DNA of 64,000 nt from an uncultured delta proteobacterium (lineage in GTDB: Bacteria; Desulfobacterota; BSN033; UBA1163). The stretch spans positions 160,001 through 224,000 of the forward strand of contig CAVPSJ010000012.1 in NCBI GenBank assembly GCA_963708295.1, written 5' to 3'. Numbering within the stretch: position 1 is the first letter of the stretch; every line of letters begins with the position of its first letter. A program made the translations under genes and the position numbers. Shown piece after piece: positions 1 to 64,000 of this stretch. The notes under the pieces are model-generated. The model made no database searches. It saw only the letters and a list, made by a program, of their open reading frames with translations, and was not told where the DNA came from.

Positions 1-508
1 CGGTCTGTTTGAGAATCTGATGGATCGCCTGAACGCGCGGCGTCTGGCGTCCATCAAATTCACCCAAAATGATTCGACGGAATGGGCTGTACTGGCCGAT
101 CACACCCGGTGCTTCGATCGCAGCGGAAAGCCACGTGACACCGCCCAACAGGTGTTCCTTGCCTACCGCCGCCCCGATACGATCAGCAGCATCCACGCCG
201 TTCTGAAGCGGAAGAATCACCGTATTCGAAGCAACCAACGGCTTGATCGCCTGTGCTGCGTCGTCCGTTTGATAGGTCTTTGTCGTGAAAAGAATGAGTT
301 CTACTGGACCGATGCTTTCAGGATTGTCAGTCGCTCGGGCGCCTGAAACAAGAAAGTCACCGTGTACGCTCTTAACCTGCAACCCTTTTCTACGAATCGC
401 CTCCAAATGCGGGCCGCGCGCAATGAATGTAACATCTTGGCCGGAATGAGCGAGCAAGCCCCCGAAATAACCTCCCACTCCCCCGGTCCCCATGATCGCG
501 ATCTTCAT
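1..508 (-). CDS. panE: 2-dehydropantoate 2-reductase (ketopantoate reductase family), 3' end beyond window
   Basis: Manual translation from ATG at 508: MKIAIMGTGGVGGYFGGLLAHSGQDVTFIARGPHLEAIRRKGL (Rossmann GxGxxG, ApbA-type); GGAGGAG RBS upstream; not in ORF track. Confidence 0.85.
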   Translation of the reverse strand, partial: MKIAIMGTGGVGGYFGGLLAHSGQDVTFIARGPHLEAIRRKGLQVKSVHGDFLVSGARATDNPESIGPVELILFTTKTYQTDDAAQAIKPLVASNTVILPLQNGVDAADRIGAAVGKEHLLGGVTWLSAAIEAPGVIGQYSPFRRIILGEFDGRQTPRVQAIHQILKQT

Positions 509-677
509 AACCTCTCCTCCTGAGAATTCTTTTCAAGTGACCGGGCATCTCCCATCAGGGTCCAAAACCTTCATAGGAACACCGGAAGGCCATTCACGGT
601 TTGGGGTTGTCCCTGTCAGGTCAATCCTATTCCGCACCCTTCGATCGCTCAAAATAATCTTGCTGCCACCGATGCCA

Positions 678-1871
678 TTAAACGACATGAATCTTCTGAG
701 GCGTCTCGTGCAAGCACTCGGGCGGACCGCTTTTGGGCACCAGATAGTTTTCACAAACCTGGACATAGGCCTTCTGAGAGATGACACAGGGGTGAACTGC
801 CATATTCATAGCCGCTTGAATCTTGATCGTTTCCCCTGGATTAAGCGAAGGCCTTTCGACCAAATCGTATCCTTGCCCATGGGCGAATAGCCGTCCTTCT
901 TTCTCAAAACCTCTGCTGCTTAAAAAGTCATTATTCGCATTCCAAAGGTCAATCGGATCTGCCCCCGGCTTCAGAAGCTTCAGAATGAGCCGTTGGGCCT
1001 CCTGAGCAACCTCAAATTGCTCTTGCAATTCCGGAGAGACCCTCCCGAGGCCGAACACGCAAAAGAGATGGGCATAAAAACCGCTCGGACCATTTGACTC
1101 GATGAGCAAATTGAATTGATCACCCTCCTCGATCATTCGGTTCCCCAGGAAACTATCGAACAAGCGGCCCCGGGTGCCGTAGGGGAAGGAACCCCCGATC
1201 ACCAGCTGTTGCGTACTTCCCATTTCCATGCACTTGGCCTTCACCTGCCCAAATATTTCGAAATCCCTTCTCCCGGGCTGGATTCTGGGCAGGATGTCTT
1301 TGAAGGCGGCGTCCTGGATCTGGCAGGTCTCCCTGATCAGCCGGATTTCCTCCTCACTCTTGATCGCTTTGATTTCATCCACCCAGTCGGTTGCATTTTC
1401 AAATTCTGCGAAAGTAAGGTGTTCTGTGACGTATTTATAAAAAGAGGCCGACATGGAGCCCAGGTTCACCAAGCCAATCCGGCATTTCCCAAAAGGGGAC
1501 AACTCCTCAACCACCTTTTCCGCATCCCAGTGGCTGGTATATTCCAGTATGGGCAGGAGAGGGATGCTGATCCGCTTCTTGACGCCTCGCAGAACCCACG
1601 CTGGCGGAGTGGGCTCAGCGGGCGCCCGGGTCCCGTGCCAGACGGTCGTCATCTCATCGTTCCGCGGAAAAATGACGGAGACCGGATACTGGTGAACCGC
1701 AGGCATATCCGTGAACCATTTGACATACCCGCCAAAATAGTCCGTGCTGTTCTGGATCAACAAAAAGTCGATCTTCCTTTCGGTCATGGCGAGACGTACC
1801 GCCTTCCATCTTCTTTCAAGCTCGTTCGTTGATATTCTTTTGATGATCCTTGCTTCTGCTTCGTCGTGCAT
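678..1871 (-). CDS. M24 (Xaa-Pro peptidase/creatinase-like) hydrolase
   Basis: IKAIKSEEEI linker, AHGQGYDLVERP, creatinase-type N-terminal domain. Confidence 0.85.
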   Translation of the reverse strand: MHDEAEARIIKRISTNELERRWKAVRLAMTERKIDFLLIQNSTDYFGGYVKWFTDMPAVHQYPVSVIFPRNDEMTTVWHGTRAPAEPTPPAWVLRGVKKRISIPLLPILEYTSHWDAEKVVEELSPFGKCRIGLVNLGSMSASFYKYVTEHLTFAEFENATDWVDEIKAIKSEEEIRLIRETCQIQDAAFKDILPRIQPGRRDFEIFGQVKAKCMEMGSTQQLVIGGSFPYGTRGRLFDSFLGNRMIEEGDQFNLLIESNGPSGFYAHLFCVFGLGRVSPELQEQFEVAQEAQRLILKLLKPGADPIDLWNANNDFLSSRGFEKEGRLFAHGQGYDLVERPSLNPGETIKIQAAMNMAVHPCVISQKAYVQVCENYLVPKSGPPECLHETPQKIHVV

Positions 1872-1936
1872 CCTCGTCCTCCTTCGTGGCGATCTCTTTC
1901 AAAACAAACACAGAGAGATTTCTCGACTCAGGTTGT

Positions 1937-3238
1937 TTATCCCATGACACGGGGCAGAAACAAGGCAATTTCCGGAAAGGCAATAATCAGGCCTACCAAT
2001 ATTGCCATCGCGATCGCGTAGGGCCATATCCCCGAGTAGATCTCAAACATGGGCACCTCCTTCACCATTCCCGCCATGACAAAGACGTTCATTCCAACCG
2101 GAGGCATGATCATGCCCATCTGCATCATAATCACGGTGATCACCCCAAACCAGAGCGGGTGAAACCCCAGAGCGATCACTGTCGGGTAAACAGCAGGCAC
2201 GATAATCAGCATCATGGCCCAATCATCCATCAGGGCACCCAAAATAGCGTACAGGATGACGATGGCAATGATAATACCGACAGCGGGAACAGGGAGACCT
2301 GTGCAGAAATCTGCCAGTGCGGCAGTCAGACCGCTCAATGTCAACAAGTAATTAAACAGCATGGCTCCAATGACCATGATAAAGATCATGCCGGTGGTTC
2401 GGAGCGTGTTTTGCACACAGCGCTTGACTCCCCCGATCGTCAACCGTTTCCGGATTAAGGCGATGAGGAAGGCTGCGAGAACGCCTACGCCGGCCGCCTC
2501 CGTGGCATTGAATATTCCAGAATATATCCCCCCCATCACCAATCCGAATAGGATCACCACCGACCAGAGATCCTTGAGTGAAACAATCCGTTCGCGCCAG
2601 CTCACAGGAAGACCCGGAGGACCCAGCTTTGGATTGCGTCTGCACCAGATATAGGTGAGAGACCAGAAGAAAACCGTCAGAAGAAGTCCGGGTATAATCC
2701 CTGCTGTAAAAAGCTTACCGATGGATTGTTCCGTCATGATCCCATAAAGGACAAAGGCATTGCTGGGCGGAATCAGAATGCCCATCGTCCCGCCGGCCGC
2801 AATGCACCCTAAGGACATGCTGTTGGCGTAACCGCGCGCTTTCATCTCCGGATAGGCGATGGAGACCATAATCACTGCGCCCGCGATACTCGATCCCTGA
2901 ACCGCGGCGAAGGCAGCGCAAGCCCCTATGGTCGCCATGGCCAGGCCTCCGGGCAGATGCCCCAGCCACTTATTCACCGTCCGATAAGCGTCCAGGCTCA
3001 ACTCTGAAAGAAACGCAAACTCGCCCATGAGCATATAAAGCGGGATGACAGACATCATGTAGGTAGACGCTTGCGTCAACGCCGTTTGAGCCAGAATGCT
3101 AAATGCCGACTCGATGCCGTTCAGAATAGCGACACCCACAAATGCCGTGAGACCCATTGTGATGCCGATGTGCATGCGCAACACCATGAGGACAAACATG
3201 GCAATGACACAGATCATTCCAATCTGCCACTCTTCCAT
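1937..3238 (-). CDS. dctM: TRAP transporter large permease
   Basis: GGTMGILIPPS, MPPVGMNVFV motifs; polytopic membrane protein. Confidence 0.95.
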   Translation of the reverse strand: MEEWQIGMICVIAMFVLMVLRMHIGITMGLTAFVGVAILNGIESAFSILAQTALTQASTYMMSVIPLYMLMGEFAFLSELSLDAYRTVNKWLGHLPGGLAMATIGACAAFAAVQGSSIAGAVIMVSIAYPEMKARGYANSMSLGCIAAGGTMGILIPPSNAFVLYGIMTEQSIGKLFTAGIIPGLLLTVFFWSLTYIWCRRNPKLGPPGLPVSWRERIVSLKDLWSVVILFGLVMGGIYSGIFNATEAAGVGVLAAFLIALIRKRLTIGGVKRCVQNTLRTTGMIFIMVIGAMLFNYLLTLSGLTAALADFCTGLPVPAVGIIIAIVILYAILGALMDDWAMMLIIVPAVYPTVIALGFHPLWFGVITVIMMQMGMIMPPVGMNVFVMAGMVKEVPMFEIYSGIWPYAIAMAILVGLIIAFPEIALFLPRVMG

Positions 3239-3242
3239 CTAT

Positions 3243-3773
3243 TTACTCCAATTCCTTCTTCTCGCCATTTCCAGAGTCAAGGGGTGAGAAAGCATTCAAC
3301 AAGAGCTCGAGGCCAAACATGACCATCCCGATGGCCATAACGAAGACAACGGGCGCAATCGGCAGATGAAGAACGTCCGTCACTCGGAATATCGGCTGGG
3401 TATGTTCTACGGCCAGTACCCACGACCGCCAGCCCATGAGGAACATGAACGCAGCCGCGGCAAAATACATCACACTCATCAAAATCCCCCGGATGCGTCG
3501 GGGAAAATGATCAACGACCTCGTTCATGGTGACATGCCCTTTCCTGACCTCGGTGTAGGCGAGCGAAAAATAGACAATGACCACGAGCAACAGCTGGACA
3601 ATCTCCACCGAGCCCCTTAAGGGCATCCTGAAGACATAGCGGCCCAGGACATTCACGATCACCGCCAGGGCCGCCAGGCCGAGGGCAAGCTCTGCAATCC
3701 AGAGAACACCCTGAATCAGGGCGTGTAACCCTTTCCTGACGGTCCACAAGACTCTGGATGGCACAGTATTCAC
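3243..3773 (-). CDS. dctQ: TRAP transporter small permease
   Basis: 4 TM, NVLGRYVF..P..GSVEI, GHV motif; position between dctP and dctM. Confidence 0.9.
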   Translation of the reverse strand: MNTVPSRVLWTVRKGLHALIQGVLWIAELALGLAALAVIVNVLGRYVFRMPLRGSVEIVQLLLVVIVYFSLAYTEVRKGHVTMNEVVDHFPRRIRGILMSVMYFAAAAFMFLMGWRSWVLAVEHTQPIFRVTDVLHLPIAPVVFVMAIGMVMFGLELLLNAFSPLDSGNGEKKELE

Positions 3774-3874
3774 CTCCCTATCACCGATCGCCTTGATAAA
3801 GACGGGAGTCTTCTCTACTCAGCAATAGTTCTCATGGAGCCAATGGATCGGAGCAAATTAAAAAAATTAATCGA

Positions 3875-3911
3875 GAGTGAAGCCCCCTTCCTACAACAGG
3901 GGGCTTCACTC
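3875..3911 (-). terminator. Stem-loop between dctP and dctQ (attenuator or mRNA stabiliser)
   Basis: GAGTGAAGCCCCCT / AGGGGGCTTCACTC 14-bp inverted repeat. Confidence 0.6.
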
Positions 3912-3929
3912 GAAAGGAAGTAAGGAGCT

Positions 3930-5030
3930 CTATTTCTTTGATTTTAACTGAAGGATGTCATTGTACATCTGTGACCCCGGAAGCCCAGCGCCGTCCATCT
4001 CTTTCACCCATTCCATTTCCACCGGCTTTACTGCGTCAATCCATCGCTGTTTCTCGGCGGGCGACAGTTCGATCAACTCCATCCCGGCCTTTTTCCCTGC
4101 TTCGATCCCCACATCGACGTTGCTTCGATAGCTATTCGCTTGTCTCTCCAGCGCCCAAGGGACCAAATCCGCAATGATCTTCTGATCCGCAGGGGGAAGC
4201 TTGTCCCAGGCCGCTTGTCTCATCGCCGTAAAGTTTGTTGCTGAGCCGAAATCAATTTTTGTCCCATATCTGACGACCTCCGACAGCCGGAACCCTGCAA
4301 GAGAATCAAAAGGGTAAAGCATACCGTCAACCACCTTTTTTTCCAGGGAGGTGTAGAGGTCATGAGACTGGATCGTCTCACCGGAGCTTCCTAAGGCTCG
4401 TAGCACGAGGGGTGGCGTTTTTCCTCCACCAAATCCGATGATCTTACCTTTCATATCTTCCAGTTTCCTCACCGGTTTTGCCGCCATCAACAGATTATTG
4501 AGTCCGAAGCGGCCCGTGTACAGTATCTTTACATCCTTAAAGTATCGGGGGATGAGATATTTCTCGTAGACCATCGTACGAATAGCAGTGCAGGTCGGAT
4601 CGCCGACATCTCCCGGGACAAGGGCTGGAAGGTGAAAGACGCTCTCAAGGGGAAAGCGCCCGGTCTGAAATCCAGGGATAATCCATGCCAAATCGGTGGT
4701 TCCCTTTACAAGTGCGTCATACAGCTCGCCTACCTTGCCCAGCTGACCATCGGCGTAAACCGTCACCTGAACTCGCCCTTCCGTTCGTTTCGTGATCTCC
4801 GCCGCAAGAGGTGCGATCACGTTCTTGTAGTTGTGATGAAGGGTAGGAAGATGGGTCGCAAATTTCAATTTGACGGGTTGCACCGAGGCTTGGGCTGATG
4901 CCGAGGCAGGGGACAGGAATGTGGTTACAGCAGAAGATAGCGATGTCGGAGGGGTTGATGATCCAAGACCCGTGAACACGACGCCGACCAATACTACCAT
5001 GCATATCAAACCTAAACTTACCTGTTTCAT
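3930..5030 (-). CDS. dctP: TRAP substrate-binding protein
   Basis: Signal peptide, TEGRVQVTVYADGQLG, LYTSLEKKVVDG. Confidence 0.93.
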   Translation of the reverse strand: MKQVSLGLICMVVLVGVVFTGLGSSTPPTSLSSAVTTFLSPASASAQASVQPVKLKFATHLPTLHHNYKNVIAPLAAEITKRTEGRVQVTVYADGQLGKVGELYDALVKGTTDLAWIIPGFQTGRFPLESVFHLPALVPGDVGDPTCTAIRTMVYEKYLIPRYFKDVKILYTGRFGLNNLLMAAKPVRKLEDMKGKIIGFGGGKTPPLVLRALGSSGETIQSHDLYTSLEKKVVDGMLYPFDSLAGFRLSEVVRYGTKIDFGSATNFTAMRQAAWDKLPPADQKIIADLVPWALERQANSYRSNVDVGIEAGKKAGMELIELSPAEKQRWIDAVKPVEMEWVKEMDGAGLPGSQMYNDILQLKSKK

Positions 5031-5487
5031 CGCGAATTGCCTCCTTCGGAAGATTTAAAATTTGGATTCCTATATTCCGCTTTGATCACCTGACCGGACA
5101 GTAGAGCGACGTATCACAGACAAGAAAAAATGTCAAGCTGCTAAAAACATGGCCGCCATAGAACGTAAGCTTTTTTAGTGAAATGGAGTAGGTATCAGGT
5201 CTACACGATTCACTCAATATTCTCTTGAGGTTATTACCTTTTTCTGATAGCTTCGGAACCTCTTTTAATCTCTCTTCGAGCCTTCGCGTATTCTGTGTTG
5301 CAACCCTTACGCCCCCCGATCACTTCATCTCCGTTTCTCCCCATCTTGGTCTTCATGGAGGTCTGGGAGTCAATAACCTAACGAACCCAATAACTCAATC
5401 AACGATTATTTGGTCAAGATTTTTGATGGATGCTACCTGCGAAGAGCGCAGACCCGATACCTATTGCTCTTCGAGGTTTGAAGTCTG

Positions 5488-5862
5488 TCAGTACCTCACC
5501 CGGGTCGACTCGGTGAGCTTGCCATCCCTGTTAAATCTCAGGCGCAGGTATTCTCCGCGGGGCGGAGGTGACACGGAAGTTCCCACCCCGACCCCCGAGG
5601 ACGAATGATGGCCATAACCCGCGCCGCCTAAGCCAAAACCGAAGGAGATCATTGGGCTTCGTCGAAGCACCCACTCTGCGATCACGCCCTCGCTCATTTC
5701 GCCTATCACGTTGGGTTCCCCCAACTCGGCCAGAGCTTCCTCGTAGGTGTACGTTCCGAGGCGGCTCCCCCAATCGATGTTCTTGATATTGGCTTTCGGG
5801 CCGGAGGCACAGCTTCCAGTCAGAAGGACCAGCACAATGAATGATGACCGTAATAATTTCAT
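5488..5862 (-). CDS. Hypothetical lipoprotein
   Basis: Signal with LTGSC lipobox-like Cys; Gly-rich FGFGLGG/GVGVG segment; RBS AGAGG-like context. Confidence 0.7.
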   Translation of the reverse strand: MKLLRSSFIVLVLLTGSCASGPKANIKNIDWGSRLGTYTYEEALAELGEPNVIGEMSEGVIAEWVLRRSPMISFGFGLGGAGYGHHSSSGVGVGTSVSPPPRGEYLRLRFNRDGKLTESTRVRY

Positions 5863-5937
5863 AACGAATGATAGAGGTGAGACTCAACCTTCTGGCCGAC
5901 GATCGTCCTCTTGGTCCGACCCGAGCCCCGCTCAAGC

Positions 5938-6060
5938 CTATACGCTCTCTTTCACCAATGCCAAGAAGGCTGAAGCTTTCATGATCCTAATCCCCTCAAA
6001 GACTTTCAGGTCTTTAAGAGGGTGGTCGCCGGAGACAATGAAATCCGCCTTTAATGATAT
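5938..6060 (-). pseudogene. C-terminal fragment of a PIN-domain toxin
   Basis: Manual translation ..KADFIVSGDHPLKDLKVFEGIRIMKASAFLALVKESV* (ADxIVSGDxxL motif); no N-terminus. Confidence 0.6.
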
Positions 6061-6158
6061 CAGATGGAAGGAGGCAGTCAAGGGGGCCCCTGACAAAAGA
6101 AATCACTCTCTTTTTGGATGAGGACAACGCCGCAGATGGGCGTTTTTCAACAGCCTGC

Positions 6159-6341
6159 TTATCCTTGACCTGGCTCCATTCGCCTCTTCAACCTTTCAAT
6201 TCGTGCCGACAGATTACGGTCTTCCTTCTGAAGTGCCGAAAGTCTCTTCCGCATCACACTCACCGCGCTATAGTCAATGCCCATTAACTCTCCGATGTCC
6301 CTTTGATCCACCCCCCCGTCGCGATACAACGTAATCGACAC
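6159..6341 (-). pseudogene. C-terminal HTH remnant of a Y1/RAYT-like transposase
   Basis: QRDIGELMGIDYSAVSVMRKRL HTH fused directly to the element end repeat; similar remnants near 12610-12660 and 17295-17365. Confidence 0.55.
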
Positions 6342-6709
6342 TGCCGGTTCTTTCCCTGTCTCACGTCAAGACCTGATACTGGCTCTGGCTTCTCCTATCC
6401 GGGTCACGTTATTGACAATCCGATGGGATCGGGTTAAAAAAGATATGTACCACATTGTAGTATGCTTGAACTTACACTCCTTCCAAAAGCATCAACTCTT
6501 TCGAGCGGGGGATGGAATGCGGTCATTTTCAACTGGCGACCGAGTTGCCCAGGGATGAAAATTCGACCCATCCGCCTTTTTGGGGAACCGAGAAGGAAAC
6601 GATCCTATTCACATACAGGAAAGACATTTCAGAATATCCTTTGCTTCGAACCCTTTTGCTCCAAGTCAAAGCGACAGATCCAACATATAGGAAAAAAGGA
6701 GGATCAACG

Positions 6710-7267
6710 ATGAAACCAGGGGTGTATTCTTTCGCGGGGGTGTTGCTATCTTTTGCCCTTGTCGTATCCGCCGTTGCCGGCGACAAAGTAAAAATCACCA
6801 ATTTCCACGGCACAGACAAGCTGTTGGCGGAGGCATTCGAGAAGCACGGCAAGTATTTTGCCAATGCCACCATCACTTCTGCGACGGCGGATGCCGCAGG
6901 CAGAGTCACCGTCAATTTCAGTGTCAGAGATCGCGCCGGGAATGGGGTCGTCGGCATCAAGGGCGTCAGCTTCAGCTTGGCCAAGCTCATTCCGGCTGTG
7001 AGGGGTGAGAGTTTCAACAAATGGGTTCCGTATATCTGGCGGTCGGAGGTGGTCCGTGGGTCCGCCACCGGCCACTGGCCGAATCCCGATGGAACGGCTG
7101 CTGACCAGGCCGATCGCGAGAGCAAAGGTACTTTAACCGATAACAAGAATGGCTCGTACCGATACGTGTTTGCCACCAACCTTTCCAAAATTAGGACTCC
7201 CGTTGCGGGGACAGCGATTTCATACAAGCAACCGATTTCAGCGTCACCTTTCAGCTTTGACCTTTGA
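6710..7267 (+). pseudogene. Truncated OmcA/MtrC-like multiheme cytochrome N-terminal beta domain (no heme motifs)
   Basis: RBS AGGAGG then ATG 6710; signal peptide; VTVNFSV.D..GNGVVG, FSLAKLIP, GTLTDNKNGSYRYVF; runs into heptamer repeats with no CxxCH. Confidence 0.6.
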
Positions 7268-7335
7268 TCTTTCAGCCTTCAGTCTTCAGCTTTCAGCCTT
7301 CAGCCTTGAGCCTCCACCTTTGAGCCTTTAGCTCT
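7236..7335. repeat. Degenerate heptamer tandem repeat (TTTCAGC/CTTCAGC/TTTGAGC)
   Basis: More than 10 imperfect 7-mers between convergent genes. Confidence 0.8.
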
Positions 7336-7338
7336 TTT

Positions 7339-8394
7339 TCAATTCCAATCCGCCACGATGAAGCCGATGCCAATCCGGTTCACAGCACGGTTGTAATCGA
7401 GAAGGCTCTCGCCATATCCGACAAAGTATTGGACATAGCCGTTCACCCACTCGTAAATGGGAAAGCTCCATTCCGCTTGCAAGGCGCCGCGATTGGTGTG
7501 GAAACTAAAATTGTTCCGGAGCATCAGCCCGAACCGGTGCTTTTTCAAGAAATAGTATGCCCAGAGTTCTCCGTATCCGAGGTATTTTTCGATATTGGGA
7601 TTATCGTCATCCTTGGCAGATTCAGGGATGCGGTACCATGTCTTCAGGAGAAGGGAAAACCGACCTCTTTCAAAACCGAAGTTTGCCACCACGCGGTTCC
7701 AGCTTCTCGATAAAGGGTTGGATTCCCCGTTGGACTGGTGGTTAAAACCCAGATTGATGAAGCGGCCCGTCAATCCCAGGATGCGGTAATCGGTTTTAAA
7801 GTTGAGTAGAAGTTCCGGCTCGTAATCCGTCTCCCGGAATGGAGCGGAGTCCTCGGAGTTGTAAAGTTGCCAGAAAGACCGCTGCGTGTAGCCGAACCAC
7901 AGATCCATTTTTTGGCCGAGAACGTCTCTCCAGAGCTTTGCCTTGAAACTCAACTGAAAAGCGACCTCGGCCTTCTTGAGATCCTTATCGGGATCGTCTT
8001 CCCGGAGGACATCGACATTCGGCGATGAGTTGTAGGTATAAGGGAGAAAATAGTTGGATCGATGGAATTTAATGGCGAATCTCCTGCGACGGCCCTTCTC
8101 GTCCATGTCCCAGAGCCGTGAAAAGTAGGAAGCCTCCTCCTCTCCTCTTTCCGGGGCCTTTTCCGCTGATTCCTTCCCGGGCTCAATCGTTCTTGATTTC
8201 CGGCCGGCAAGGTTGTCGTAGCACTTCAGCCTTTCGGCATCCTCCTCGATTTTTGCGCATTCCGCCATGTCCTGGGGCGTTTCCGAAAGCGTTTCCGCGG
8301 ATGCCGCGTCTAACAACGCGAGAACGAGCCACAAACCGATCAAAAGACTTCCGGCGCCTGCCCAGGATCCGCAGCGCGTGGTTCGCCTTCTCAT
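7339..8394 (-). CDS. pldA: Outer-membrane phospholipase A1 (OMPLA)
   Basis: FQLSFK, YTQRSFWQ, PFRETDYEPE, HQSNG..LSRSWNR catalytic motif; start may be 8421. Confidence 0.93.
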   Translation of the reverse strand: MRRRTTRCGSWAGAGSLLIGLWLVLALLDAASAETLSETPQDMAECAKIEEDAERLKCYDNLAGRKSRTIEPGKESAEKAPERGEEEASYFSRLWDMDEKGRRRRFAIKFHRSNYFLPYTYNSSPNVDVLREDDPDKDLKKAEVAFQLSFKAKLWRDVLGQKMDLWFGYTQRSFWQLYNSEDSAPFRETDYEPELLLNFKTDYRILGLTGRFINLGFNHQSNGESNPLSRSWNRVVANFGFERGRFSLLLKTWYRIPESAKDDDNPNIEKYLGYGELWAYYFLKKHRFGLMLRNNFSFHTNRGALQAEWSFPIYEWVNGYVQYFVGYGESLLDYNRAVNRIGIGFIVADWN

Positions 8395-8469
8395 CGATAC
8401 CCCTTTTTCCGACTCGGGCATCCGCCCGTTGAGACCGGGTCCCTGTCTTTTACGACCGCATGCCGGGAT

Positions 8470-8832
8470 CTAACCTTTGTCGCAGCCAAGATATTTGAGT
8501 AAACCAGCGACATAGTTTCCCCAGGTTGGAGCCAATTTATCAATCTCATGCGAAAGGAGGGTTATTTCTCCGTTGTGAAATTTTTCGTGCAATTCCTCTA
8601 ACTTATAATACTTAAAGGGCCATGTTCTTTTTCCCAGTTGATTAACCATGTAAACACTTTTTTCTATTTCATCAATTTCAAATATTCGCAATTTGTTAAG
8701 GCCATCCGCTGCCCAGAATTCAATTTTATTATCCTTCATTTCCTTCAATTTTTCCCAGCTAAAGGAACAGCTTGATGGAGTCTCCGTTCTTTTTCCCATG
8801 AGTCCTTTGTTCTTCTCTTTCTCTCGTCTCAT
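8470..8832 (-). CDS. Hypothetical protein (AT-rich)
   Basis: 120-aa ORF next to an element-end repeat; no motif recognised. Confidence 0.55.
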   Translation of the reverse strand: MRREKEKNKGLMGKRTETPSSCSFSWEKLKEMKDNKIEFWAADGLNKLRIFEIDEIEKSVYMVNQLGKRTWPFKYYKLEELHEKFHNGEITLLSHEIDKLAPTWGNYVAGLLKYLGCDKG

Positions 8833-8836
8833 CCCC

Positions 8837-8898
8837 GTTGCGATGCAACGGTATCAGAAGTGTCTGCTCTTTCACCGTCTTATGTCAAGCCCTGACAC
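8837..8898. repeat. Type-A element end repeat (other copies 6318-6379, 13250-13300, 17577-17638)
   Basis: Approximate consensus GTYGCGATRCAAC..TCTTTCACTGTCTCAYGTCAAGACCTGAYAC shared by four loci. Confidence 0.7.
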
Positions 8899-8939
8899 GG
8901 AATCCCTCTTCCGTCCTCCTCTCACCGCTCTTCGTCTCT

Positions 8940-9908
8940 CTATTTCTTAAATTGTTTACCAAGTTCTTTGTGAGCTTCATACTCTTCCCGCCACACCTTG
9001 GTAAACTCATCGGGTCCGAGATAATGGATGTCGTCGCCAAATTGTTTGATCATTCCTATGACAGATTTGTCTTCTGTCATTTTCTTGAAGGCGGCAGCCA
9101 GCTTCTCGACGATGGGTCGGGGAGTCCCCTTGGGTGCCAAGACTCCCCGCCACATGACGTAGACGACATTGACCCCCTCCTCCTTTGCCGTAGGAACGTT
9201 GGGGAGGTCAGGATCACGCTTGTTGTCCAGAACAGCCAGTGCCCGAACCTTTCCTGATTTGATGTGAGGCAGAATGGCAATAGCGAATTGGCCGGAGATA
9301 TCGATGTGGCCGCCCAATTGGGCAACCAGAGCCGGGCCGCCCCCATCATGGGGGACGACCTTGGTTGTGATGCCGGTTTCCTTTATAACCATTTTCCATG
9401 GCAGGTCGGAAGGTCCCCAAGGGCCTCCGTTTCCGAAGACCACCTTGCCCGGGTTGGCCCTTGCCCACTCGACCATCTCCTTGAAGGTCTTATAGGGCGC
9501 ATCGGGTCGGGTAACGATAATGATCGGACTGTAGTTGATGCGGCACACCGCCGCGAAATCGTCTGGACCTTTTGACCGACCTTCAACCGCCGGAAGGGTC
9601 GAGTTCGGTCCTGGGCCACCGAACAATAACGTATAGCCGTCCGGCGCAGCCTTGGCAACGAATTCGGAGGCGATCGCTCCGCCTCCACCCGGTCTAAGCT
9701 GAACGATCATCGGTTGCCCCAGATAATCTGCTGCGACGCTCGTGACCGCGCGCGCTGTCAAGTCATGAGAACCTCCAGCACCCATGGGGACGACCAGGGC
9801 CACCGGTTTCGTCGGATAATCCTGGGCCTGGATCATCGAAGCGCCAAGAAATAAAAACATCAGTGAAATAACACTCACCCATCCCCCTTTTCGTAATTGC
9901 CTGAACAT
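8940..9908 (-). CDS. Tripartite tricarboxylate transporter substrate-binding protein (TctC/Bug)
   Basis: YPTKPVALVVP..AGGSHD, PDGYTLL, WRGVLAPKGTP; RBS AAGGAGG before ATG 9908. Confidence 0.92.
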   Translation of the reverse strand: MFRQLRKGGWVSVISLMFLFLGASMIQAQDYPTKPVALVVPMGAGGSHDLTARAVTSVAADYLGQPMIVQLRPGGGGAIASEFVAKAAPDGYTLLFGGPGPNSTLPAVEGRSKGPDDFAAVCRINYSPIIIVTRPDAPYKTFKEMVEWARANPGKVVFGNGGPWGPSDLPWKMVIKETGITTKVVPHDGGGPALVAQLGGHIDISGQFAIAILPHIKSGKVRALAVLDNKRDPDLPNVPTAKEEGVNVVYVMWRGVLAPKGTPRPIVEKLAAAFKKMTEDKSVIGMIKQFGDDIHYLGPDEFTKVWREEYEAHKELGKQFKK

Positions 9909-9978
9909 CTCTCTTCCTCCTTTCATGAAACACGAATGGGCCCTCTCTGTTGATCCTGTTCCCCTGTCTCCTGGAAAC

Positions 9979-10737
9979 TTATCGTGGGATAGCCTTCTTC
10001 TTCGGAATTGCACTCGGGAAGGCCAATTTGCTCTGGCTGACCTTCATGTTGACAAGAGCTTTTGCAATTTCAATCGCACACTTGTACGGGTGTAAAACGG
10101 GGACCTCGTAACCTGACTCCATCAGTCGTTTCTGAGCTAAGGGTTGTATCCACAACAGTTGATTGCAACCCACCACGATTACATCCGCGCCGTCCTTCTC
10201 GATGGCTTCGATACATTCCCTGACAAATGCCTCTGCCGCTTCCGGGGGATCGCCGTTCAGGCTCCCTGGCAGCCACTCGATCGATCTTACGGAGGCGCAC
10301 TTCTCATTCATCCCGTAGGAAATGATATTCTGCCGTAGCGCGATGGCCATCCATTCAAGAGTATCGATGATCGAATACCTGTTCCCTAAGAGAGAAGCGA
10401 AGGCAATCTGGGAACTTGTGCCGCCAACGAGCGGTATGCCGTATTGGGTGGCCAGCTGCTTCGCGGCGTAAAGTCCTGGCTCTAATCCACCCAATAGAAT
10501 CAAGGCATCGTACTTCCGACTCTCACAAGCCTCACGGACAAGCTTCAGAACATGAGAGAGTCCCGCAGCCATATCTTCACGCGTATCAGGCGCGGCGCCA
10601 GGATTACCCGGGGCGAGATCCCATTGGATCCCCTTCAGTAAGCCTTCCGCCTCAATTTCACGTAAGCACCGAACAGCGGTGGGCTCCTTACCGGAAGAAT
10701 ACTCAATCTTAAAAGGTGGTATGAATTGGAATCTCAT
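9979..10737 (-). CDS. Asp/Glu/hydantoin racemase family protein
   Basis: ASLLGNRYSII, IEKDGADVIVVGC, VPVLHP. Confidence 0.85.
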   Translation of the reverse strand: MRFQFIPPFKIEYSSGKEPTAVRCLREIEAEGLLKGIQWDLAPGNPGAAPDTREDMAAGLSHVLKLVREACESRKYDALILLGGLEPGLYAAKQLATQYGIPLVGGTSSQIAFASLLGNRYSIIDTLEWMAIALRQNIISYGMNEKCASVRSIEWLPGSLNGDPPEAAEAFVRECIEAIEKDGADVIVVGCNQLLWIQPLAQKRLMESGYEVPVLHPYKCAIEIAKALVNMKVSQSKLAFPSAIPKKKAIPR

Positions 10738-10967
10738 CTGATTTCCTCCTTCATCGTATCAAACGTACGTATGGGGGTGGACGAAGCCGGCTTCAATATA
10801 CCAAAAAAAGGAAATTATGCAAGGATAAAGCATTCCTCAGGCAAGAGAATTCGCTCAAAACGGCATGACAACGCAAAGGATAACGATTTGACCCCAATTG
10901 CTCCGACTTTGACTTGACCGGAGAAAAAAGATAATCTCTTAAAGAGAGGTCTGAGGAGGTAAAAGAC

Positions 10968-11474
10968 ATGGATGCCATGGAGGCAATTCTTTCACGGAGA
11001 AGTATTCGGAGTTACACTTCTCAGAAGGTGTCGGATCAGCTGATCAAGGAACTTTTGGAGGCTGCCATGAACGCTCCTTCTGCAGGGAATGAACAACCCT
11101 GGCATTTTGTTGTCATCCATGATCGCAACATCCTGGGAGAAATCACAGGGTTTCATCCATATTCAGGAATGTTGAGAAAAGCTCAGGTAGCCATCCTGGT
11201 TTGTGTGGACCTCGATTCAGGAAATGAAGGATTTCTAGTTCAGGACGGTTCAGCAGCGACGGAAAACCTTCTGATCGCAGCCCATGCAAAAGGGCTGGGA
11301 GCCGTCTGGCTGGGGATCTATCCTTTAAAAGAGCGAATAGCAGGGATGCTTAAACTGCTTCGTCTTCCTGAACGGATCCTTCCTCTTTCCCTGATTTCAA
11401 TAGGCTACCCAGCGGAAGAAGTTTCTAGGGAAAACCGATATCATCCCGCAAGGGTCCACACCAACCTGTGGTAG
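10968..11474 (+). CDS. Nitroreductase family protein
   Basis: RRSIRSY, APSAGNEQPWHFVV, AAHAKGLGAVWLG. Confidence 0.93.
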   Translation: MDAMEAILSRRSIRSYTSQKVSDQLIKELLEAAMNAPSAGNEQPWHFVVIHDRNILGEITGFHPYSGMLRKAQVAILVCVDLDSGNEGFLVQDGSAATENLLIAAHAKGLGAVWLGIYPLKERIAGMLKLLRLPERILPLSLISIGYPAEEVSRENRYHPARVHTNLW

Positions 11475-11609
11475 AGTAGAGATAGGTGTAAGGGGGTTTT
11501 TTAGGCGGGCGCTCTGCGTGCTTGGAAGCTTTCAAGGTTTATGCTCCACGCGATGCCCTTTGCGCGATGCTCTCTTCGATTCTTAATGCTGAGCTTCTTT
11601 ATAGATGAT

Positions 11610-11660
11610 TCTATCTCCCTATCTCCCTATCTCCCTATCTCCCTATCTCGACCCCATTTC
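11610..11660. repeat. Octamer tandem repeat (TCTCCCTA)n
   Basis: At least 4 near-perfect units. Confidence 0.8.
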
Positions 11661-11682
11661 TTTCACCCTTGCCCATAGCGTT

Positions 11683-12432
11683 TCAGGTTCGATTTCCAGG
11701 CGGAACCCAAACAAATCTTTTGTAATTTACCAATATTTGTTCGATTCGATTTTTTGGCCAGGAGGGATCCCATCCCAACCCCAGATCTTTATTGACAATG
11801 ATGACGTTGAGGTCGGTGAAGAACGGCTTACCTTCAATCACCGCGAAAATGTTACATATCCTGTCTATCGCCCTACAGTCACTGCATTCTCCAGTGACGG
11901 CACAGGGCGTCTTGGAATTTCTTCCCCCTAATTCAACCGACCTTATTCGAACATGGTTCGGAGCAATGATATTTCTAATCCTGTAAAAAGCTTCGTCCAA
12001 ATCCTTGACAATTTTGTTCCTTCCGACGACAACAATGGAAACAGGATGGCCCCAGAATATCCCCGCTACCCTATTCCCAACCGCATCCACGTTGACAAGT
12101 CTCCCATCTTCAGTAATGGCATTCGTCCCCGTGAGAAAAACGTCGCCAACCGTTGCCTCTTTAAGAATCTTTCTCATCTGGCGCAGGCCCTCCTCCGGAT
12201 CTTTCTGGAGCCTGTCTTGCTCGAAGGGATCCAGGACCTGGATACCTTTTTCCTTTAAAGTTTGCGGTATTCCGAGTTGTCTCATGGTCGTTGAATCGCC
12301 TATTCCCACGACCGCATCCTGAGAAATCAAACTCGTGACCTTCTGACGCGCATCCTCAGAATTTTCGGCAAATGAAGCATGGATGTGTCTCTGACGCAGA
12401 GAGGACAGAACCTCTTCGATCCGGATATCCAT
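11683..12432 (-). CDS. LUD-domain (lactate utilization/YkgG-like) protein with Cys cluster
   Basis: FLTGTNAITEDGRLVNVDAVGNRVA, VVGRNKIV, TPCAVTGECSDC..RIC. Confidence 0.88.
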   Translation of the reverse strand: MDIRIEEVLSSLRQRHIHASFAENSEDARQKVTSLISQDAVVGIGDSTTMRQLGIPQTLKEKGIQVLDPFEQDRLQKDPEEGLRQMRKILKEATVGDVFLTGTNAITEDGRLVNVDAVGNRVAGIFWGHPVSIVVVGRNKIVKDLDEAFYRIRNIIAPNHVRIRSVELGGRNSKTPCAVTGECSDCRAIDRICNIFAVIEGKPFFTDLNVIIVNKDLGLGWDPSWPKNRIEQILVNYKRFVWVPPGNRT

Positions 12433-12683
12433 CGAAACACCTCGATTCTTCCAGTCTTACAGGAAGGCTTTGAAACTATTTACATTTCCATCATCACCTG
12501 TGAGCAAAAAGCTGAAGTTCTTTCAAGACACCAACGACTCAAGTTCTCGTCACGAATTTGGTCAGGAATCTGGGTGCCTTTTAGATGATTATCAAATCCT
12601 TATTCTTAACTTGACTCCATTCGCTTCTTCAACCTTTCAATGTACTGGCAGATTTCGGTCCCGATGATCTGCTTAATACTACC

Positions 12684-12818
12684 CTATTTTCTTCTAAGTT
12701 CTAAGAATTTCCTGAGAGTCAATATCTTAAGATGAAAGGGGAGAGCCGGGGATTCCTCCAAAGACAAAAGCAGAGACAAGAACTCCTATATCAATGACTA
12801 CCTTGTTTCTTTCCTTCG
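12684..12818 (-). pseudogene. Internally deleted PIN-domain toxin
   Basis: N-terminus KVVIDIGVLVSAFVFGGIP joined out of frame to C-terminus LKILTLRKFLELRRK*; overlaps the upstream antitoxin-like ORF. Confidence 0.55.
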
Positions 12819-12988
12819 TAAGCCTTTCTCCTTACCGATTTTACAGCACCTTCAATATCTCTCATTGTTAGTTTTGTTCCCTTAAATGCTTCTCTGGCAA
12901 TCTTAAGGGCAGCATCTAACCTGTCTTCAGGAGAAAGGACAGAAAGAATGTAATCTTCGTGATCAACTATCTTTCTTGCTGGTTTCAT
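12791..12988 (-). CDS. Small putative antitoxin
   Basis: 65 aa, overlaps the PIN remnant start in the typical TA arrangement. Confidence 0.55.
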   Translation of the reverse strand: MKPARKIVDHEDYILSVLSPEDRLDAALKIAREAFKGTKLTMRDIEGAVKSVRRKAYEGKKQGSH

Positions 12989-13292
12989 CTTTACCTATCA
13001 TCCCGGCTAATTTTCTCTGATCATACACTAAAACACGGAGTAATTCCACCCATGATTTTGGCCGGTAGCGGGAGGCTCAAAAGCAAATCAAGCATAAGGA
13101 TAGATTAGCTCTCTTTGACACGTCTCCTCATCGCCGCTTCACCACGTCCCTTTGTCTTTCTATTTTATCTTTTCATCCCCCCGTCTCCCCATCACCGCAT
13201 TTCCTCACCTGCTCCTATGTCTCACCCGTCTCCCTCTGATTTATCCCCCATCGCGATACAACCTAAACAGCAAGGGTTGGTCTTTCACTGTC

Positions 13293-13976
13293 TCATGTCA
13301 CTGAATGCCTTTTCTTTTCATACCATTTTTTGAGGTTTTCGGGCCTCGCTCCCAGAAGATAAAATATCACCAAAATAATATTCATCACTTGCTGGCGTAT
13401 AATCCCACGCTCCAGGAACCGCCGGGCTGAGGTTGTAATCGGCTGGTTGACCAACGTCACCCGGCCGACCCGGTGTAATCGCTGCAAGAAATCGACGTCT
13501 TCCATGAAAGGTATTTCCGCAAATCCATTGAGTTGTTCAAAAACCTGTCGCCTAACGAAAATTCCCTGATCCCCATAGTGGAAATATCGGAATTTAAAAC
13601 GGCTAAAGAAGGCGATTAAACGAAGAAGAAATTTCTCACTGTTAAATCTCAACCGAAACGTGCCGCCGACAATCCGGGAATCAGCCAAAACCTGTTCCAG
13701 GAGGGGAAACGCTCGTGCGGGGAGGTGCGAATCAGCGTGTAAGAAGAGCAGGACCTCACCGGTCGAGGCGCGTGCCCCGGAATTCATCTGAACCGCGCGA
13801 CCCCGTCCGCTGTGGACCACCCTGGCATGTGGCCGGACAGCCTCAACCGTCCCATCCACACTGCCTCCGTCAACGACAAGAAGTTCAAACTCGCCTGACT
13901 GCTTATTGACACTGTCCAGGCAAGCGAGAATACCTCTGTCCTCATTCAACGCAGGAATAATCACAGAAATGTTCAT
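13293..13976 (-). CDS. GT2 glycosyltransferase (TIGR04283-like)
   Basis: ISVIIPALNE, VVDGGS.DGT, GRAVQMNSGA, LLFLHADS, YGDQGIFV, TTSARRF. Confidence 0.9.
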   Translation of the reverse strand: MNISVIIPALNEDRGILACLDSVNKQSGEFELLVVDGGSVDGTVEAVRPHARVVHSGRGRAVQMNSGARASTGEVLLFLHADSHLPARAFPLLEQVLADSRIVGGTFRLRFNSEKFLLRLIAFFSRFKFRYFHYGDQGIFVRRQVFEQLNGFAEIPFMEDVDFLQRLHRVGRVTLVNQPITTSARRFLERGIIRQQVMNIILVIFYLLGARPENLKKWYEKKRHSVT

Positions 13977-14234
13977 GGGTCAATAAAGAACGAATCATTT
14001 AAAATGATTAAGAGCTCAGTTTAGGGAAGCTGACGGATGTCTTAGGACCACTCACCCATTAACTTATTCGTCCTCTTTTTGTTAATTCCGCAATCCCTGC
14101 CTACCGGCAGGCGGGCGAAATCCTCATTGGAATGGGTGATTCAGTAACCTCCTGATCCCGGTAACTCAATGACAAAACAATCGAGCCAACTTTGGTGGAT
14201 ACGAATCTCAATCTTTAGGTCTCACCCCAAGATC

Positions 14235-15515
14235 TTAGACATCGGCTTCTTTCTGCCGTCCGTGTCCTATAGCCCTTTTGAGGGGTCCCAGCACCGCAAG
14301 CATGCCGAACCCCGCCCCGAATGCAAGCAGGGAGAGTATGACAAAAAAGTCCTGCTTTGACATCTTCTCCCAGAACGTACCCAGATAGCCTGATAGATAG
14401 TTGCCGGCAAAACTTGACAGAAACCACATGCCCATGAGCATCGAGACCATGCGGGCTGGTGCAAGCTTTGTCACGAGCGAAAGGCCGACAGGAGACAGAA
14501 AGAGTTCACCGATGGTGAGGATACCCACACACGCAGTGAGCCACCACATGCTCACGCTTTGCTGCTCTCCTGAGACGTGTGCGGCAAAAATCATGACGAC
14601 GAAGGAACCACCCAGCAGCATACATCCGATCGCCATCTTGGCGACGCTGGAAGGCTCGCTGCCCCGCTTTGCCTGCCAGGACCAGAAGCTGTTGATGGCC
14701 GGCGTGAGAAGAATAATCATGGCAGGGTTGAAAGCCTGGAACCAGGAGGCCGGCATCTCCCATCCCAAAACGTGACGGTTCGTATTCACGGCAGCCCAGA
14801 GCGCAAGCGTGTTCCCCTGCTGCTCGTACACCCCCCAAAAAATGATCGTGAACATCATCAGCACCACGAGTCCAAGTATCTTGTTGCGGTCATCCCGGCT
14901 CAGAGCCTCACGTTCCGGAACGCGGCCTGAAGTTCGCCTCGTGATGTCGTCCGGCGCGAGATGCTTCTGACCGACAAGATAGATGACAAGGCCGGCCACC
15001 ATACCCACCCCCGCAGCACTAAAGCCATAATGCCAGCCGTAGACCTCGCCAAGGGTGCCGCAGACAAGAGGTGAAAAGAACGCCCCGAGGTTGATGCCAA
15101 GGTAAAAAATGGTGAACGCACGGTCACGACGGTGATCGGCCGGAGGGTAAAGAGCGCCGACCTGCGTAGAAATGTTCGGCTTGAAGGCACCGTTTCCAAG
15201 AATCAGGAACAGCAGGGCCGGGAAAAACATGCTCTCGAGAGCCATCAGAAAGTGCCCGATGGCCATGAGCACCGCTCCCACGATCACGGTCCGCCGCTGC
15301 CCCAGAACCCGGTCGGCGAGCAGCCCACCGAAGAAGGGCGTGAAATAGACAAACCCCGTATACAGGCCGTAGATTTGAGACGCTTGCTCCTGGGTGAACA
15401 GAAGATGTTGGATCATGTAGTATACGAGAAGCGCCCTCATGCCGTAATAAGAGAACCGCTCCCACATTTCTGTGAAGAAAAGAAAGTACAATCCCTTGGG
15501 ATGACTGTGTCGCAT
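14235..15515 (-). CDS. Proton-dependent oligopeptide (POT) MFS transporter
   Basis: EMWERFSYYGMR, FKPNIS, FYLGINLGA, GELFLSPVGLS. Confidence 0.95.
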   Translation of the reverse strand: MRHSHPKGLYFLFFTEMWERFSYYGMRALLVYYMIQHLLFTQEQASQIYGLYTGFVYFTPFFGGLLADRVLGQRRTVIVGAVLMAIGHFLMALESMFFPALLFLILGNGAFKPNISTQVGALYPPADHRRDRAFTIFYLGINLGAFFSPLVCGTLGEVYGWHYGFSAAGVGMVAGLVIYLVGQKHLAPDDITRRTSGRVPEREALSRDDRNKILGLVVLMMFTIIFWGVYEQQGNTLALWAAVNTNRHVLGWEMPASWFQAFNPAMIILLTPAINSFWSWQAKRGSEPSSVAKMAIGCMLLGGSFVVMIFAAHVSGEQQSVSMWWLTACVGILTIGELFLSPVGLSLVTKLAPARMVSMLMGMWFLSSFAGNYLSGYLGTFWEKMSKQDFFVILSLLAFGAGFGMLAVLGPLKRAIGHGRQKEADV

Positions 15516-15651
15516 GGTTCCTGGTTCGTTTGACGATGCGAAGGATAAGAGCTTCAAGATCTTTCAAATAATGTCACCCATGGCCGGGTAGACACGGAAT
15601 CCGTCCCATAAGACCCGACACCCGATTCTCTTCCGGTTCGACAGTCCGTGC

Positions 15652-16209
15652 TCAGGGGACCGGAGAGTCGAAGGGTCCCATGAATGGACTAAAGATATTA
15701 ATATTAATTCGACCTAACATTGGGAGGTCCCCCCCATCAAAGGGAGGAGGAAGTTTATACTTATGTTCGCCCCTCCGTCCCGGCGCGAACGTAAGCGGGA
15801 AGACCACTGCGTTACTCTCGTTCCCTGCCTCGTCAACGATAGAAATCTTCACGGTAATCTGCGTCCACACATCCAAAGTGGGTCTTTCCGAAGTAAAGGT
15901 ATTCCACTGAATATACCCTTTCAGATGATGTCTGTTCTCCGGCTTGATCGGTATGGTATCGGCAATATACTCACCCCATCCCAGTTGATTTACCGTTGAA
16001 ACGATTCTAGACATATCCCCGGTTGGATCCTCAGCTTCAAGATAGATTTTCCAAATATATGAATATTTTCCAGTCTCGGCAGCAAAGGAGTGGGTAATGA
16101 TGGGTCCCTCCGAGTCTGCTTTCGGTTGAGTCGATCCAAAAGTGTAAAAGAAAAGGGTTGTCGCTAACACTCCGAATATGACAGGAAGAATCTCTTTTTT
16201 CACCTTCAT
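15652..16209 (-). CDS. Hypothetical exported protein
   Basis: N-terminal hydrophobic segment, Ig-like beta composition (VDEAGNESNAVVF). Confidence 0.65.
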   Translation of the reverse strand: MKVKKEILPVIFGVLATTLFFYTFGSTQPKADSEGPIITHSFAAETGKYSYIWKIYLEAEDPTGDMSRIVSTVNQLGWGEYIADTIPIKPENRHHLKGYIQWNTFTSERPTLDVWTQITVKISIVDEAGNESNAVVFPLTFAPGRRGEHKYKLPPPFDGGDLPMLGRININIFSPFMGPFDSPVP

Positions 16210-16576
16210 TCAGCCATCCCCCTAAAATTTAAACCCCCATCAAACGTTTTTCAAGATAATGACGGAGCAACGGCGGATTAAATTGACTATATAACCAAAT
16301 TCAGGATTCTTTGCGTAAACTGGGACTATCTTTAAAATTCCTAGTCAGAGCATTTTAGTCCCAAAAATTGCCACTCTAAGGCTAAAAACCGCCTCTTTTC
16401 CCAGAAATTTCTCCGTAGACTCAAGTAGTTTCATTGGTCCGACCCCACCAGCTTTGATTCGTACGTTCCACTTGGCCCTATTGAATAAAAAGCCCGAGAA
16501 GCACGTCGAATAAGTTAAGAACCCTTTGAAGCTTTGTATTTTTTGAATTAAAATTATAATTAGGAGGTGGAGAGAA

Positions 16577-16882
16577 ATGAAAAAGATTCTGTTATTGAGC
16601 ACCTTACTGCTGGTTTTCTTCCTGTCAACAGGAATATCTTCAGCATGGGTCTCTTTTCACTTTGGGATACCTGTACCTCCGGTGGTTGTCGGTCCTCCGG
16701 TAGTTGCAGCGCCGCCCCCTGCTTATTACCCCTATCCTTACGGTTATCCTTATTATTATGGTCCCGGTTATTATGGATATTATGGTCACCGGGCGTGGGT
16801 TCCAGGTTACTGGGGTTGGGGATGGACGAACCACAGGTGGGGAAGAGTCTGGCACGGGGGACATTGGGGGCACCACCGTTAA
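16577..16882 (+). CDS. Secreted Pro/Tyr/Gly/His-rich protein with WxxGxW repeats
   Basis: RBS AGGAGG, signal peptide, WVPGYW and WHGGHW. Confidence 0.75.
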   Translation: MKKILLLSTLLLVFFLSTGISSAWVSFHFGIPVPPVVVGPPVVAAPPPAYYPYPYGYPYYYGPGYYGYYGHRAWVPGYWGWGWTNHRWGRVWHGGHWGHHR

Positions 16883-17064
16883 GTTCAATTTCTCAAGGCT
16901 GATCGCAAGATTTTTCCCTGGGTTAACGGGGTGGTGTACCGAGATTTGGATGAAACCGAGGGCTTTGAATAATTAATTTGCATCTATCGGTTATTCAAAA
17001 GATTGTGAGAGCCGTCCCCAATTGAATCCTAGCTACGGCTGACCCCTTAGCTTCTTTCCGCCGG

Positions 17065-17295
17065 CTAATCGTGCACGTCCATTCCGATCATCTTGCCCAC
17101 TTTCACATACCCCGGCGGCAGAGGAGGCTCAACTCTCATTGCAGGGGCAAGCTGAGTATAACCGTGACCTGCCTCATCAAAATGTCTCAGCCCTGCCATT
17201 AAGTCTTCCATGAGATGCGCAGGCACCGAGAAGATCAGCTCATCGTCCTGGGCCAGTGCATTCCTGCGATCGCCGCCGCAAGGCAGAGTCACCTG
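17065..17295 (-). pseudogene. C-terminal fragment of a DUF169-like protein fused to a transposase HTH remnant
   Basis: VTLPCGGDRRNALAQDDELIFSVP motif; upstream part AVSVMRKRLSAFQKEDR matches the 6159 remnant. Confidence 0.55.
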
Positions 17296-17694
17296 AATTC
17301 GTACCGACAGCTTTCGGTCTTCCTTCTGAAATGCGGAGAGCCTCTTTCTCATCACACTCACCGCGCCTCCGTGTTTTCCCCTCATTCTCGCTCTATTTCC
17401 TTATCTCCTCATCTCCTAATCTGGTTTTCTGTCTCCCTATCTCTTTATCACCATGTCTCCGTTTCCCGTGTATCCGTGTATCCGTGTCGTTCTTTTTATC
17501 GTCGCCCCATCTCCCCATCACCCTATCTCCTCACCTGCTCCTACGTCTCCCCAATCTCTCTCTGCTTTATTTCCCTGTTGCTATGCAATGTAATCGGAAA
17601 TGTTTGTTCCTTAACTGTCTCACGTCAAAACCCGACGTCATATGCATCCTAATTGGGCAGACCTAATTCATGGATGACGGGTAGACGTTTTGAA

Positions 17695-18066
17695 CTAATC
17701 ATTGATTGGCAGGCTATGGATTCGTAGACGGGTTTGTTCAAGAACGACAATACTCCCCTGCTCCAGTGCCTCCTGGATCTTCGGGAGATTTGACAACAAG
17801 AGAGTAACCTGTTTAGCGGGCCGGCGATCCGATCCCCTTCTGAATAAAATAACGGAGGGTTTACTCTTTTTCCATAACGCCAGGATTGCTCCAAAGTCGG
17901 TGTCCGCCGATATGAGTATAGGCTTTTCAGTTTCAGCAAGTGAGAAGATCTCTTCGTCTTGAGCCTTTTGCAATCCATAATCTCGGATATGCAATGCATC
18001 GTGGCCCGCCTGCCTTAAGCTTTCGGCCACCCATGGGAACAGGGCATTGTCCACGAGGAACTTCAT
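17695..18066 (-). CDS. DUF5615 PIN-like toxin
   Basis: MKFLVDNAL, GHDA.H, DEEIF, LISADTDFG. Confidence 0.9.
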   Translation of the reverse strand: MKFLVDNALFPWVAESLRQAGHDALHIRDYGLQKAQDEEIFSLAETEKPILISADTDFGAILALWKKSKPSVILFRRGSDRRPAKQVTLLLSNLPKIQEALEQGSIVVLEQTRLRIHSLPIND

Positions 18067-18293
18067 GATCCAGTCACCAGTGGGAGCTCCCGTTCCCGCA
18101 CCGCTTCAGCAGCATACCGAAGAGCTTCCTGGAGATCCTGCCGCTCAAGATCTGGATATGCCCTCAGAATCTCTTCCTCTGTCATACCATCTGCTATCAT
18201 TCCTACAACAGTGGCCACCGGAATGCGTAGTCCGCGGACGCATGGCACGCCTCCCATCTGGTTGGGATTGACCGTGATTCGATTGAATTTCAC
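18063..18293 (-). CDS. DUF433 antitoxin
   Basis: RITVNPNQMGGVPCVRGLRIPVATVV, YPDLE..DL.EALRYAA; ATGA overlap with the toxin. Confidence 0.92.
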   Translation of the reverse strand: MKFNRITVNPNQMGGVPCVRGLRIPVATVVGMIADGMTEEEILRAYPDLERQDLQEALRYAAEAVRERELPLVTGS

Positions 18294-19288
18294 TTTCTTA
18301 CCTCCCGAAATCTCAATCCAATTGAGCCGCTACCTATAGCACTTCTTCAAATTATTATACATTAAATCTCTTGCCTCCAAAAGGGAATAAATATGGATGT
18401 TTCCTCGAATGCAAATAGAACATGAGATTAAAAATGGAAGCACTTAAAATGGTGCTTCCCGGAGAGGTTCACTCCGTTAGAAATTCTAGTCGTTACGACC
18501 CGAAACCCAGCGGAGCAGATCAAGTGCCCTTTCGGCCAGAGAAGTTATTCCGATGAGGAGAGGGTTGGAACGGGGAACCTTAACTGGGGTTGGTTGATAA
18601 CCACGAGATTTGATTGGTCATCCGTTCCACCCCGACTTTCATAAGGTCATCAACGTCTTGACCGCCCACGCTGTGAGCCACGAGAGGTTGGATAATAACC
18701 ATGAGGTTTGTCCACAAACGAATTGGACACAGTCTGGAACCGAAGATTTTCTGGTCCGTTTGAAACGGAAGGGGTCGCAGAGGAGGAACTCTCGTTTTTC
18801 TGCAGATCTAGAGCCTGATGGGTGACTGGTGCCGTCAAGTCGGTACGACTCGTCCCGAGACGGACACTGCAAACTCCAAAGAAACTACGGCAAAGGAAAA
18901 GATGGGGATGACTCTATTGATTTGTTTCGCCCACTCCGATACGAACGACGCAAGGGGAAGAAGATACTCCTCTTACGCTAGCAATATTTTTTTCTCTTGA
19001 CAGGTGCCTTTTAATGGGTGACCCTCTTTTTTAATACAAAATCTCTCTCCGCCCAAAGCAATCTCCGCAACCACCCCTTCCTGGGTTCCCTGACCTTTTC
19101 AACACTTCTTTGTGGAATAATTCGGGACTTTTGTGAAAAACTCTCTCATTTTTGACTTTTATTAAAATATTGAAGGTTGAGAAAAAAAAGAGTGGTTATG
19201 GGAGCTTATCATGATAGCCGAGACCTGGCATCGAAAATGCATTAACAAGTCGAGGAAGAAGTTTAAAAAGTGAGCAGGGGATTAAGGT

Positions 19289-19498
19289 ATGGTAGGTTAT
19301 AACCTTTACTGCTGGCGTGACCCAAAAGGTTATGAGTTGATCGGGGTGCTGCCGGAAAGGAGAAACGACCCTCTGAGAATAACCCAGGAATCGGTTTTGA
19401 ATTGGGGGCAAAACTTTTTTGCTATGCAGTTGCACCCCGATGACCTGTACTTTATCGAAGTAGAAATAGATGGGGAGGCAATCCCTCAGGACATTTGA
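19289..19498 (+). CDS. Small hypothetical protein
   Basis: 69 aa (LIGVLPERR..P.RIT.ESV.NW), plausible RBS; no function recognised. Confidence 0.6.
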   Translation: MVGYNLYCWRDPKGYELIGVLPERRNDPLRITQESVLNWGQNFFAMQLHPDDLYFIEVEIDGEAIPQDI

Positions 19499-19889
19499 TT
19501 TTCTGTAGTTTCGAACTATTTGATTTGATTTGGCATATCGTATGCTTTTCCCAGGGCGAGCGGTTGATACGGCTCATCATCCTGTAACTTCCCTTTCAAA
19601 GCACCTTCGGGGGGTGGATTAGGCAAACCCCCCGCCAATTACTTAAAAGGGGCAGGGTTAGCAATGGCTCATCCTTTTTTATGCACATTTCGATTCATAA
19701 TCCTCAATCCATAGACACGGATCGGACGTATTGGTGGGTGAACTAAAAACCTTCCTTCCCTGCTCTTCCTGAAAGAGTGATAGTCTAAAATAGAAAATCA
19801 CTTTTGTCCGGTTTATGCGAAGTCATTAGCTGCTCAATGTCCCGAAAGATCATTTTGACTTTCTTATTTTTGTGGTTGAGTAAACCGAT

Positions 19890-21311
19890 ATGAAAAAGTT
19901 AGGGGAACACCTTCCATGGGCAGTCCCGGCACTGAGTAACTTAGCTGCGACCTTACATGGCTGGAGGCTCAATCAACAGCGTTACGGAAATGAATATCAT
20001 CGATGCATCGAAGAGATTCTCCGAAGGGATACATGGAACTCAGAACAGATTTTAAGATACCAAGAAGAAAATCTGCAGCGCCTTATCAAACATGCAGCCA
20101 CGCATGTGCCGTACTACCGAGAGGTATTTAGGCAGCGAGGTTTGTCGCCGGATGACATTAAGAATGTTTCTGACCTACAAAAACTTCCCATCCTTGAAAA
20201 GAGCCAGGTTCGTGATAACCCTCTGAGATTTGTGGATGAGCGGCTCGATATACGACGACTTCACATGGATCGAACCTCGGGTACCACAGGTATCCCGGTT
20301 ACTTTATACAAATCTAATGAGTCCATTCAGCGTCACTATGCCTTCTTCGAGGTGCGCTGTCGCCGTATCGCAGGCTTGCAATATGGTCGTTTACCTTATG
20401 TGATGTTTGGTGCTCAGACGGTCGTCCCTGCCTGGCGCACTAAGCCTCCATTCTGGTGTTACAACTACATTGCAAGGCAACTCTATATGTCAGTCTTCCA
20501 CCTATCCCCCCAATATCTGCCATGGTATTGCCGGGAAATGCGCAGCCGACCTTTTCACGCCATCATGGGTTATCCTTCCAGTTTATACACCGTCGCCCAG
20601 TATATACTCAAAAAGGGTGAACCGACATTTCAAATGTGTTGTGCGATAACCAGCGGGGAAATATTGCACCCACAACAGCGCCGCGAAATCTCTGCCGCCT
20701 TCGGGTGCGAGGTCTTCGATCAGTATGGATGTTCTGAAAATGTGGTCTTTGGTGCTCAGTGCCCTGCAGGCGCCATGCACCTCAGCCCTGACTACAGTGT
20801 GGTGGAAATCGTAGACGATCGCGGTAACCAGATCCCACCCATTCAAAAGGGACAATTGTTATGCACTGGCTTGTTAAATTACGCCCAAGTGCTGATCCGC
20901 TACCAGTTGGGCGACCGCGGCAGCATGAGCACTAATTCCTGCTCTTGTGGACGACCGCTCCCTACATTGGCCTCAATTGACGGTCGTACAAGCGAGGAAC
21001 ACTTTATCACCCGCGACGGCCGGCGGATTACACGCACTGGTACCGTAACGGAGGACGTACCCCACGTGGCCGAGTGCCAGGTCGTGCAGGAGGATTATGA
21101 GCGCTATACGATTAATATCGTTCCTCGCCCCGGCTTCAATGACGCAGACAGGGCTAAATTACACGAGAATCTAACTCAAACGGTAGGTAAGGTCCAGATT
21201 GATGTCAAGGTGGTAGAGCTTCTCGAACGGACACCCAGCGGCAAGGTACTATTGGTAAATTCCAAACTTGAACACTCGGAGCAGGAATCGGTTGGAACAA
21301 GACCAAAGTGA
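19890..21311 (+). CDS. Phenylacetate-CoA ligase/CapK-like adenylating enzyme
   Basis: HVPYYR, LPILEK, TSGTTG, DQYGCSE, LIRYQLGD. Confidence 0.88.
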   Translation: MKKLGEHLPWAVPALSNLAATLHGWRLNQQRYGNEYHRCIEEILRRDTWNSEQILRYQEENLQRLIKHAATHVPYYREVFRQRGLSPDDIKNVSDLQKLPILEKSQVRDNPLRFVDERLDIRRLHMDRTSGTTGIPVTLYKSNESIQRHYAFFEVRCRRIAGLQYGRLPYVMFGAQTVVPAWRTKPPFWCYNYIARQLYMSVFHLSPQYLPWYCREMRSRPFHAIMGYPSSLYTVAQYILKKGEPTFQMCCAITSGEILHPQQRREISAAFGCEVFDQYGCSENVVFGAQCPAGAMHLSPDYSVVEIVDDRGNQIPPIQKGQLLCTGLLNYAQVLIRYQLGDRGSMSTNSCSCGRPLPTLASIDGRTSEEHFITRDGRRITRTGTVTEDVPHVAECQVVQEDYERYTINIVPRPGFNDADRAKLHENLTQTVGKVQIDVKVVELLERTPSGKVLLVNSKLEHSEQESVGTRPK

Positions 21312-21405
21312 GGTGGAAATCAAAGGGCTCTCTTTCATACAGCATGTTTTTTGTTTAGTACGAGAGTGTTTAATTTTAAAAAACTTTTTCAAAGGGTGGA
21401 AACAT

Positions 21406-22494
21406 ATGATAGTAACAATAATAGGAGCTGGAAACGCTGGTTATGCACAAGCCTGCAAGCTGACGGAAAGTGGGCATACCGTAAGGTTATTAAAAACTTC
21501 GCATGCAATACATGAGGAAAGTTTTGAAGAGGTTCAGAGAAATGGGGGCATTTATGCTATTGATACTACCAACAACGAAAATACCTTTTTTGCTAAACTT
21601 GGCAAGATAACTAGAAACGTTAAGGAAGCAATGTTGGGCGCTGATGTGATCATGGTGGTGACGCAGACTCTCTATCATGAATCTATTGCTAAGAAGATTG
21701 CCAAATATATCAAAGAGAACCAATTAGTTATTATTATACCCGGTAATTCGGGAAGTATTCTCTTTAAAAACAATACGAACAAGAAAAATGTTATTCTCTC
21801 GGAAGGAGAATCAATGCCATATGATGCAAGGATTATAGAAAATGGAAAAGTAAGGATATCGTTTAAAAATGTTAGAAATGCATTGTCTTTTTTACCGGCT
21901 TCAAGAAAAGAGGACGGGATGAAAGTTGCATCTAAATTATTTGATACATATAGATATTTCCGGAGACATATTTTCGAATCTGCGTTACATAATCCTAATA
22001 TTGTAGTCCATATTATAGGGACGATCCTCTCGTCTAGCAGGATTGAATACAGTAAAGGGGATTTTTGGATGTATCGTGAAGGTTTTACAGATTCAATTTG
22101 GAACGTAGTAAATGACCTGGATAAGGAAAAAAATGATATTTTGGAGGCATTGGGTTGTGAAAGATTAAACTATTTAGATGCGTGTAAGTTTAGGAATGGA
22201 GAAGATTTAAAGGCCGATTCATTGGAAGTTTTTAAGCAATATGCGCAAAAAGGTGGTCCAAAGGGACCGAGTAGTTTGAATACAAGATTTCTTTATGAAG
22301 ATATTCCAATGGGTCTATGCCTGTTAAGTTCGCTGGGAAAGAAATGTGGCATACCAACCCCTATTTCAGATTCATTAATTAATATGGCTTCGTCACTGTT
22401 AAAGAAAGATTTTTGGAAAGAGGGACGGACATTAGAAACACTTGGATTAGGTAGAATGAGTAAAGAAGAAATGATAAATTATGTAACCAATTAA
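21406..22494 (+). CDS. NAD/NADP opine (octopine/nopaline) dehydrogenase family protein
   Basis: IIGAGNAG, ALHNPNIVVH, GPSSLNTRFLYEDIPMGL, GRTLETLGL; visibly AT-rich. Confidence 0.88.
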   Translation: MIVTIIGAGNAGYAQACKLTESGHTVRLLKTSHAIHEESFEEVQRNGGIYAIDTTNNENTFFAKLGKITRNVKEAMLGADVIMVVTQTLYHESIAKKIAKYIKENQLVIIIPGNSGSILFKNNTNKKNVILSEGESMPYDARIIENGKVRISFKNVRNALSFLPASRKEDGMKVASKLFDTYRYFRRHIFESALHNPNIVVHIIGTILSSSRIEYSKGDFWMYREGFTDSIWNVVNDLDKEKNDILEALGCERLNYLDACKFRNGEDLKADSLEVFKQYAQKGGPKGPSSLNTRFLYEDIPMGLCLLSSLGKKCGIPTPISDSLINMASSLLKKDFWKEGRTLETLGLGRMSKEEMINYVTN

Positions 22495-22551
22495 GTTTAA
22501 TCACCCCACTCCCAGATCAGAGAGTGATTCAGCTAAACAGAACCAGCTCGT

Positions 22552-23202
22552 TTATTGATACCGCCCACTTTCTGAAATTCTACGGTTTTTTGCGGCTTCA
22601 ATATCCTTAATGTGGTTAATGTGTTGAAAATGGGTTTCCAGCCCTGGGGCCAATCGTTTTTCAGCAATCGATTCTATGATTTCATTAACTTCATTGTCTG
22701 CCAGCACAGTTCGGACCTGTGAACGGATGTACTGAATGTACCCGCGCGGCCCCGTTACGTTCTTTGGCATCTCCGTTTTGAAAGTGCTGTCCCCAATGGA
22801 AACAACAACCGATCGCATCTTATCATCCGGTATTCCCAGAATTTCAGACAATGTCTTCGTATGTTTGTAGTTCTGCCGAAGCGGGTTCTGGAATTTCTCG
22901 GAATGGCGAAATATCTTCTGCGTCCAATAGGCGTCTCCTTCCTTGCCGAATATCCAGCCTCTCAGGTTTTTCGTCTCGACTACAAAAACACCAAAGCGCG
23001 AAACGATGACATGGTCGATTTGTGTCGTTCCCCCGTCTGCCGGAATAGTAACATTCTTAATAAGGTGGTAGACGTTTTTGTCCAAGGAAAACTTCGTTAG
23101 GAGATTAACCTGAAGTTCACCTATCCAGCCTTTGAACCAAGGGTTTTTGAGGATAATAGCAAGAACAGCTATGATCCCGGCCAATATATATATTTTAGTC
23201 AT
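22552..23202 (-). CDS. NERD domain nuclease-related protein with N-terminal TM
   Basis: KGWIGE, TTQIDHVIVSRFGVFVVETKN, FQNPLRQNYKH. Confidence 0.9.
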   Translation of the reverse strand: MTKIYILAGIIAVLAIILKNPWFKGWIGELQVNLLTKFSLDKNVYHLIKNVTIPADGGTTQIDHVIVSRFGVFVVETKNLRGWIFGKEGDAYWTQKIFRHSEKFQNPLRQNYKHTKTLSEILGIPDDKMRSVVVSIGDSTFKTEMPKNVTGPRGYIQYIRSQVRTVLADNEVNEIIESIAEKRLAPGLETHFQHINHIKDIEAAKNRRISESGRYQ

Positions 23203-23243
23203 CTCTTGACCCCTTAAGGGTAGCTCAAACAAACCTTCATCTT

Positions 23244-23275
23244 GGGTGTCAGGTCTACACTATTCACTACCCGCC
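23244..23275. repeat. Type-B element end repeat GGTRTCAGGTCTACACKATTCACT (other copies 5191, 23446, 24844)
   Basis: Near-identical ~24-mers at four loci; the 24844 copy is more degenerate. Confidence 0.75.
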
Positions 23276-23495
23276 TGCATCAATCGTGTCAGTGTTAGTG
23301 TCTGTGTCAGCATAGAACATCTAAACACCGTGTGAGTGTCCGTGGTAAATAGATAATCCTGTCGAACCAAAAATATTATTGCCCCCTTTTTTACCCTGTT
23401 TTAGAGGTAATACCCTTTCTTCGCCATGGAGCGCCAGCCGCAACTGGGTATCAGGTCTACACGATTCACTACCGCCCACCTTTCAATTGAGTCTT

Positions 23496-24659
23496 TTATG
23501 AAAGGGCAGATAACAGCTTTTCTATCGACAATGCCTTTATGCCGGGGCGAAGCGCCGAGATGGACTCCTTTCCCTTCGAAGGCCGATAGATGAGAAATCG
23601 ATCGACCTTATAATTGGATACCACCTTTGACAGACGACTGAGAGACTCCGCTGTCTCAGGCCAAACGGTCCGGGAGGCTTTGGCCTCAAGGAGGATAAGT
23701 TTATGGTCCCCCCCGGGAACCAAAAAATCCACCTCAAGGCCTTGCTGATCCCTAAAATAATAGAGCTCTCTTGCTCTTCCCGAATTCATTTGTCGTTTGA
23801 TGATTTCCGACGCAACGAATCCTTCAAAAATAGCTCCCAGAAACGTAGAGCCGTTCAACATCTTTTCAGACTCGATTCCCAGTAAGTGGCAAACAAGACC
23901 TGAATCGAAAAAATAGAGTTTTGGCGATTTGATAAGCCGTTTCCCAAAATTCTCGTAGAAGGGCGGTACAAGAATGATTTGAGAGGTAATTTCAAGAATG
24001 TTCAACCATTCGGAAATCGTTGGTACCGTCACCCCGAGAGGAGCAGCTAAATCCGTGCGATTCAGGATTTGTCCACAGCGGCTCGCTAAGAGCGATAGAA
24101 AACGGCGAAATGTTGCCAGATCCCGTATGGAGCTGATGGCCCGAACATCTCTCTCCAAATAGGTCTGGATATATGACCGAAACCACGTCTGAGAGACCGA
24201 AGGATGAGCGAGGACTTCTGGGAATCCTCCATTCAAGAGAGATACCTTGGGGGTCTCCAGAAGAGAGAGTGTCAACAGATGAAACACAGCGGCTCGACCT
24301 GCCATCGACTCGGTGGCCCCTTTCATGAGGGGAGACTCCTGGGACCCTGTGAGCAACCATTGGCCCTTCTTATTTGGGAATCGGTCAATCTGAGTTCTTA
24401 CATAGCTAAGGATTTCTGGAACATTCTGAATTTCATCAAGAATGGCAGGGGGGCGAATTTCCTCAATAAAGGAATGGGGATCTGCACGGAGGCGTGCGAT
24501 GATGTCTGGATCTTCCAGCAAATAATACTGGGCTTTCGGGAAGAGCTTTCCGAGAAGGGTAGTTTTCCCTGCTCGTCGGGGACCCGTGAGAATGAGCCCC
24601 GAAAAATGTTTCGAAGCTAAAAGGAGTTCTGATTCAATCTTTCGGGGGATGTATTTCAT
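23496..24659 (-). CDS. AAA+ ATPase with DUF4143 (AAA_14-type)
   Basis: GPRRAGKTT, ILDEIQNVP, LTGSQ, TYLERDV, KRLIKSPKLYFFDSGL, EVDF. Confidence 0.92.
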   Translation of the reverse strand: MKYIPRKIESELLLASKHFSGLILTGPRRAGKTTLLGKLFPKAQYYLLEDPDIIARLRADPHSFIEEIRPPAILDEIQNVPEILSYVRTQIDRFPNKKGQWLLTGSQESPLMKGATESMAGRAAVFHLLTLSLLETPKVSLLNGGFPEVLAHPSVSQTWFRSYIQTYLERDVRAISSIRDLATFRRFLSLLASRCGQILNRTDLAAPLGVTVPTISEWLNILEITSQIILVPPFYENFGKRLIKSPKLYFFDSGLVCHLLGIESEKMLNGSTFLGAIFEGFVASEIIKRQMNSGRARELYYFRDQQGLEVDFLVPGGDHKLILLEAKASRTVWPETAESLSRLSKVVSNYKVDRFLIYRPSKGKESISALRPGIKALSIEKLLSALS

Positions 24660-24729
24660 CTTGAGTATTCTAAACCGTTACTTTAAATAACTCAAATAAA
24701 AAGATGATTTCTTTTTCACGGATCTTACA

Positions 24730-24842
24730 CTCCTTGAGCTCCTTTTTCTTTGAAAGGGCAACCCGTTCATAGAGCATCGCGTTAATCTGTCGATCAAGCT
24801 GCCTGACTGACCAGCCAGCTCTTCGGGTTTCTTCCTCATGCC
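24730..24842 (-). pseudogene. Internal fragment of a second YhcG/DUF1016 gene
   Basis: Manual translation EEETRRAGWSVRQLDRQINAMLYERVALSKKK aligns with WSTRTLEKKISGMLFERTALSKK of the neighbouring gene. Confidence 0.6.
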
Positions 24843-24865
24843 AGCGTATAGGTCTACACTCTACA

Positions 24866-25057
24866 CTACCCGCCTTCCCCTTTCAATTGTTCCGGAGTCC
24901 TTTCTTCCAGCCAAAGCTTACAGACATTTTTCCAACCAATACGCCGCCATCTTTTGAATACTGCCTTCAAATCCCCCAAATCTTTCGCTTCCAGAAGATC
25001 TTTTTGAGCCGCCTTCAAATCTTCAAGAGATGCAATCGCTGGCATGGGCACCTCCAA
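24866..25057 (-). CDS. Small hypothetical protein
   Basis: About 60 aa; GGAGG RBS before ATG at ~25045. Confidence 0.65.
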   Translation of the reverse strand: MEVPMPAIASLEDLKAAQKDLLEAKDLGDLKAVFKRWRRIGWKNVCKLWLEERTPEQLKGEGG

Positions 25058-25133
25058 CTAACGTAAAAGAAAAACCGCATAGGGCATAGAGCATAGGGTA
25101 AAATTACTGCCGTAAAGCGTCAGGCGTTAGGAG

Positions 25134-26186
25134 TCAGGCATTTCCTGGTTCTTCGCTTTTTTCTTCCAAACGAACCCGCGCCAGAAGTATCGCCTCGTGA
25201 AGCTTCCTCTGTAAAAGCTTCCGAGGGGGAAGCTCTGTCAAATAAGCCGCCACACGAATCCCACTCTTGTCTAGCTGAAGTAACTTGATCTGTTCCTCGG
25301 ATTTGTCGGCACACAAGATTAATCCGATTGGAGAATCCTCTCCGCGTTGTTGCTCATACTTTTCCAGCCACCTAAGATAAAGCTCCATCTGGCCTTTATC
25401 CGCAGCCTGAAATTTTCCTAACTTCAAATCAATGGCTACCAAACGCCGCAGCTTCCGATGGTAAAAGAGCAGGTCGAGGTAATAATCCTCATCGTCTACC
25501 GCCATCCTCTTCTGTCTGGCTACAAAGCTAAAGCCCGCCCCGAGTTCTAAGATGAAGGATTCCAATTCTCTCAGGATGGCTGTCTCAAGGTCCTTCTCGC
25601 TGTAGGTATCCTTCAACCCAAGGAAATCGAGAAAATAGGGATCACGAAAAACAAGATCAGGTGTGAGTTTATCCTCTTCCCGTAATTTAATGAGCTCTTG
25701 TTTGGCCAACTCCGCCGGTTTCTTAGAAAGGGCGGTTCGCTCAAAGAGCATGCCGGAGATTTTCTTTTCGAGAGTCCGCGTGCTCCACCGTTCGATGCGG
25801 CACATTTCCGCATAGAAGTCCCTCTTCAGCGGATCATCCAAAGGGATGATGTGCCGAAAATGGGTCCAGCCCAATTGTGTACTCAGTGCGTTCACAATCT
25901 TCTCGTCCGGGAATACCTCCGCAAACCGTAACATGTGCCACAGGTTTCGAGAGGAAAAACTCAAACCAAATTCAGAGACCAATTGCGTCGACAGTGTCGA
26001 CACAATTTTCTCCCCATAGTCAGCCCGCTCTTCCTTCAGGATGTCTTTGCGGATGCGTTGGCCCACGCGCCAGTAGAGCATTACCAAGGCAGAATTCACC
26101 TGCCGGGCTACATCCTGTCGTGCCTCAATGATCAGGGACCTTAAATCCTGGAACAGGCTGTCTGATATTTGAAGGAGTTTTGTCAT
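25134..26186 (-). CDS. YhcG/DUF1016 PD-(D/E)XK nuclease-domain protein
   Basis: LYWRVG, RDPYFLDFLGL, LELGAGFSFVARQ, DLLFYHRKLR, GQMELYL, PIGLILC. Confidence 0.93.
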   Translation of the reverse strand: MTKLLQISDSLFQDLRSLIIEARQDVARQVNSALVMLYWRVGQRIRKDILKEERADYGEKIVSTLSTQLVSEFGLSFSSRNLWHMLRFAEVFPDEKIVNALSTQLGWTHFRHIIPLDDPLKRDFYAEMCRIERWSTRTLEKKISGMLFERTALSKKPAELAKQELIKLREEDKLTPDLVFRDPYFLDFLGLKDTYSEKDLETAILRELESFILELGAGFSFVARQKRMAVDDEDYYLDLLFYHRKLRRLVAIDLKLGKFQAADKGQMELYLRWLEKYEQQRGEDSPIGLILCADKSEEQIKLLQLDKSGIRVAAYLTELPPRKLLQRKLHEAILLARVRLEEKSEEPGNA

Positions 26187-26307
26187 AACCGTTCTGGAGG
26201 CGTGATGGGTAAGGTGTTAAAAATCAGAAGACGAAAAGGCCCATGCCTTTTGAGAACGGGCTTAAAACCAGTCCCAGAACTTTTCAATGTTTGAATCCCC
26301 CACCCGG

Positions 26308-26377
26308 GTTTACCCCGTCAGAAAGCCCCGCGTGAGGCTTGCTGTTAGAAAGTAGAAGACTTTCTAACGGGGTAAAC
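26308..26377. repeat. Palindromic REP/MITE-like element
   Basis: GTTTACCCCGTCAGAAAG ... CTTTCTAACGGGGTAAAC inverted repeat with 1 mismatch. Confidence 0.6.
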
Positions 26378-26635
26378 CCTCTCAGAAAAACAACAGGTCG
26401 ACAGTTTGGATTACTTTTAGATCTTATTGGGCGGGAAGTCAATAATAAAATTGCGGAATGCGCGCGGAATCTCTCTCTTTGTCGAGGAACAACCAATGGA
26501 ACAAATTGGCAATCCTAAAAAGATAATTTTCACAATTAGTTTTTGGGATTGACAAACCTTGTGCTCGTGGTACATTTGAACCAAATCTTCTGGCTTATAG
26601 AGCGGGGAAAGAGAAGGGCTCGAAAGGGGGGCATG

Positions 26636-27763
26636 ATGGCGACGGACATTTATGAAAGATTGGCTGAACATCTCGATAATCTGCCCGGAGGTTTCCCACG
26701 GACTGAAAGTGGCGTGGAAATGCGAATTCTACGGCGGCTCTTTACCCCTGAAGACGCCAAGCTTGCGGTCCACCTGACACTGATCCCTGAGGAACCAAGA
26801 GTGGTTGCTCGGCGGGCCAGGATCCCGGTCGGGGAGGCTTCCCAACGATTGGAGGGGATGGTCAAGGCCGGCCTGATCATCGGGGTCTATCCGAAGAACA
26901 AATCACCTCTGTACATGGCCGAGCAGTTCCTCGTCGGCTTCTGGGAAAGCCAGGTGAATCGACTGAGTCGAGAGCTGATCGAAGAGTTCGAAGAGTACCT
27001 GCCGTTTTTCACCGAACAAAACATCGGGCCGGGAGTCCCCCAGTTGAGAACGATCCCCGTGGGGAAGAGCATCAGCACGCAAACCGAGGTCATGCTCTAT
27101 GAGCGGGCAGAGGAGCTGGTGCGGACCCACAAGACATTTGCCGTGGCCAATTGTATTTGCCGGCAGGAGATGCGCATCATGGGCAAAGGCTGTAAGAAGC
27201 CCGAAGAGAGCTGCCTGAGTATGGGAATGGCCGCCAAACTCGTGGTGCGCACGGGCAGGGGCAGGCCCATCGACAGGGAGGAGGCCCTGGCGATCCTTCG
27301 GCGTGCCGAGGAAGTCGGGCTCGTCCTGCAACCCTCCAACTCTAAGAAGGCCCCTTTTATCTGAACGTGCTGCGGCTGCTGCTGTGGCGTGCTCCGCAGC
27401 ATTAAACGCTATCCGAATCCGGCCAGTCTCGTGTCTACCCCTTTTGTGGCGAGCCTCGCGACCGATACGTGCAAAGGCTGTGGAGCCTGTGTCAAGCGCT
27501 GCCAGATGGAAGCCCTTTCTGTAGACCATAAGAAAGCGGCCCTGGATTCGAATCGATGCATCGGTTGCGGTTTGTGTGTCAGCACGTGCCCTACCGGCTC
27601 GCTTTCTCTCATACGCAAGCCCAGAGCGAAACAGCCCTATGTTCCCGGGGATATCGTGGAAACCCATATCAAGCTCGGGAAGGCTCGAGGCAAGCTGGGT
27701 GTCGGCAAGAGGATAGGGATGAAGGTCAGGTCGAAGCTGGACCGGTTGCTAGCCTCTAAATAG
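26636..27763 (+). CDS. 4Fe-4S dicluster protein with N-terminal HTH-like region; in-frame TGA at 27362 (candidate selenocysteine)
   Basis: The two ORFs are in the same frame; read-through gives FI[TGA]TCCGCCCGVLR then CKGCGACVKRC and CIGCGLCVSTCP; 375 aa. Confidence 0.8.
27365..27402 (+). promoter_or_regulatory. Putative bacterial SECIS hairpin
   Basis: TGCTGCGG (27368-75) pairs with CCGCAGCA (27394-401); possible upper stem with UGUG apical loop about 18 nt after the UGA. Confidence 0.45.
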
Positions 27764-27907
27764 ATAAGGGGGGCAGTGAATCCCTCCCCAACTTGAGTCA
27801 GACCAATTAATCCACCGGCGTTTTGTTCATGGGTCCCAAATCTACCGGCAGCACTCCTTTGACAGCTTGAGTTCACATACTTATATTTGAAGTGAGGAGG
27901 CAAGCCA

Positions 27908-28078
27908 ATGAACAGTAGACTATTAAAATGGTTTATGATCGTGTTGTTCTCGATATCAGCGCTGACCGGGTGTTTTTTTTATCACGACCGGGATGATCAC
28001 TATCGGGATCATGGGTACTCTCACGATAGGGATGATCACCACCACCCTGATCGAGACGACGGACACCATAGATACTAA
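27908..28078 (+). CDS. 56-aa His/Asp/Arg-rich lipoprotein
   Basis: GAGGAGG RBS; MNSRLLKWFMIVLFSISALTGCFFYHDRDDHYRDHGYSHDRDDHHHPDRDDGHHRY*; LTGC lipobox; below the ORF-track cutoff. Confidence 0.75.
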   Translation: MNSRLLKWFMIVLFSISALTGCFFYHDRDDHYRDHGYSHDRDDHHHPDRDDGHHRY

Positions 28079-28157
28079 CGAATTCTTTATTTACTCCGGC
28101 CCGGAAAAGAACCGGAACAAGGACGGAGGAGATGAGGCGGAAGCCGGCGGATTCTGC

Positions 28158-29528
28158 CTATCGGGTGCCGCGTTTAACCAATCTGGCTGCAAAAAATCCG
28201 TCCATCTCATGACCGGGAGGAAAGGTCTTGAAATATCCATTCCGGATAAAAACGTGGAATTTCTCCGGAAGGACCTGATCCATTCGATCCAGTTGAAATT
28301 CCGAATGCTCGTTTAAAAACTTCTCCACCACATCCTCATTTTCCTCGTGGAAAACCGTACAGGTGCTGTAGACCAGGACGCCTCCCTCTTTCACATAGGG
28401 TGCAACATTCCCCAATATGGAAAGTTGAAGCTCACTTAGCCGCTTGAAATCTTTTTCCCCTCTTCTCCACTTCAAATCAGGATTCTTGCGAATCGTCCCA
28501 AACCCCGAACAGGGAACATCCACCAGGACGCGATCGAAGAATAACCGCCCCGGGATAGGGAGAGAGGCCGCCGCACTTCCCTTGATCGTTTTAACGATCT
28601 TGACTCCCAGCCGTTGACACATCTCTTCAATCAAATCCAATTTCTCCCTGCCGACATCCACAGCATAGACTTCTCCCCGATTCTCCATGGCCTGAGCCAT
28701 ATGGGTGGTCTTCCCGCCTGGAGCCGCACAGGCATCGAGGATTCGTTCTCCCGGCTTCGGGTCCACAACGGAAGTGATCAATTGAGAGGCCTCATCCTGA
28801 ATGATATAGAAACCTTCTTTAAGGAATGGAAGCTCTGAGGTGGGTGGGGGATCCTGGAGCAAAATCCCCTCTTCTGAAAAATTGGATGGAAGGGGTTTCA
28901 ACGCCTTTTCCCGGAGCTTATCCATAAGGTCTCCCCGGTTTATCTTCAGGGTGTTGGTCCGAAGCGCCAAGGGGGAAATCTGATTATTAACCTTGCAGAT
29001 CCGGAGGGTTTCTTCCGCCCCCAGCTCTTTTACCCATCTCTGAACCAGCCAGAGAGGATGGGATTGGACGACGGAGATATGGAGTGCCGGATCCTGGTCC
29101 CTTTCCGGATAGAGGATTTCATCTTTTTCCCGGATGGATGAGCGAAGCACGGCGTTGACAAAACCCGCTCCGCCTTTTCCCCGGAACCGTTTCTCCAGCT
29201 CGACCGACTCGTTGACCGCGGCCGAGGAGGGGGTCCTGGTCAAAAAAAGGATTTGGTAGAGTCCAAGGCGCAGGATATTGAGAGTTCCGGGCTCGATTTT
29301 TTCAAATGGGATTTTCGAAAAATGGCGGATCACCCAATCAAGTTTTCCTCTCCAGCGGATGACTCCGTAAGTCAACTCTGTGAGAAAGGCTCGATCGAGG
29401 GAGGTAAAATATCGGTAACGTTTGAAGGAATCCGTCAGAAGACGATCGGTATGGGCATTGGCCCCCCCCACCCGATTTAGGATGTCGAGGCAGATTGCCC
29501 TCGGAGATTTTTTCGAAGCTCCCCTCAT
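28158..29528 (-). CDS. rsmB: 16S rRNA m5C967 methyltransferase
   Basis: NusB-like N-domain, IQDEASQ, DACAAPGGKT, DVPCSGFG, YSTCT. Confidence 0.95.
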   Translation of the reverse strand: MRGASKKSPRAICLDILNRVGGANAHTDRLLTDSFKRYRYFTSLDRAFLTELTYGVIRWRGKLDWVIRHFSKIPFEKIEPGTLNILRLGLYQILFLTRTPSSAAVNESVELEKRFRGKGGAGFVNAVLRSSIREKDEILYPERDQDPALHISVVQSHPLWLVQRWVKELGAEETLRICKVNNQISPLALRTNTLKINRGDLMDKLREKALKPLPSNFSEEGILLQDPPPTSELPFLKEGFYIIQDEASQLITSVVDPKPGERILDACAAPGGKTTHMAQAMENRGEVYAVDVGREKLDLIEEMCQRLGVKIVKTIKGSAAASLPIPGRLFFDRVLVDVPCSGFGTIRKNPDLKWRRGEKDFKRLSELQLSILGNVAPYVKEGGVLVYSTCTVFHEENEDVVEKFLNEHSEFQLDRMDQVLPEKFHVFIRNGYFKTFPPGHEMDGFFAARLVKRGTR

Positions 29529-29610
29529 GTCGGGGCTTCCCGGGAATGAAATGCCATTCAGAGTATGCCCTTAGCCCGTCGGAAAGATTGGGCTGCGGGG
29601 CGCTTGCCGG

Positions 29611-30471
29611 TCAAAACTTTCCTGTCCTCGCCATCTCTTCGAGCCTGGCGATACGTTCTTCCATCGGCGGGTGGGTGCTGAAGAGGGAAAGGACCCCTCC
29701 CCCCCTTAACGGATTGACGATGAACATGTGAGCGGTGGAAGGATTGGCCTGCATGGGAATCTTCTGGGAGGCTATTTCCAGCTTTCCCAAGGCTTTCGCT
29801 AATGAAAGGGGATGAGCGAGATGGGCTCCACCCTCATCCGCCATGTACTCCCGGGAGCGGGAAATCGCCATCTGAATGAGCATCGCCGCAACGGAAGCAA
29901 CGATCGAAACGAGGAGCACGACGAGAATATTTCCTCCCCCGCCGCCCTCTTCATCATCGGAGCGGCCTCCTCCGAAGATCGCTCCCCAGCGGGCCATCGA
30001 CGCAAGCATGCCGATCGCGCCAGCCATCGTGGCGGCAATCGTGCTGATGAGGATATCGCGGTGCTGAATATGGGAAAGCTCATGACCGATGACTCCCATC
30101 AGTTCTTCTTTTGACAGAATTCTCATAATCCCCGATGTGACGGCGACGGCCGCATGTTCCGGATTTCTTCCCGTTGCAAAAGCATTCGGTGTCTCATTTT
30201 CCATGATATAGACCTTCGGCATCGGAAGGCTGGCCTTGCTCGTCAGTTCCGCGACGATCCCGTAAAGCTCGGGGGCCTCGCCTTGCGTGACTTCCTTTGC
30301 GCCGTACATACGGAGGACCATTTTGTCACTAAACCAGTACATGACGAAATTCATCAGGCCTGCAAAGACAAAGGCATAGATCGCCCCGTTTTTTCCCCCG
30401 ATGGCCGTCCCCACCAGAATAAAAATACCCGTTAAAACCAGCATCAAAATGAACGTCTTAAATTGATTCAT
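29611..30471 (-). CDS. htpX: Zinc metalloprotease HtpX
   Basis: [30 protein letters not shown]. Confidence 0.96.
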
Positions 30472-30671
30472 TTAGAATTTACCCTCCTTTTACAAAAGCC
30501 AGTATAATCATTCATCCTTTTTTTGTCAATTCCTGGACATCCCCGGCGCAAAAGTGGGGCTTGCTCAGACTCAGTCCCGAGCAGTGCATTGCGCCTGCAC
30601 CGCGCCCTCTCTTACCTTTTGAAATTTGACATTTATTTGAACTTTGAACTTTGATATTTGCCATTTCTCTT

Positions 30672-31616
30672 TTATACGAAGACCGTCCCGACAGAAATAG
30701 AATGTCCGGAAAGAAATTCCCGGATGGTCATTTTCCTCTTCCCCTCCAGTTGAATTTCCTCGATCAGGTAGGAATCCTTCCCGGTCTCCACCTGGATGAA
30801 ATCCGACCCGATCCAGACCACTTCTCCCGGTTTTCCCGAAGGCACCCTTTCCCTTATCCTTCCTCCAAGAACTTTCAGAAGCCGGTCCCCCCATTTCGTA
30901 AAGGCTCCCGGCCATGGATGGAGCGCACGGATCTGCCGGTCGATCTCTGCGGCCCCCTTCTCCCAATGGATGCGTCCGTCTTCTTTTTTCAGAGGAGGAG
31001 CATAGGTCGCTTTCGAGTGATCCTGCGGAACGGGTCGTATCTCTCCTGCCTTCATTTTCTCAACGGTTCTTGCTAACAGTTGAGCTCCCAGAGCGGCTAA
31101 CCGATCGTGCAGTGTCTCGCAGGTCACTTCGTTGCCGATGGGAACCTCCGCTTGCAAGAGGATGCTCCCCGTGTCCATCCCTTCGTCCATGGCCATCGTC
31201 GTCACGCCCGTCACTTTTTCTCCTTCCAGGATGGCCCGGGCAATGGGTGCGGCTCCCCGATACCCCGGAAGTAAGGAGGCGTGGACATTGACGGCTCCGT
31301 ATTTTGGAATGTTCAAAACGGACTTTGGTAAAATCTGACCGTAGGCGACGACCACGAAGAGGTCGGGTTGAACACCCTTCACCGTCTCCTGAAAAGCTTC
31401 TTCTTTCACTTTCTCTGGCTGAAGAACGGGAAGGCCGTGCTGGAGGGCAAGCTCTTTTATGGGAGAAATAACCATTTTTCTCCCCCTTCCCTTTTCCCTG
31501 TCCGGCTGAGTGACGACACCCACCACTTCATCAGGTCCCTCCAAAAGGCCCCTCAGGGTGGCGAGTGCAAAGGATGGGGTCCCAAAGAAAACGATCCGCC
31601 AGGGCGGTGCGCTCAA
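30672..31616 (-). CDS. fmt: Methionyl-tRNA formyltransferase
   Basis: FFGTPSFA, VTQPD, NVHASLLP.YRGAAPI. Confidence 0.97.
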   Translation of the reverse strand: MSAPPWRIVFFGTPSFALATLRGLLEGPDEVVGVVTQPDREKGRGRKMVISPIKELALQHGLPVLQPEKVKEEAFQETVKGVQPDLFVVVAYGQILPKSVLNIPKYGAVNVHASLLPGYRGAAPIARAILEGEKVTGVTTMAMDEGMDTGSILLQAEVPIGNEVTCETLHDRLAALGAQLLARTVEKMKAGEIRPVPQDHSKATYAPPLKKEDGRIHWEKGAAEIDRQIRALHPWPGAFTKWGDRLLKVLGGRIRERVPSGKPGEVVWIGSDFIQVETGKDSYLIEEIQLEGKRKMTIREFLSGHSISVGTVFV

Positions 31617-32128
31617 GGTTTTTCTTCCTTACGCTTCTCTTTCTTTAACTTATTCCGATAAATTTCTCTTTTCAGCTGGCTCACTCTGTCCAGGATAAGA
31701 ATCCCATTGATATGGTCAATTTCGTGCTGGAGGGCAATGGCGAATATCCCGTCTCCGTTGATTTCCACTTCCATCCCTTCCGGAGACAGCCCCTTCACAC
31801 AGACTTTTTCTTTCCTCTTTATTTTTTCCAGATAATCCGGGACGCTCAGACATCCTTCTTCATGGTCCACCTCGCCTTCTTCGGAGATGATCTCGGGGTT
31901 GATCAAGGCGAGGAAGGTGTGCTGGGGATCCAACGGGCTGACGTCGAGAACGATCACTTTCCGGGAGACCCCGACCTGACAGGCAGCCAAGCCCACACCG
32001 CTGGCCCCGTACATGGTCTCTCTCATGTCATCGATCAATTTTCTCACTTCTTCGTCGATCTCACCGACCGGCTCGCACTTTTTCTTCAATACCGGATGAG
32101 GATATTTGACGATTTCCAGAATAGCCAT
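31613..32128 (-). CDS. def: Peptide deformylase
   Basis: GVGLAACQVG, EGCLSVP, QHEIDH. Confidence 0.97.
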   Translation of the reverse strand: MAILEIVKYPHPVLKKKCEPVGEIDEEVRKLIDDMRETMYGASGVGLAACQVGVSRKVIVLDVSPLDPQHTFLALINPEIISEEGEVDHEEGCLSVPDYLEKIKRKEKVCVKGLSPEGMEVEINGDGIFAIALQHEIDHINGILILDRVSQLKREIYRNKLKKEKRKEEKP

Positions 32129-32132
32129 CTTT

Positions 32133-32903
32133 CTATCTCGGGCTCCTCTCCTTCATACAAGATAACATAAATAGGGAGAAAATGGCCAACAGGATGCCGA
32201 TCGCTTGAGAGGTGGAAAGGAGATCTGTGAAGAGAAACCCCCTCGGGTCGCCTCTAAAGATTTCAACGAAAAAGCGCAGGATCGAGTAGAGAAAGAGAAA
32301 GAGCCAGAAGATCTGCCCGTCGAAAGACTTTCTCTTTTCCATCCAGCTCAAAAAGAAAAAGAGGACGAATCCGTTCACCGCCTCGTAGAGCTGGGTGGGA
32401 TGAAGGGGGACATTCAACCGGGCCAATGAGTCCGGATTCCTGAAGACGACCGCCCACGGCAGGGAAGTCTCTTTCCCGTAGCAGCATCCGGCCAGAAAGC
32501 AGCCAATCCTGCCGGAAGAGAGGCCCAGGGCAATCAGAGGGGAAATCAGATCAGCCAATCTCCAAACAGGCAACCGGTGCCGCTTCATAACCCCGAAGGC
32601 AACTCCGGCCGCCGCGATCAGCCCGCCATAAAAGACCAACCCGCCTTCCCATAGCTTGAAGACCTGCAAAGGATCCCGGCGAAAGACGTCCAAATGGAGT
32701 AAGACATACAGGATTCTTGACCCGAGGAAGCCGGACAGGACCGTGTAGAACAAGAGATCGGCTGCGTTTTCAAAAGAAAGCTTGATGTCTGATTTTCGAA
32801 CTTTTGAGACGGCGAGAAGGGCCGCCATGACAAGGCCCACAGCGATGAAGAACCCGTAAGCATAAATGCGGAACCGGCCGAATTGAAACAGGATGGGAGA
32901 CAT
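32133..32903 (-). CDS. lgt: Prolipoprotein diacylglyceryl transferase
   Basis: WEGGLVFYGG, GRIGCFLAGCCYG, HPTQLYE. Confidence 0.96.
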   Translation of the reverse strand: MSPILFQFGRFRIYAYGFFIAVGLVMAALLAVSKVRKSDIKLSFENAADLLFYTVLSGFLGSRILYVLLHLDVFRRDPLQVFKLWEGGLVFYGGLIAAAGVAFGVMKRHRLPVWRLADLISPLIALGLSSGRIGCFLAGCCYGKETSLPWAVVFRNPDSLARLNVPLHPTQLYEAVNGFVLFFFLSWMEKRKSFDGQIFWLFLFLYSILRFFVEIFRGDPRGFLFTDLLSTSQAIGILLAIFSLFMLSCMKERSPR

Positions 32904-32983
32904 ACTTATTTCAAATCTCGAATTTCAGATTTCAGATTGAATTGAAGTCTTCAATTTGCGATTTGCAATTTGAATTTGAACTT

Positions 32984-33474
32984 TCATTTGGCGCTTTTCT
33001 TCCGATCTCCTTTCAACAATTCCAGGGCCATCAATCCGATCCCGATGCAGATGGCCGAATCTGCAACATTGAAAGCGGGCCAATGGTAGGTAGAGAGATG
33101 GAAGTCGAGGAAATCGACCACTTCTCCGTATCGAAGGCGGTCGATGAGGTTTCCCGCGGCTCCGCTCAGAATGAGAGAAAATGAGAGGCCGAGGGTCTTC
33201 TCATTCTCTTTGACTCTAAGAAAGAGAAAGATAATGGCTCCGATGGCAACCAGGGACACAACCACAAAGAGGATCGAGCCGAGTCCCCCCTTTTCCCCCC
33301 GAAAATCCCAAAAGCGCCTCCTGTGTTCCGGACATGGGTGAGATTGAAAAACCCCTGGATCACTTCCACCCTCTGGTAGAGAGGTAGTTTCTGTACCACC
33401 AGGGACTTGGTCCACTGGTCCAGCAAGAGAACCCCGATACAGAAAACCAAAAGGACCCAGTATTTTCGTTTCAT
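32984..33474 (-). CDS. lspA: Lipoprotein signal peptidase (apparent frameshift in G-run near 33295)
   Basis: LDQWTK, NTGGAFG in one frame; GNLIDRL, VVDFLD, AFNVADS in the other. Confidence 0.92.
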
Positions 33475-33535
33475 ACGTGACCTGTTACTAATAGGGCCAT
33501 AATTGAGAAGACAGAATTATACTGCTCCGGCAGAT

Positions 33536-33652
33536 CCCCATCCCCTTCCTAACCTCCCCCTTGAAGGGGGAGGAGAACAGCAACTTCCTTTCTGCGAGGA
33601 GCAACATAGTAATTTCCCTCCCTTTCAGGGGAGGGAAAGGGTGGGGGTGGGA
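33536..33652. repeat. Pair of G/C-rich palindromic REP-like repeats downstream of ileS
   Basis: CCTCCCCCTTGAAGGGGGAGG and CCCTCCCTTTCAGGGGAGGGAAAGGGTGGGGGTG; related copies at 35812, ~41966 and ~44655. Confidence 0.7.
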
Positions 33653-33698
33653 ACTTTTTAATTTTCGCTATGCGCTCTGCGCCTTGCTCTCTGCGATT

Positions 33699-36510
33699 TC
33701 ACCCCTGGATCGCCTCGATGCACCTGTGGCAGATGGTTCCATGCTCCTGATGAGTCCCGACGGTGACTTCATAGTTCCAGCATCTCTCACACTTCTTCCC
33801 CTCTGCCGGAGATACTTCCACCCGCACCTCTTTTTCATCTTTGGCGAGATGAAGGATGACGGAGGAAACAATAAAGACGAACTTCAGGTCCTTCTCGTAA
33901 CATTCAAGAAAAGGATAGATCTTCTCGGGAACATAGAGATGAACCTGCGCATCCAAGGACAGTCCGATGATCTTCTCTTTACGTGCTTCTTCCAGGACTT
34001 TGGTCACCAGGGTTCGGATCTCCCACAGCCTCTCCCAGCGTTCGTTCAGGGCGTCGTCCAGATACTCGCTTTTCACTTCAGGGAACAGCGCCAGATGAAC
34101 ACTTTCTGACTTTCCGCGCTCTTCCGGAAGGAGTTGCCAGACCTCCTCTGACGTGAAAGAGAGAATAGGAGCCATGAGGCACGTCAACGCTTTTAAAATC
34201 TCGTAGAGCGCGGTCTGAGCCGACTTCCGGGCTTGAGAACCGGACGAAGAGGTATAAAGCCGGTCCTTCAAAATATCAAAATAAAGGGCGCTCATCTCCG
34301 CCGCGCAGAAATTCTGAACGGCGTGGTAGACCGTGTGGAATTCGAAACGCTCATAAGCCTCTCGGACCCTGCCCGTGAGCTTCTGGAGCTGGTGGAGCGC
34401 CCATCGGTCCAACTCATGGAGTTCGCCATAGGGAACCCGGTCTTTTTCGGGATGGAAGTCGTACAGATTTCCTAAAAGAAACCGAAAGGTGTTTCGGATT
34501 CGGAAGTAGCTGTCGGCTAAACGTTTCAGGATCTCGTTGGAGATCTTGATGTCATCTCTGTAATCCTCTGCCGCGACCCAGAGCCTCAATACATCGGCCC
34601 CCAATCGATCGATGATTTCGTCGGGAGCAACCACATTTCCCGCCGACTTGGACATCTTCTTGCCCTCTCCATCCACGACAAATCCGTGGGTCAGGACGGT
34701 ACGATAAGGGGCACACCCTCTTGTCCCGACGGAAGTCAAAAGGGAACTGTGGAACCATCCCCGGTGCTGATCGCTTCCTTCCAGGTAGAGACTCGCCGGA
34801 AACTCAAGCTCGCTCCGTTTCTCCAGGACGGCTGCATAGGAGACCCCCGAGTCAAACCAGACATCCAGAATATCCGTCTCCTTCGTAAATTCCTTTCCGC
34901 CGCACTGAGGGCAGCGGGTCCCCTTGGGCAGCAGGTGATCCGTCCCTTCTTCAAACCAGATGTCCGCTCCCTTCTCCTCAAAAAGACGGGCGACATGTTC
35001 GATGGTTTCCTGGTTGACCAGAGGTTGTTTGCAGCCCGCACAGTAAAAGACGGTGATCGGAATCCCCCAGGCCCTCTGTCTGGAGACGCACCAATCCGGC
35101 CGGTTTTCAACCATCCCGTAGATTCGATCCTTTCCCCAGGGAGGGATCCAGCTCACTTCATTGATGGCCTTCAAGGCATCCCGTCTCAACCCCATTCTTT
35201 TCCATCGAGATGAACCATTGCTCCGTCGCCCGAAAGATGATCGGGTCGTTGGTACGCCAGCAATGCGGATAAGAGTGGACCATCATCTCCTCTTTGAGGA
35301 GCGCTCCCACCTCCGCCAGCTTTTTGTTGACGGCACCGTTGGCGTCAAAAACAAACTGCCCGGCGAAGAAAGGAACATCCTGGGTAAACCGGCCATCATC
35401 ATCGACCGGACTGTAGATCTCCAAGCCATATTGCACCCCGCTTTCATAATCCTCTTGACCGTGGCCGGGCGCCGTGTGCACACACCCCGTCCCCGCATCC
35501 AAGGTCACATAGGGGGCGAGGATGATCAGCGAATCCCGGTCGAGGAAGGGATGCCGGGCTTTGAGTCCTTCCAGTTTTTTTCCTGCAAATTTCTCCACCA
35601 CTTCATATTTCTTGATTCCGAATTTCCTCATGTCCTCTTCTAAAAGGCCCTCTGCCAGGATATAGATCTCTCCGCCCACATCCACGGCTACGTAAGTAAA
35701 ATCGGGATGCAGCGCAATCGCCAGGTTGGCCGGGATCGTCCAGGGCGTGGTCGTCCAGATGATGACGTAAACAGGCTTTCCCCCGAGGCTTGGGAACAAA
35801 TCCCCGATGTCCCCCCCACCCTTTCCCTCCCCCTCAAGGGGGGAGGGGCGGGAGGGGGTGGAGATCATTTTGAATTTCACATAGATGGAGGGGGAACGAT
35901 GGTCCTCGTATTTTACCTCCGCCTCGGCCAATGCGGTCTTGCAGGTAGGGCACCAGTGGACCGGCTTCTTTCCCTTGTAAACGGAGCCGTTTAGAAGAAA
36001 CTTTCCGAACTCTCTGACGATCGTCGCCTGGTATTCAAAATTCATGGTCAAATAGGGATTTTCCCATTCGCCAAAGATTCCCAGGCGTTTAAACTCCTCC
36101 CTCTGAATCCCCACAAATCTGGCCGCGTACTCCCGGCACCGCTTCCGAATGTCAACGACGGACAGTTCTTTTTTCTTCGAACCGAGACTCTTTTCCACCT
36201 CGTGTTCAACAGGCAAGCCATGACAGTCCCATCCTGGAACATAATGGCTATCCAACCCTGCCATAGACTTCGATTTCAAGATGAAGTCTTTCAGGATTTT
36301 ATTCAAGGCCGTGCCGATGTGAATGTTTCCGTTGGCGTAGGGAGGACCGTCGTGAAGGATATATTTCGGCCTTCCTTTCACCTGCTGGCTCAATCGGGGG
36401 TAAGTCCCCTTCGCCTCCCATGCTTTCAGCATATCCGGCTCCCTCTTAGCCAAATTGGCCTTCATGGGAAAGTCGGTCTTCGGAAGATTCAATGTCTTAC
36501 GGTAATCCAT
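33699..36510 (-). CDS. ileS: Isoleucyl-tRNA synthetase (apparent frameshift near 35190)
   Basis: [54 protein letters not shown]. Confidence 0.96.
35812..35859. repeat. 48-bp palindromic repeat inserted in frame in ileS
   Basis: Encodes [16 protein letters not shown]; DNA matches the intergenic repeat family at 33536-33652. Confidence 0.7.
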
Positions 36511-36718
36511 TACCTTTCCTTCCTGCTCAAAATCTCACCTGAGCCGAGCCACTTTCTCGTCAGCCTCAAAAGCCGAAGCTTCGAGTGATGGTGAAGGGGG
36601 CACTTTTTATTCAAAAATGTCCCTTCATTGAATAAAGATTGGAAATCCATTATTTTTAAAGTTATTAAAATAACATAAAAACACTGAGTTATCAATCCTT
36701 TGATGACACGGAGGGCAG

Positions 36719-37192
36719 ATGAAGCAGAAGTCCAAGAAAGGGGAAGTCACCCGCCGGGGGAGGAGAAGGGGTTCCGAGAATGCCCGGAGATCCATTCTTG
36801 AAGGGGTACGCAAAGATTCCTCGTCGCTGTCCCGGGCGTACCGGCTGACCCGAATAGCCTCTCGAGCGGGTTTCGACTGGCCGAATATCGAAGGGGTGTT
36901 GAAAAAATTGGATGAAGAGATGGGGGAGTTCAGGGAAGCCCTTGCTCTTCAAGACAGGGAAAAGATTCGTGAAGAAATCGGGGACCTCTTTTTTGTATTG
37001 GCGAACGTTTCGCGGCTTCTCCGCCTCCATCCGGAGGAGGCCTTGAAAAAAACGTTGAACAAATTTGTATCTCGATTCCATTACATCGAGGCATCGCTTC
37101 ACCGGAAAGGAAAATCTCTCCGTCAGTCCGACCTGGCCGAAATGGAACAATTATGGGAGGAATCAAAAAAGAAGAAAATCAAATGGGATTGA
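36719..37192 (+). CDS. MazG-family nucleotide pyrophosphohydrolase (C-terminal domain only)
   Basis: ASRAGFDW, KLDEEMGEF, EEIGDLFFVLAN, KFVSRF.YIE, MEQLWE. Confidence 0.85.
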   Translation: MKQKSKKGEVTRRGRRRGSENARRSILEGVRKDSSSLSRAYRLTRIASRAGFDWPNIEGVLKKLDEEMGEFREALALQDREKIREEIGDLFFVLANVSRLLRLHPEEALKKTLNKFVSRFHYIEASLHRKGKSLRQSDLAEMEQLWEESKKKKIKWD

Positions 37193-37276
37193 AGGAATCA
37201 GGAATTAAGGAATTGAAAGGAGATTAAACCCAATTCACTACAGAGCTTCTAAATTCCTGAATTGCATAATTGATTT

Positions 37277-37516
37277 TAGTAAGGTGTTGAAAAAATCATT
37301 CTTTGCGGGACGCTCAAAAATGCCCGGATGCGAGGCGCCCGCGAGCCTTTCACCTGCCGGTCAGGCAGGCAATCCTGAGAGTGGCGTCGCGACGAATAAG
37401 GAGCGACATCTTGCCACGCCGACGAGTTGGTGAGTCGGCCGGAGGCGTACTCAGATGTACGCCGCAACGACGAAGGATGAGGGGAACGAAGTAGATGGGC
37501 TTTTTTCAGCGTCCCG
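37277..37516. mobile_element. MITE-like repeat (same family as 48746-48994 and remnant 6115-6158)
   Basis: Shared GCTCAAAAATGCCCGGATGC, GACGAATAAGGAGC, GAAGGATGAGGGG, AGATGGGC..TTTCAGC blocks. Confidence 0.65.
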
Positions 37517-38959
37517 TCAGATGAAAAATTCGGAAGTGTTGATATTATAGTCATTCGGATCGAGGGTTTTGACGATGGTCCTCTTGAATTCTCCGGACAC
37601 CTCATCCCTCTCTGCCAAGTCCACCCCCTTCTCTTTCCGATATTCTCCGTCGCTATAATAAATCACGCAGACCCTGGGACGGCCGATCAGTTCCGGATCC
37701 TCCTGGGCTTGGGTAACGATCCCCATCTCGTTGGTATTGAGTAGCACCAACGTCCCCAGCGGAAAGATCCCGATCATGTGAATGAAGACTTTGGTGATTG
37801 CAGGGTCGATGTCTTTTCCGCTTCGTTCCAGCATCCGACCCACGACTTTCTCGGAGACATAAGGAAATCGATGATCGGCTCTCGGCCTCACCAGGGCATC
37901 GTAGAAATCGGCTACGGCAATGATCCTGCCAAAAAGAGAAATCTTTTTCTTTTGGGTGAGCCTCGGGTATCCGGTCAAATCGTACCCAAGATGGTGCTCA
38001 AAAGCCCCTTCCATCATCCGCGCGGAAGGTTCCCCCCATTCGTTCATCCTCATCAGGATCTCCGTCCCGAGGACGGGGTGGGCTCGCAGAATGAAAGATT
38101 CTCCGGGGGACAACTTTTCCGTTTTGTTAAGGATCTCCTCCGGGATCTTCGTCTTGCCCACATCGTGGAATAAACCGGCCATGCCCAGATAGGAAAGGTA
38201 TTTTTTGGAAATCCCGATCCTCTGGCCCAAGGCAACGGCGTAAATCGCCACATTCACAGAATGGTTGAAGGTGTATTCATCGTAATTTTTTATATTGGCC
38301 AGCCCTAACAACGTGGCGTCGTCCTTCAGAACGGCGTTCACCGCGTTCTGCATGAGACGCCTGGCTTTTCGGAAAGGAACGGATGTTCCTTGATGAATAC
38401 TCTTCGCTACCTCCCTGACGAAGCCCACGCACCTGAAATAGACTTCTTTCGAATACTTCTTCTCACCTTCAGAATTGCCATCCTCATCTTCCAACAACTC
38501 CAATTTTCCCACTTCGATGGTTTCAATCTTTCGCTCTTCTAATTGCCTTTCGAGCGAAAGGTAATTGTCCTCGTTATTCTCCTCCAGACCGGATAGGAAA
38601 TAGATCAGATCTTTGAGATGTTCTACGTCTACTGCCCCTGAAAACTCTATTCCCCCGATCCTCCGCTTTCTCATCTCCCGCCTTAACGCTTTAAAGAGGA
38701 GATAGTTGTCGGCGGTCGCGATGACCCGGGTTTGATTGAAGAAGAAATGATCCCCACCGATTCTCAGCAAAAGATTCCCCTCCCCCTGGAGGATGCCGTT
38801 GATCACCTGAAGGCATTCCCGGGTGAGGCGATTCATGACGACACTCTCCCGGGCATAAAGGGCCGCCCCCCTGAAGAGTCGGTAGAAGGCTGTCACGAAT
38901 TCCGTCCCCGATTTCATCGGAAGAGGCTCCTGGACAAGGATGGGCTTTTCATCTGGCAT
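37517..38959 (-). CDS. HD-GYP domain phosphodiesterase
   Basis: YTFNHSVNV, HDVGK, HHLGYDLTGYP, ADFYDAL. Confidence 0.92.
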   Translation of the reverse strand: MPDEKPILVQEPLPMKSGTEFVTAFYRLFRGAALYARESVVMNRLTRECLQVINGILQGEGNLLLRIGGDHFFFNQTRVIATADNYLLFKALRREMRKRRIGGIEFSGAVDVEHLKDLIYFLSGLEENNEDNYLSLERQLEERKIETIEVGKLELLEDEDGNSEGEKKYSKEVYFRCVGFVREVAKSIHQGTSVPFRKARRLMQNAVNAVLKDDATLLGLANIKNYDEYTFNHSVNVAIYAVALGQRIGISKKYLSYLGMAGLFHDVGKTKIPEEILNKTEKLSPGESFILRAHPVLGTEILMRMNEWGEPSARMMEGAFEHHLGYDLTGYPRLTQKKKISLFGRIIAVADFYDALVRPRADHRFPYVSEKVVGRMLERSGKDIDPAITKVFIHMIGIFPLGTLVLLNTNEMGIVTQAQEDPELIGRPRVCVIYYSDGEYRKEKGVDLAERDEVSGEFKRTIVKTLDPNDYNINTSEFFI

Positions 38960-38974
38960 CGGAATATCGACTCC

Positions 38975-40729
38975 TTAGGGAGATGGGCTCCTCAGGGCGC
39001 GGGTGCAGGCATCCCGGAGGACCTCGTCCTTTGAGTCTTTCCCCTCCTCCAAAACGGCGATGGCATCCGGCGTCCCGATCATGGCAAGGGCATGGGCAGC
39101 CCCGATACGGGTTTCATCGATCTTTCCTCGACCGAACCAACTCTTTCGTTCCAACAAGTCTTGCAGCGCAGAAACCACTTCATTGGAACCCGCCATACCG
39201 ATCCCGTTGAAGAAGGCTCTGATCTCTACCGGTTCCCTTTTAGAAAAATCCTTCGATTGCACTATTTCTATGAGGGGGATCAAGCCCGCTTTCTTGCCCA
39301 TTTTCCCCAGATTAATGGCGGCCATGCAGCGGATTCGGACATCATTGTCCGTGAGGGCCCTCACCAATAATCCGACGGTTTTCTGGCCGCCGATGAGTCC
39401 CAGGGACTGGATGGCTTCTCTCCGCACCCGATTCTCTTCATGGTTGAATGCCCTCTGGATATAAGGAAGGGATTCTTCTTTTCCGATTCGGCCCAGGATG
39501 TAGACGATATTCCGAATCAGGAACCACCGCCGATCCTCCATGAAAGGGGTGAACAGTTCGATCGCATCCTTTCCGATTTCTGCGAGGGCGTCGCAGAATA
39601 CCCTTCTCGCCTTTGAGTTTTTCAGCTCCCCTAACAGGTTGACCAAAGGCTGGATGGAGTTCTTTTGAAGGAGCAAAAGATAGGCGTTCACCTCTTCCAG
39701 ACGAACCTCCTCCCTCTCCAGAATCTTCCCGATCCTTGCGACCCGCGCTTCCTCGCCGGCTTCCAAAAAGATTCCCCTGATTTTTTCAACCTGCCAATCC
39801 TGGAGACCGTCGGTTTCGAGAAGGAGACGAACTCGTTTCAAGAGATCCCCTGCCTGGACGAACCGGCCATGCATCAGGAAGTCGTCCAATACGTTGACCA
39901 CCGACTGGACCACGCCCTGGTAAGGCTCCTGCTCTTTTTCCAAAAACAAAATCTCAAAAAGTATGTCCGTGATATTGAATGCAAAACTGCGGTTAACTTC
40001 GGCTTCGACGTCTTCTCTCAATCCCTCCGCTTCCTCTGCAGTAAAGGAATAAATGCTCGGGTCCGAAACAAAGGGAGAAAGCTCCTCGGTTCCTTTGGAT
40101 AGGATTGCATTCAAATCCGCTCCCTCCTCTGAACCCCCTGCCTCCACGAGATGGGCAACGGGTTTGAGGACCAAATTTTTTCTGAATTGCTCGACCGTAT
40201 CCGGGAGGAGGAGCATTGACTCCTCCGAATATTCATCCACCGCCAGATAGCGGATGTGCACAAAATCTCTCTCCCACATCATCGTGATCATATCCCCCTC
40301 GGATGGGTTGACCTGTTCACTCTGCTTGAGGATATCGATGATGCCCTGAACCTCCCACTCTTCCAGATTCTTCAAAAACCGGATTTCTCTTAATCCGTCT
40401 TTATACAGGGAAAAGGCGAGGCTTGTCTTCACGTCCCGATTCTCGTATAAGATCTTGCCTTTATAGGAAAGATCGTATTGCCCGACCTGAATCACGAAGG
40501 ACGGATATTTATTTAAGAAATGCCGGAATTTTCTGAGCAGCTGGTCCTTCAGCCCTTTGAGGGTGGGATTGTCGGGGGGATGGAATCGAAAGGCCTTGAT
40601 CGCCTTGACGAAAGCGCTGGTGAGATCCCTTGAGAGGAGGATCTCTTCATCCGTCTCTGTTTCCTCGATCGGCGGCATTTCTCCGCTCAGATCGAGAAAT
40701 TTTTTGTCCGCCGAAACCTCTTCAGGCAT
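38975..40729 (-). CDS. HEAT/PBS-lyase repeat protein
   Basis: WFLIRNIVYILGRIG, RVRREAIQSLGLIG, VRIRCMAAINLG repeats. Confidence 0.88.
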   Translation of the reverse strand: MPEEVSADKKFLDLSGEMPPIEETETDEEILLSRDLTSAFVKAIKAFRFHPPDNPTLKGLKDQLLRKFRHFLNKYPSFVIQVGQYDLSYKGKILYENRDVKTSLAFSLYKDGLREIRFLKNLEEWEVQGIIDILKQSEQVNPSEGDMITMMWERDFVHIRYLAVDEYSEESMLLLPDTVEQFRKNLVLKPVAHLVEAGGSEEGADLNAILSKGTEELSPFVSDPSIYSFTAEEAEGLREDVEAEVNRSFAFNITDILFEILFLEKEQEPYQGVVQSVVNVLDDFLMHGRFVQAGDLLKRVRLLLETDGLQDWQVEKIRGIFLEAGEEARVARIGKILEREEVRLEEVNAYLLLLQKNSIQPLVNLLGELKNSKARRVFCDALAEIGKDAIELFTPFMEDRRWFLIRNIVYILGRIGKEESLPYIQRAFNHEENRVRREAIQSLGLIGGQKTVGLLVRALTDNDVRIRCMAAINLGKMGKKAGLIPLIEIVQSKDFSKREPVEIRAFFNGIGMAGSNEVVSALQDLLERKSWFGRGKIDETRIGAAHALAMIGTPDAIAVLEEGKDSKDEVLRDACTRALRSPSP

Positions 40730-40998
40730 ACATTCCCTTTTCGTGCAGCCCCGTCGTTAAGCCTGCCGTTCCGATCGTTTCCTCAGGTCAAGCCGCCGGA
40801 AAACCTCCCGCGCTGGACATCGGGGCCCCCGGTGTTCAACGTCGGCAGGCTATCTCTTGAGATGGTTCTATCTTTAAGAATTTTGGGCGATTTGTCAATA
40901 ATTTTTTTGAGGTTTAGAAAAAAACAAAGCTGATCCGGGCCCCCGGATGACGCCCTCCCCCTTGAACAATCCCTCAAGAGATGGTATTTTGTCGGTGA

Positions 40999-41757
40999 GT
41001 GAATGATTTTGGAATGATGACGCCTCCTTCCCCCAATCCACCGAAGGGCATGCTTTATATCGTCTCCACTCCTATCGGGAACCGGGAGGATATTACCTTA
41101 AGAGCCCTCCGAATCCTGAAGGAAGTTGACTTAATCGCCGCGGAAGACACCCGGCACACCGGCCTCCTCCTGAAACACTTTGGAATCCAGACCCCGCTCA
41201 GCAGCTATTTTGAAGGAAACGAACTCAGGAAAAGGGATCTCATCCTCTCCAGATTGAAGCAGGGCGACCGGGTAGCCCTTGTCTCAGACGCGGGAACCCC
41301 CGGCATCTCGGATCCCGGGTTTCGTCTGATCCAACTGGCCATTGAGAACCAAATTCCTGTCGTCCCGATCCCCGGCGCTTCCGCCGTGATCACCGCTCTC
41401 AGCGTCTCGGGCCTTCCGACGGACGCCTTTCTCTTTAAGGGTTTCTTACCCCACAAATCAACCAAGAGGAGAGGGCTGCTCGAGCAATTGGAGAATAAGA
41501 GAGAAACCCTCATTCTTTATGAATCCCCTCATCGTATCGTCGAGACGTTAAAGGACATTTTTGATATTTTGGGCGACCGGGAGATCGTTCTTGCCCGGGA
41601 ACTAACCAAGATTTACGAGGAGGTACTTCGCGGCAGGGTGAGTGAAATCCAGAGCCGGATCACAGGGAGAACGATCAAGGGAGAAATTACCTTGGTCATC
41701 TCTGGAAAGACCCGCAAGGGAGCCCGCCGGGTGGAACCCATTGTCACCGCTGAATGA
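40999..41757 (+). CDS. rsmI: 16S rRNA Cm1402 methyltransferase
   Basis: LYIVSTPIGN.EDIT.RAL, AEDTR, SDAGTPGISDPG, YESPHR, RELTKIYEE; true start may be slightly downstream. Confidence 0.95.
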   Translation: MNDFGMMTPPSPNPPKGMLYIVSTPIGNREDITLRALRILKEVDLIAAEDTRHTGLLLKHFGIQTPLSSYFEGNELRKRDLILSRLKQGDRVALVSDAGTPGISDPGFRLIQLAIENQIPVVPIPGASAVITALSVSGLPTDAFLFKGFLPHKSTKRRGLLEQLENKRETLILYESPHRIVETLKDIFDILGDREIVLARELTKIYEEVLRGRVSEIQSRITGRTIKGEITLVISGKTRKGARRVEPIVTAE

Positions 41758-42025
41758 ATATGCTACAAGATGAACTCGGCAGATGAAGAATCGATCCCGA
41801 GAGCCTTGGGGCAGGAAGTTTTCTGGGTCTCCTATCATGGGAGGTAATCCCTCAGTTATGAGTTCAAGTAATGCAAACGTACCCTTTTACCCCTCTTTAG
41901 TATCCTTTTCCTGTCATAGACAGGCAAAGAGGGGCAAGGGGAGATTTTCTCAGCGTGATTTAAAAATCCCCCTTTATCCCCCTTTGCTAAAGGGGGATAA
42001 GAATACCCGAGGCTGAGGGGTTCCT

Positions 42026-42958
42026 ATGGAAGCATCTTTTCGCAAAGAAATCGTCCTAAGAACGAGTGGTTTGAGTAAGAGGTTCGCAAGGCGCTGGGCC
42101 GTCAAGGATCTCAATCTTGAGGTTCACCGGGGGGACGTCTTTGGCTTTCTCGGTCCCAATGGAGCGGGGAAAAGTACGACCATTCGGATGATTCTGACCC
42201 TTCTCAGACCGACGGCGGGCTCGATCGAAATTTTTGGGAAGGATCTTCAACAAAAACGCCGCTCCGTTCTTTCCCGGGTGTGCGGAATCGTGGAGAAACC
42301 CGATTTCTATCTGTACCTTTCGGCCTACAAAAATCTCGAGATCCTCGGCTCAATGACCCGCAGCATTCGAAAGGATGAGATCATGGAAGCCCTGGATGCG
42401 GTCGGGCTGACGTCACGCGCTTTCGAGAAGGTCAAGACTTTTTCACACGGAATGAAACAACGCCTTGGAATCGCTCAGGCCCTTTTGACCAACCCGGAAC
42501 TGATCATCCTGGACGAACCGACATCGGGGCTTGACCCACAGGGGATGAAAGAAGTCAGAGAATTGATTAAGAAGCTCTCGACGGAAAGGGAAATGACCAT
42601 CTTCCTTTCTTCGCACCTTCTTTCCGAGGTCGAACTGGTGGCCACGCGGATGGCCGTCGTCAACCACGGGAAGCTGATCGTCCAGGGAGACGTTTCGAAA
42701 CTGCTTGAGAGAGAAGCAACGGAATACTCCGTCCAAGCCTCCCCCTTTGACGCAGCGGTCAAACTCATCGGGGATCTCCCCTGGGCGAACGTCGCCTCCA
42801 CCGAGAACGGCAAGATCGAGGTGCATCTGACCTCCGGACGCGCATCCGAGTTGAACAGCGTTCTGGTGACCCATGGGATCGATGTCTCTTCTTTTTACCC
42901 GCATCGAACCCTGGAGGATTTCTTTTTGAGGATTACCGAAGGGACATCCGAGATATGA
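42026..42958 (+). CDS. ABC-2 type transporter ATP-binding protein
   Basis: GPNGAGKST, FSHGMKQRLG, ILDEPTSGLDP. Confidence 0.93.
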   Translation: MEASFRKEIVLRTSGLSKRFARRWAVKDLNLEVHRGDVFGFLGPNGAGKSTTIRMILTLLRPTAGSIEIFGKDLQQKRRSVLSRVCGIVEKPDFYLYLSAYKNLEILGSMTRSIRKDEIMEALDAVGLTSRAFEKVKTFSHGMKQRLGIAQALLTNPELIILDEPTSGLDPQGMKEVRELIKKLSTEREMTIFLSSHLLSEVELVATRMAVVNHGKLIVQGDVSKLLEREATEYSVQASPFDAAVKLIGDLPWANVASTENGKIEVHLTSGRASELNSVLVTHGIDVSSFYPHRTLEDFFLRITEGTSEI

Positions 42959-43797
42959 GGCTCTTCTGGCTTGAAATCTACAAGACCTTCAGCCGGTGGC
43001 GAACGTACATCGGTTTCGCCTTTATCGCCCTGGTGGTCATTTTGACAGAAGTCGTGATGAAACTGAGCGCCGTCGAGATCATGAATCGCATGATGAGATC
43101 GACGCAGAAAGATTTCCTCGTCTTCGGAAATGTTTTGAACGGGTGGTTTGTCTCGGCCTTTATCATGAACACCCTTCACATCCACATCCCTTTCCTCATC
43201 GCTCTCGTCGCCGGGGACATCGTCTCGGGCGAGGCCACCTCCGGGACCGTGAGGTTCCTCTTGATACGGCCTCCGTCGAGGCACAGGATCATTGCGGCCA
43301 AATACGTCACGACGCTCTTTTACACGGCCGGCCTGGTCATCTTCCTTGGAATCGTGTGCATCCTGCCGGGGCTCGCTCTGTTCGGCAGCGGCGACTTGAT
43401 CATGCATCATTTCGGAAAGTTCGGAATTGTCTTTATCCCCGAAGCTCAAATTCCCGTTCGGATGCTTCTCGCCTTCATGGCCGCCATCTGGTCGATGATG
43501 ACGGTGGCTTCGATTGCTTTTCTTCTCTCGACCCTCGTCGAAAATTCCATCGGCCCGATCATCGGCACCATGGCCGTCGTCATCGTCTTTCTGGTGATCG
43601 GAAATTTCCCATTTGATTTCTTCGGGACCCTCAAGCCGTACCTCTTTACAACCTATATGGTCTTCTGGCAGCGATTCCTCGATGACCCGATCCCCTGGCA
43701 GGAGATCGCCAAGTCAGCAGCGATCCTCGGCCTCCATAGCCTCGCCCTATTCGCCATCGCTCTCGGGACCTATGCAAGAAAGGATATCAAGAGTTGA
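42955..43797 (+). CDS. ABC-2 type transporter permease
   Basis: GDIVSGE..SGTVRFLLIRP.SR..IIAAK; 6 TM; coupled to the ATPase. Confidence 0.9.
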   Translation: MRLFWLEIYKTFSRWRTYIGFAFIALVVILTEVVMKLSAVEIMNRMMRSTQKDFLVFGNVLNGWFVSAFIMNTLHIHIPFLIALVAGDIVSGEATSGTVRFLLIRPPSRHRIIAAKYVTTLFYTAGLVIFLGIVCILPGLALFGSGDLIMHHFGKFGIVFIPEAQIPVRMLLAFMAAIWSMMTVASIAFLLSTLVENSIGPIIGTMAVVIVFLVIGNFPFDFFGTLKPYLFTTYMVFWQRFLDDPIPWQEIAKSAAILGLHSLALFAIALGTYARKDIKS

Positions 43798-44504
43798 AGA
43801 ACATTTTGCTATGCCTCCTCTGGGTTCCACTTTTCCTTTTCCCCGGTCTCCTCCAGGCTCAGGAGGAAGGCGTCCGCACCCTGGACGCCCTGCAAAAAAA
43901 ATACTCCGGCCTGAAGGATTACACCGTCGATGTCAACGTCCATTTTGACGTCGAAGGCTTCAAGGCGCCCGACATGCAAGCGAAGCTCTATTGCAAGCCT
44001 CCCGACAAGATGAAAATTGAATCGAAGAGAATCTTTTTCCTCCCGAAAGAGGGCGGAACCTTCAACCCTTTGATGTTCAACAAGGAAGATTTTGAGGTCA
44101 AATTTCTGGAACGTTTAACGCACGCAGGCCGAAATGAAGTAAAACTGAAGCTGACGCCCAAAAAAAGGAAACCCAATGCTCCTCAGGATTTCATGTTGAC
44201 CATCGACACGGACCGGAACCTGATCAAAGAGATGAATATATCCTCGCCCGACGGAAGGGAAGTGAAGGCCTTGATGGAATACGGTCCTTTCAGTGGTTTC
44301 GACCTCCCGACACGCATCGAGCTCCACCTCGACATGCAATTTAATGAATCGCGGGAGTTCAAAGATTTCGGTCCGCCTTCCCAGCCTGCAAAGCGAGTCA
44401 CCGGGCGGGTCGAAATCACCTATTCGAACTACAAAGTCAACGTGGGGCTCAGTGATCAGATCTTCAAGGAGACGGAGGCTTCCAAGCTGAAAAAAGGTCC
44501 CTAG
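43794..44504 (+). CDS. LolA-like exported protein
   Basis: Signal peptide, LKDYTVD, PDKMKIE, ITYSNYKVNVGLSDQIF. Confidence 0.75.
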   Translation: MKNILLCLLWVPLFLFPGLLQAQEEGVRTLDALQKKYSGLKDYTVDVNVHFDVEGFKAPDMQAKLYCKPPDKMKIESKRIFFLPKEGGTFNPLMFNKEDFEVKFLERLTHAGRNEVKLKLTPKKRKPNAPQDFMLTIDTDRNLIKEMNISSPDGREVKALMEYGPFSGFDLPTRIELHLDMQFNESREFKDFGPPSQPAKRVTGRVEITYSNYKVNVGLSDQIFKETEASKLKKGP

Positions 44505-44911
44505 CTCCCCCGCCGCTTCGTCGCTGTCCTCTTTTCCGGATGTCTTCTTTATTTTCGTGTGTTCCCCTCTACATCCTGCCCCTCGATGCCCTGATCGACA
44601 GAAGAACCTTTTTTCAGGATCAGGTAACCTTGACCAACCCATTTCAAAACATAACCCCCCTTCATCCCCCCTTAAATTAAGGGGGGAATAGAGGGGGGTT
44701 ATCGCTTCATCAGCCCAACCGTTTCAGAGTTTGGCTGCATGAGTTTGAAGGGGGAGAGTTGGTATCAATATCATTACGGGCCTTGATCCGGGGTACCTTC
44801 CACGCGGGCCTTATGAAGCCTCAGAGGGACTCACCCTTGCCGCGGACACGGGAAAACTGGAGGACAATGCCGAGAAACCTTAGGCTGGTGTCTGAACAAT
44901 AGGAGAGAGGC

Positions 44912-45559
44912 TTAATCGTTGGAAAGAGCGGATTCTTCCTGGGCTATGCGCTGGGCCTTGATCTTCATGAGGCGGCTCGTGTTGGAGCGCTCCATCTCGT
45001 CGAGCTTGCTCATGATGTACTTGATCGTCTCCTTCATTCGGGGGATGAAGGTATGCTCAAGGGCGTTCACCCGGCGTCTCGTTTTCTCGATCTCGATGCT
45101 CAAGCGCCTGACGGCTTCCTCCAGTTCGGCCATGCGAATGAGCTTCGGCAAAAACTTCTTCAGAGAATCGATCGCCTGGTCCAGCTCGGGGGAGGTGTGA
45201 ATGAAGGAATACATGCCGCCGACGGTGCCGAAGGTCACCTCGATCTTCGGGATGACCACGCTCATGAGCCGGCGGGGCTTTACCGTGAGCTGAAGCTCCT
45301 GCTTGGTGCTCTCGAGCGCGTTCTCCGTGATCTTGCGGGAGGAGGTGATCTCGGCCAGGACGAAGAGCTTGAGCACGTAAGGAAGCTCGTCATCCACGGC
45401 GAGGCGGAACCGCTTATACTCCTTCGCAATCTCCAGGAACTCCTGCATGAGGCCGTCCAGCTTGTCCTTGAGGAGCTTGTGGCCCCGCTGGGCAACCACG
45501 AGGCGCTTGCGCAGCCTCAGGAGTTCCATCCGGGTCGGGTTAACCGCTAATCTTGCCAT
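44912..45559 (-). CDS. V/A-type ATPase subunit D
   Basis: NPTRMELL, RGHKLLKDK, EIEKTRRRVNALE. Confidence 0.96.
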   Translation of the reverse strand: MARLAVNPTRMELLRLRKRLVVAQRGHKLLKDKLDGLMQEFLEIAKEYKRFRLAVDDELPYVLKLFVLAEITSSRKITENALESTKQELQLTVKPRRLMSVVIPKIEVTFGTVGGMYSFIHTSPELDQAIDSLKKFLPKLIRMAELEEAVRRLSIEIEKTRRRVNALEHTFIPRMKETIKYIMSKLDEMERSNTSRLMKIKAQRIAQEESALSND

Positions 45560-45565
45560 GCCGTC

Positions 45566-46949
45566 CTACTTCTTCGGATAGTATTTCTCAAGGTACTCGT
45601 CGCGCACACGTTTGAGTTCGCTCTTGGGGAGCATGAGCGAGCAGATTCCAGCCAATGCGAAGACTCTCTTCGATGGAGCGGTTCTCGTCCTCACCCTGGC
45701 GGACGAACTGGTCCTCGAAGGCGTCGGAGAACTTCACGAACAGGACGTCCGCCTCGCTGAGCGCCGACTCGCCGAGAACGACCGCCAGCTCCTTCGCGTT
45801 CTTCCCTCTCGCATAGGCCGCGTAGAGCTGGTTCATGAGGTCCGCATGATCCTCGCGGGTCTTGCCGGCGCCGATTCCCTTGTCCTTCAAGCGGGAAAGG
45901 GACGGCAACACATCGACGGGCGGATAGATGCCCTGGGCATGGAGACCGCGGTGGATGATGATCTGTCCTTCGGTGATGTACCCGGTGAGGTCAGGGATCG
46001 GGTGCGTTTTGTCGTCCTCGGGCATCGTGAGAACCGGAATCTGCGTGATCGACCCCTTCTTGCCTTTGATCCGGCCTGCACGCTCGTAGATCGTGGAGAG
46101 GTCGGTGTAGAGATAGCCGGGGTAACCCCGCCTGCCGGGGACCTCTCTGCGGGCAGCGGAGATCTCGCGAAGCGCCTCGCAGTAGTTCGTGAGGTCGATC
46201 AGGATGACCAGCACGTGCATGTCCTTCTCGTAGGCCAGGTACTCGGCCGCCGTGAGCGCCATACGGGGCAGCGCAATCCGCTCGATCGGCGGGTCATCCG
46301 CAAGGTTCATGAACAGGACGGAGCGCTCGATGGCGCCGGTCCGCCGAAAGTCCGCGACGAAGAACTCGGATTCCTCGAAGGTGATTCCCATGGCGGCAAA
46401 GACCACCGCGAACTTCTCGCCGGTCTTGAGCACTTTGGCCTGACGGGCGATCTGGGCCGCGATCCGGGAGTGGGGAAGACCCGAGCCCGAGAAGAGCGGG
46501 AGTTTCTGTCCCCGGACCAGCGTATTGAGGAGGTCGATCGTGGAGATCCCCGTCTGGATGAATTCGTTCGGGTAGTCCCGGGAGAAGGGGTTCATGGGGT
46601 TGCCGTTCACGTTCAGGTACTTCTCCGGGATGATGGCAGGCCCATCGTCGATCGGGCGGCCGAACCCGTCAAAGACCCTCCCCAGCATATCGATGGAGAC
46701 ACCGAGCTCCATGCCTTTGCCGAGGAACTTCACCTTGACGTCCTGGGGTGAAAGACCGCTCGTTCCCTCAAAGACCTGTACCATGGCCTTGGTCCCGTTC
46801 ACTTCAAGGACACGGCCCCTCCGCATGGAGCCGTCGGAGAGCTTGATCTCGGTGAGTTCGCCGTAGGTAATCCCTTCGACGCCCTCCACGAGCATCAAAG
46901 GGCCTGCAATCTGCTTCACCGTTCGATATTCTTTCGTTACACTTGGCAT
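45566..46949 (-). CDS. V/A-type ATPase subunit B (frameshift near C-terminus)
   Basis: [40 protein letters not shown]; true end [16 protein letters not shown]. Confidence 0.95.
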
Positions 46950-46964
46950 TGCGGGTTGACCTCA

Positions 46965-48723
<1,759 letters not shown>

Positions 48724-48745
48724 ATCATTATCCTTATCCCCTTCT

Positions 48746-48994
48746 CTAGCAGTTTGCTGAAAGAGTCATTTTTCGCAGGCTGCTCAAAAATGCCCGGATG
48801 CCAGGCCCCAAAATCCTTCGTAGGGGCAATTCATGAATTGCCCCTACACATACGCTGCAACAAGCCTTCCCCGTGCTTGACACGAGAAGGATGAGGGGTC
48901 CGTTGCGACGAATAAGGAGCAACTCCTGGCACGCCGCCGAGACGGTGAGGCGGCCGGGAACGCCGCAGATGGGCGTCTTTCAGCAGCCTGCTAG
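48746..48994. mobile_element. MITE with terminal inverted repeats at a CTAG site, containing a nested GTAG-type REP palindrome (48820-48847)
   Basis: CTAGCAGTTTGCTGAAAGA ... TCTTTCAGCAGCCTGCTAG; GTAGGGGCAATTCATGAATTGCCCCTAC. Confidence 0.7.
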
Positions 48995-49311
48995 TCTTTA
49001 CCCAGAAGATCTATCCCCAGGGAGCGTTCAACGGATTTTCGCATCTCCTGGAAGCTTACATGTTTGCTTCCCTCATGGGTCGGGATGATGGTCAGTACTG
49101 CGGAGGACCTCCCCCGAAACTCCTCAATGGCTTTCGGAGCATCCTTGGCCATGCTTTCCGTGACGAGCACCAAACCGATCTCCGGATCACGGGACAGGGT
49201 GTTCAACTCATGCATCAGCTTTTCGCTGTCATCGATGGGAACGATCTCGAACCCCACCCCCTTGAACCCGAGGATAAGATGTTTTTCACCGACCGCCACG
49301 GCCTTAGACAT
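48991..49311 (-). CDS. V/A-type ATPase subunit F
   Basis: AVGEKHLILGFKGVG, VERSLGIDLL; operon position. Confidence 0.9.
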   Translation of the reverse strand: MSKAVAVGEKHLILGFKGVGFEIVPIDDSEKLMHELNTLSRDPEIGLVLVTESMAKDAPKAIEEFRGRSSAVLTIIPTHEGSKHVSFQEMRKSVERSLGIDLLGKD

Positions 49312-50291
49312 AGCCCTCCCTCAATCTCTGCCTGAGCAGGGTCTGATCGATGCGATTGAGCCTGCCGTTCACAACGAGCTTCATGTTTTGGATCTCCGCC
49401 TGAAGCCCGACGAGAAACGCAAAGACACGTTCCGGTCCGGCGGTTTGCATTTTTCCATCGCGGGCGATTTTGGTGAGATGGTTGGTCACTTTGAGCTCGA
49501 AGCCTGAGATCTGTTCATCCTCGGGCAGTCTCAAGCGATTCCGAGAGGATATCCCCGACTTCTCCTCCCACCACAGACGGCCAGTTCTCGGTATTGGGCA
49601 TGCCGGAGAGTTCGGTGACGACAGGGGTAAAATCACCAAGCGGAAGCAGGTATTGCTGGTAACGACGGAGCGACTGCTGCTGCCTCAGCGCCCGCCAGAG
49701 GATGATGACGATGTATGAAAGCACCCGGTCGTGAATATACGCGCTGACGAGCTCCGACTTCAGTTGATGCGCGATCGAAAGCAGATTTCTTAAATACGCG
49801 CCGTCGAGAAGGATCTCCAGGATCGCCGGATCGATCTCGCCGGACTCCCCGGTAATCCCTGTCTCCGATTCTCGCAAAGAGGCGGGGAGGTCCGCTTGAT
49901 CGCCTTGACGGATCGTGATGAGCTTTTCCTGGGAGAGCAATCCGAAATGGAAAGGAAAATCCGAAGATCCCGTCAGCGCACTCTTCAGATTCAGGTAATC
50001 GCCCTGCAGAAGAAAAAGGTCAGCGGGAAGGCTGGATGGGGAATCTCCCTTCAGAGAGAGCGCCATCTCGTAGAAACATCGGTCACAAATGTCGCTGAAA
50101 TCGTCCCACACCGTTCCCGGCGTAAGGTAATCCCTCAGGAAGGTGTCCTGCAAATGCTGGATCAGGTCGCCCAGATGTTCCTGGGCAATGAGATTCAGAA
50201 AGAACTCCCGAGGCAGGAGTTTCCCTTCCAGGACGCTGATCCTTCCGGAGACGAACCCCCAGCGCATGTTGTTTTTTATCCTCGGAACCAT
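49304..50291 (-). CDS. V/A-type ATPase subunit C/d (frameshift near 49510)
   Basis: SGRISVLEGKLL N-terminus; GPERVFAFL..EIQNMKLVVNGR..LRQRLREGYV C-terminus. Confidence 0.85.
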
Positions 50292-50297
50292 ACCCTA

Positions 50298-50887
50298 TTA
50301 TCCCGGAAACAGCTCTGATGCAATGGCAGGGAGCATGTCATGCTCGATGTCCTGAAGCATCGTATCCAGTGTCTGATCCACTTCGAAGTCGGCGCTCACG
50401 AAGATGAAACCGCCACGTTCCGGTAGCGGAGTCATTCCGATCAAGGGTGATTTTTGCATCGCCACGACCTTCGTTCAGTTCAGAAAGGATCTTCTCGAAA
50501 AGGTCCTTCTCATCCGGGTGGACCCGGATCTTGCCCTCGTAGCTTCCCGCTGCCTTCTCAATCAGCCGCCCCATGACCTTGGCGTACTTCTCCGGAGGCC
50601 AGGCCAGGATCTCATGCTTGGCCCTTTCAAAGAGGGACTTCAGGAGGATGTTTCTCTTGTCGAGGATCTGCTTGCCGGCTGCTCCCTTGGAGCTGGATCA
50701 GCTTTCGGCTGTACTCATCTTCGATGGCCTGTATTCTGAATTTCCAGAGCCGTTCAAACTCCTGTTCCGCCACCTCTTTTTGTGACTTCAGGAAATCGCC
50801 ATTCTTCTTTTTTGCACTATCGATGATGCGCGTCGCTTCCGCTTTGGCCTCCGACAGGACCGCCTGACGGATCTTTTCTAATCCCAT
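50298..50887 (-). CDS. V/A-type ATPase subunit E (frameshifted)
   Basis: MGLEKIRQAVLSEAKAEA start; GGFIF..FEVDQTLDTML..IASELFPG* end. Confidence 0.8.
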
Positions 50888-50904
50888 GATCTTCTCCCCC
50901 TCCC

Positions 50905-51420
50905 TTATTTAGGCAGGAATTGAAGCATAACCGGCTGGGTCAGGAAAACGATGAAGAGGATGGTCGCAAGCAGTGCCACGACCGCATACGTTTCAACGAA
51001 TGCCGGGAAAAGGACCGCCTTACCGGCAGCCTCCGGTCTGCGGGCCAGGAGCGAAATACCCGCAGCAGAGGCCTCTCCCTGATAGATCGCAGAGATAAAC
51101 TGGGCAAGACCATCTCCAAGCCCGATAAAGAAGAGCGCAATGCCTGTGCCGAGGGATATCTTCAGCGGGCCGCCGCCGATGAGCCCTGTCTGGGTCATCA
51201 TGAGAATCGCTGCGATAAATCCGTAGAACCCCTGTGTGCCGGGGAGCGCAATCATCACCAGCATTCGGCCGAAGAGTTCCGGCTTCTCCCGCATCACGCC
51301 GGCAGCCTGGTGAGCGGCGATGGCAATACCCCAGGCAGAGCCGGAACCGGCCAAACCAAAGGCCAGGCCCGCACCAGCAAAGCAAAGACCGCGTCCTATC
51401 TCGATCGATTCAGGTATCAT
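50905..51420 (-). CDS. V/A-type ATPase subunit K (c), Na+-binding signature
   Basis: 4-TM proteolipid with LPGTQGFYG, SAIYQG, VETYA. Confidence 0.93.
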   Translation of the reverse strand: MIPESIEIGRGLCFAGAGLAFGLAGSGSAWGIAIAAHQAAGVMREKPELFGRMLVMIALPGTQGFYGFIAAILMMTQTGLIGGGPLKISLGTGIALFFIGLGDGLAQFISAIYQGEASAAGISLLARRPEAAGKAVLFPAFVETYAVVALLATILFIVFLTQPVMLQFLPK

Positions 51421-51487
51421 TTCTCCTCCTCCGTAGTTTCTTGGAATAGGGACCGGACCTGTCGTCTCCCATCCCGATCCGGTGCCC

Positions 51488-53607
51488 CTATTTCCCCTTG
51501 AACAAACTCGGCTCTCCGGACCTTTTCACGATGCACGCAGGTGAATCAAAGCCAAGCGGCTGGAAAGGACGGGAACCCCCCTCATAAAACCGGCCAAAGA
51601 ATTCAACGAAGATGAGCCTCATGGAGTGCACAAATGCCCCAAGGACACTGATGCAGAAATTAAACAGATGACCGACCACGAGCACGATCAGAAAGAGGAT
51701 GAACCCGACGTAGGGTACCTCCCTGAGCATGCCTGCCATGAGGTTGAAGGTCATGGCCACGATGGAAGTCGTCAGACCGAGTGCCAGCAGACGGCAATAG
51801 GAAAGCGTATCGCCGATGAAAGCCGTGATGCCGTAGCTGCCCATGATGCCGTAGAGACTCACCAGGCCACCTGCCAACTTCCCGAATGGGCTTTTGAAGT
51901 CCCTGCCCTGAGTCAGCACGAGGCCAATGGCGCCGACGATAAAAAGCCAAAATCCCGTATTGAAAAGGGCGGCAGGGATATCGGTGAATATTTTCCCGAC
52001 CATCATCAAGAGACCGGTCAGGGTGACAATCCAGCAGACCCCGTCAGAGAATGCCCCCAGAAAGTCTCTATTTCTGAGGGCGCCGTACATCTTGAGGATA
52101 ATCCCGTAGAACTGGTTGCAGATTCCGATACCGAGTGCACAGAGAAGGGCAACGATGGTCTTGTCGATGGGATCGATCACCACGAACATCTCCTGCAGAC
52201 GCAGGAGAAAGTTGTCCTTCCCGAGGTAGTCAGGCTTGTAAAGATCACCGAACCACGAACCCGTGAGGGCGCCGAAGAGGATGCTGCTGATCCCTCCGTA
52301 GAGGAGGATACGTGAGAAGTTATTCAATCCTTGGTACGGTTTTGTCTTTGCCGCAAGATAGGCCCCCAAGGCTGTGAGCATGATCCCGTAGCACACGTCG
52401 CTGAAGCAGATACCGAAGAACAGGTAAAAGTTGACCTGCAGGAAGGGGGTGGGATCGAACGACTTGTACGGCGGAAGACCAAACATCTCCACGAGGAGTT
52501 GGATGGGCCTGAAGAGGTTCGGCACGGTGATACTCACCGGCACATCATCATCCGGACCGGGATCCTGGATCGTGACCTCGGAGTCCGGGAATTCCTGCCT
52601 CATGGTGGCGAGAAATCTCTCCGCATCCTTTTTGCGGATGTACCCGCCGATCACGTGGACCCACTTGCCCTGGACCCCCTTGGTGGAAGCGAGCTGGGTG
52701 TTCTTCATGTTCTGCCAGTAGGCCCTCAGAATGAGTAGAGAGCGCCGGCCTTCGCCGGCTCGATGACCTTGGGCGAGAGATTTCACTTTCTCGGCCACGT
52801 CATCCACTTTCTGTTTGTACTCGGCTAAATCAGACCGCAGTTCATCGATCCGTTCGGAGATCTTTCTCGGAAAGCTTGGGGAGCTGAATTTCATCGAATC
52901 CGATCGATGCCAGGTCCTTGCGGACGCCCTCACTGTCTTCCGCAAGAAAGGCAATCACCATGCGCACCCGCTCTTCCTCCCCTTTCGATGAGGGGCTTCC
53001 GCTCTGGGAGGGCCTGGTGACTCGTTTCCGGCTCACTCCGGGTTTGATTTCCTCCCATGCGGCTCGGTTCCATGGCTCCGTGCCCTCGTTGAGAAGGGTG
53101 AGATTCTTTCGGGGCAGGTTCCCAAACACAAGGCGTGTCTTCACGGGGCGAGTGGAAGTCAGCCATGTTAAAGGGTAGATCGCTCAAGGGATCGAGTTCC
53201 TTCAGCTCGTTTTCGATTTCGCTCGATCACCCGTTCGGCTGACCGGTACCTCTCATCCAGTTCACCCGCATCCCTGAACGTCTGTTCAAGGTCGAACTTG
53301 TCTATGACGGACTGGATCTCCTGCGGCGAGGTGACGAGCGGGACGGGCGCCAATCCTTGGACGAAACTCTGCTTCTCAGGAGAAAGGAGGTTCATGAGGT
53401 TCAGGATGAAGTCGATCTGGTGAAGTTTTTCATCCACCTCTTCCGTGCTCGTATCGCAGCGTTCGGAGAGAGGGCTCCCCTGACTCCTGGATGTCCTTGA
53501 GGTCGGTCACCTCCATGACCCCAAGACGATTGATTGTCTTCATCAGCCTGTCTGTTGGAATTTCTCGGACTGATCAGGGTCACCTTTTTAATGGGTTCAA
53601 TCGCCAT
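51488..53607 (-). CDS. V/A-type ATPase subunit I (several frameshifts)
   Basis: MAIEPIKKVTLI start; GLPPYKSFDPTP, DTLSYCRLLALGL, HSMRLIFVEFFGRFYEGG. Confidence 0.9.
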
Positions 53608-53610
53608 AGG

Positions 53611-53924
53611 TTATAGCTCGCTGAATTTCGTGACAATCTTGGTCAATCTGCTCTTTTAACGTGCTGCCTGCAATCTGATCGATGGCATTCAAAGCCTGGG
53701 CAAGATCCTTCTCCGCTTCGGCAACGGAGCGCTGATGCTTCTCCTCCATCTCTTTCTGAAAGGCTGAAGATTTTCTGTTCCGTTTCTTCAGCCAGTTTCC
53801 GGCGGTATGCCTCAGCCTCTGCGATGGCGGATTTCTCCAACTCTTTTGCCTCGGCACGGGCCTGTGCCACAATCGCATCGGCTTCCTTTTCCAAAGACAC
53901 AATATCTTCAACCAGAGTAGCCAT
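53611..53924 (-). CDS. V/A-type ATPase subunit G/H (frameshifted)
   Basis: LEKEADAIVAQARAEAKE coiled coil; first gene of the operon. Confidence 0.7.
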
Positions 53925-54101
53925 CCGGTCACCCTTCCTAAACCGTCAGCACAACCCATCCTTCAGCATCTTCCAGTGGATTTCAGAACGATACTTGAAC
54001 CACTCCGTGCAGTCTGCCAATTCTTTATTCGGCAAGAGGCTTTCGCACACAAACTAAGGCGCTCATATTACATAAAATGACTTAAAAATCAAATCCTTTT
54101 C

Positions 54102-54753
54102 CTATTTAATTTTCTGGATGTCTTTTTCTTTTCCAATCACGACTAAGACATCGCTGTCCTTGATCGTAAAGTCCGCACGGGGAACCATGGTCAATCGTTC
54201 CGGCAGCATCTCCCTCACGGCAATGACCTCAATATGGTATTTGCTTCTCAGGTGGAGCTCTCCGATCGTCTTTCCCATAAAACTTGGGGGAGGCGCTATC
54301 TCACAAATGGTGTAATCATCCGAAAGAGGAATATAATCAAGGACATTGGGGGAGATCAGGCTTCTGGCCACTTTGTCTGCCATCTCCCTCTCAGGAATGA
54401 TCACCTCTGTCGCTCCCACCTTTTCCAAGACATGCTTGTGGTCTTCATTGGGCGCCTTCACAATGATATGTCTTCACTTTCATCTCTTTAAGATGGAGGG
54501 TAATGAGCGTACTGGCAGCCAGGTCCTCGCCAAAAGAAATGATGACCACATCGTCCGGCTGGATGCCGATCGATTCGATCACCTCTTTGTCTGTGCCGTC
54601 GGCAAGAATGGCCTTCGTGGAGAAATCTCTGATTTTCTGAATGACCTCTTTATTCTTGTCAATGGCAATCACTTCAAACCCATTTTCGTAAAGATCTTTT
54701 GCGATATTAAATCCGAAGATCCCCAACCCGATCACCACCACTCGTTTCATCAA
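54102..54753 (-). CDS. TrkA/KtrA potassium uptake RCK subunit (frameshift near 54460)
   Basis: VIGLGIFG, IAIDKN, EKVGATEVIIPEREMA, DVLVVIG. Confidence 0.92.
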
Positions 54754-54789
54754 ACTCCCTCCATCTTCACCCGAAGCAGTTGTTATCTT

Positions 54790-54858
54790 CTGCCTATTGC
54801 CTTCTGCCTTATGTTTTTTGCCTTTTGCCTACTCCTCGCCCACTGCCTACTGCTACTT
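54790..54858. repeat. Degenerate heptamer repeat (TGCCTWY)
   Basis: Intergenic run of tgcctat/tgccttc/tgccttt/tgcctac units. Confidence 0.7.
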
Positions 54859-56238
54859 TTATCCCACCATGACCCCTTCCTCGGCGTAAGTCAACGTTCT
54901 TCGTCCGGTGTCTCGGGAGAGCGAGAAAGCGAGCGTCAGGGGCCCTACCCTTCCCACAAACATCATTAAAATGAGCGCATATTTCTGAAGATCATTCAGC
55001 TTCGGAGTGACCCCCATCGAAAGCCCCACCGTCCCGAAGGCCGAAACCGTATCAAAAAGGTATTCCACGAAATGGTGACGGCTCTCCAGCGGCGGAAGTT
55101 TTCCTCCTCCGGCGATCAGGAGAACAGAGGTAATGATAGCGATCGAAAAAGCGGACGCGAAAATGATCGAAATGGATCGGCTGACGATCTCCCTGGGAAT
55201 GGTCCGGTTGAAGATATTCAAATCGAGATTTCCCTTCAGCCGGTTCCACATGAGCATGACCAGAAGAGCGGCGCTGGTCGTCTTAACACCCCCACCCGTT
55301 GAACCTGGAGAGGCTCCGATGAACATGAGGACCATCATCAGGAGGATGGTCGCATTGGTCAGTAGTCCTATATCTACGGTATTGAATCCTGCTGTCCGGG
55401 GCGTGACCGACTGGAAGAAGGAAGTTAGGATTTTGGTCAGGACCGGAGCGTCTTTAATGATATGGTTTCTTTCAAACAGATAAAATAAGAGGGCACCAGA
55501 GAGAATGAGGAGGGTGGTACTGATAAGCACGATTTTTGAATGGACAGAAAGCTTTTTTTGTGTCCCTTTGAACCAGGAAAGCACTTCGTACTGGACGATA
55601 AAACCGATCCCTCCGTGAACGATCAAGCCCATGACGGTCAGATTGACGATGAGATCTCCCTGATACCCCATCAGGTTGTCGGAAAAGAGAGAGTACCCGC
55701 AGTTATTGAAAGCGGAAATCGCATTATAGACGGCATGATAAAGGGCTATCCCGGTGGGAAAATCCATGGAAAACCGGATGAAGAGAAAGAGGGTTCCGAG
55801 GGCTTCCGTGACGAACGTAAACCAGAGGACCATCTTGGCAATCACGATGAAATCCGTTCGAGGGGTGTGGAGAAAGGTTGATTGAACAATCTCTCTTCCC
55901 TTGAAAGAAATTCCTCGACCCATTAAGACGAAGAAAACCGTGGAGAAGGTGATGATACCCAGCCCACCGATTTGAAAAAGGAAGATCGTGATCACCTGAC
56001 CCCATAGGCTTAGGTCTTTTCCGATGTCGATGACGACGAGGCCCGTTACGCAGACGGCAGAGGTAGACGAGAAGAGAGCATCCACAAAACGGAGAGGCTC
56101 CTTTGAGGCTGAAAAAGGAAAACAAAGGAGAATTCCTCCTGTCAGGATCACCGCGGCAAAACTGAGGACAAAGATCCTGGTCGGGGAAAGGTATCTCGAA
56201 AAGAAGTTTTTAACTCGGATGCGAATCTCTATCGGCAT
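54859..56238 (-). CDS. TrkH/KtrB potassium uptake membrane subunit
   Basis: SAVCVTGL, SAFNNCGY, PRTAGFN, GSTGGGVKT, SAFGTVGLS, GRVGPLT. Confidence 0.95.
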   Translation of the reverse strand: MPIEIRIRVKNFFSRYLSPTRIFVLSFAAVILTGGILLCFPFSASKEPLRFVDALFSSTSAVCVTGLVVIDIGKDLSLWGQVITIFLFQIGGLGIITFSTVFFVLMGRGISFKGREIVQSTFLHTPRTDFIVIAKMVLWFTFVTEALGTLFLFIRFSMDFPTGIALYHAVYNAISAFNNCGYSLFSDNLMGYQGDLIVNLTVMGLIVHGGIGFIVQYEVLSWFKGTQKKLSVHSKIVLISTTLLILSGALLFYLFERNHIIKDAPVLTKILTSFFQSVTPRTAGFNTVDIGLLTNATILLMMVLMFIGASPGSTGGGVKTTSAALLVMLMWNRLKGNLDLNIFNRTIPREIVSRSISIIFASAFSIAIITSVLLIAGGGKLPPLESRHHFVEYLFDTVSAFGTVGLSMGVTPKLNDLQKYALILMMFVGRVGPLTLAFSLSRDTGRRTLTYAEEGVMVG

Positions 56239-56314
56239 GGATATTATTAGGAACCTTCCAATTTTAAACAAATTGACCACCCCATATTACATGAAATTTT
56301 ACAAAAATCAACCC

Positions 56315-56435
56315 GTTCGGCTCACCCGCTCGACTCGCGGGTCTGTCCCTCGACTTCGTTCGGGAAACGGCCTAAGGGGGATGAGCCGTTCAATAGACTC
56401 AAGGCCATGAGCCTGTCGAAAGGCTTGTCGATGGA
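56315..56435. repeat. Degenerate palindromic REP-like cluster (TGAGCCTGTCGAA type)
   Basis: ggctcacc/gatgagcc and agactcaaggccatgagcctgtcgaa self-complementary blocks. Confidence 0.4.
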
Positions 56436-56506
56436 AGCAGGGGTTTGGTACCGTCGAACGTATCGAACTCCACGCTCTTGCGGGTGTCGCACCTCACATT
56501 TCACAT

Positions 56507-56537
56507 AAAAAAGGCAGGAACATCCTTCCTCCTGCCT
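56507..56537 (-). terminator. Intrinsic terminator ending the microprotein cluster
   Basis: Minus strand AGGCAGGA-loop-TCCTGCCT followed by a T run. Confidence 0.7.
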
Positions 56538-56650
56538 CGTTCTTCAACAGCGGATTGTTGGTTTCTCTTATTGAAAACTGCCAACTTCTTGGAATTGCCG
56601 GATACAGCTTCGCCCCTGCGTCGAAAGGGGAACGGGGTCGACATTGGGTC

Positions 56651-56755
56651 TTAGGGTCTCAAAAAAAATACAAACCCTATCACCAATGCGACCGCTATCG
56701 CAATGACTACCACCCAGACCCAAATTGAAGCACCAGCTTCTTTCTTTTCTTCCAT
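56651..56755 (-). CDS. 34-aa single-pass membrane microprotein
   Basis: AAGGAGGTGA RBS; MEEKKEAGASIWVWVVVIAIAVALVIGFVFFLRP*. Confidence 0.7.
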   Translation of the reverse strand: MEEKKEAGASIWVWVVVIAIAVALVIGFVFFLRP

Positions 56756-56859
56756 CTCCGTCACCTCCTTCAAAAAATGAGGATCGTGCCATGTCAGGAG
56801 TAGGCTGACCTTCCATTCTTACAACGGATGAACGATCTGGGGCACCTCAAGACCATCGA

Positions 56860-57111
56860 TTAATAATTCTCCAGGTTTCTTAATAAGGTTTTCAGCTTAT
56901 CGGGGATAGAGTTCTCCTTGGGGTTAGTCTCTCCAATCTCCCCTTCAGTAATTTGAACCGGCATGATTAATTTATTATCCTTTGTAAGAAATTGAACCTT
57001 ATAGTTTCTATATTTGTAATCAATCACTTTACACTTAATACATCCATTTAAATGCATGATTGCCCAATCCAATATTTCTTGAGCCTCTCTTATCTTTTCA
57101 CCCTCGTCCAT
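56860..57111 (-). CDS. Hypothetical soluble protein (83 aa)
   Basis: GAGGAGG RBS; no recognised motif. Confidence 0.65.
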   Translation of the reverse strand: MDEGEKIREAQEILDWAIMHLNGCIKCKVIDYKYRNYKVQFLTKDNKLIMPVQITEGEIGETNPKENSIPDKLKTLLRNLENY

Positions 57112-57375
57112 ATTAACGCCTCCTCTTTTGCAACTCCATTGTCCTCCCTGCCTATAACTCCATATGAATCTTTTTTTCTTTCCTTTCAGTTATAAAACCG
57201 AAGATAGCGGATCAAGGTGGCTATGCCCAAGGTTATGACCGAAACAATCGCCCCGGGCTAGTATTGGTTCATGAATGACATAGGCGGTCGTAAGTAATTG
57301 GCAAAACCGAAGATTGTTCAGGAGTCATTACAAAGGAATCGACCCTACTCATCTTGTTTCATACTGTTCTCTCTA

Positions 57376-57567
57376 TTAAGATTGACTCTGAGTTGACGGG
57401 CCCTTATCCATTGTTTTTCCGAAGTGTGCCAATGCCCAAATCATCCCCACACCCGACATAATCACAAGCGCAAATATAATGGTGGGGTGCACGGGCAGGT
57501 GCCTAATCACCGTCCATGCTACGAAATTGCCAATGATCGGCCCAGCCACAGCTAACACTTGTTTCAT
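57376..57567 (-). CDS. 63-aa two-TM membrane microprotein
   Basis: AAGGAGG RBS; paralogous to 58411-58719. Confidence 0.75.
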   Translation of the reverse strand: MKQVLAVAGPIIGNFVAWTVIRHLPVHPTIIFALVIMSGVGMIWALAHFGKTMDKGPSTQSQS

Positions 57568-57789
57568 CTTTCCCTCCTTCCATAAGTTGACTCACAAAGT
57601 CTTGGTTCTTAAAAAAACAAGATTCCATTGCCATAGATGAAACACCCTTCCAGCGGTGTCGTGATCACTCCGATAGATGCAGGCACCCCTATCCAGAGTG
57701 CGTCACCTTCTGGTAAAGCATAAAGGTAAGGAATAGAGAATTTCCGCTCCAGATAATTGCATCAAGGGTTTTCTTGCCTTTTTCAGATC

Positions 57790-57873
57790 CTACAACTTCT
57801 TCACCGCACGCCCCATGAAGAAAATAACCCCTATCATGATGAGTGCTGCCACTATAATCCCTAGCGTAAACAT
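57790..57873 (-). CDS. 27-aa single-pass membrane microprotein
   Basis: GGGAGG RBS; MFTLGIIVAALIMIGVIFFMGRAVKKL*. Confidence 0.65.
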   Translation of the reverse strand: MFTLGIIVAALIMIGVIFFMGRAVKKL

Positions 57874-57952
57874 AAGACCTCCCTGTTTCGTGCACTAGAT
57901 TTCATGGTGTCAAAAATATGCCACACCCTATATCCTTTTCGCATTCACTCGT

Positions 57953-58387
57953 TTACTTCACGGAGAACACCTTCGAAGTCCCGCGGTATTTAGATCTCAA
58001 CTGGGAAAAAACCCGTACCTTACAATGTTTCGAATCCACCTTAGGAACATTCCAAATATACTTCCCAGAATTGGGCACATTTTCCCCAACGTTCTGCCAC
58101 GACTTCCCCCCATCTTTTGAGAACTCAACGGTCACCATCGCCCCAAATTCGGATTCCGCCGGTTCCGATTTCCAGAGGACCTCATACGAATCTTCTGCTT
58201 TGACGACATCATTTGCCTTTGGACTCAGAATCATGACCCCTTTATCTGGCTTAGCGGTTAGAATGCTGACCACGAAAATGATTGCAACGATAGCAATCAA
58301 GACCAGCATGAATCCCCCCATCGTCAAAAAAGTATAGAATTTGCTCCAAAATCCCCGCTTCATTTCTTTCGGCTCCGCTGCTGCCAT
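57953..58387 (-). CDS. Membrane-anchored protein with a periplasmic Ig-like domain
   Basis: AAGGAGG RBS; TM then ILSPK..YEVLW..VEFSKDGGKSW..NSGKYIWNVP..S..F. Confidence 0.75.
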   Translation of the reverse strand: MAAAEPKEMKRGFWSKFYTFLTMGGFMLVLIAIVAIIFVVSILTAKPDKGVMILSPKANDVVKAEDSYEVLWKSEPAESEFGAMVTVEFSKDGGKSWQNVGENVPNSGKYIWNVPKVDSKHCKVRVFSQLRSKYRGTSKVFSVK

Positions 58388-58410
58388 TATTTCCTCCTTC
58401 CTGGATGAGT

Positions 58411-58719
58411 TTAATTGGCTCTTGTTAAGTATCCTTCAAAAAGAATGAATTCAGGATTCTGGTCAAAGGCTTCCTGTCCTGTTACAGCGATACTCCCTCT
58501 GTTGAGCTTCTGTCTAGTAAAGGATTTTGGCAAAATTGGCTCTAAGTTTGACGGGTTCTTATTCGTTCTTGCAAAATGTGACAATGCCCAAATCATTAAC
58601 AATCCTCATGTGATTACCAGCGCAAAGATGATGAGAGAGTGCACAGGCAACAGAGTGATCAACGCCCATGCAACAAAATTGCCTACGACTGGCACAGCGA
58701 CACTTAAGAATTGTCTCAT
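58411..58719 (-). pseudogene. Paralog of the 63-aa membrane microprotein with in-frame TGA at codon 38
   Basis: MRQFLSVAVPVVGNFVAWALITLLPVHSLIIFALVIT*GLLMIWALSHF aligns throughout with 57376-57567. Confidence 0.7.
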
Positions 58720-58777
58720 CGTTTCCCCCTTCCATCAGTTGATTCAAAAAAAAGAAAGATTTCGCGGCCGTCTTGCA

Positions 58778-58877
58778 CTCCAATAAAAAAGCCGCTACCC
58801 GAAGTTCTATCTTCGGATAGCGGCCCGACTATCCAGTGCTTTAACCTCCAGAAATAACAAAACGTATTTCTGGACCC
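58778..58877 (-). ncRNA. Riboswitch-like leader, copy 2, with intrinsic terminator (resembles Na+/Li+ DUF1646/nhaA-I class)
   Basis: GGGUCCAGAAAUA-loop-UAUUUCUGGAGGUUAAAGCACUGGAUAGUCGGGCCGC then terminator GCCGCUAUCCGAAG/CUUCGGGUAGCGGC-UUUUUU. Confidence 0.65.
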
Positions 58878-58945
58878 CTGTCATATCCTTTAACAAAATG
58901 ACTTACTCAAAGATGTCTTATCTTTTTTTCTTATGCTACAACCAC

Positions 58946-59044
58946 CTCCAATAAAAAAGCCGCTACCCGAAGTTTTATCTTCGGATAGCGGCCCGACTAT
59001 CCAGCCTCTTAACCTCCAGAAATATTTGATATACTTCTGGACCC
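58946..59044 (-). ncRNA. Riboswitch-like leader, copy 1, with intrinsic terminator
   Basis: Near-identical to 58778-58877; differences are confined to loops/linker and one A-U to G-U change. Confidence 0.65.
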
Positions 59045-59238
59045 AAAAAGAACCCTACGTTCGATATGATGGATACGATGTAGTTATCAAACTATTCCAT
59101 GAATGTCAAGGATTTTTTCTTACCCGATCGCCTCGATCGAAGAAATGATCCTCCAAAGAAAGGCTTGTCTTTTTCTGAGAAAATTATATGATGATTTCTA
59201 TCAACAAACCTCGTCGAGGGAATAAAAAATCAATCGGT

Positions 59239-61085
59239 ATGATTCGATCGCTTCGCAAAAAAATCTTCATTGGATACGGCATCGCCCTGGCTTTGATGGT
59301 TGTGGTCTTTGTTTGGGCCCTGGTCCATCTGCTCGACCTCGGTGAAGCGAGCGATGCTATTTTGAGAGAAAACTATAAAAGCATTCTTGCCGCTGAAAAT
59401 ATGGTCTATGCCATCGAGCGACAGGACAGTGCAACCCTGCTTCTCTTTCTAGGGTACGAGGAGCAAGGCAGGAGACAGTTCCGCGAGAATGAGAGCCTCT
59501 TTTTCCAATGGTTGGCCCGGGCAAAGGATAATATTACCGTCGAAGGGGAGGAAAGAATTGTCAGCACCATTGAAAAAGAATACTCGACCTATCTGCAGCA
59601 TATCTCCGGACTTCCACCTGTCTCCAAGTCCAATCTGCAGAAAAGTGCAGCCTTTTATCACGAAACCATACTCCCCTCGTTTATTTCTGTCCGGGATGCA
59701 TGTATTCGTCTCCGTGAGATCAACCAGGAAACGATGTTTAAGGCCAGCGAACGGGCTCGCCACGTCGCAAAGAGAGCGATCTGGTCGATGGTCATTATCG
59801 GCAGCGCGGCCGTGGGGATCGGACTGGGATTCAGCCTTCTGCTTTCAAATCTTCTCGTCAAACCGGTTCGGCGCATGATGGAAGCGACGCAAAAGATTTC
59901 CGAGGGAAATTATGACGTGGAAATTTCAGTCGCATCCTCTGACGAATTGGGCGATTTGACATCCGACTTTAATCAAGATGGCCAAAAAGTTGAAAGCCTA
60001 TCACGACCTGAATATCGATCAAATCTTGGCAGAGAAACGAAAGAGCGATGCGATTATTCGAAGTATCGATGACGGAATTGTCGTTGTCGACAAGGAACTC
60101 AAGGTGACCGGGATCAATCCAACAGCGGCAAGAGCACTTAGCATTGAACCGGATCAGGTACAGAACAAGCATTTTCTTGAGGTGGTCAAGAATGAAATGT
60201 TGTTCAATTATGTGAAGCAGTCCGTTGAAACGGGCCAGCCTCCTTCCATCGAAGAGAGGAAGACGATTTTCACGATCGAAGAGGGAGAGAAACAACGGCA
60301 CTACCAATTTTCGATTACACCGGTGCATGGGAAGCCCGGGTCTTTGTTGGGGGTTGTCTTGCTTTTGCGTGATGTGACCCGCCTGACGGAATTGGACCGT
60401 CTCAAAAGCGAATTTGTCATGATGGCTTCGCATGAATTGCGAACCCCTTTAACGAGCATCGGCATGAGCATCAAGCTCCTTCTCGAAAAAACCATGGAGA
60501 AACTCGACGGGAAAGAGCAGCAGCTTCTTTTGGCCGCTCATGAGGACCTGCAAAGGCTTAAAAACCTTGTGAACAACTTATTGGATCTTTCGAAAATTGA
60601 AGCAGGAAAGATGGCGATGGAGTTTGAAAACATTTCTGTTGATAGCCTCTGCCAGAACGCAATGGGTGTTTTAAAGAACCAAATCGATGCAAAAGGAGTC
60701 AACGTGACTTTGGATTTACACCCCCATCTCCCCAACGTCAAAGCAGATGCCAATAAGATCATCTGGGTGTTGACCAACCTGATCTCCAACGCCCTGCGTT
60801 ACACTGACAGCGGAGGACAGATTCGCCTTTCTGCCGAGCGGATCGGCCCCTACATTCATGTCTCAGTCAGTCGACAACGGGCCAGGGATTCCGTTTGAAG
60901 TTCAATCCAAGATCTTTGACAAATTTGTTCAGATCAAAAGCGACAAGGCCCTTGGAGGAAGTGGTCTCGGATTAACCATCTGCAAAGAGATTATTCGTGC
61001 TCATGGCGGTACGATATGGGTAGATTCAACCCCGGGAGAAGGAAGTACCTTTACCTTCACGCTCCCGATCGTAGAAAAATCCTAA
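59239..61085 (+). CDS. Sensor histidine kinase (periplasmic four-helix sensor, HAMP, PAS, HisKA, HATPase), frameshifted twice
   Basis: ILRENYKSI, SSDELG, SIDDGIVVVD, ASHELRTPLTSI, NLISNALRYT, DNGPGIP, GSGLGL. Confidence 0.88.
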
Positions 61086-61097
61086 AAGAGGTGCTCC

Positions 61098-61791
61098 ATG
61101 ATAAACAAATCCATTTTGATCGTAGATGATGAAAAAAATATTCGCCTGACTCTTTCACAAGCCCTGGAGACCTTGGGTGCAGAGATCGATACGGCAGCAA
61201 ATGGAGAAGAGGCCTTAACAAAGCTCAAAGAGAAGGAAGTTTGGTTTGATCCTTTTGGATATCCGAATGCCGGGAATGGATGGGATGGAAGTTCTTCGTC
61301 GAGTTCGCGAGATCCGGCCCGATATCCGTGTCATCATGATCACGGCCTACGGGACGGTTGAATCGGCAGTCGAAGCGATGAAACTGGGTGCGGTAGACTT
61401 CCTCCAGAAACCATTCGATCCTGAAGAGATTCGGGAATTAGTATCACGGGTGATGGACAGAGAAAAGCTCGATGAGCATAAACTCGCAGATTATGCATCT
61501 CACCTCGAACTTGCAAAGAAATGCATCGGAGATCGTCATTTCGATGCAGCCCTCGAACATGTGCGCAAGGCTGTCTTTATCGATCCCGGACGACCGGAAG
61601 CCTTTAATCTTCTGGGTGCTCTGATGGAGATCCAAGGGGACAGAGCCGAAGCCCAGAAGAACTACCGGGCGGCCCTTTCGCTTGATCCCTCCTATGAACC
61701 CGCCATCCAGAACCTCCATCGATCAACCACCGGAAAATGGAGACAGGCAGGAGGAATTCTTCTCGAGGAGCCTAAAAAGGAAGAAAAATAG
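61098..61791 (+). CDS. Response regulator, REC + TPR, no DNA-binding domain (frameshift near 61240)
   Basis: ILIVDDEKNIR, LLDIRMPGMDG, MITAYG, FLQKPF; PEAFNLLG..AQKNYRAALSLDP TPR. Confidence 0.88.
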
Positions 61792-61796
61792 ATGGT

Positions 61797-63848
61797 TTAT
61801 TTGACAGACCATATTTTGACCCATCTTGCCGCAGCAAGGGCCGAGAGATTGGATACCACTCCCAAAAGACGGCGTTGATCAAGCAGAAGATTCTTAAAAT
61901 CGTACTCAATGCCGATCACTCCGATAATCTCCTCAAGCGATTTCATGGGTATGAAAAAGACTCTAATGTCTGGCAGCGTTTGGGTACCCGCACCCGCAGG
62001 TTCGCCGTGGGCGTACGTCCACTCCGCAACCGCCATCTCGTTAGTCGTGAGATCAATTTCAGGGTTGACTTCGAGCCCAAACCTGCAGCCTCCCGTCTTG
62101 GCCGCTGAAAAGGACAAAAGAGCGGTGCATCCACGATCTTCGAGAGATACTTGATCGCAATATGGCTGATGTGATCAAGAACCGTCGTACGAAAAAGTGT
62201 TAAAACATTTTTCCATTCGCTTGAATTCTGAACAAGCCCCCCGACGAATTGTTCAACGGGGGGAAGCATCAAAAATTCTTTGCTCATCTCTTCGATGAGG
62301 GTAATCCGCCTGATACGAAGTTGCAGAAGAAGGTTTTGCCGTTTCGTTATTTTGACAAGTTGTCCGATGATGATCGAGGTGAGGAAAAAGACCATGACAT
62401 TGATGATGTCATGGGGATGATGCATGCTGAAGCTATATCTTGGTTCGGTAAAGAAAAAATCGAAGGTAAGCAGGCTGATGATGGAGGAAAACAAGGAAGG
62501 CCCGGTGCCGAAAAGGAGGGCACTGGCAATCGTTGCGATCAGATAGATATAAACCAGGGATATGGGATTGATAAAATTCTGAAGGAAAAAGTTCAACAAG
62601 GTAACACCGACGACCATAAGAACAGTGAGCAAGTAATCCTTGGGATCGAGCACAAGTTGTCTGGGAGTGGGTCTTGCCTCTATCTCTCTTTTTTCAACGG
62701 TTGGCGTGATGAGATGGAGCTCAAATTCGCTCGGGGTGTGCAGAAGGCGTGACGCGGGCGAGCCTTTCCAGAATCCCAATAGCATGGAATGGAGGGGCTT
62801 ACCGATCACGATATGGTTAATATTATACTCACGGGCAAAACGAAGGATCTCACTCGCTACGTCTGTTCCGGAAAGAGTCACAATTTTTGCCCCCAATTCC
62901 TCGGCAAGATTCAATGCCTCAGCGATATAAGCCTTATCTTTATCCGACATCTCTTTCAGGGCGGGTGTAGAGACATAGGCAGCATACCATTCCGCATGGG
63001 CATCTTTGGCGATGCTGTATCCTTTGCGGAGAAGCTGTTTTGCATACGGACTTGGCGCAATACATACCATCAATCTTTCGCCCGCCGGCCAGGGGCCGGA
63101 AATCGCCTTCGCCCTCATATAGTTCAAAAGTTCAGTGTCCATTTTGCGAGCGGCGTGGGTGAGCGTCAGCTCGCGGAGGGCGACGAGATTGCCTCGCTGG
63201 AAAAAGTTCTGCATCGCCCGTTCCGCCTGCCTGGGAATGTATACTTTTCCTTCTTTCAGCCGCTCAAAGAGTTCTTCCAGGGGGATATCGATGACCTGAA
63301 CTTCGTCTGCCCGATCCAGAAAAGTATCGGGCAATGTCTCTTGCATACGTATCCCCGTGATCTTTTCGACGACGTCGTTGAGGCTTTCAAAGTGCTGGAC
63401 GTTCATCGTTGTATAAACATCAATGCCGCTGTCGAGCAATTCTTCAACATCCCGATATCGTTTGGGATGGCGGCTCCCGGGGCATTGGTGTGTGCAAGTT
63501 CATCGACCAGGACCACGGCAGGCCGCCGCGATAGAATGGCGTCGAGGTCCAATTCTTCAAGGACGATCCCTTGATATTCCACACGCCGTCGTGGAATCAT
63601 TTCCAGATCTTTGAGTAATGCCTCCGTTTCAGAGCGGCCATGCGTCTCTACAATGCCCACCACCACGTCTTCGCCGCGCTTCTTCAAGACATGAGCTTCA
63701 TTGAGCATGGTATAGGTCTTTCCGACGCCGGGCGCATAGCCCAGAAATATCTTTAACCTTCCCCTTTTTTCTTCCTCGCGCTGAACTTCCTTTAAGAGGG
63801 CGTCCGGATCCGGTCGTGAATGGATCTTTAAGCTGTATTAACTTTCAT
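61797..63848 (-). CDS. kdpD: KdpD sensor protein (KdpD, Usp, 4-TM, GAF) lacking the histidine kinase domain; frameshifted
   Basis: RPDPDALL, GRLKIFLGYAPGVGKTY, LVDELAHTNAPG, TTMNVQHFESLND, FDFFFTEPRYSF, GEPAGAGTQTLP; ends after the GAF domain. Confidence 0.88.
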
Positions 63849-64000
63849 CTCTTAGGACTGCCCCCATGGGTTTCGATTGCGCATTTCAAACGATTCCACC
63901 ATAGCTGCCGGGTTACTCTCCAACCACCCCACCGCTCTCCCGCGGGGGTCATAAGCACGAACTTCACTCTCTCTGCCTTTCAGAGAGGAGTTTTCTTAAT

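Follow-up and report, generated by a model that had tools for sequence, protein, structure and literature searches.

The 2026 catalogue of prokaryotic selenoproteins comprises 119 families and subfamilies (PMC13188914, Table 1). One of its entries, also listed in PMC9312934, is the Fe–S cluster domain-containing selenoprotein (NF005503/PRK07118), an RnfB-like protein with a UxxC motif. Further described systems with which the present locus can be compared are the HdrA selenoprotein, which has selenocysteine (Sec) in a CxxU motif, the ferredoxin:thioredoxin-reductase-like (FTR-like) selenoproteins of NF041072, which carry CxU, and the GlpC/HdrD-type Fe–S oxidoreductase-like selenoprotein, which carries UGH. 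Here, we analysed a gene in a 64,000-nucleotide stretch of DNA from an uncultured delta proteobacterium of Syntrophales type (the window), in which an initial annotation had seen a candidate selenoprotein of a possibly little-known family. This description fits, as no matching family is present among the 119 of PMC13188914 (Table 1), in the 2006 list within the part of PMC1794560 covered here, or in the part of Haft's 2022 preprint covered here. A literature search also returned no description of the family as a selenoprotein, although supplementary tables of these papers or RefSeq annotations may list it. On the sequence evidence presented below, the locus is almost certainly a genuine selenoprotein gene, and its family would be a new one in an otherwise well-known kind of system.

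The protein family itself is large. A word-index search gave 5992 matches among 8000 scored candidates, most of them carrying the name '4Fe-4S binding protein' or an ad hoc one, and 660 cluster representatives were recovered at E <= 1e-30 in an exhaustive search. For a natural Cys homolog (P0002), the ESM Atlas gave only 'hypothetical protein' clusters below 0.9. Members of the family are frequent among syntrophic and sulfate-reducing anaerobes.

The reading frame and its TGA codon

Upon translation, the gene is a single forward-strand frame of 375 codons (26636–27763) closed by TAG at 27761–63, and its sole internal TGA is codon 243 (27362–27364), in the context FI-U-TCCGCCCGVLR (Table 1). 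An ORF listing cuts it into two pieces of the same frame, 26543..27364 and 27389..27763, which only the TGA separates, as the initial annotation had stated. A second in-frame ATG is located at 26633, upstream of the 26636 start, and the GGGGGG run at 26626–31 may be the ribosome-binding site. The promoter candidate is a consensus match alone, with 10 of 12 positions and an extended −10 element. The gene is solitary with flanking genes on the opposite strand, and a neighbourhood comparison found no partner gene common to the window and 10 homolog loci; since the gene neighbourhoods are not conserved, they offer no functional clue.

Table 1. Coordinates of the predicted selenoprotein gene and its features in the window.
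Feature	Coordinates	Strand	Description
Candidate promoter, sigma-70-like	26549..26576	+	TTGACA, 16 nt, TG-TACATT; ~57 nt 5′ of the start codon
Predicted selenoprotein gene	26636..27763	+	375 codons + TAG; orthologs align over residues 1–375
N-terminal winged-helix-like domain	26678..27025	+	~residues 15–130; AF2 pLDDT 95.5, weak VIA-align matches
Central Cys-rich domain	27029..27451	+	residues 132–272; alignments A1 and A2; without known family or fold match
UGA codon 243, predicted to be read as selenocysteine	27362..27364	+	first position of the U-x-C-C-x-C-C-C motif
Alternative 5′ arm	27367..27375	+	perfect complement of 27394–402 in the window; its codons vary C/T in relatives
Conserved hairpin, putative SECIS	27380..27401	+	5′ arm 27380–87 (UGCUGUGG), loop 27388–93 (CGUGCU), 3′ arm 27394–401 (CCGCAGCA)
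C-terminal 2x[4Fe-4S] ferredoxin domain	27449..27631	+	residues 272–332; CxxCxxCxxxC and CxxCxxCxxxCP

To place codon 243 among its homologs, we compared the gene with relatives at increasing distance. A six-frame search of 60 relatives identified orthologs with one TGA in G013 (87% identity), G012 (78%) and G005 (75%), and stop-free orthologs in G004, G009 and G010 (79–80%) as well as in G006 and G016. In a 32-sequence alignment, the four TGA-bearing genomes all have their TGA at codon 243, and the other 28 of 28 sequences have Cys there. The same column is Cys in 119 of the 119 other rows of a wider alignment (A1, 120 sequences, down to ~30% identity), in which C243 is among the 11 invariant columns. 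The UGA is thus aligned with a Cys of its homologs, forming the Sec/Cys pair by which bacterial selenoproteins are recognized. The initial annotation, which had placed the TGA at the conserved Cys of an ICxCCxCCC-type motif, was right in substance, and the homologs it proposed to look for, with TGA or with Cys at this codon, both exist.

The TGA form is confined to the genus in a class-wide pattern search, being present in 4 of 68 genomes (the genome bearing the window, G000, and 3 of 14 others of the genus). A metagenome scan with TTYATHTGAACN... returned 28 contigs with the TGA form. When a broad DNA pattern was applied to genome contigs, CTG-type repeats dominated the matches; among the 120 loci listed, three were true homologs, all three with the stop. 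A Cys-form pattern gave 3 matches in 401 genomes of the phylum, a sample in which the family is diluted. Distant paralogs were flagged as having 'TAA/TGA inside'; in the five such loci compared (L218, L219, L051, L044 and L050), the alignments contain no internal stop and the matches had overrun the natural one, so these five were rejected as further recoding sites.

These occurrences bear directly on the idea that the TGA is an assembly or sequencing error for a true TGC or TGT. Such an error would be in keeping with the probable indel lesions in other genes of the contig, such as the split of IleRS at ~35158–35195, and with the split of one FdhA gene. However, this assembly is not alone in carrying the TGA, which recurs in the genomes of three further species of the genus as well as in the 28 metagenome contigs. 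The site is also spanned by Logan contigs from four public runs, three of DNA and one of an RNA library. Variants are listed nearby, at 27367 (G>C) and 27385 (T>C), and none at 27362–64 among the 40 best-supported rows (best 40 of 118), although assembled contigs cannot prove absence. The best public runs share 0.24 of the sampled words and are available as assembled contigs only, so that read-level support is weak. An error at this codon is close to refuted.

Downstream of the TGA, the frame remains open for 132–140 codons in 25 of the 28 metagenome copies (of the others, two leave the contig and L202 has a stop 27 codons on) and for 132 codons in 4 of 4 genome copies. The dN/dS values calculated by the Nei–Gojobori method for 28 pairs of eight TGA forms are 0.08–0.24 downstream of the TGA and 0.04–0.24 upstream, and the TGA is retained among sequences with dS up to ~2. 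A conserved frame and purifying selection past the UGA, as expected of a bacterial selenoprotein, are therefore both observed, and the downstream values exclude a pseudogene or a dispensable tail. If the TGA were a true stop, the locus would be either a pseudogene or a 242-residue product plus a C-terminal piece with a start of its own (GTG at 27389). The two ORFs of the listing agree with such a stop, as do the cutting of the gene by gene callers, the absence of a full-length match above 81% identity from the protein database searched and the further break in L202. However, the stop would leave the long open frames, the low downstream dN/dS and the persistence of the TGA over large synonymous distances unaccounted for, and the split would break a Cys motif that remains undivided in every one of the 120 rows of A1. 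We regard a true stop as highly improbable. Read instead as one gene, the locus belongs to a selenoprotein family that standard annotation would be cutting in two.

A conserved hairpin 3′ of the UGA

The hairpin at 27380–27401 has 8 bp, including one G-U pair; it starts 15 nt after the UGA and its loop 23 nt after it. A different 8-bp stem, 27368–75/27394–401, had been proposed in the initial annotation, and this pairing is real in the window: RNAfold gives a 9-bp stem (27367–75/27394–402) with an inner stem and a UGUG loop at a minimum free energy (MFE) of −22.8 kcal/mol. The 5′ arm of that proposal is not the conserved one, as across relatives the 3′ arm, 27394–401, pairs with 27380–87 instead. 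Taken alone, the single-sequence fold carries no weight, since it is no more stable than expected by chance (z = −0.98, with 37 of 200 shuffled sequences equalling it).

Comparison among the TGA forms is more informative. The stretch TGC TGC GGC GTG CTC CGC AG is near-invariant across 33 TGA forms, and the Cys and Gly codons just 5′ of it vary freely between C and T. Across 25 distinct TGA-form DNAs, the mean synonymous diversity of codons +6 to +12 is 0.034, the lowest of 245 codon windows; the median is 0.36 and the next lowest non-overlapping value is 0.109. The pattern used for the metagenome search accepted Y in the Cys codons and extended no further than the first two bases of codon +8. 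Since codons +8 to +12 are otherwise outside the pattern, the low diversity is not an ascertainment effect. All 33 TGA forms share the fold CUGCGG-CGUGCU-CCGCAG with 7–8 bp at −10.9 to −14.0 kcal/mol. In the 10 Cys-form orthologs with DNA, codons vary here and the fold is weaker in every case (−0.9 to −8.1 kcal/mol); fixation of the 3′ arm codons CTC CGC AGY is peculiar to the TGA forms. The only one-sided wobble changes in the hairpin are two, U-G in L021 and G-U in L203. No fully compensatory base-pair change occurs among the 33 TGA forms, and support for the hairpin thus rests on synonymous conservation. Judged by these alignments, the hairpin at 27380–27401 is under selection in the TGA forms.

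This pattern also answers in part the caution, raised along with the original candidate, that repeated TGC codons might have produced the hairpin incidentally. The caution applies to the 5′ arm and the loop, which come from motif codons, and −8.1 kcal/mol is reached even by the fold of a Cys-form sister; it does not apply to the 3′ arm, with its codons fixed in TGA forms only. The same evidence is relevant to leaky, SECIS-independent read-through, in which a near-cognate tRNA (Trp or Cys) would decode the UGA and the hairpin would merely slow the ribosome or be incidental to the motif. The partial origin of the hairpin in the CCG codons and the fold of the Cys form, L023, would suit this explanation. 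However, it does not predict the fixation of CTC CGC AGY in TGA forms, in the least variable synonymous stretch of the gene, nor a geometry matching that of the bona fide SECIS hairpins of the genome, which has a complete Sec system. Leaky read-through is thus very unlikely.

We compared the hairpin with known bacterial SECIS elements. The bSECIS model, in the part of PMC13188914 covered here (section 5), specifies a loop of 3–9 nt with G in the first two loop positions, a distance of 16–37 nt from the UGA and an MFE <= −7.5. The candidate has a 6-nt loop with G at position 2 followed by U, 8 bp, a distance of 23 nt and −11.5 kcal/mol, all within the described part of that model. Like the bacterial consensus (E. 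coli fdhF type), it lies directly 3′ of the UGA inside the coding sequence; unlike the consensus, no bulged U was identified in the 27380–27401 candidate. The SelD and FdhA hairpins of the same genome have stems of 6–8 bp and a spacing of 18–21 nt, and they differ in their loops, which are GGA, GAUC and GGUCU compared with CGUGCU here. Scanned against Rfam at gathering thresholds, the whole window yielded two nhaA-I riboswitches only and no match at the locus. Rfam presumably contains some bacterial SECIS families.

Selenocysteine machinery and decoding of UGA-243

The genome bearing the window (G000; 4.95 Mb, 91% complete) encodes SelA (625 bits), SelB (353 bits against a cut-off of 242, with one SelB detected), two SelD proteins, whose genes each have one in-frame TGA at the canonical site, and one tRNA-Sec (81 bits), located at a distance of 5 kb from selA. 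In-frame TGA codons also occur in two FdhA genes, in the context R-[LI]-U-H-S, and in an FlpD/MvhD gene. The check for Sec machinery suggested by the initial annotation has thus yielded the complete set of SelA, SelB, SelD and tRNA-Sec that is looked for in a genome with bacterial selenoproteins. Together with the TGA in relatives and the Cys at column 243 in homologs, it supports the earlier proposal of Sec in a Cys-rich motif. Whole-genome analysis with ARAGORN gave 41 tRNAs, among which the anticodon tca occurs only in tRNA-SeC, and one ordinary tRNA-Cys (gca). The Rfam tRNA-Sec model has one match above threshold, followed by seven that are Ser, Leu or Tyr tRNAs. Across five genomes of the genus, each has one SelB, and tRNA-Sec is found in four; G005, which is 83% complete, gave no match.

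The tRNA and SelB counts bear on a different decoding, in which UGA-243 would be recoded as Cys by a selC* tRNA-Cys (anticodon UCA) together with a SelB paralog (SelB*). UGA-to-Cys recoding has been proposed for some Syntrophobacterales, some Desulfobacterales and a composite Smithella genome, and selC* is reported in related deltaproteobacteria and in the Smithella composite (PMC5389517, in the part covered here). This precedent in related organisms makes the idea worth weighing, and the hairpin and the Cys-aligned UGA fit it equally well. In G000, however, tca belongs to tRNA-SeC alone among the 41 tRNAs, although in a 91% complete genome absence is not proven; the seven matches that follow tRNA-Sec are not tRNA-Cys but Ser, Leu or Tyr tRNAs; and there is a single SelB here and in each of the five genomes of the genus. 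Cys recoding therefore retains a slim chance.

We conclude that the gene very probably encodes a 375-residue selenoprotein in which UGA-243 is read as selenocysteine. During translation, the hairpin at 27380–27401 would present its CGUGCU loop and, by the mechanism we infer, recruit SelB carrying Sec-tRNA(Sec). Selenocysteine would then be inserted at UGA-243, and the ribosome would not terminate.

Protein architecture, origin of the TGA forms and known selenoproteins

The protein consists of three parts, and the AF2 model of the full length has a pLDDT of 95.5. First, residues 15–130 match MarR/ArsR/TFE-type winged helices in VIA-align weakly, at Z 5–6.3, and Pfam HTH_20 reaches 13.5 bits, below its cut-off of 27. 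Second, the central domain has conserved Cys residues at 173, 175, 186, 193, 243 (Sec here), 245, 246, 249 and 250. It has no Pfam match, and a search with 28 central-domain sequences at E <= 5 gave scattered chance matches only. Modelled alone, it reaches a pLDDT of 72, with a best PDB Z of 2.8 and no Foldseek match at E <= 0.001, a missing match that is no proof of a new fold. Finally, the C-terminal domain exceeds the Pfam cut-offs for PF00037 (39 bits; cut-off 21.1), PF14697 (37.9; 35) and PF12838 (36.3; 27), which confirms the 4Fe-4S protein named at the outset. PDB profile matches to polyferredoxins, HdrA and RnfB are limited to this ferredoxin part. Foldseek and VIA-align with the full model match the winged-helix and ferredoxin parts only, and NCBIfam gives ferredoxin-domain matches only, all far below the cut-offs among the best 25 of 76.

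The product is probably a soluble multi-cluster redox protein, in which the ferredoxin domain would feed a central metal/redox site that holds residue 243; most likely, this domain wires electrons to that site. Sec would replace the first, universally conserved Cys of C-x-C-C-x-C-C-C. We infer that Sec243 lies at or beside the central metal/redox centre, where it could either ligate a cluster or serve as a redox-active chalcogen next to one. The Sec position would thus mark residue 243 of UxCCxCCC as a chemically critical site and give experimenters an entry point. If Sec ligates or adjoins an iron–sulfur cluster, this would be one of the few natural cases of selenium at such a site.

The TGA forms do not form a single group. 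In a maximum-likelihood tree of 24 distinct TGA forms and 119 Cys forms, calculated with column 243 masked, the TGA forms are distributed over four clades (15, 7, 1 and 1 rows). The tree requires four state changes, and none of 500 label shuffles does as well. A topology with all TGA forms in one clade is rejected by the AU test (lnL difference 294, p-AU 0.0006). Since all more distant homologs have Cys, this is likely the ancestral state. Three changes in the relevant 40 nt, TGC to TGA, CTT to CTC and GGT to AGT, separate the Cys sister L023 from the TGA form L026, and it is this Cys form that already folds at −8.1 kcal/mol. The motif codons UGC UGC GGC GUG CU may therefore supply the 5′ arm and loop as a built-in proto-SECIS, and approximately three substitutions would turn a Cys form into a form with UGA and SECIS. 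Such a small number would explain why TGA forms occur in four separate clades. Repeated Cys-to-Sec switches, eased by this proto-SECIS, would be the likely course, and the four-clade pattern could also stem from short recombination or gene-conversion tracts rather than from independent mutation.

Taken as a whole, the wider proposal remains tentative, and we consider it possible rather than probable. It holds that a proto-SECIS resides in the motif codons, that the conserved Cys was converted to Sec at least four times in the orthologous group by approximately three point substitutions each, and that selenium is placed at, or ligates, an iron–sulfur centre in a domain of unseen fold. On this proposal, the gene would be a clear natural case of a SECIS arising within a coding sequence, in which one half of the hairpin follows from the protein motif and tuning of the other is seen in TGA forms alone.

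Lastly, we compared the predicted protein with the described iron–sulfur selenoproteins. It resembles the GlpC/HdrD-type Fe–S oxidoreductase-like selenoprotein in being an iron–sulfur selenoprotein of deltaproteobacteria (PMC1794560, in the part covered here). Membership in that type was rejected, as the motif and architecture differ and no CCG domain is found among all 16 Pfam families at E <= 0.1. The FTR-like selenoproteins of NF041072 have CxC-type motifs beside a [4Fe-4S] cluster and Sec at a redox-active position, and they are a possible mechanistic analogue for U243-x-C245 and C173-x-C175. No sequence or fold match to FTR was found here, the fold searches of the central domain resting on the model of pLDDT 72 and giving nothing above Z 2.8, and the FTR family is absent from the 16 Pfam matches at E <= 0.1 and from the best 25 of 76 NCBIfam matches listed. 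We take the CCG domain mentioned above to be Pfam PF02754.

HdrA is likewise a multi-cluster iron–sulfur redox protein of anaerobes with Sec/Cys pairs and a similar C-terminal ferredoxin domain. In contrast to HdrA, a flavin or thioredoxin-reductase-like domain is absent from the present protein, its resemblance to HdrA extends over residues 267–335 only, and the Sec is located in another domain. The NF005503/PRK07118 selenoprotein also has Sec for Cys in a Cys-rich iron–sulfur motif of a ferredoxin-domain protein; its representative accession in the PMC9312934 review is one that we take to resemble a Syntrophus record. Membership in NF005503 was rejected, as the match reaches 40 bits compared with a cut-off of 252 and covers only residues 278–327 of the ferredoxin domain. 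The motif there is UxxC, compared with UxCCxCCC here, and the architecture here combines a winged helix, a new Cys-rich domain and a ferredoxin domain.

Further probable selenocysteine genes in the host genome

In-frame TGA codons occur in several other genes of G000, the genome that holds the window (table). Each of the two SelD paralogs carries an 8-bp SECIS hairpin after its Sec codon. The best FdhA match, on contig C4, is fragmented, and its first codon is a second TGA. A frameshift or an indel in the assembly is indicated here rather than a second Sec residue.

Features in the window and in G000
Feature	Location	Strand	Remark
Isoleucyl-tRNA synthetase, apparently split	window 33699-35195 and 35158-36510	-	two overlapping ORFs
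nhaA-I RNA (riboswitch), tandem pair	window 58815-58877 and 58983-59044	-	Rfam
Three genes immediately upstream of the selenoprotein gene	window 22552-26186	-	opposite strand
SelD paralog 1	C17:66608-67531		in-frame TGA (Sec) at canonical site
SelD paralog 2	C4:371872-372792		in-frame TGA (Sec) at canonical site
FlpD/MvhD	C17:223985-224356		TGA in frame
FdhA	C4:537394-538890	-	TGA in frame; best FdhA match
FdhA, further piece of best match	C4:536931-537425	-	
FdhA	C15:57964-58560		TGA in frame
'tRNA-Stop', 74 nt, anticodon tta	C15:66807-66880	+	ARAGORN

ARAGORN also reports a 'tRNA-Stop' whose anticodon would read UAA and lies at the unusual position 31. This may be a false call, or a suppressor or mobile-element tRNA.

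Two further ortholog loci

The Cys-form ortholog L212 (G453:C135), from a different family of the same phylum, contains TGCTGCGGCGTGCTCCGGAGT, which differs by one base from the TGA-form hairpin. Either this sequence is a proto-SECIS, or it is left over from a reversion of Sec to Cys. Among the TGA-form copies, only L202, on a metagenome contig, shows early closure of the frame: 86 open codons precede the TGA, and the frame closes 27 codons after it. This locus may be a decaying copy or reflect a sequencing error.

Other elements of the window

The initial annotation described the other lesions in conserved genes of this contig as indels, and the isoleucyl-tRNA synthetase, apparently split into two overlapping ORFs, agrees with that description. 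In the 498-aa piece, the one ORF scanned, the class I synthetase domain is matched over its C-terminal half only, and the apparent split fits an indel or a frameshift in the assembly. Both nhaA-I RNAs (53.3 and 50.2 bits) exceed the Rfam gathering score of 37. The genes upstream of the selenoprotein gene encode a NERD nuclease, an AAA_14/DUF4143 ATPase and a YhcG/DUF1016 PDDEXK nuclease, which are kinds typical of mobile or defence islands.

Follow-up and report, generated by a model that had tools for sequence, protein, structure and literature searches.

Six small open reading frames (ORF1 to ORF6) were found at positions 58719-56651 of the window, the whole 64,000-nucleotide stretch of DNA analyzed here. 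All six are co-oriented on the minus strand and lie, as the initial annotation had described, between tandem RNA elements and a terminator. The RNA elements are two complete nhaA-I riboswitches, and the terminator that bounds the cluster on the other side is at 56538-56511. The features of the locus are as follows.

58983-59044, minus strand: nhaA-I aptamer 1 (RF03057, 50.2 bits, model positions 1-55 of 55)
58957-58994, minus strand: intrinsic terminator of switch 1, a 16-bp stem and then a T run
58815-58877, minus strand: nhaA-I aptamer 2 (RF03057, 53.3 bits, model positions 1-55 of 55)
58789-58826, minus strand: intrinsic terminator of switch 2, a 16-bp stem and then a T run
58719-58606, minus strand: ORF1, 37 codons and then TGA, with the frame open onward to 58411
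58414-58584, minus strand: in-frame tail of ORF1, ending in what remains of the C-terminal half of p101
58387-57953, minus strand: ORF2, 144 aa
57873-57790, minus strand: ORF3, 27 aa
57567-57376, minus strand: ORF4, 63 aa
57189-57257, minus strand: remnant of a CitMHS/NhaD-like transporter, its last 23 codons, upstream of ORF5
57111-56860, minus strand: ORF5, 83 aa
56755-56651, minus strand: ORF6, 34 aa counted from ATG
56538-56511, minus strand: operon-end intrinsic terminator, a 10-bp stem and then a T run

GGAGG-type Shine-Dalgarno sites were present 4-8 nt ahead of the starts of ORF2 to ORF6, and that of ORF1 is GGAAGGGGGA, in agreement with the purine-rich site initially noted for every ORF. 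In the case of ORF6, an upstream TTG at 56773 overlaps the Shine-Dalgarno site. A terminator search found no further strong terminator inside the cluster, and in a relative, G044, the syntenic locus shows 75% conservation of the operon-end terminator region. Hydropathy analysis gave one membrane segment each in ORF2, ORF3, and ORF6, two in ORF4, and none in ORF5. Downstream of the cluster are genes for TrkH, a split TrkA, and a V-type ATPase, and upstream are those for a HAMP/PAS histidine kinase, a response regulator, and a KdpD-type sensor; both flanks had been correctly recognized at the outset. Since the assembly is rich in split genes, single lesions were read cautiously.

None of the six ORFs reached the cut-off of any Pfam or NCBIfam family. 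Conservation and purifying selection, which the initial annotation had proposed as a check, were found for ORF2 to ORF6: homologues of all five exist in other genomes, and dN/dS, as calculated by our own Nei-Gojobori script from sequences that are related and non-independent, was well below 1. The possibility that these are chance ORFs was ruled out by dN/dS and codon-position variation. As judged from their sequence variation, ORF2 to ORF6 are real conserved genes under purifying selection.

ORF2 consists of an N-terminal membrane anchor fused to an Ig/FnIII-like domain, and the anchor is homologous to a free-standing peptide of about 54 aa in relatives. The protein has 424 database relatives, and homologues are mostly named 'hypothetical protein'. 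Both an anchored form and a signal-peptide/Cys form are contained in the alignment of the family (A3), and the domain showed dN/dS of 0.085-0.16. The AF2 model of ORF2 had a pLDDT of 65 (moderate confidence) and gave FnIII/Ig-like Foldseek rows at E about 1e-2, and a sequence search against the PDB returned marginal rows only (E >= 0.025). Against PF10342 (Kre9/KNH-like), ORF2 scored 21.8 bits (E 3e-4; cut-off 24.6 bits), and several close homologues have a precomputed PF10342 match. The lipobox-type Cys of a lipoprotein is absent, an uncleaved-looking anchor being found in ORF2 and in about 10 of the 25 aligned sequences; 124-aa relatives of ORF2 carry ...SC(A/S). An independent metagenome contig has the same order, ORF2-ORF3-ORF4, with about 96% identity.

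ORF3, of 27 aa, is a peptide with a single helix, and its C-terminal FMGRAV(K/R)KL is invariant. Of its 15 homologous loci, 13 were used for the count of variable columns (10 distinct DNA sequences), which gave 8/5/18 by codon position and a pN/pS of 0.22; dN/dS was 0.25-0.56. A switch was located upstream in 7 of 12 metagenome loci of ORF3, and in the other five the contig ends inside the operon. ORF4 has 63 aa and two membrane helices. Its 13 database clusters show 59-92% identity, its homologues are again mostly named 'hypothetical protein', and pN was lower than pS in the sequence pairs that include ORF4. Paralogues of ORF4 were present in 5 of the 55 genomes of the family; elsewhere, they follow a TRAP-type permease, without a switch. 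Among close relatives of ORF2, five of eight had a switch at most 3 kb upstream and three had none within 3 kb. Together with the TRAP-linked ORF4 paralogues, these three relatives indicate that switch control is not universal for the two families.

ORF5 is a soluble alpha/beta protein of 83 aa, in which a helix is followed by three strands and two helices. It is represented by 156 database clusters, one 83-aa entry is 100% identical, and dN/dS was 0.12-0.41. Its AF2 model had a pLDDT of 92, and no fold match was obtained by Foldseek against the PDB (best E 0.058) or by VIA-align against 48,161 chains (best Z 5.0). In the ESM Atlas, only 'hypothetical protein' clusters were returned, below 0.9. 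A profile search of 1.84 billion representatives retrieved 51 small relatives, and none of the 19 that were scanned had a Pfam family at cut-off. A 1,828-aa match in the same search looks spurious. In species-representative genomes, all eight ORF5 relatives were found in switch-headed units; the distance to the switch is less than 4 kb for seven of them, and the eighth is 6.2 kb away on the same strand.

ORF6, of 34 aa, has a single helix and the C-terminus FL(R/K)P (alignment A6, 12 sequences); its dN/dS was 0.15-0.58, and it was detected at E <= 1e-6 in 6 of the 55 family genomes. AcrZ and MgtS are small transporter-bound peptides, and ORF3 and ORF6 resemble another such type, KdpF, in being single-helix peptides of about 30 aa in ion-homeostasis operons. 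Moreover, ORF6 ends in LRP, and the KdpF of this genome has ...LLRPEKF. However, ORF6 has no family match and does not adjoin kdpA. The likeness to KdpF suggested in the initial annotation was not borne out, as none of the 12 members of the ORF6 family matched PF09604 at E <= 10 and hhalign against this genome's KdpF gave a probability of 3.3%. The true KdpF, of 29 aa and scoring 47 bits on PF09604, adjoins kdpA (C12:227554-229288) just beyond the window, whereas ORF6 does not lie directly upstream of that gene.

ORF1 and ORF4 form a 186-nt duplicate with 73% nucleotide and 62% amino acid identity, which confirms the paralogy initially noted. At the position of the ORF1 TGA, the paralogues carry Ser or Val. 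Selenocysteine insertion or read-through at this codon was rejected in favor of a plain stop, and no stable SECIS-like hairpin follows it (z 0.16). The in-frame tail of ORF1 was 41% identical over 64 aa (tblastn) to a 101-aa ORF ('p101') of the relative G020, which is intact in relatives, and a related metagenome contig showed two single-base gaps in the region of the ORF1 tail. On these alignments, ORF1 is a broken paralogue of ORF4, a dead duplicate that landed in another small gene and truncated it.

A second remnant lies at 57257-57189, where only the 23 C-terminal codons of a full-length CitMHS (PF03600) domain were found. In a tblastn comparison, these codons were 87% identical to the end (residues 434-456) of the G044 transporter, which has 456 aa, and DNA synteny with G044 at this place reached 88.5% over 57259-56824. 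The full-length transporter of the relative (456 or 457 aa) scored 219 bits on PF03600. In the 91%-complete assembly, no close homologue was found of the CitMHS-type transporter of G044 or of G044's second, 431-aa transporter. Synteny with G044:C19 was limited to 59344-58947 and 57259-56504, and the leader of the window resembles the tandem leader of G020. The left half of the operon resembles the 'switch-switch-p101-ORF2-ORF5' operon of one relative, and the right half is similar to 'CitMHS-ORF5-ORF6', with which a syntenic operon in another relative ends. These comparisons show the operon to be a mosaic that has lost its transporter, bar 23 codons. The ORF1 stop and the two gene remnants are signs of decay at the locus. 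Neither the transporter loss nor the nature of ORF1, a broken duplicate joined to what is left of another gene, had been noticed in the initial reading of the sequence.

Both aptamers scored above the RF03057 gathering score of 37 over the whole model, and the two copies are 94% identical across 79 nt. In both switches, the 16-bp terminator overlaps P2, forming a terminator platform that is mutually exclusive with the aptamer. The left arm of each terminator includes the P2 loop and 3' arm of the aptamer, and the centroid fold of switch 1 consists of P1 plus the terminator. It has been shown experimentally that the nhaA-I class turns genes on with Li+, or with Na+ in the case of deltaproteobacterial terminator variants (PMC9646797). 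Most nhaA-I RNAs have U at position 54, whereas the validated Na+-selective RNA has C, and a C54U change makes the Na+-II construct respond more broadly, to Li+, Na+, and NH4+ (PMC9646797). Position 54 was mapped to the nucleotide before CGGGCC by inference from the construct sequences (PMC9646797 supplement 1). Directly 5' of CGGGCC, both window aptamers have U rather than the C expected for Na+-II; across the family, U occupied this position in 35 and C in 10 of the 45 aptamers parsed. Because the switches are Na+-II-like terminator platforms but carry U at the inferred specificity position, we predict that the ligand of both is Na+ and/or Li+.

The window switches share with Na+-II (White et al. 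2022, PMC9646797) the aptamer fold, the terminator overlapping P2, the lineage, and 'hypothetical' downstream genes: the relatives are Thermodesulfobacteriota or delta proteobacterium MAGs, and the downstream ORFs are without a family above cut-off. Their P1 and junction are nearly identical to those of the validated Desulfobulbus propionicus Na+-II RNA. They differ from it in having U instead of C at the inferred equivalent of position 54, and their selectivity may therefore include Li+. They also differ in their tandem arrangement: according to a 2022 review, Na+-II is one of the classes for which tandem copies have not been found (PMC9481103). As in Li+-I (nhaA-I, RF03057), the model is matched above the gathering score and a U stands ahead of the CGGGCC loop. 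However, Li+-I members are mostly thought to control the translation of nhaA (PMC9646797), whereas the window switches control a terminator, are without nhaA, and have GGGUC rather than GGGUG as the lower P1 stem. Behind the nhaA-I motif, 171 of 944 tallied genes have been listed only as 'hypothetical' (PMC9646797 supplement 2).

The 54 nhaA-I matches found in the family are spread over 27 of its 55 genomes. Downstream of them, 13 loci had a LivK-like binding protein together with an ABC ATPase, 10 had ORF2-type proteins, 8 had ORF5, 6 had ORF6, 6 had a 108-aa winged-helix protein, 4 had a GpgS-like synthase and a HAD phosphatase, 3 had ORF3, and 3 had p68 with CitMHS. Other nhaA-I copies in relatives head genes for the synthesis of glucosylglycerate, for an ABC system and a small regulator, and for a CitMHS/NhaD-like transporter. 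In most examinable loci, small-gene homologues lie behind nhaA-I switches, and the same modules recur behind nhaA-I across many orders in Thermodesulfobacteriota MAGs, some as the sole gene. Close relatives live in wetland or soil. Three modules flank the CitMHS/NhaD-like transporter in relatives; p68-CitMHS occurs in three of three family-genome loci, followed by ORF5 in two and by DNA resembling the start of ORF5 in the third, and the CitMHS-ORF5 pair was also present in one metagenome contig. These results suggest that the small proteins very probably belong to a salt-stress regulon.

The account that we consider probable is that the cluster is a mosaic operon of exchangeable small-protein modules in a sodium/osmotic-stress regulon, carried as cargo of tandem cation ON-switches. 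The two alkali-cation riboswitches, each with its own terminator, would act as a pseudo-cooperative pair. At low cytoplasmic Na+/Li+, each leader would fold as a terminator and transcription would halt at about 58957 or 58789. With cation bound, P2 would sequester the left arm of the terminator, a logic read from the sequence, and read-through would yield a single mRNA of about 2.3 kb ending at the terminator at 56538-56511. The predicted products are an Ig/FnIII-like protein that is anchored in the membrane and faces outward (ORF2), the single-helix peptides ORF3 and ORF6, a two-helix protein (ORF4), and a small cytoplasmic alpha/beta protein (ORF5). These proteins may act as lineage-specific exchangeable modules at or near the inner membrane. 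We infer co-transcription and cation induction of the cluster, and the initial description of it as cation-induced is to this extent well supported by the two terminator-type nhaA-I switches directly ahead of the genes and by the switches ahead of most examinable homologues.

Alternatively, the small proteins may be accessory subunits of an ancestral IT-superfamily (CitMHS/NhaD-like) antiporter, orphaned here by deletion of the transporter. The p68-CitMHS(-ORF5) arrangement in family genomes, the CitMHS-ORF5 pair of the metagenome contig, the last 23 transporter codons kept directly ahead of ORF5, and the failure to find a close transporter homologue in the assembly are consistent with this. 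However, ORF5, ORF6, and ORF6 with ORF3 were the whole cargo of a switch, without a transporter, in three relatives (G049, G006, and G004), ORF5 also closes a glucosylglycerate-type operon, and lineages that lack the transporter still have the genes intact and under constraint. We regard this alternative as unlikely. As to the initial proposal that the peptides modulate K+/Na+ transporters or sensor kinases, the three modules beside a CitMHS/NhaD-like transporter in relatives and the transporter remnant in the window speak for it, and the modules found as sole cargo of a switch or at the end of an osmolyte operon speak against such a dedicated role. In its local form, in which they would act like KdpF on the neighboring Trk K+ system, V-type ATPase, or Kdp/histidine-kinase sensors, this proposal accords with the position of the cluster between trkH-trkA-V-ATPase and the HK/RR/KdpD genes, and with G044, which has the same kinase gene upstream and trkH downstream. 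However, the expected synteny with trk was largely missing: trkH was found in 1 of 49 switch loci, that of the window itself, and in G044 another transporter gene intervenes. Most peptide-bearing genomes already appear largely without Trk or V-ATPase neighbors, ORF6 is not KdpF by either profile comparison, and the true KdpF adjoins kdpA. Modulation of these neighbors is accordingly improbable.

More improbable still is the view of the cluster as what is left of a transporter operon, non-functional and in decay. The ORF1 TGA, the p101 and CitMHS remnants, and the single-base gaps in the ORF1 tail of the related contig would fit such a history, but ORF2 to ORF6 are intact, have strong ribosome-binding sites, and are under purifying selection over many lineages, and the order ORF2-ORF3-ORF4 is kept at about 96% identity in the independent contig. 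The short, hydrophobic, single-helix peptides also recall type-I-toxin-like or bacteriocin-like membrane-damaging peptides, and the databases yielded only weak matches, all sub-threshold, to families of small membrane or secreted peptides. However, they share cation-switch control with osmolyte synthesis and transporters, have no match at cut-off, and are accompanied by no immunity or export genes in the switch loci examined; a toxic function is thus very improbable. Within the preferred account of exchangeable modules under cation control, a transporter-independent role in membrane or envelope adaptation is plausible, at somewhat less than even chances. A role in assisting ion transporters is doubtful, with ORF5 and the CitMHS carrier as the best candidate pair.

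The literature on nhaA-I/lithium and Na+-II riboswitches and on small membrane proteins in sodium or salt stress, in the portions available, contains no description of these proteins. The earlier term 'undescribed' was a fair one, since PMC9646797 does no more than list 171 downstream genes as 'hypothetical' and no Pfam or NCBIfam family was reached at cut-off, and this is the first account of the cargo proteins. Few direct sensors of Na+/Li+ are known, alkali-cation riboswitches being among them, and part of the 'hypothetical' list behind nhaA-I now becomes defined, conserved families. Two of these are below or near the size limits of gene callers, and one has a confident model without a match among solved structures. 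Comparative evidence groups the families with glucosylglycerate synthesis and NhaD-like carriers in a salt-stress regulon, which provides candidates and a ready inducer for research on small proteins and ion homeostasis. The locus also illustrates modular rebuilding, in which the main transporter can vanish while the small genes stay. We tentatively suggest, as a reading with a minority of the probability, that Thermodesulfobacteriota of this family keep eight or more exchangeable micro-gene modules, which are shuffled among cation-riboswitch operons, perhaps by recombination at the near-identical switches, and that these modules are unrecognized stand-alone sodium-stress membrane effectors without a dedicated transporter partner. 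The pool comprises the Ig form of ORF2, the 54-aa anchor peptide, ORF3, ORF4, ORF5, ORF6, p68, and p101, and further E/K-rich single-helix peptides occur besides.

The six small ORFs described in the initial annotation between the tandem RNA elements and a terminator were present on the minus strand of the window (58719-56651). The features of the locus are as follows:

59044-58983, minus: nhaA-I aptamer 1
58994-58957, minus: 16-bp terminator of switch 1
58877-58815, minus: nhaA-I aptamer 2
58826-58789, minus: terminator of switch 2
58719-58606, minus: ORF1, 37 codons, then TGA
58387-57953, minus: ORF2, 144 aa
57873-57790, minus: ORF3, 27 aa
57567-57376, minus: ORF4, 63 aa
57257-57189, minus: CitMHS transporter remnant, last 23 codons, 87% identical to the transporter on contig G044:C19 of a relative
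57111-56860, minus: ORF5, 83 aa
56755-56651, minus: ORF6, 34 aa
56538-56511, minus: final terminator

Ribosome-binding sites of the GGAGG type were confirmed 4-8 nt 5' of the ATG in each of ORF2-ORF6. The remaining GGAGG words on this strand fell in both aptamers, after terminator 1, ahead of a mini-ORF that precedes ORF5, and within the final terminator. The mini-ORF (57113-57139, minus) has 8 codons and its own GGGAGG site, and it stops within the ORF5 ribosome-binding site; it may be due to chance or be a coupling device. A terminator search within the cluster found no additional strong one, the sole extra match being a weak 7-bp stem in ORF2.

The neighbours were also as first described. 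Downstream, the same strand encodes TrkH, a TrkA that is split, and the V-type ATPase; upstream lie a HAMP/PAS histidine kinase gene in divergent orientation and the genes for a response regulator and a KdpD-type sensor. The 171-aa V-ATPase proteolipid (50905-51420, minus) has two hairpins and carries T-Q, Q and E-T residues in the helices that may correspond to those binding Na+ in Na+-translocating V-type rings. With trkH-trkA immediately upstream of it, the arrangement may resemble the Enterococcus ntp operon. The genes for IleRS, V-ATPase subunit A, TrkA and the HAMP/PAS histidine kinase are broken into overlapping or adjacent frames (33699-36510, 46965-48723, 54102-54753 and 59188-60898), and this looks like indel errors of assembly. 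Therefore, lone frameshifts in this genome, without reads, are not to be taken as pseudogenes.

When 40 relatives (41 genomes including the window's own) were searched at the DNA level, the ORF2 domain, ORF3, ORF5 and ORF6 were detected in varying combinations at 70-89% identity, and the amino-acid identity of the relatives' ORFs was 61-81% by tblastn. Pairwise dN/dS was calculated by the Nei-Gojobori method using a purpose-written script:

ORF2 domain: 0.085-0.16 (10 pairs)
ORF5: 0.12-0.41 (12 of 15 pairs, 3 saturated)
ORF6: 0.15-0.58 (13 of 15 pairs)
ORF3: 0.25-0.56 (3 pairs)

For ORF3, the weakest case, a metagenome scan yielded 12 further loci. The resulting 13 sequences, 10 of them distinct in DNA, had 8, 5 and 18 variable columns at the three codon positions and a mean pN/pS of 0.22, and the C-terminus FMGRAV(K/R)KL was preserved despite synonymous changes. 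ORF4 matched 13 database clusters, mostly of 63 aa, at 59-92% identity. Its paralogues were found in 5 of the 55 family genomes, and pN was lower than pS in pairs with ORF4. ORF5 and ORF2 matched 156 and 424 clusters, the named ones being 'hypothetical protein', and a Pfam/NCBIfam scan of the six ORFs found no family at its cut-off for any. The check for purifying selection thus showed constraint on ORF2-ORF6, with dN/dS below 1 for ORF2, ORF3, ORF5 and ORF6 and pN below pS for ORF4. These values and the conserved homologues indicate that five of the six small ORFs are real, constrained genes.

ORF1 is indeed TGA-interrupted and paralogous to ORF4. It is a 186-nt duplicate that includes the ORF4 ribosome-binding site, with 73% DNA and 62% protein identity. 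The TGA position is Ser or Val in the paralogues, and no SECIS-like hairpin was found 3' of it (z 0.16). Beyond the TGA, the frame continues into sequence with homology to the C-terminal half of p101, a 101-aa small gene of relatives that is intact in G020 and one metagenome contig. Two single-base gaps occur within the ORF1 tail in one related metagenome contig, as expected of non-coding DNA. We read ORF1 as a dead ORF4 copy that cut short p101. A p101-derived stretch also lies upstream of ORF3, between ORF6 and ORF3, in loci L107, L108, L109, L113 and L114. Two contigs retain it as an intact mini-ORF of 44 aa, one has an in-frame TGA and others have a frameshift, which looks like independent decay of one gene with the 3' end retained as an ORF3 leader. 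In the window's own genome, a 231-aa ORF (G000:C17:14697-15392, minus) holds two repeats resembling p101 (...DERPDLIIYEGWF...); the search for nhaA-I elements gave no match on contig C17.

ORF5 was modelled with a pLDDT of 92 as a helix, three strands, a short helix and a helix, and the model had no convincing relative in the PDB, the top matches having an E of 0.058 in Foldseek and a Z of 5.0 in VIA-align. The ORF2 model was moderate (pLDDT 65), with a beta-sandwich and one long helix predicted to lie in the membrane. FnIII/Ig domains were the top Foldseek matches of this model (E about 1e-2), and ORF2 scored just under the cut-off of Pfam PF10342. Judging from the charges N-terminal to the anchor helix, the domain probably faces outward.

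Both window RNAs were full-length matches to RF03057. The left arm of each terminator includes the P2 loop and 3' arm, so aptamer and terminator would be mutually exclusive, which is an ON-switch design. The cited passages of White et al. (PMC9646797) report a Li+ response of nhaA-I RNAs and a Na+ response of rare terminator-bearing variants, named Na+-II, which are confined to Deltaproteobacteria and precede genes of unknown function. C54U in the validated Desulfobulbus RNA widened its response to Li+, Na+ and NH4+ (PMC9646797). From the constructs in supplement 1 of that paper, we infer that position 54 is the base directly 5' of the CGGGCC loop. The Desulfobulbus RNA has C at this base, and the three Li+-I constructs listed there have U. 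The window aptamers are nearly identical to the Desulfobulbus RNA in P1 and junction, whereas this base is U in both. Because of this combination, we class them as Na+-II-like nhaA-I switches of the terminator type, their Na+/Li+ selectivity being unsettled, and not as proven Na+-II. Among 45 parsed aptamers (L023-L067 and own contigs C5, C8, C12 and C13), the base was U in 35 and C in 10. C preceded a LivK-like ABC system (7), a winged-helix gene (2) and a 746-aa protein (1), and U preceded every small-protein module and the GpgS operon. This sorting with cargo may mark two ligand specificities in one genome family. Tandem doublets of the terminator-type switch occurred at no fewer than five family loci (at least own C12 and C13, G044:C14, G003:C7 and G020:C68), whereas the 2022 tandem-riboswitch review, in its cited passages, has six Li+-I doublets and no Na+-II tandem (PMC9481103).

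In total, 54 nhaA-I matches were found in 27 genomes of the 55-genome family, 6 of them in the window's own genome. All ORFs of at least 22 aa were clustered from 45 downstream regions and 4 own-genome loci, with the following cargo:

LivK-like binding protein and ABC ATPase: 13 loci
ORF2-type proteins: 10 loci
ORF5: 8 loci
108-aa winged-helix protein: 6 loci
ORF6: 6 loci
GpgS-like glucosyl-3-phosphoglycerate synthase and HAD phosphatase: 4 loci
ORF3: 3 loci
p101: 3 loci
p68 (68 aa), then a 456-aa CitMHS-family transporter: 3 loci

The module orders were switch-ORF2-ORF5; switch-ORF6-ORF3; switch-ORF5 alone; switch-ORF6 alone; switch-switch-p101-ORF2-ORF5; switch-peptide-p68-CitMHS-ORF5-ORF6; switch-ORF5-ORF6-ORF3; and a GpgS operon ending in ORF5. 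Further counts used loci picked by gene homology, not by switch. ORF5 was in switch-headed units in 8 of 8 relatives (species-representative genomes). A switch lay within 3 kb of ORF2 in 5 of 8 close relatives, with 3 having none, and upstream of ORF3 in 7 of 12 metagenome loci, the other 5 ending at a contig edge inside the operon. ORF4 paralogues elsewhere follow a TRAP-type permease without a switch. At the gene-order level, these surveys show a regulon of salt and osmolyte flavour, with small genes recurrently behind such switches.

The ORF4 paralogues have a conserved setting (G000:C13:166731-166913, minus; L069-L072): a TRAP DctM-like permease, a 55-61-aa ORF4-like protein, a 57-69-aa two-helix protein (4 of 5 loci) and a 2-hydroxyacid dehydrogenase. 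In four relatives' loci (L036, L049, L064 and L066), the switch heads the GpgS-like synthase (NCBIfam E 2e-109, under the equivalog cut-off), the HAD phosphatase and a membrane protein of 486 aa with a LapA domain. This operon is likely a glucosylglycerate osmolyte pathway under cation-riboswitch control.

The G044:C19 locus is syntenic with the window in two blocks. One contains the same kinase gene and switch (window 59344-58947, 87%), and the other contains the CitMHS end, ORF5, ORF6 and the terminator (window 57259-56504, 75-88%). Between them lie a 55-aa anchor peptide, p68 and the transporter in G044:C19, and switch 2, ORF1 with the p101 remnant, ORF2, ORF3 and ORF4 in the window. The tandem leader of the window aligns whole with that of G020:C68, which continues p101-ORF2-ORF5. 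ORF2 itself is a fusion: its first ~45 residues are homologous to a ~54-aa peptide that stands alone at the head of other switch operons, among them a tandem one on own contig C13, and the remainder corresponds to the mature portion of 124-aa relatives whose signal peptide ends in Cys. Other metagenomes also contain the fused form, at 72-94% identity. These alignments indicate that the window locus is a mosaic that lost its transporter. A second IT-superfamily transporter of 431 aa lies between ORF6 and trkH in G044:C19 (L073:5005-6300). The window lacks this gene, and a search of the 91%-complete assembly did not find it; a similar gene comes after ORF3 in metagenome locus L107.

In the proposed mechanism, the cation would cause read-through of two terminators in series and give a sharper dose response, as described for riboswitch doublets in the cited part of the tandem-riboswitch review (PMC9481103). 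The ORF1-ORF6 cluster would be transcribed as one polycistronic mRNA, and the small proteins, probably located at the membrane or envelope, would act in sodium stress. The initial annotation had proposed cation-induced peptide modulators of transporters or kinases. For such a transporter-helper role, ORF5 with the CitMHS carrier is the most plausible pair; however, the stand-alone switch units speak against a need of the modules for a dedicated partner. The comparison of ORF6 with KdpF did not hold, since PF09604 matched 0 of 12 ORF6-family members, hhalign gave 3.3%, and a separate true KdpF lies beside kdpA. This KdpF has 29 aa (PF09604, 47 bits) and lies directly upstream of kdpA, just beyond the window (G000:C12:229160-229250; L118:2162-2248, minus). 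It ends in ...LLRPEKF, the basis for the LRP comparison. The kdp operon runs on past the window end, and kdpA itself is split.

Both the switch class and its association with genes of unknown function have been published before. This analysis adds a definition of these particular small-protein families, support for the 27-aa and 34-aa ORFs as real genes, ORF5 as a fold orphan, the shuffling of modules and the lost transporter. More single-helix peptide families with E/K-rich N-termini occur in the same operons of relatives (L105:472-597; L112, about 238-375; L044:3715-3879), so the micro-gene pool is larger than the window shows.

Follow-up and report, generated by a model that had tools for sequence, protein, structure and literature searches.

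Two nhaA-I-class riboswitches with individual terminators, probably acting in series ahead of small-protein genes in an uncultured delta proteobacterium

RNAs of the nhaA-I class have been described in several arrangements that differ in expression platform, host lineage and associated genes. Weinberg et al. (2017) report nhaA-I RNAs that are found near one another (PMC5737381). White et al. (2022) describe rare nhaA-I variants that carry an intrinsic terminator, occur in Deltaproteobacteria only and precede genes of unknown function; the Desulfobulbus propionicus variant is activated by Na+ in vitro, and the variants are named Na+-II (PMC9646797). According to the same account, a single C54U change widens the response to Li+, Na+ and NH4+; in the Li+-I construct, the loop mutations G56A/G57A weaken the response (PMC9646797). 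White et al. also describe tandem Li+-I RNAs in environmental DNA, including a triplet in which every aptamer has a terminator behind it (PMC9646797). The review by Sherlock et al. (2022) lists six doublets and one triplet of Li+-I, and places Na+-II among the classes not in tandem (PMC9481103).

Here, we describe a computational analysis of a 64-kb stretch of DNA from an uncultured delta proteobacterium (the window, to which all unprefixed coordinates refer) that contains two such RNAs side by side. We hold with good confidence that these are two complete nhaA-I-class riboswitches placed in series at the start of a transcription unit, where they would act as cation-responsive ON switches, most likely for Na+. 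Furthermore, we compare the genes behind them with those found behind nhaA-I RNAs in related genomes.

Two near-identical units lie on the minus strand as a 79-nt direct repeat (58778-58856 and 58946-59024) whose copies share 94% identity and are spaced 168 nt apart. Read on that strand, each unit consists of GGGU, a P1 hairpin, AGGUUAA and then CUGGAUAGUCGGGCCGCUAUCC; the P1 loop has diverged between the copies, the P1 stem shows one A-U/G-U difference, and the linker reads AAGAGGCU in one unit and AAAGCACU in the other. A preliminary description of this DNA had noted this build, likened the units to both the nhaA-I and the DUF1646 motifs and stated that nhaA-I RNAs can be tandem. The layout is as it was described, and tandem occurrence is documented (PMC5737381, PMC9646797, PMC9481103); of the two likenesses, only that to nhaA-I stands. 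In a cmscan search of the whole window, the nhaA-I model (RF03057, gathering cut-off 37 bits) matches aptamer 1 at 58983-59044 with 50.2 bits (E = 6.1e-7) and aptamer 2 at 58815-58877 with 53.3 bits (E = 1.1e-7), both on the minus strand. Both matches are full length (model positions 1-55 of 55), a focused scan agrees, and these two units are the only gathering-level Rfam matches in the window. The Na+-I/DUF1646 model (RF03071) gives no match on 56000-59400 at E <= 10, and a search of the genome yields nothing above its cut-off of 40.5 bits and nothing at the window units at E <= 1, its single genome match lying elsewhere with 17.5 bits. In the cmscan alignments all upper-case Rfam consensus positions (GGGU, AGGU(U), G-U-CGGGCC-GC) are kept in both aptamers, each of which comprises GGGU, P1, an AGGUU linker and a P2 helix with a CGGGCC loop. 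Membership of both window RNAs in the nhaA-I class is confirmed, and the feature is a real one.

Each aptamer runs into an intrinsic terminator on the same strand. Terminator 1 (58951-58994) is formed by a hairpin at 58994-58957 followed by T6, and terminator 2 (58783-58826), of the same build, by a hairpin at 58826-58789 followed by T6. The terminator scan counts 16 pairs in these hairpins when G-U pairs are included, and the hairpin fold gives 14 Watson-Crick/GU pairs at -25.6 kcal/mol, in keeping with the 14-bp hairpin and U6 first described. The 5' arm of the terminator is made up of the P2 loop (GGGCC), the P2 3' arm (GCUAUCC) and GAAG, and P2 and the terminator are therefore mutually exclusive, as had been proposed. 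Folding bears this out. The minimum free energy structure of the full units (99-100 nt) combines P1 with the terminator, at -44.9 and -41.8 kcal/mol and with z-scores against shuffles of -8.05 and -5.97, whereas aptamer 2 folded alone adopts P1 and P2.

Upstream lies a divergent gene whose start is at 59188 on the plus strand, so that the riboswitch pair opens a transcription unit whose promoter would have to lie in 59045-59187. A candidate -35 box, TTGACA, is present on the minus strand at 59104-59109; it comes from direct reading of the sequence and was not flagged by the promoter scan. No consensus -10 box was found behind it, and GATAAC/TAACTA stands there at 15-17 nt. The spacer between the units (58878-58950, minus strand) is without a credible ORF, its sole candidate being a 29-aa frame with a TTG start (58896-58807) that runs into aptamer 2; the two units are thus presumably read in series on one transcript. 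A promoter scan of the spacer showed no promoter-like site.

The arrangement suggests the following mechanism. Without ligand, the terminator, as the more stable fold, would form, and transcription would end at U6. With a monovalent cation bound, P2 would be held, the terminator would fail to nucleate and the polymerase would read through. Such an ON layout agrees with the mechanism that White et al. report from in vitro transcription of the D. propionicus RNA (PMC9646797). Because a transcript must clear both terminators, output would be the product of two read-through probabilities, and serial terminators may be expected to leak less and to give a steeper response; by arithmetic, two identical independent sites would go from 10 to 90% over a roughly 40-fold range of ligand, compared with 81-fold for one.

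The genes behind the pair, all on the minus strand, are mostly small. The first ORF (58411-58719) is a chimera with an in-frame TGA at 58606-58608. Its N-terminal part, in which the TGA falls and ends the frame at 37 aa (58719-58606), is a paralogue of a 63-aa two-helix membrane protein, an intact gene for which lies further downstream (57376-57567), and its C-terminal ~50 aa are homologous to the C-terminus of a 101-aa family (L024:1867-2169; BLASTP E = 7e-14, 40% identity) that sits behind tandem nhaA-I RNAs in a relative (G020). A 186-nt repeat of 73% identity (57413-57598) indicates that the intact 63-aa gene and its leader were duplicated, and this duplication accounts for both the chimeric first ORF and the likeness between the leaders of the two genes. 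A third riboswitch ahead of the intact gene (57568-57789) was considered and rejected, that segment giving no Rfam match at E <= 10.

The TGA aligns with Ser in nine of the ten other aligned family members, and a third copy in the same genome has Val at this position. Selenocysteine insertion or read-through was also rejected: the 73 nt downstream are without a stable, SECIS-like hairpin (z = 0.38), and the aligned residue is Ser. In our reading, the TGA reflects either a nonsense mutation or an error in the assembly. The neighbouring genes contain at least four frame breaks, which leave the sensor kinase in three pieces and the response regulator, KdpD and trkA in two each (54102-54753, 59188-61791 and 61943-63708); the three kinase ORFs together make up HAMP-PAS-HisKA-HATPase, and the trkA ORFs correspond to TrkA_N and TrkA_C. 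These breaks are either assembly indel errors or real gene decay, and assembly errors are therefore possible in this region, the TGA included. The 63-aa family is rare, being represented by 13 clusters in a large protein collection and, among 41 genomes of relatives, in the genome of the window (G000) only. It was not retained as a general regulon member, given that restriction and a third copy that is without nhaA-I. This third paralogue (L036:1191-1683, contig 13; 43% identity) lies just 3' of a TRAP-type large permease-like ORF and is followed by another 64-aa membrane ORF; no nhaA-I RNA is found there.

The second gene (57953-58387) encodes a 144-aa membrane-anchored Ig-like (Kre9/KNH-like) protein with an Asp-box, recognised by PF10342 at E = 3.2e-4, below the cut-off, and by an Atlas lead (0.88); its AlphaFold2 model is poor (mean pLDDT 59.8, pTM 0.43). 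No other gene recurs as often behind nhaA-I in relatives: orthologues that are lipoproteins of 56-74% identity follow nhaA-I at four loci (L007, L013, L015 and L023), and further orthologues do so at L037 and L038. The window protein has lost the lipoprotein signal peptide of those four loci and carries an N-terminal transmembrane anchor in its place; the anchor resembles the transmembrane segment of a small protein that follows the other tandem pair of this genome, on contig 13 (FL..GGFML motif). A contig scan for the Ig-like family matched at least 600 stretches, of which six were confirmed, and so says little on the distribution of the family. Among the matches listed, the closest named loci (75% and 67% identity) come from metagenome-assembled genomes titled Thermodesulfobacteriota bacterium and uncultured delta proteobacterium, and both have an nhaA-I RNA upstream; no D. 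propionicus locus is among the matches listed.

Three further small genes complete the cluster. A 27-aa single-pass microprotein gene with a ribosome-binding site (57790-57873) has a homologue at L011, where it lies further downstream of nhaA-I and not as the first ORF. An 83-aa protein (56860-57111) has homologues behind nhaA-I at L007, L009, L023 and L024. A ~34-40-aa single-pass microprotein with a charged N-terminus and one transmembrane helix (56651-56773) has homologues at L011 and L022 that are the first ORF behind nhaA-I. For the 83-aa, ~40-aa and 101-aa proteins alike, at least one relative has a homologue that follows nhaA-I as the first ORF. The preliminary description had named microproteins, in place of antiporters, as the regulated genes. 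None of the 37/63-, 144-, 27-, 83- and 40-aa ORFs has a Pfam or NCBIfam family above cut-off, and no nhaA gene accompanies the units; the first of these ORFs is, as a caveat, chimeric and interrupted by the TGA. The genes switched on would be that of the Ig-like membrane-anchored protein and those of several microproteins.

A terminator-like hairpin detected by the terminator scan on the minus strand (56511-56538), ahead of trkH, probably ends the small-gene cluster, and gaps of 222 and 264 nt between the downstream genes count against one long operon. The riboswitch locus is flanked by trkH, trkA, V/A-type ATPase genes and a KdpD-like sensor. trkH (54859-56280, minus strand; Pfam TrkH, E = 3.1e-63) belongs to the context and is at most a candidate target of the riboswitches; it is followed by the split trkA and the ATPase genes (TrkA_N, TrkA_C, V_ATPase_I, ATP-synt_C and ATP-synt_ab). 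The V/A-type ATPase cluster (45588-53959; subunits I, K/c, C/AC39, A and B) lies on the same strand 3' of trkH-trkA, with no riboswitch directly upstream of it.

The 20 contigs of the genome contain six nhaA-I matches, every one of them 5' of a co-oriented ORF: two tandem pairs, one being that of the window and the other on contig 13, and two single copies. Among the 41 genomes of relatives, this one included, 15 have nhaA-I matches, and tandem pairs occur in four of these 15 (G000, with two loci, G003, G020 and G038); when the phylum was sampled evenly, 14 of the 151 genomes gave matches. A check suggested in the preliminary description, covariation among homologs, gave a clear result. With the Rfam helices imposed on 48 phylum aptamers (46 distinct), 94.8% of the cells of the distinct aptamers are paired and both partners have changed in 15 of 17 pairs, values attained by none of 500 shuffles; when the partner columns are slid as a control, pairing drops to 41-53%. 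A terminator overlapping P2 accompanies 44 of the 48 aptamers (42 of the 46 distinct ones), both window copies included.

The four aptamers without such a terminator are two at L043 and one each at L048 and L049. The two nhaA-I-like aptamers at L043:984-1559, 517 nt from each other and both lacking a terminator, are in a genome (G151) that belongs to a different family of the phylum. Each precedes an ORF of its own, and the second scores 31.6 bits, below cut-off; this arrangement differs from that of the window and is probably translational. In the second tandem pair of the window's genome (L002:114-1780, contig 13), the units are spaced 219 nt apart and share 95% identity; the pair precedes the gene of a small single-pass membrane protein and that of a Cytidylate_kin2-BON domain protein. 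The two single copies (L005:1501-1972 on contig 5 and L006:1501-1972 on contig 8) lie, each with a terminator, directly 5' of a ~100-108-aa winged-helix regulator, a layout also seen at L012, L018 and L044. Both are in a duplicated segment with a tyrosine-recombinase-like (integrase) gene nearby; here a transcription factor would be under riboswitch control, and the whole may be part of a mobile element.

The identity of the ligand bears on a single nucleotide and on gene context. Immediately before the CGGGCC loop both window copies have U, not C; among the 46 distinct phylum aptamers this pre-loop nucleotide is U in 40 and C in six. Counted from G56/G57, which lie in the CGGGCC loop of the 73-nt Li+-I construct, the pre-loop site is probably the published specificity position 54. 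If this mapping is right, the window aptamers carry the U of the C54U mutant, so that selectivity for Na+ could not be predicted from it, and they would combine a Na+-II-like architecture and context with a Li+-I-like nucleotide. The genes behind nhaA-I in relatives include a GpgS-like enzyme at L010 (NF040724, E = 1.9e-111, below the equivalog cut-off), ORFs similar to it at L029 and L030, and a CitMHS permease at L013 and L015; a BON-domain protein follows the other tandem pair of the window's genome. These contexts point to salt stress. Gene context thus appears to favour Na+ or salt stress, and Na+, as a salt-stress signal, is most likely the ligand.

The RNA architecture would be the same were the ligand Li+, as in Li+-I proper, or NH4+. 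Both aptamers share the pre-loop U with most nhaA-I/Li+-I RNAs, the D. propionicus C54U mutant answered to Li+, Na+ and NH4+ alike, and the account of White et al. leaves the selectivity of the tandem Li+-I examples undetermined (PMC9646797). The mapping of position 54 is, however, itself deduced, and no nhaA gene is associated with the window units. The GpgS-like synthase, the BON-domain protein and the CitMHS permease fit salt or osmotic stress, and in the description by White et al. the terminator-coupled variants are confined to Deltaproteobacteria and have gene associations unlike those of Li+ riboswitches (PMC9646797). We regard Li+ or NH4+ as an unlikely ligand, though one to be reckoned with, and keep Na+ as the preferred assignment.

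The two units might also fail to act in two steps, if one were a non-functional recent duplicate or if unit 2 had its own promoter. Recent local duplication is suggested at two of the five tandem loci examined (L002 and L017), where the partners are mutual closest relatives with 95-98% identity, and the window locus itself shows rearrangement and decay in its 186-nt duplicated segment and chimeric ORF. The two window aptamers, on the other hand, are 81% identical and each is nearer to aptamers of other genomes, so that neither is a fresh duplicate of the other. Every conserved nucleotide is retained in both units, as are P1, P2 and a complete terminator including the U-tract, and the promoter scan gave no promoter-like site between the two. 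A single working switch is therefore improbable here, and two functional switches in series remain the preferred reading.

Tandem riboswitches for different ligands exist (PMC9481103), and the P1 loop, one P1 pair and the linker are not the same in the two window units, which might make the pair a two-input AND gate. These differences fall at positions that vary across the family, whereas every Rfam-conserved position is identical in both units and the part from P2 to the terminator is 94% identical; we consider an AND gate very improbable. That the units are dispersed repeat elements, for which the preliminary description expected scattered copies in random orientation, or plain terminators without a sensing role is scarcely credible: the single copies L005 and L006 do lie in a duplicated segment with an integrase gene, but the units are full-length covariance-model matches with compensatory changes in both helices, the six copies in the genome are uniformly oriented 5' of ORFs, and, with the upstream gene divergent, there is nothing upstream to terminate.

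These comparisons lead us to a broader proposal, which we advance tentatively and which, taken jointly, is possible rather than probable. In this Thermodesulfobacteriota clade, the U-type, terminator-coupled nhaA-I RNAs may mark out a regulon for cations or salt stress whose core would not be antiporters but the Ig-like lipoprotein and the 27-, ~40-, 63-, 83- and 101-aa families. To this core the regulon would add the GpgS-like enzyme, the CitMHS permease and a riboswitch-controlled winged-helix regulator beside an integrase. The Ig-like module, found behind three of the five tandem loci examined, would usually be driven by the tandem form, and the ligand range of the U-type aptamers might reach NH4+ or Li+.

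As a natural example the locus is clean: in an uncultured lineage of sulfate reducers, two cation riboswitches of the same class follow one another, and each has a separate terminator. Most of its value comes from the target genes. A handful of conserved small proteins recur behind a cation-sensing RNA and are thereby candidate new contributors to sodium or osmotic adaptation. Additionally, the U/C difference before the loop is a natural test of the published Li+/Na+ specificity switch. The nhaA-I family, the terminator platform and the tandem form are all already published, and the novelty is modest: U-type aptamers with terminators in tandem, a recurring small set of target proteins and a decayed first gene.

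Among known systems, Na+-I (RF03071) has a similar two-hairpin consensus, often uses a terminator platform, is turned ON by Na+ and occurs in osmotic and ion-transport contexts that include V-type ATPases; its tandem arrangement with c-di-AMP pairs different ligand classes (PMC9337991), whereas the window pair is of one class. Li+-I proper, the nhaA-associated form in Proteobacteria, belongs to the same Rfam family as the window units and shares with them the conserved nucleotides and the U before the loop. White et al. speculate that most Li+-I RNAs gate ribosome access to the nhaA ribosome-binding site (PMC9646797), whereas the window units have a terminator and no nhaA. Tandem and triple Li+-I RNAs, compared here by their published description, resemble the window in having two or three serial nhaA-I aptamers, with a terminator for each aptamer in the triplet, but precede nhaD, whereas the putative targets in the window are small membrane or secreted proteins. 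Na+-II, as described ahead of a 'hypothetical' gene of D. propionicus (PMC9646797), shares with the window units the nhaA-I fold, a terminator that overlaps the aptamer and is exclusive with it, targets of unknown function that are not nhaA, and, for the window presumably, ON polarity. The Deltaproteobacteria/Thermodesulfobacteriota host is shared likewise, indirectly supported by the titles of the Ig-like loci among the matches listed. The published Na+-II representative has C at position 54, whereas the window copies have U at what is probably the same position. Finally, Table 3 of the 2022 review counts Na+-II among the classes not found in tandem (PMC9481103), whereas the window has two aptamer-and-platform units in series with no gene between them, presumably on one transcript, in the same-class layout termed pseudo-cooperative.
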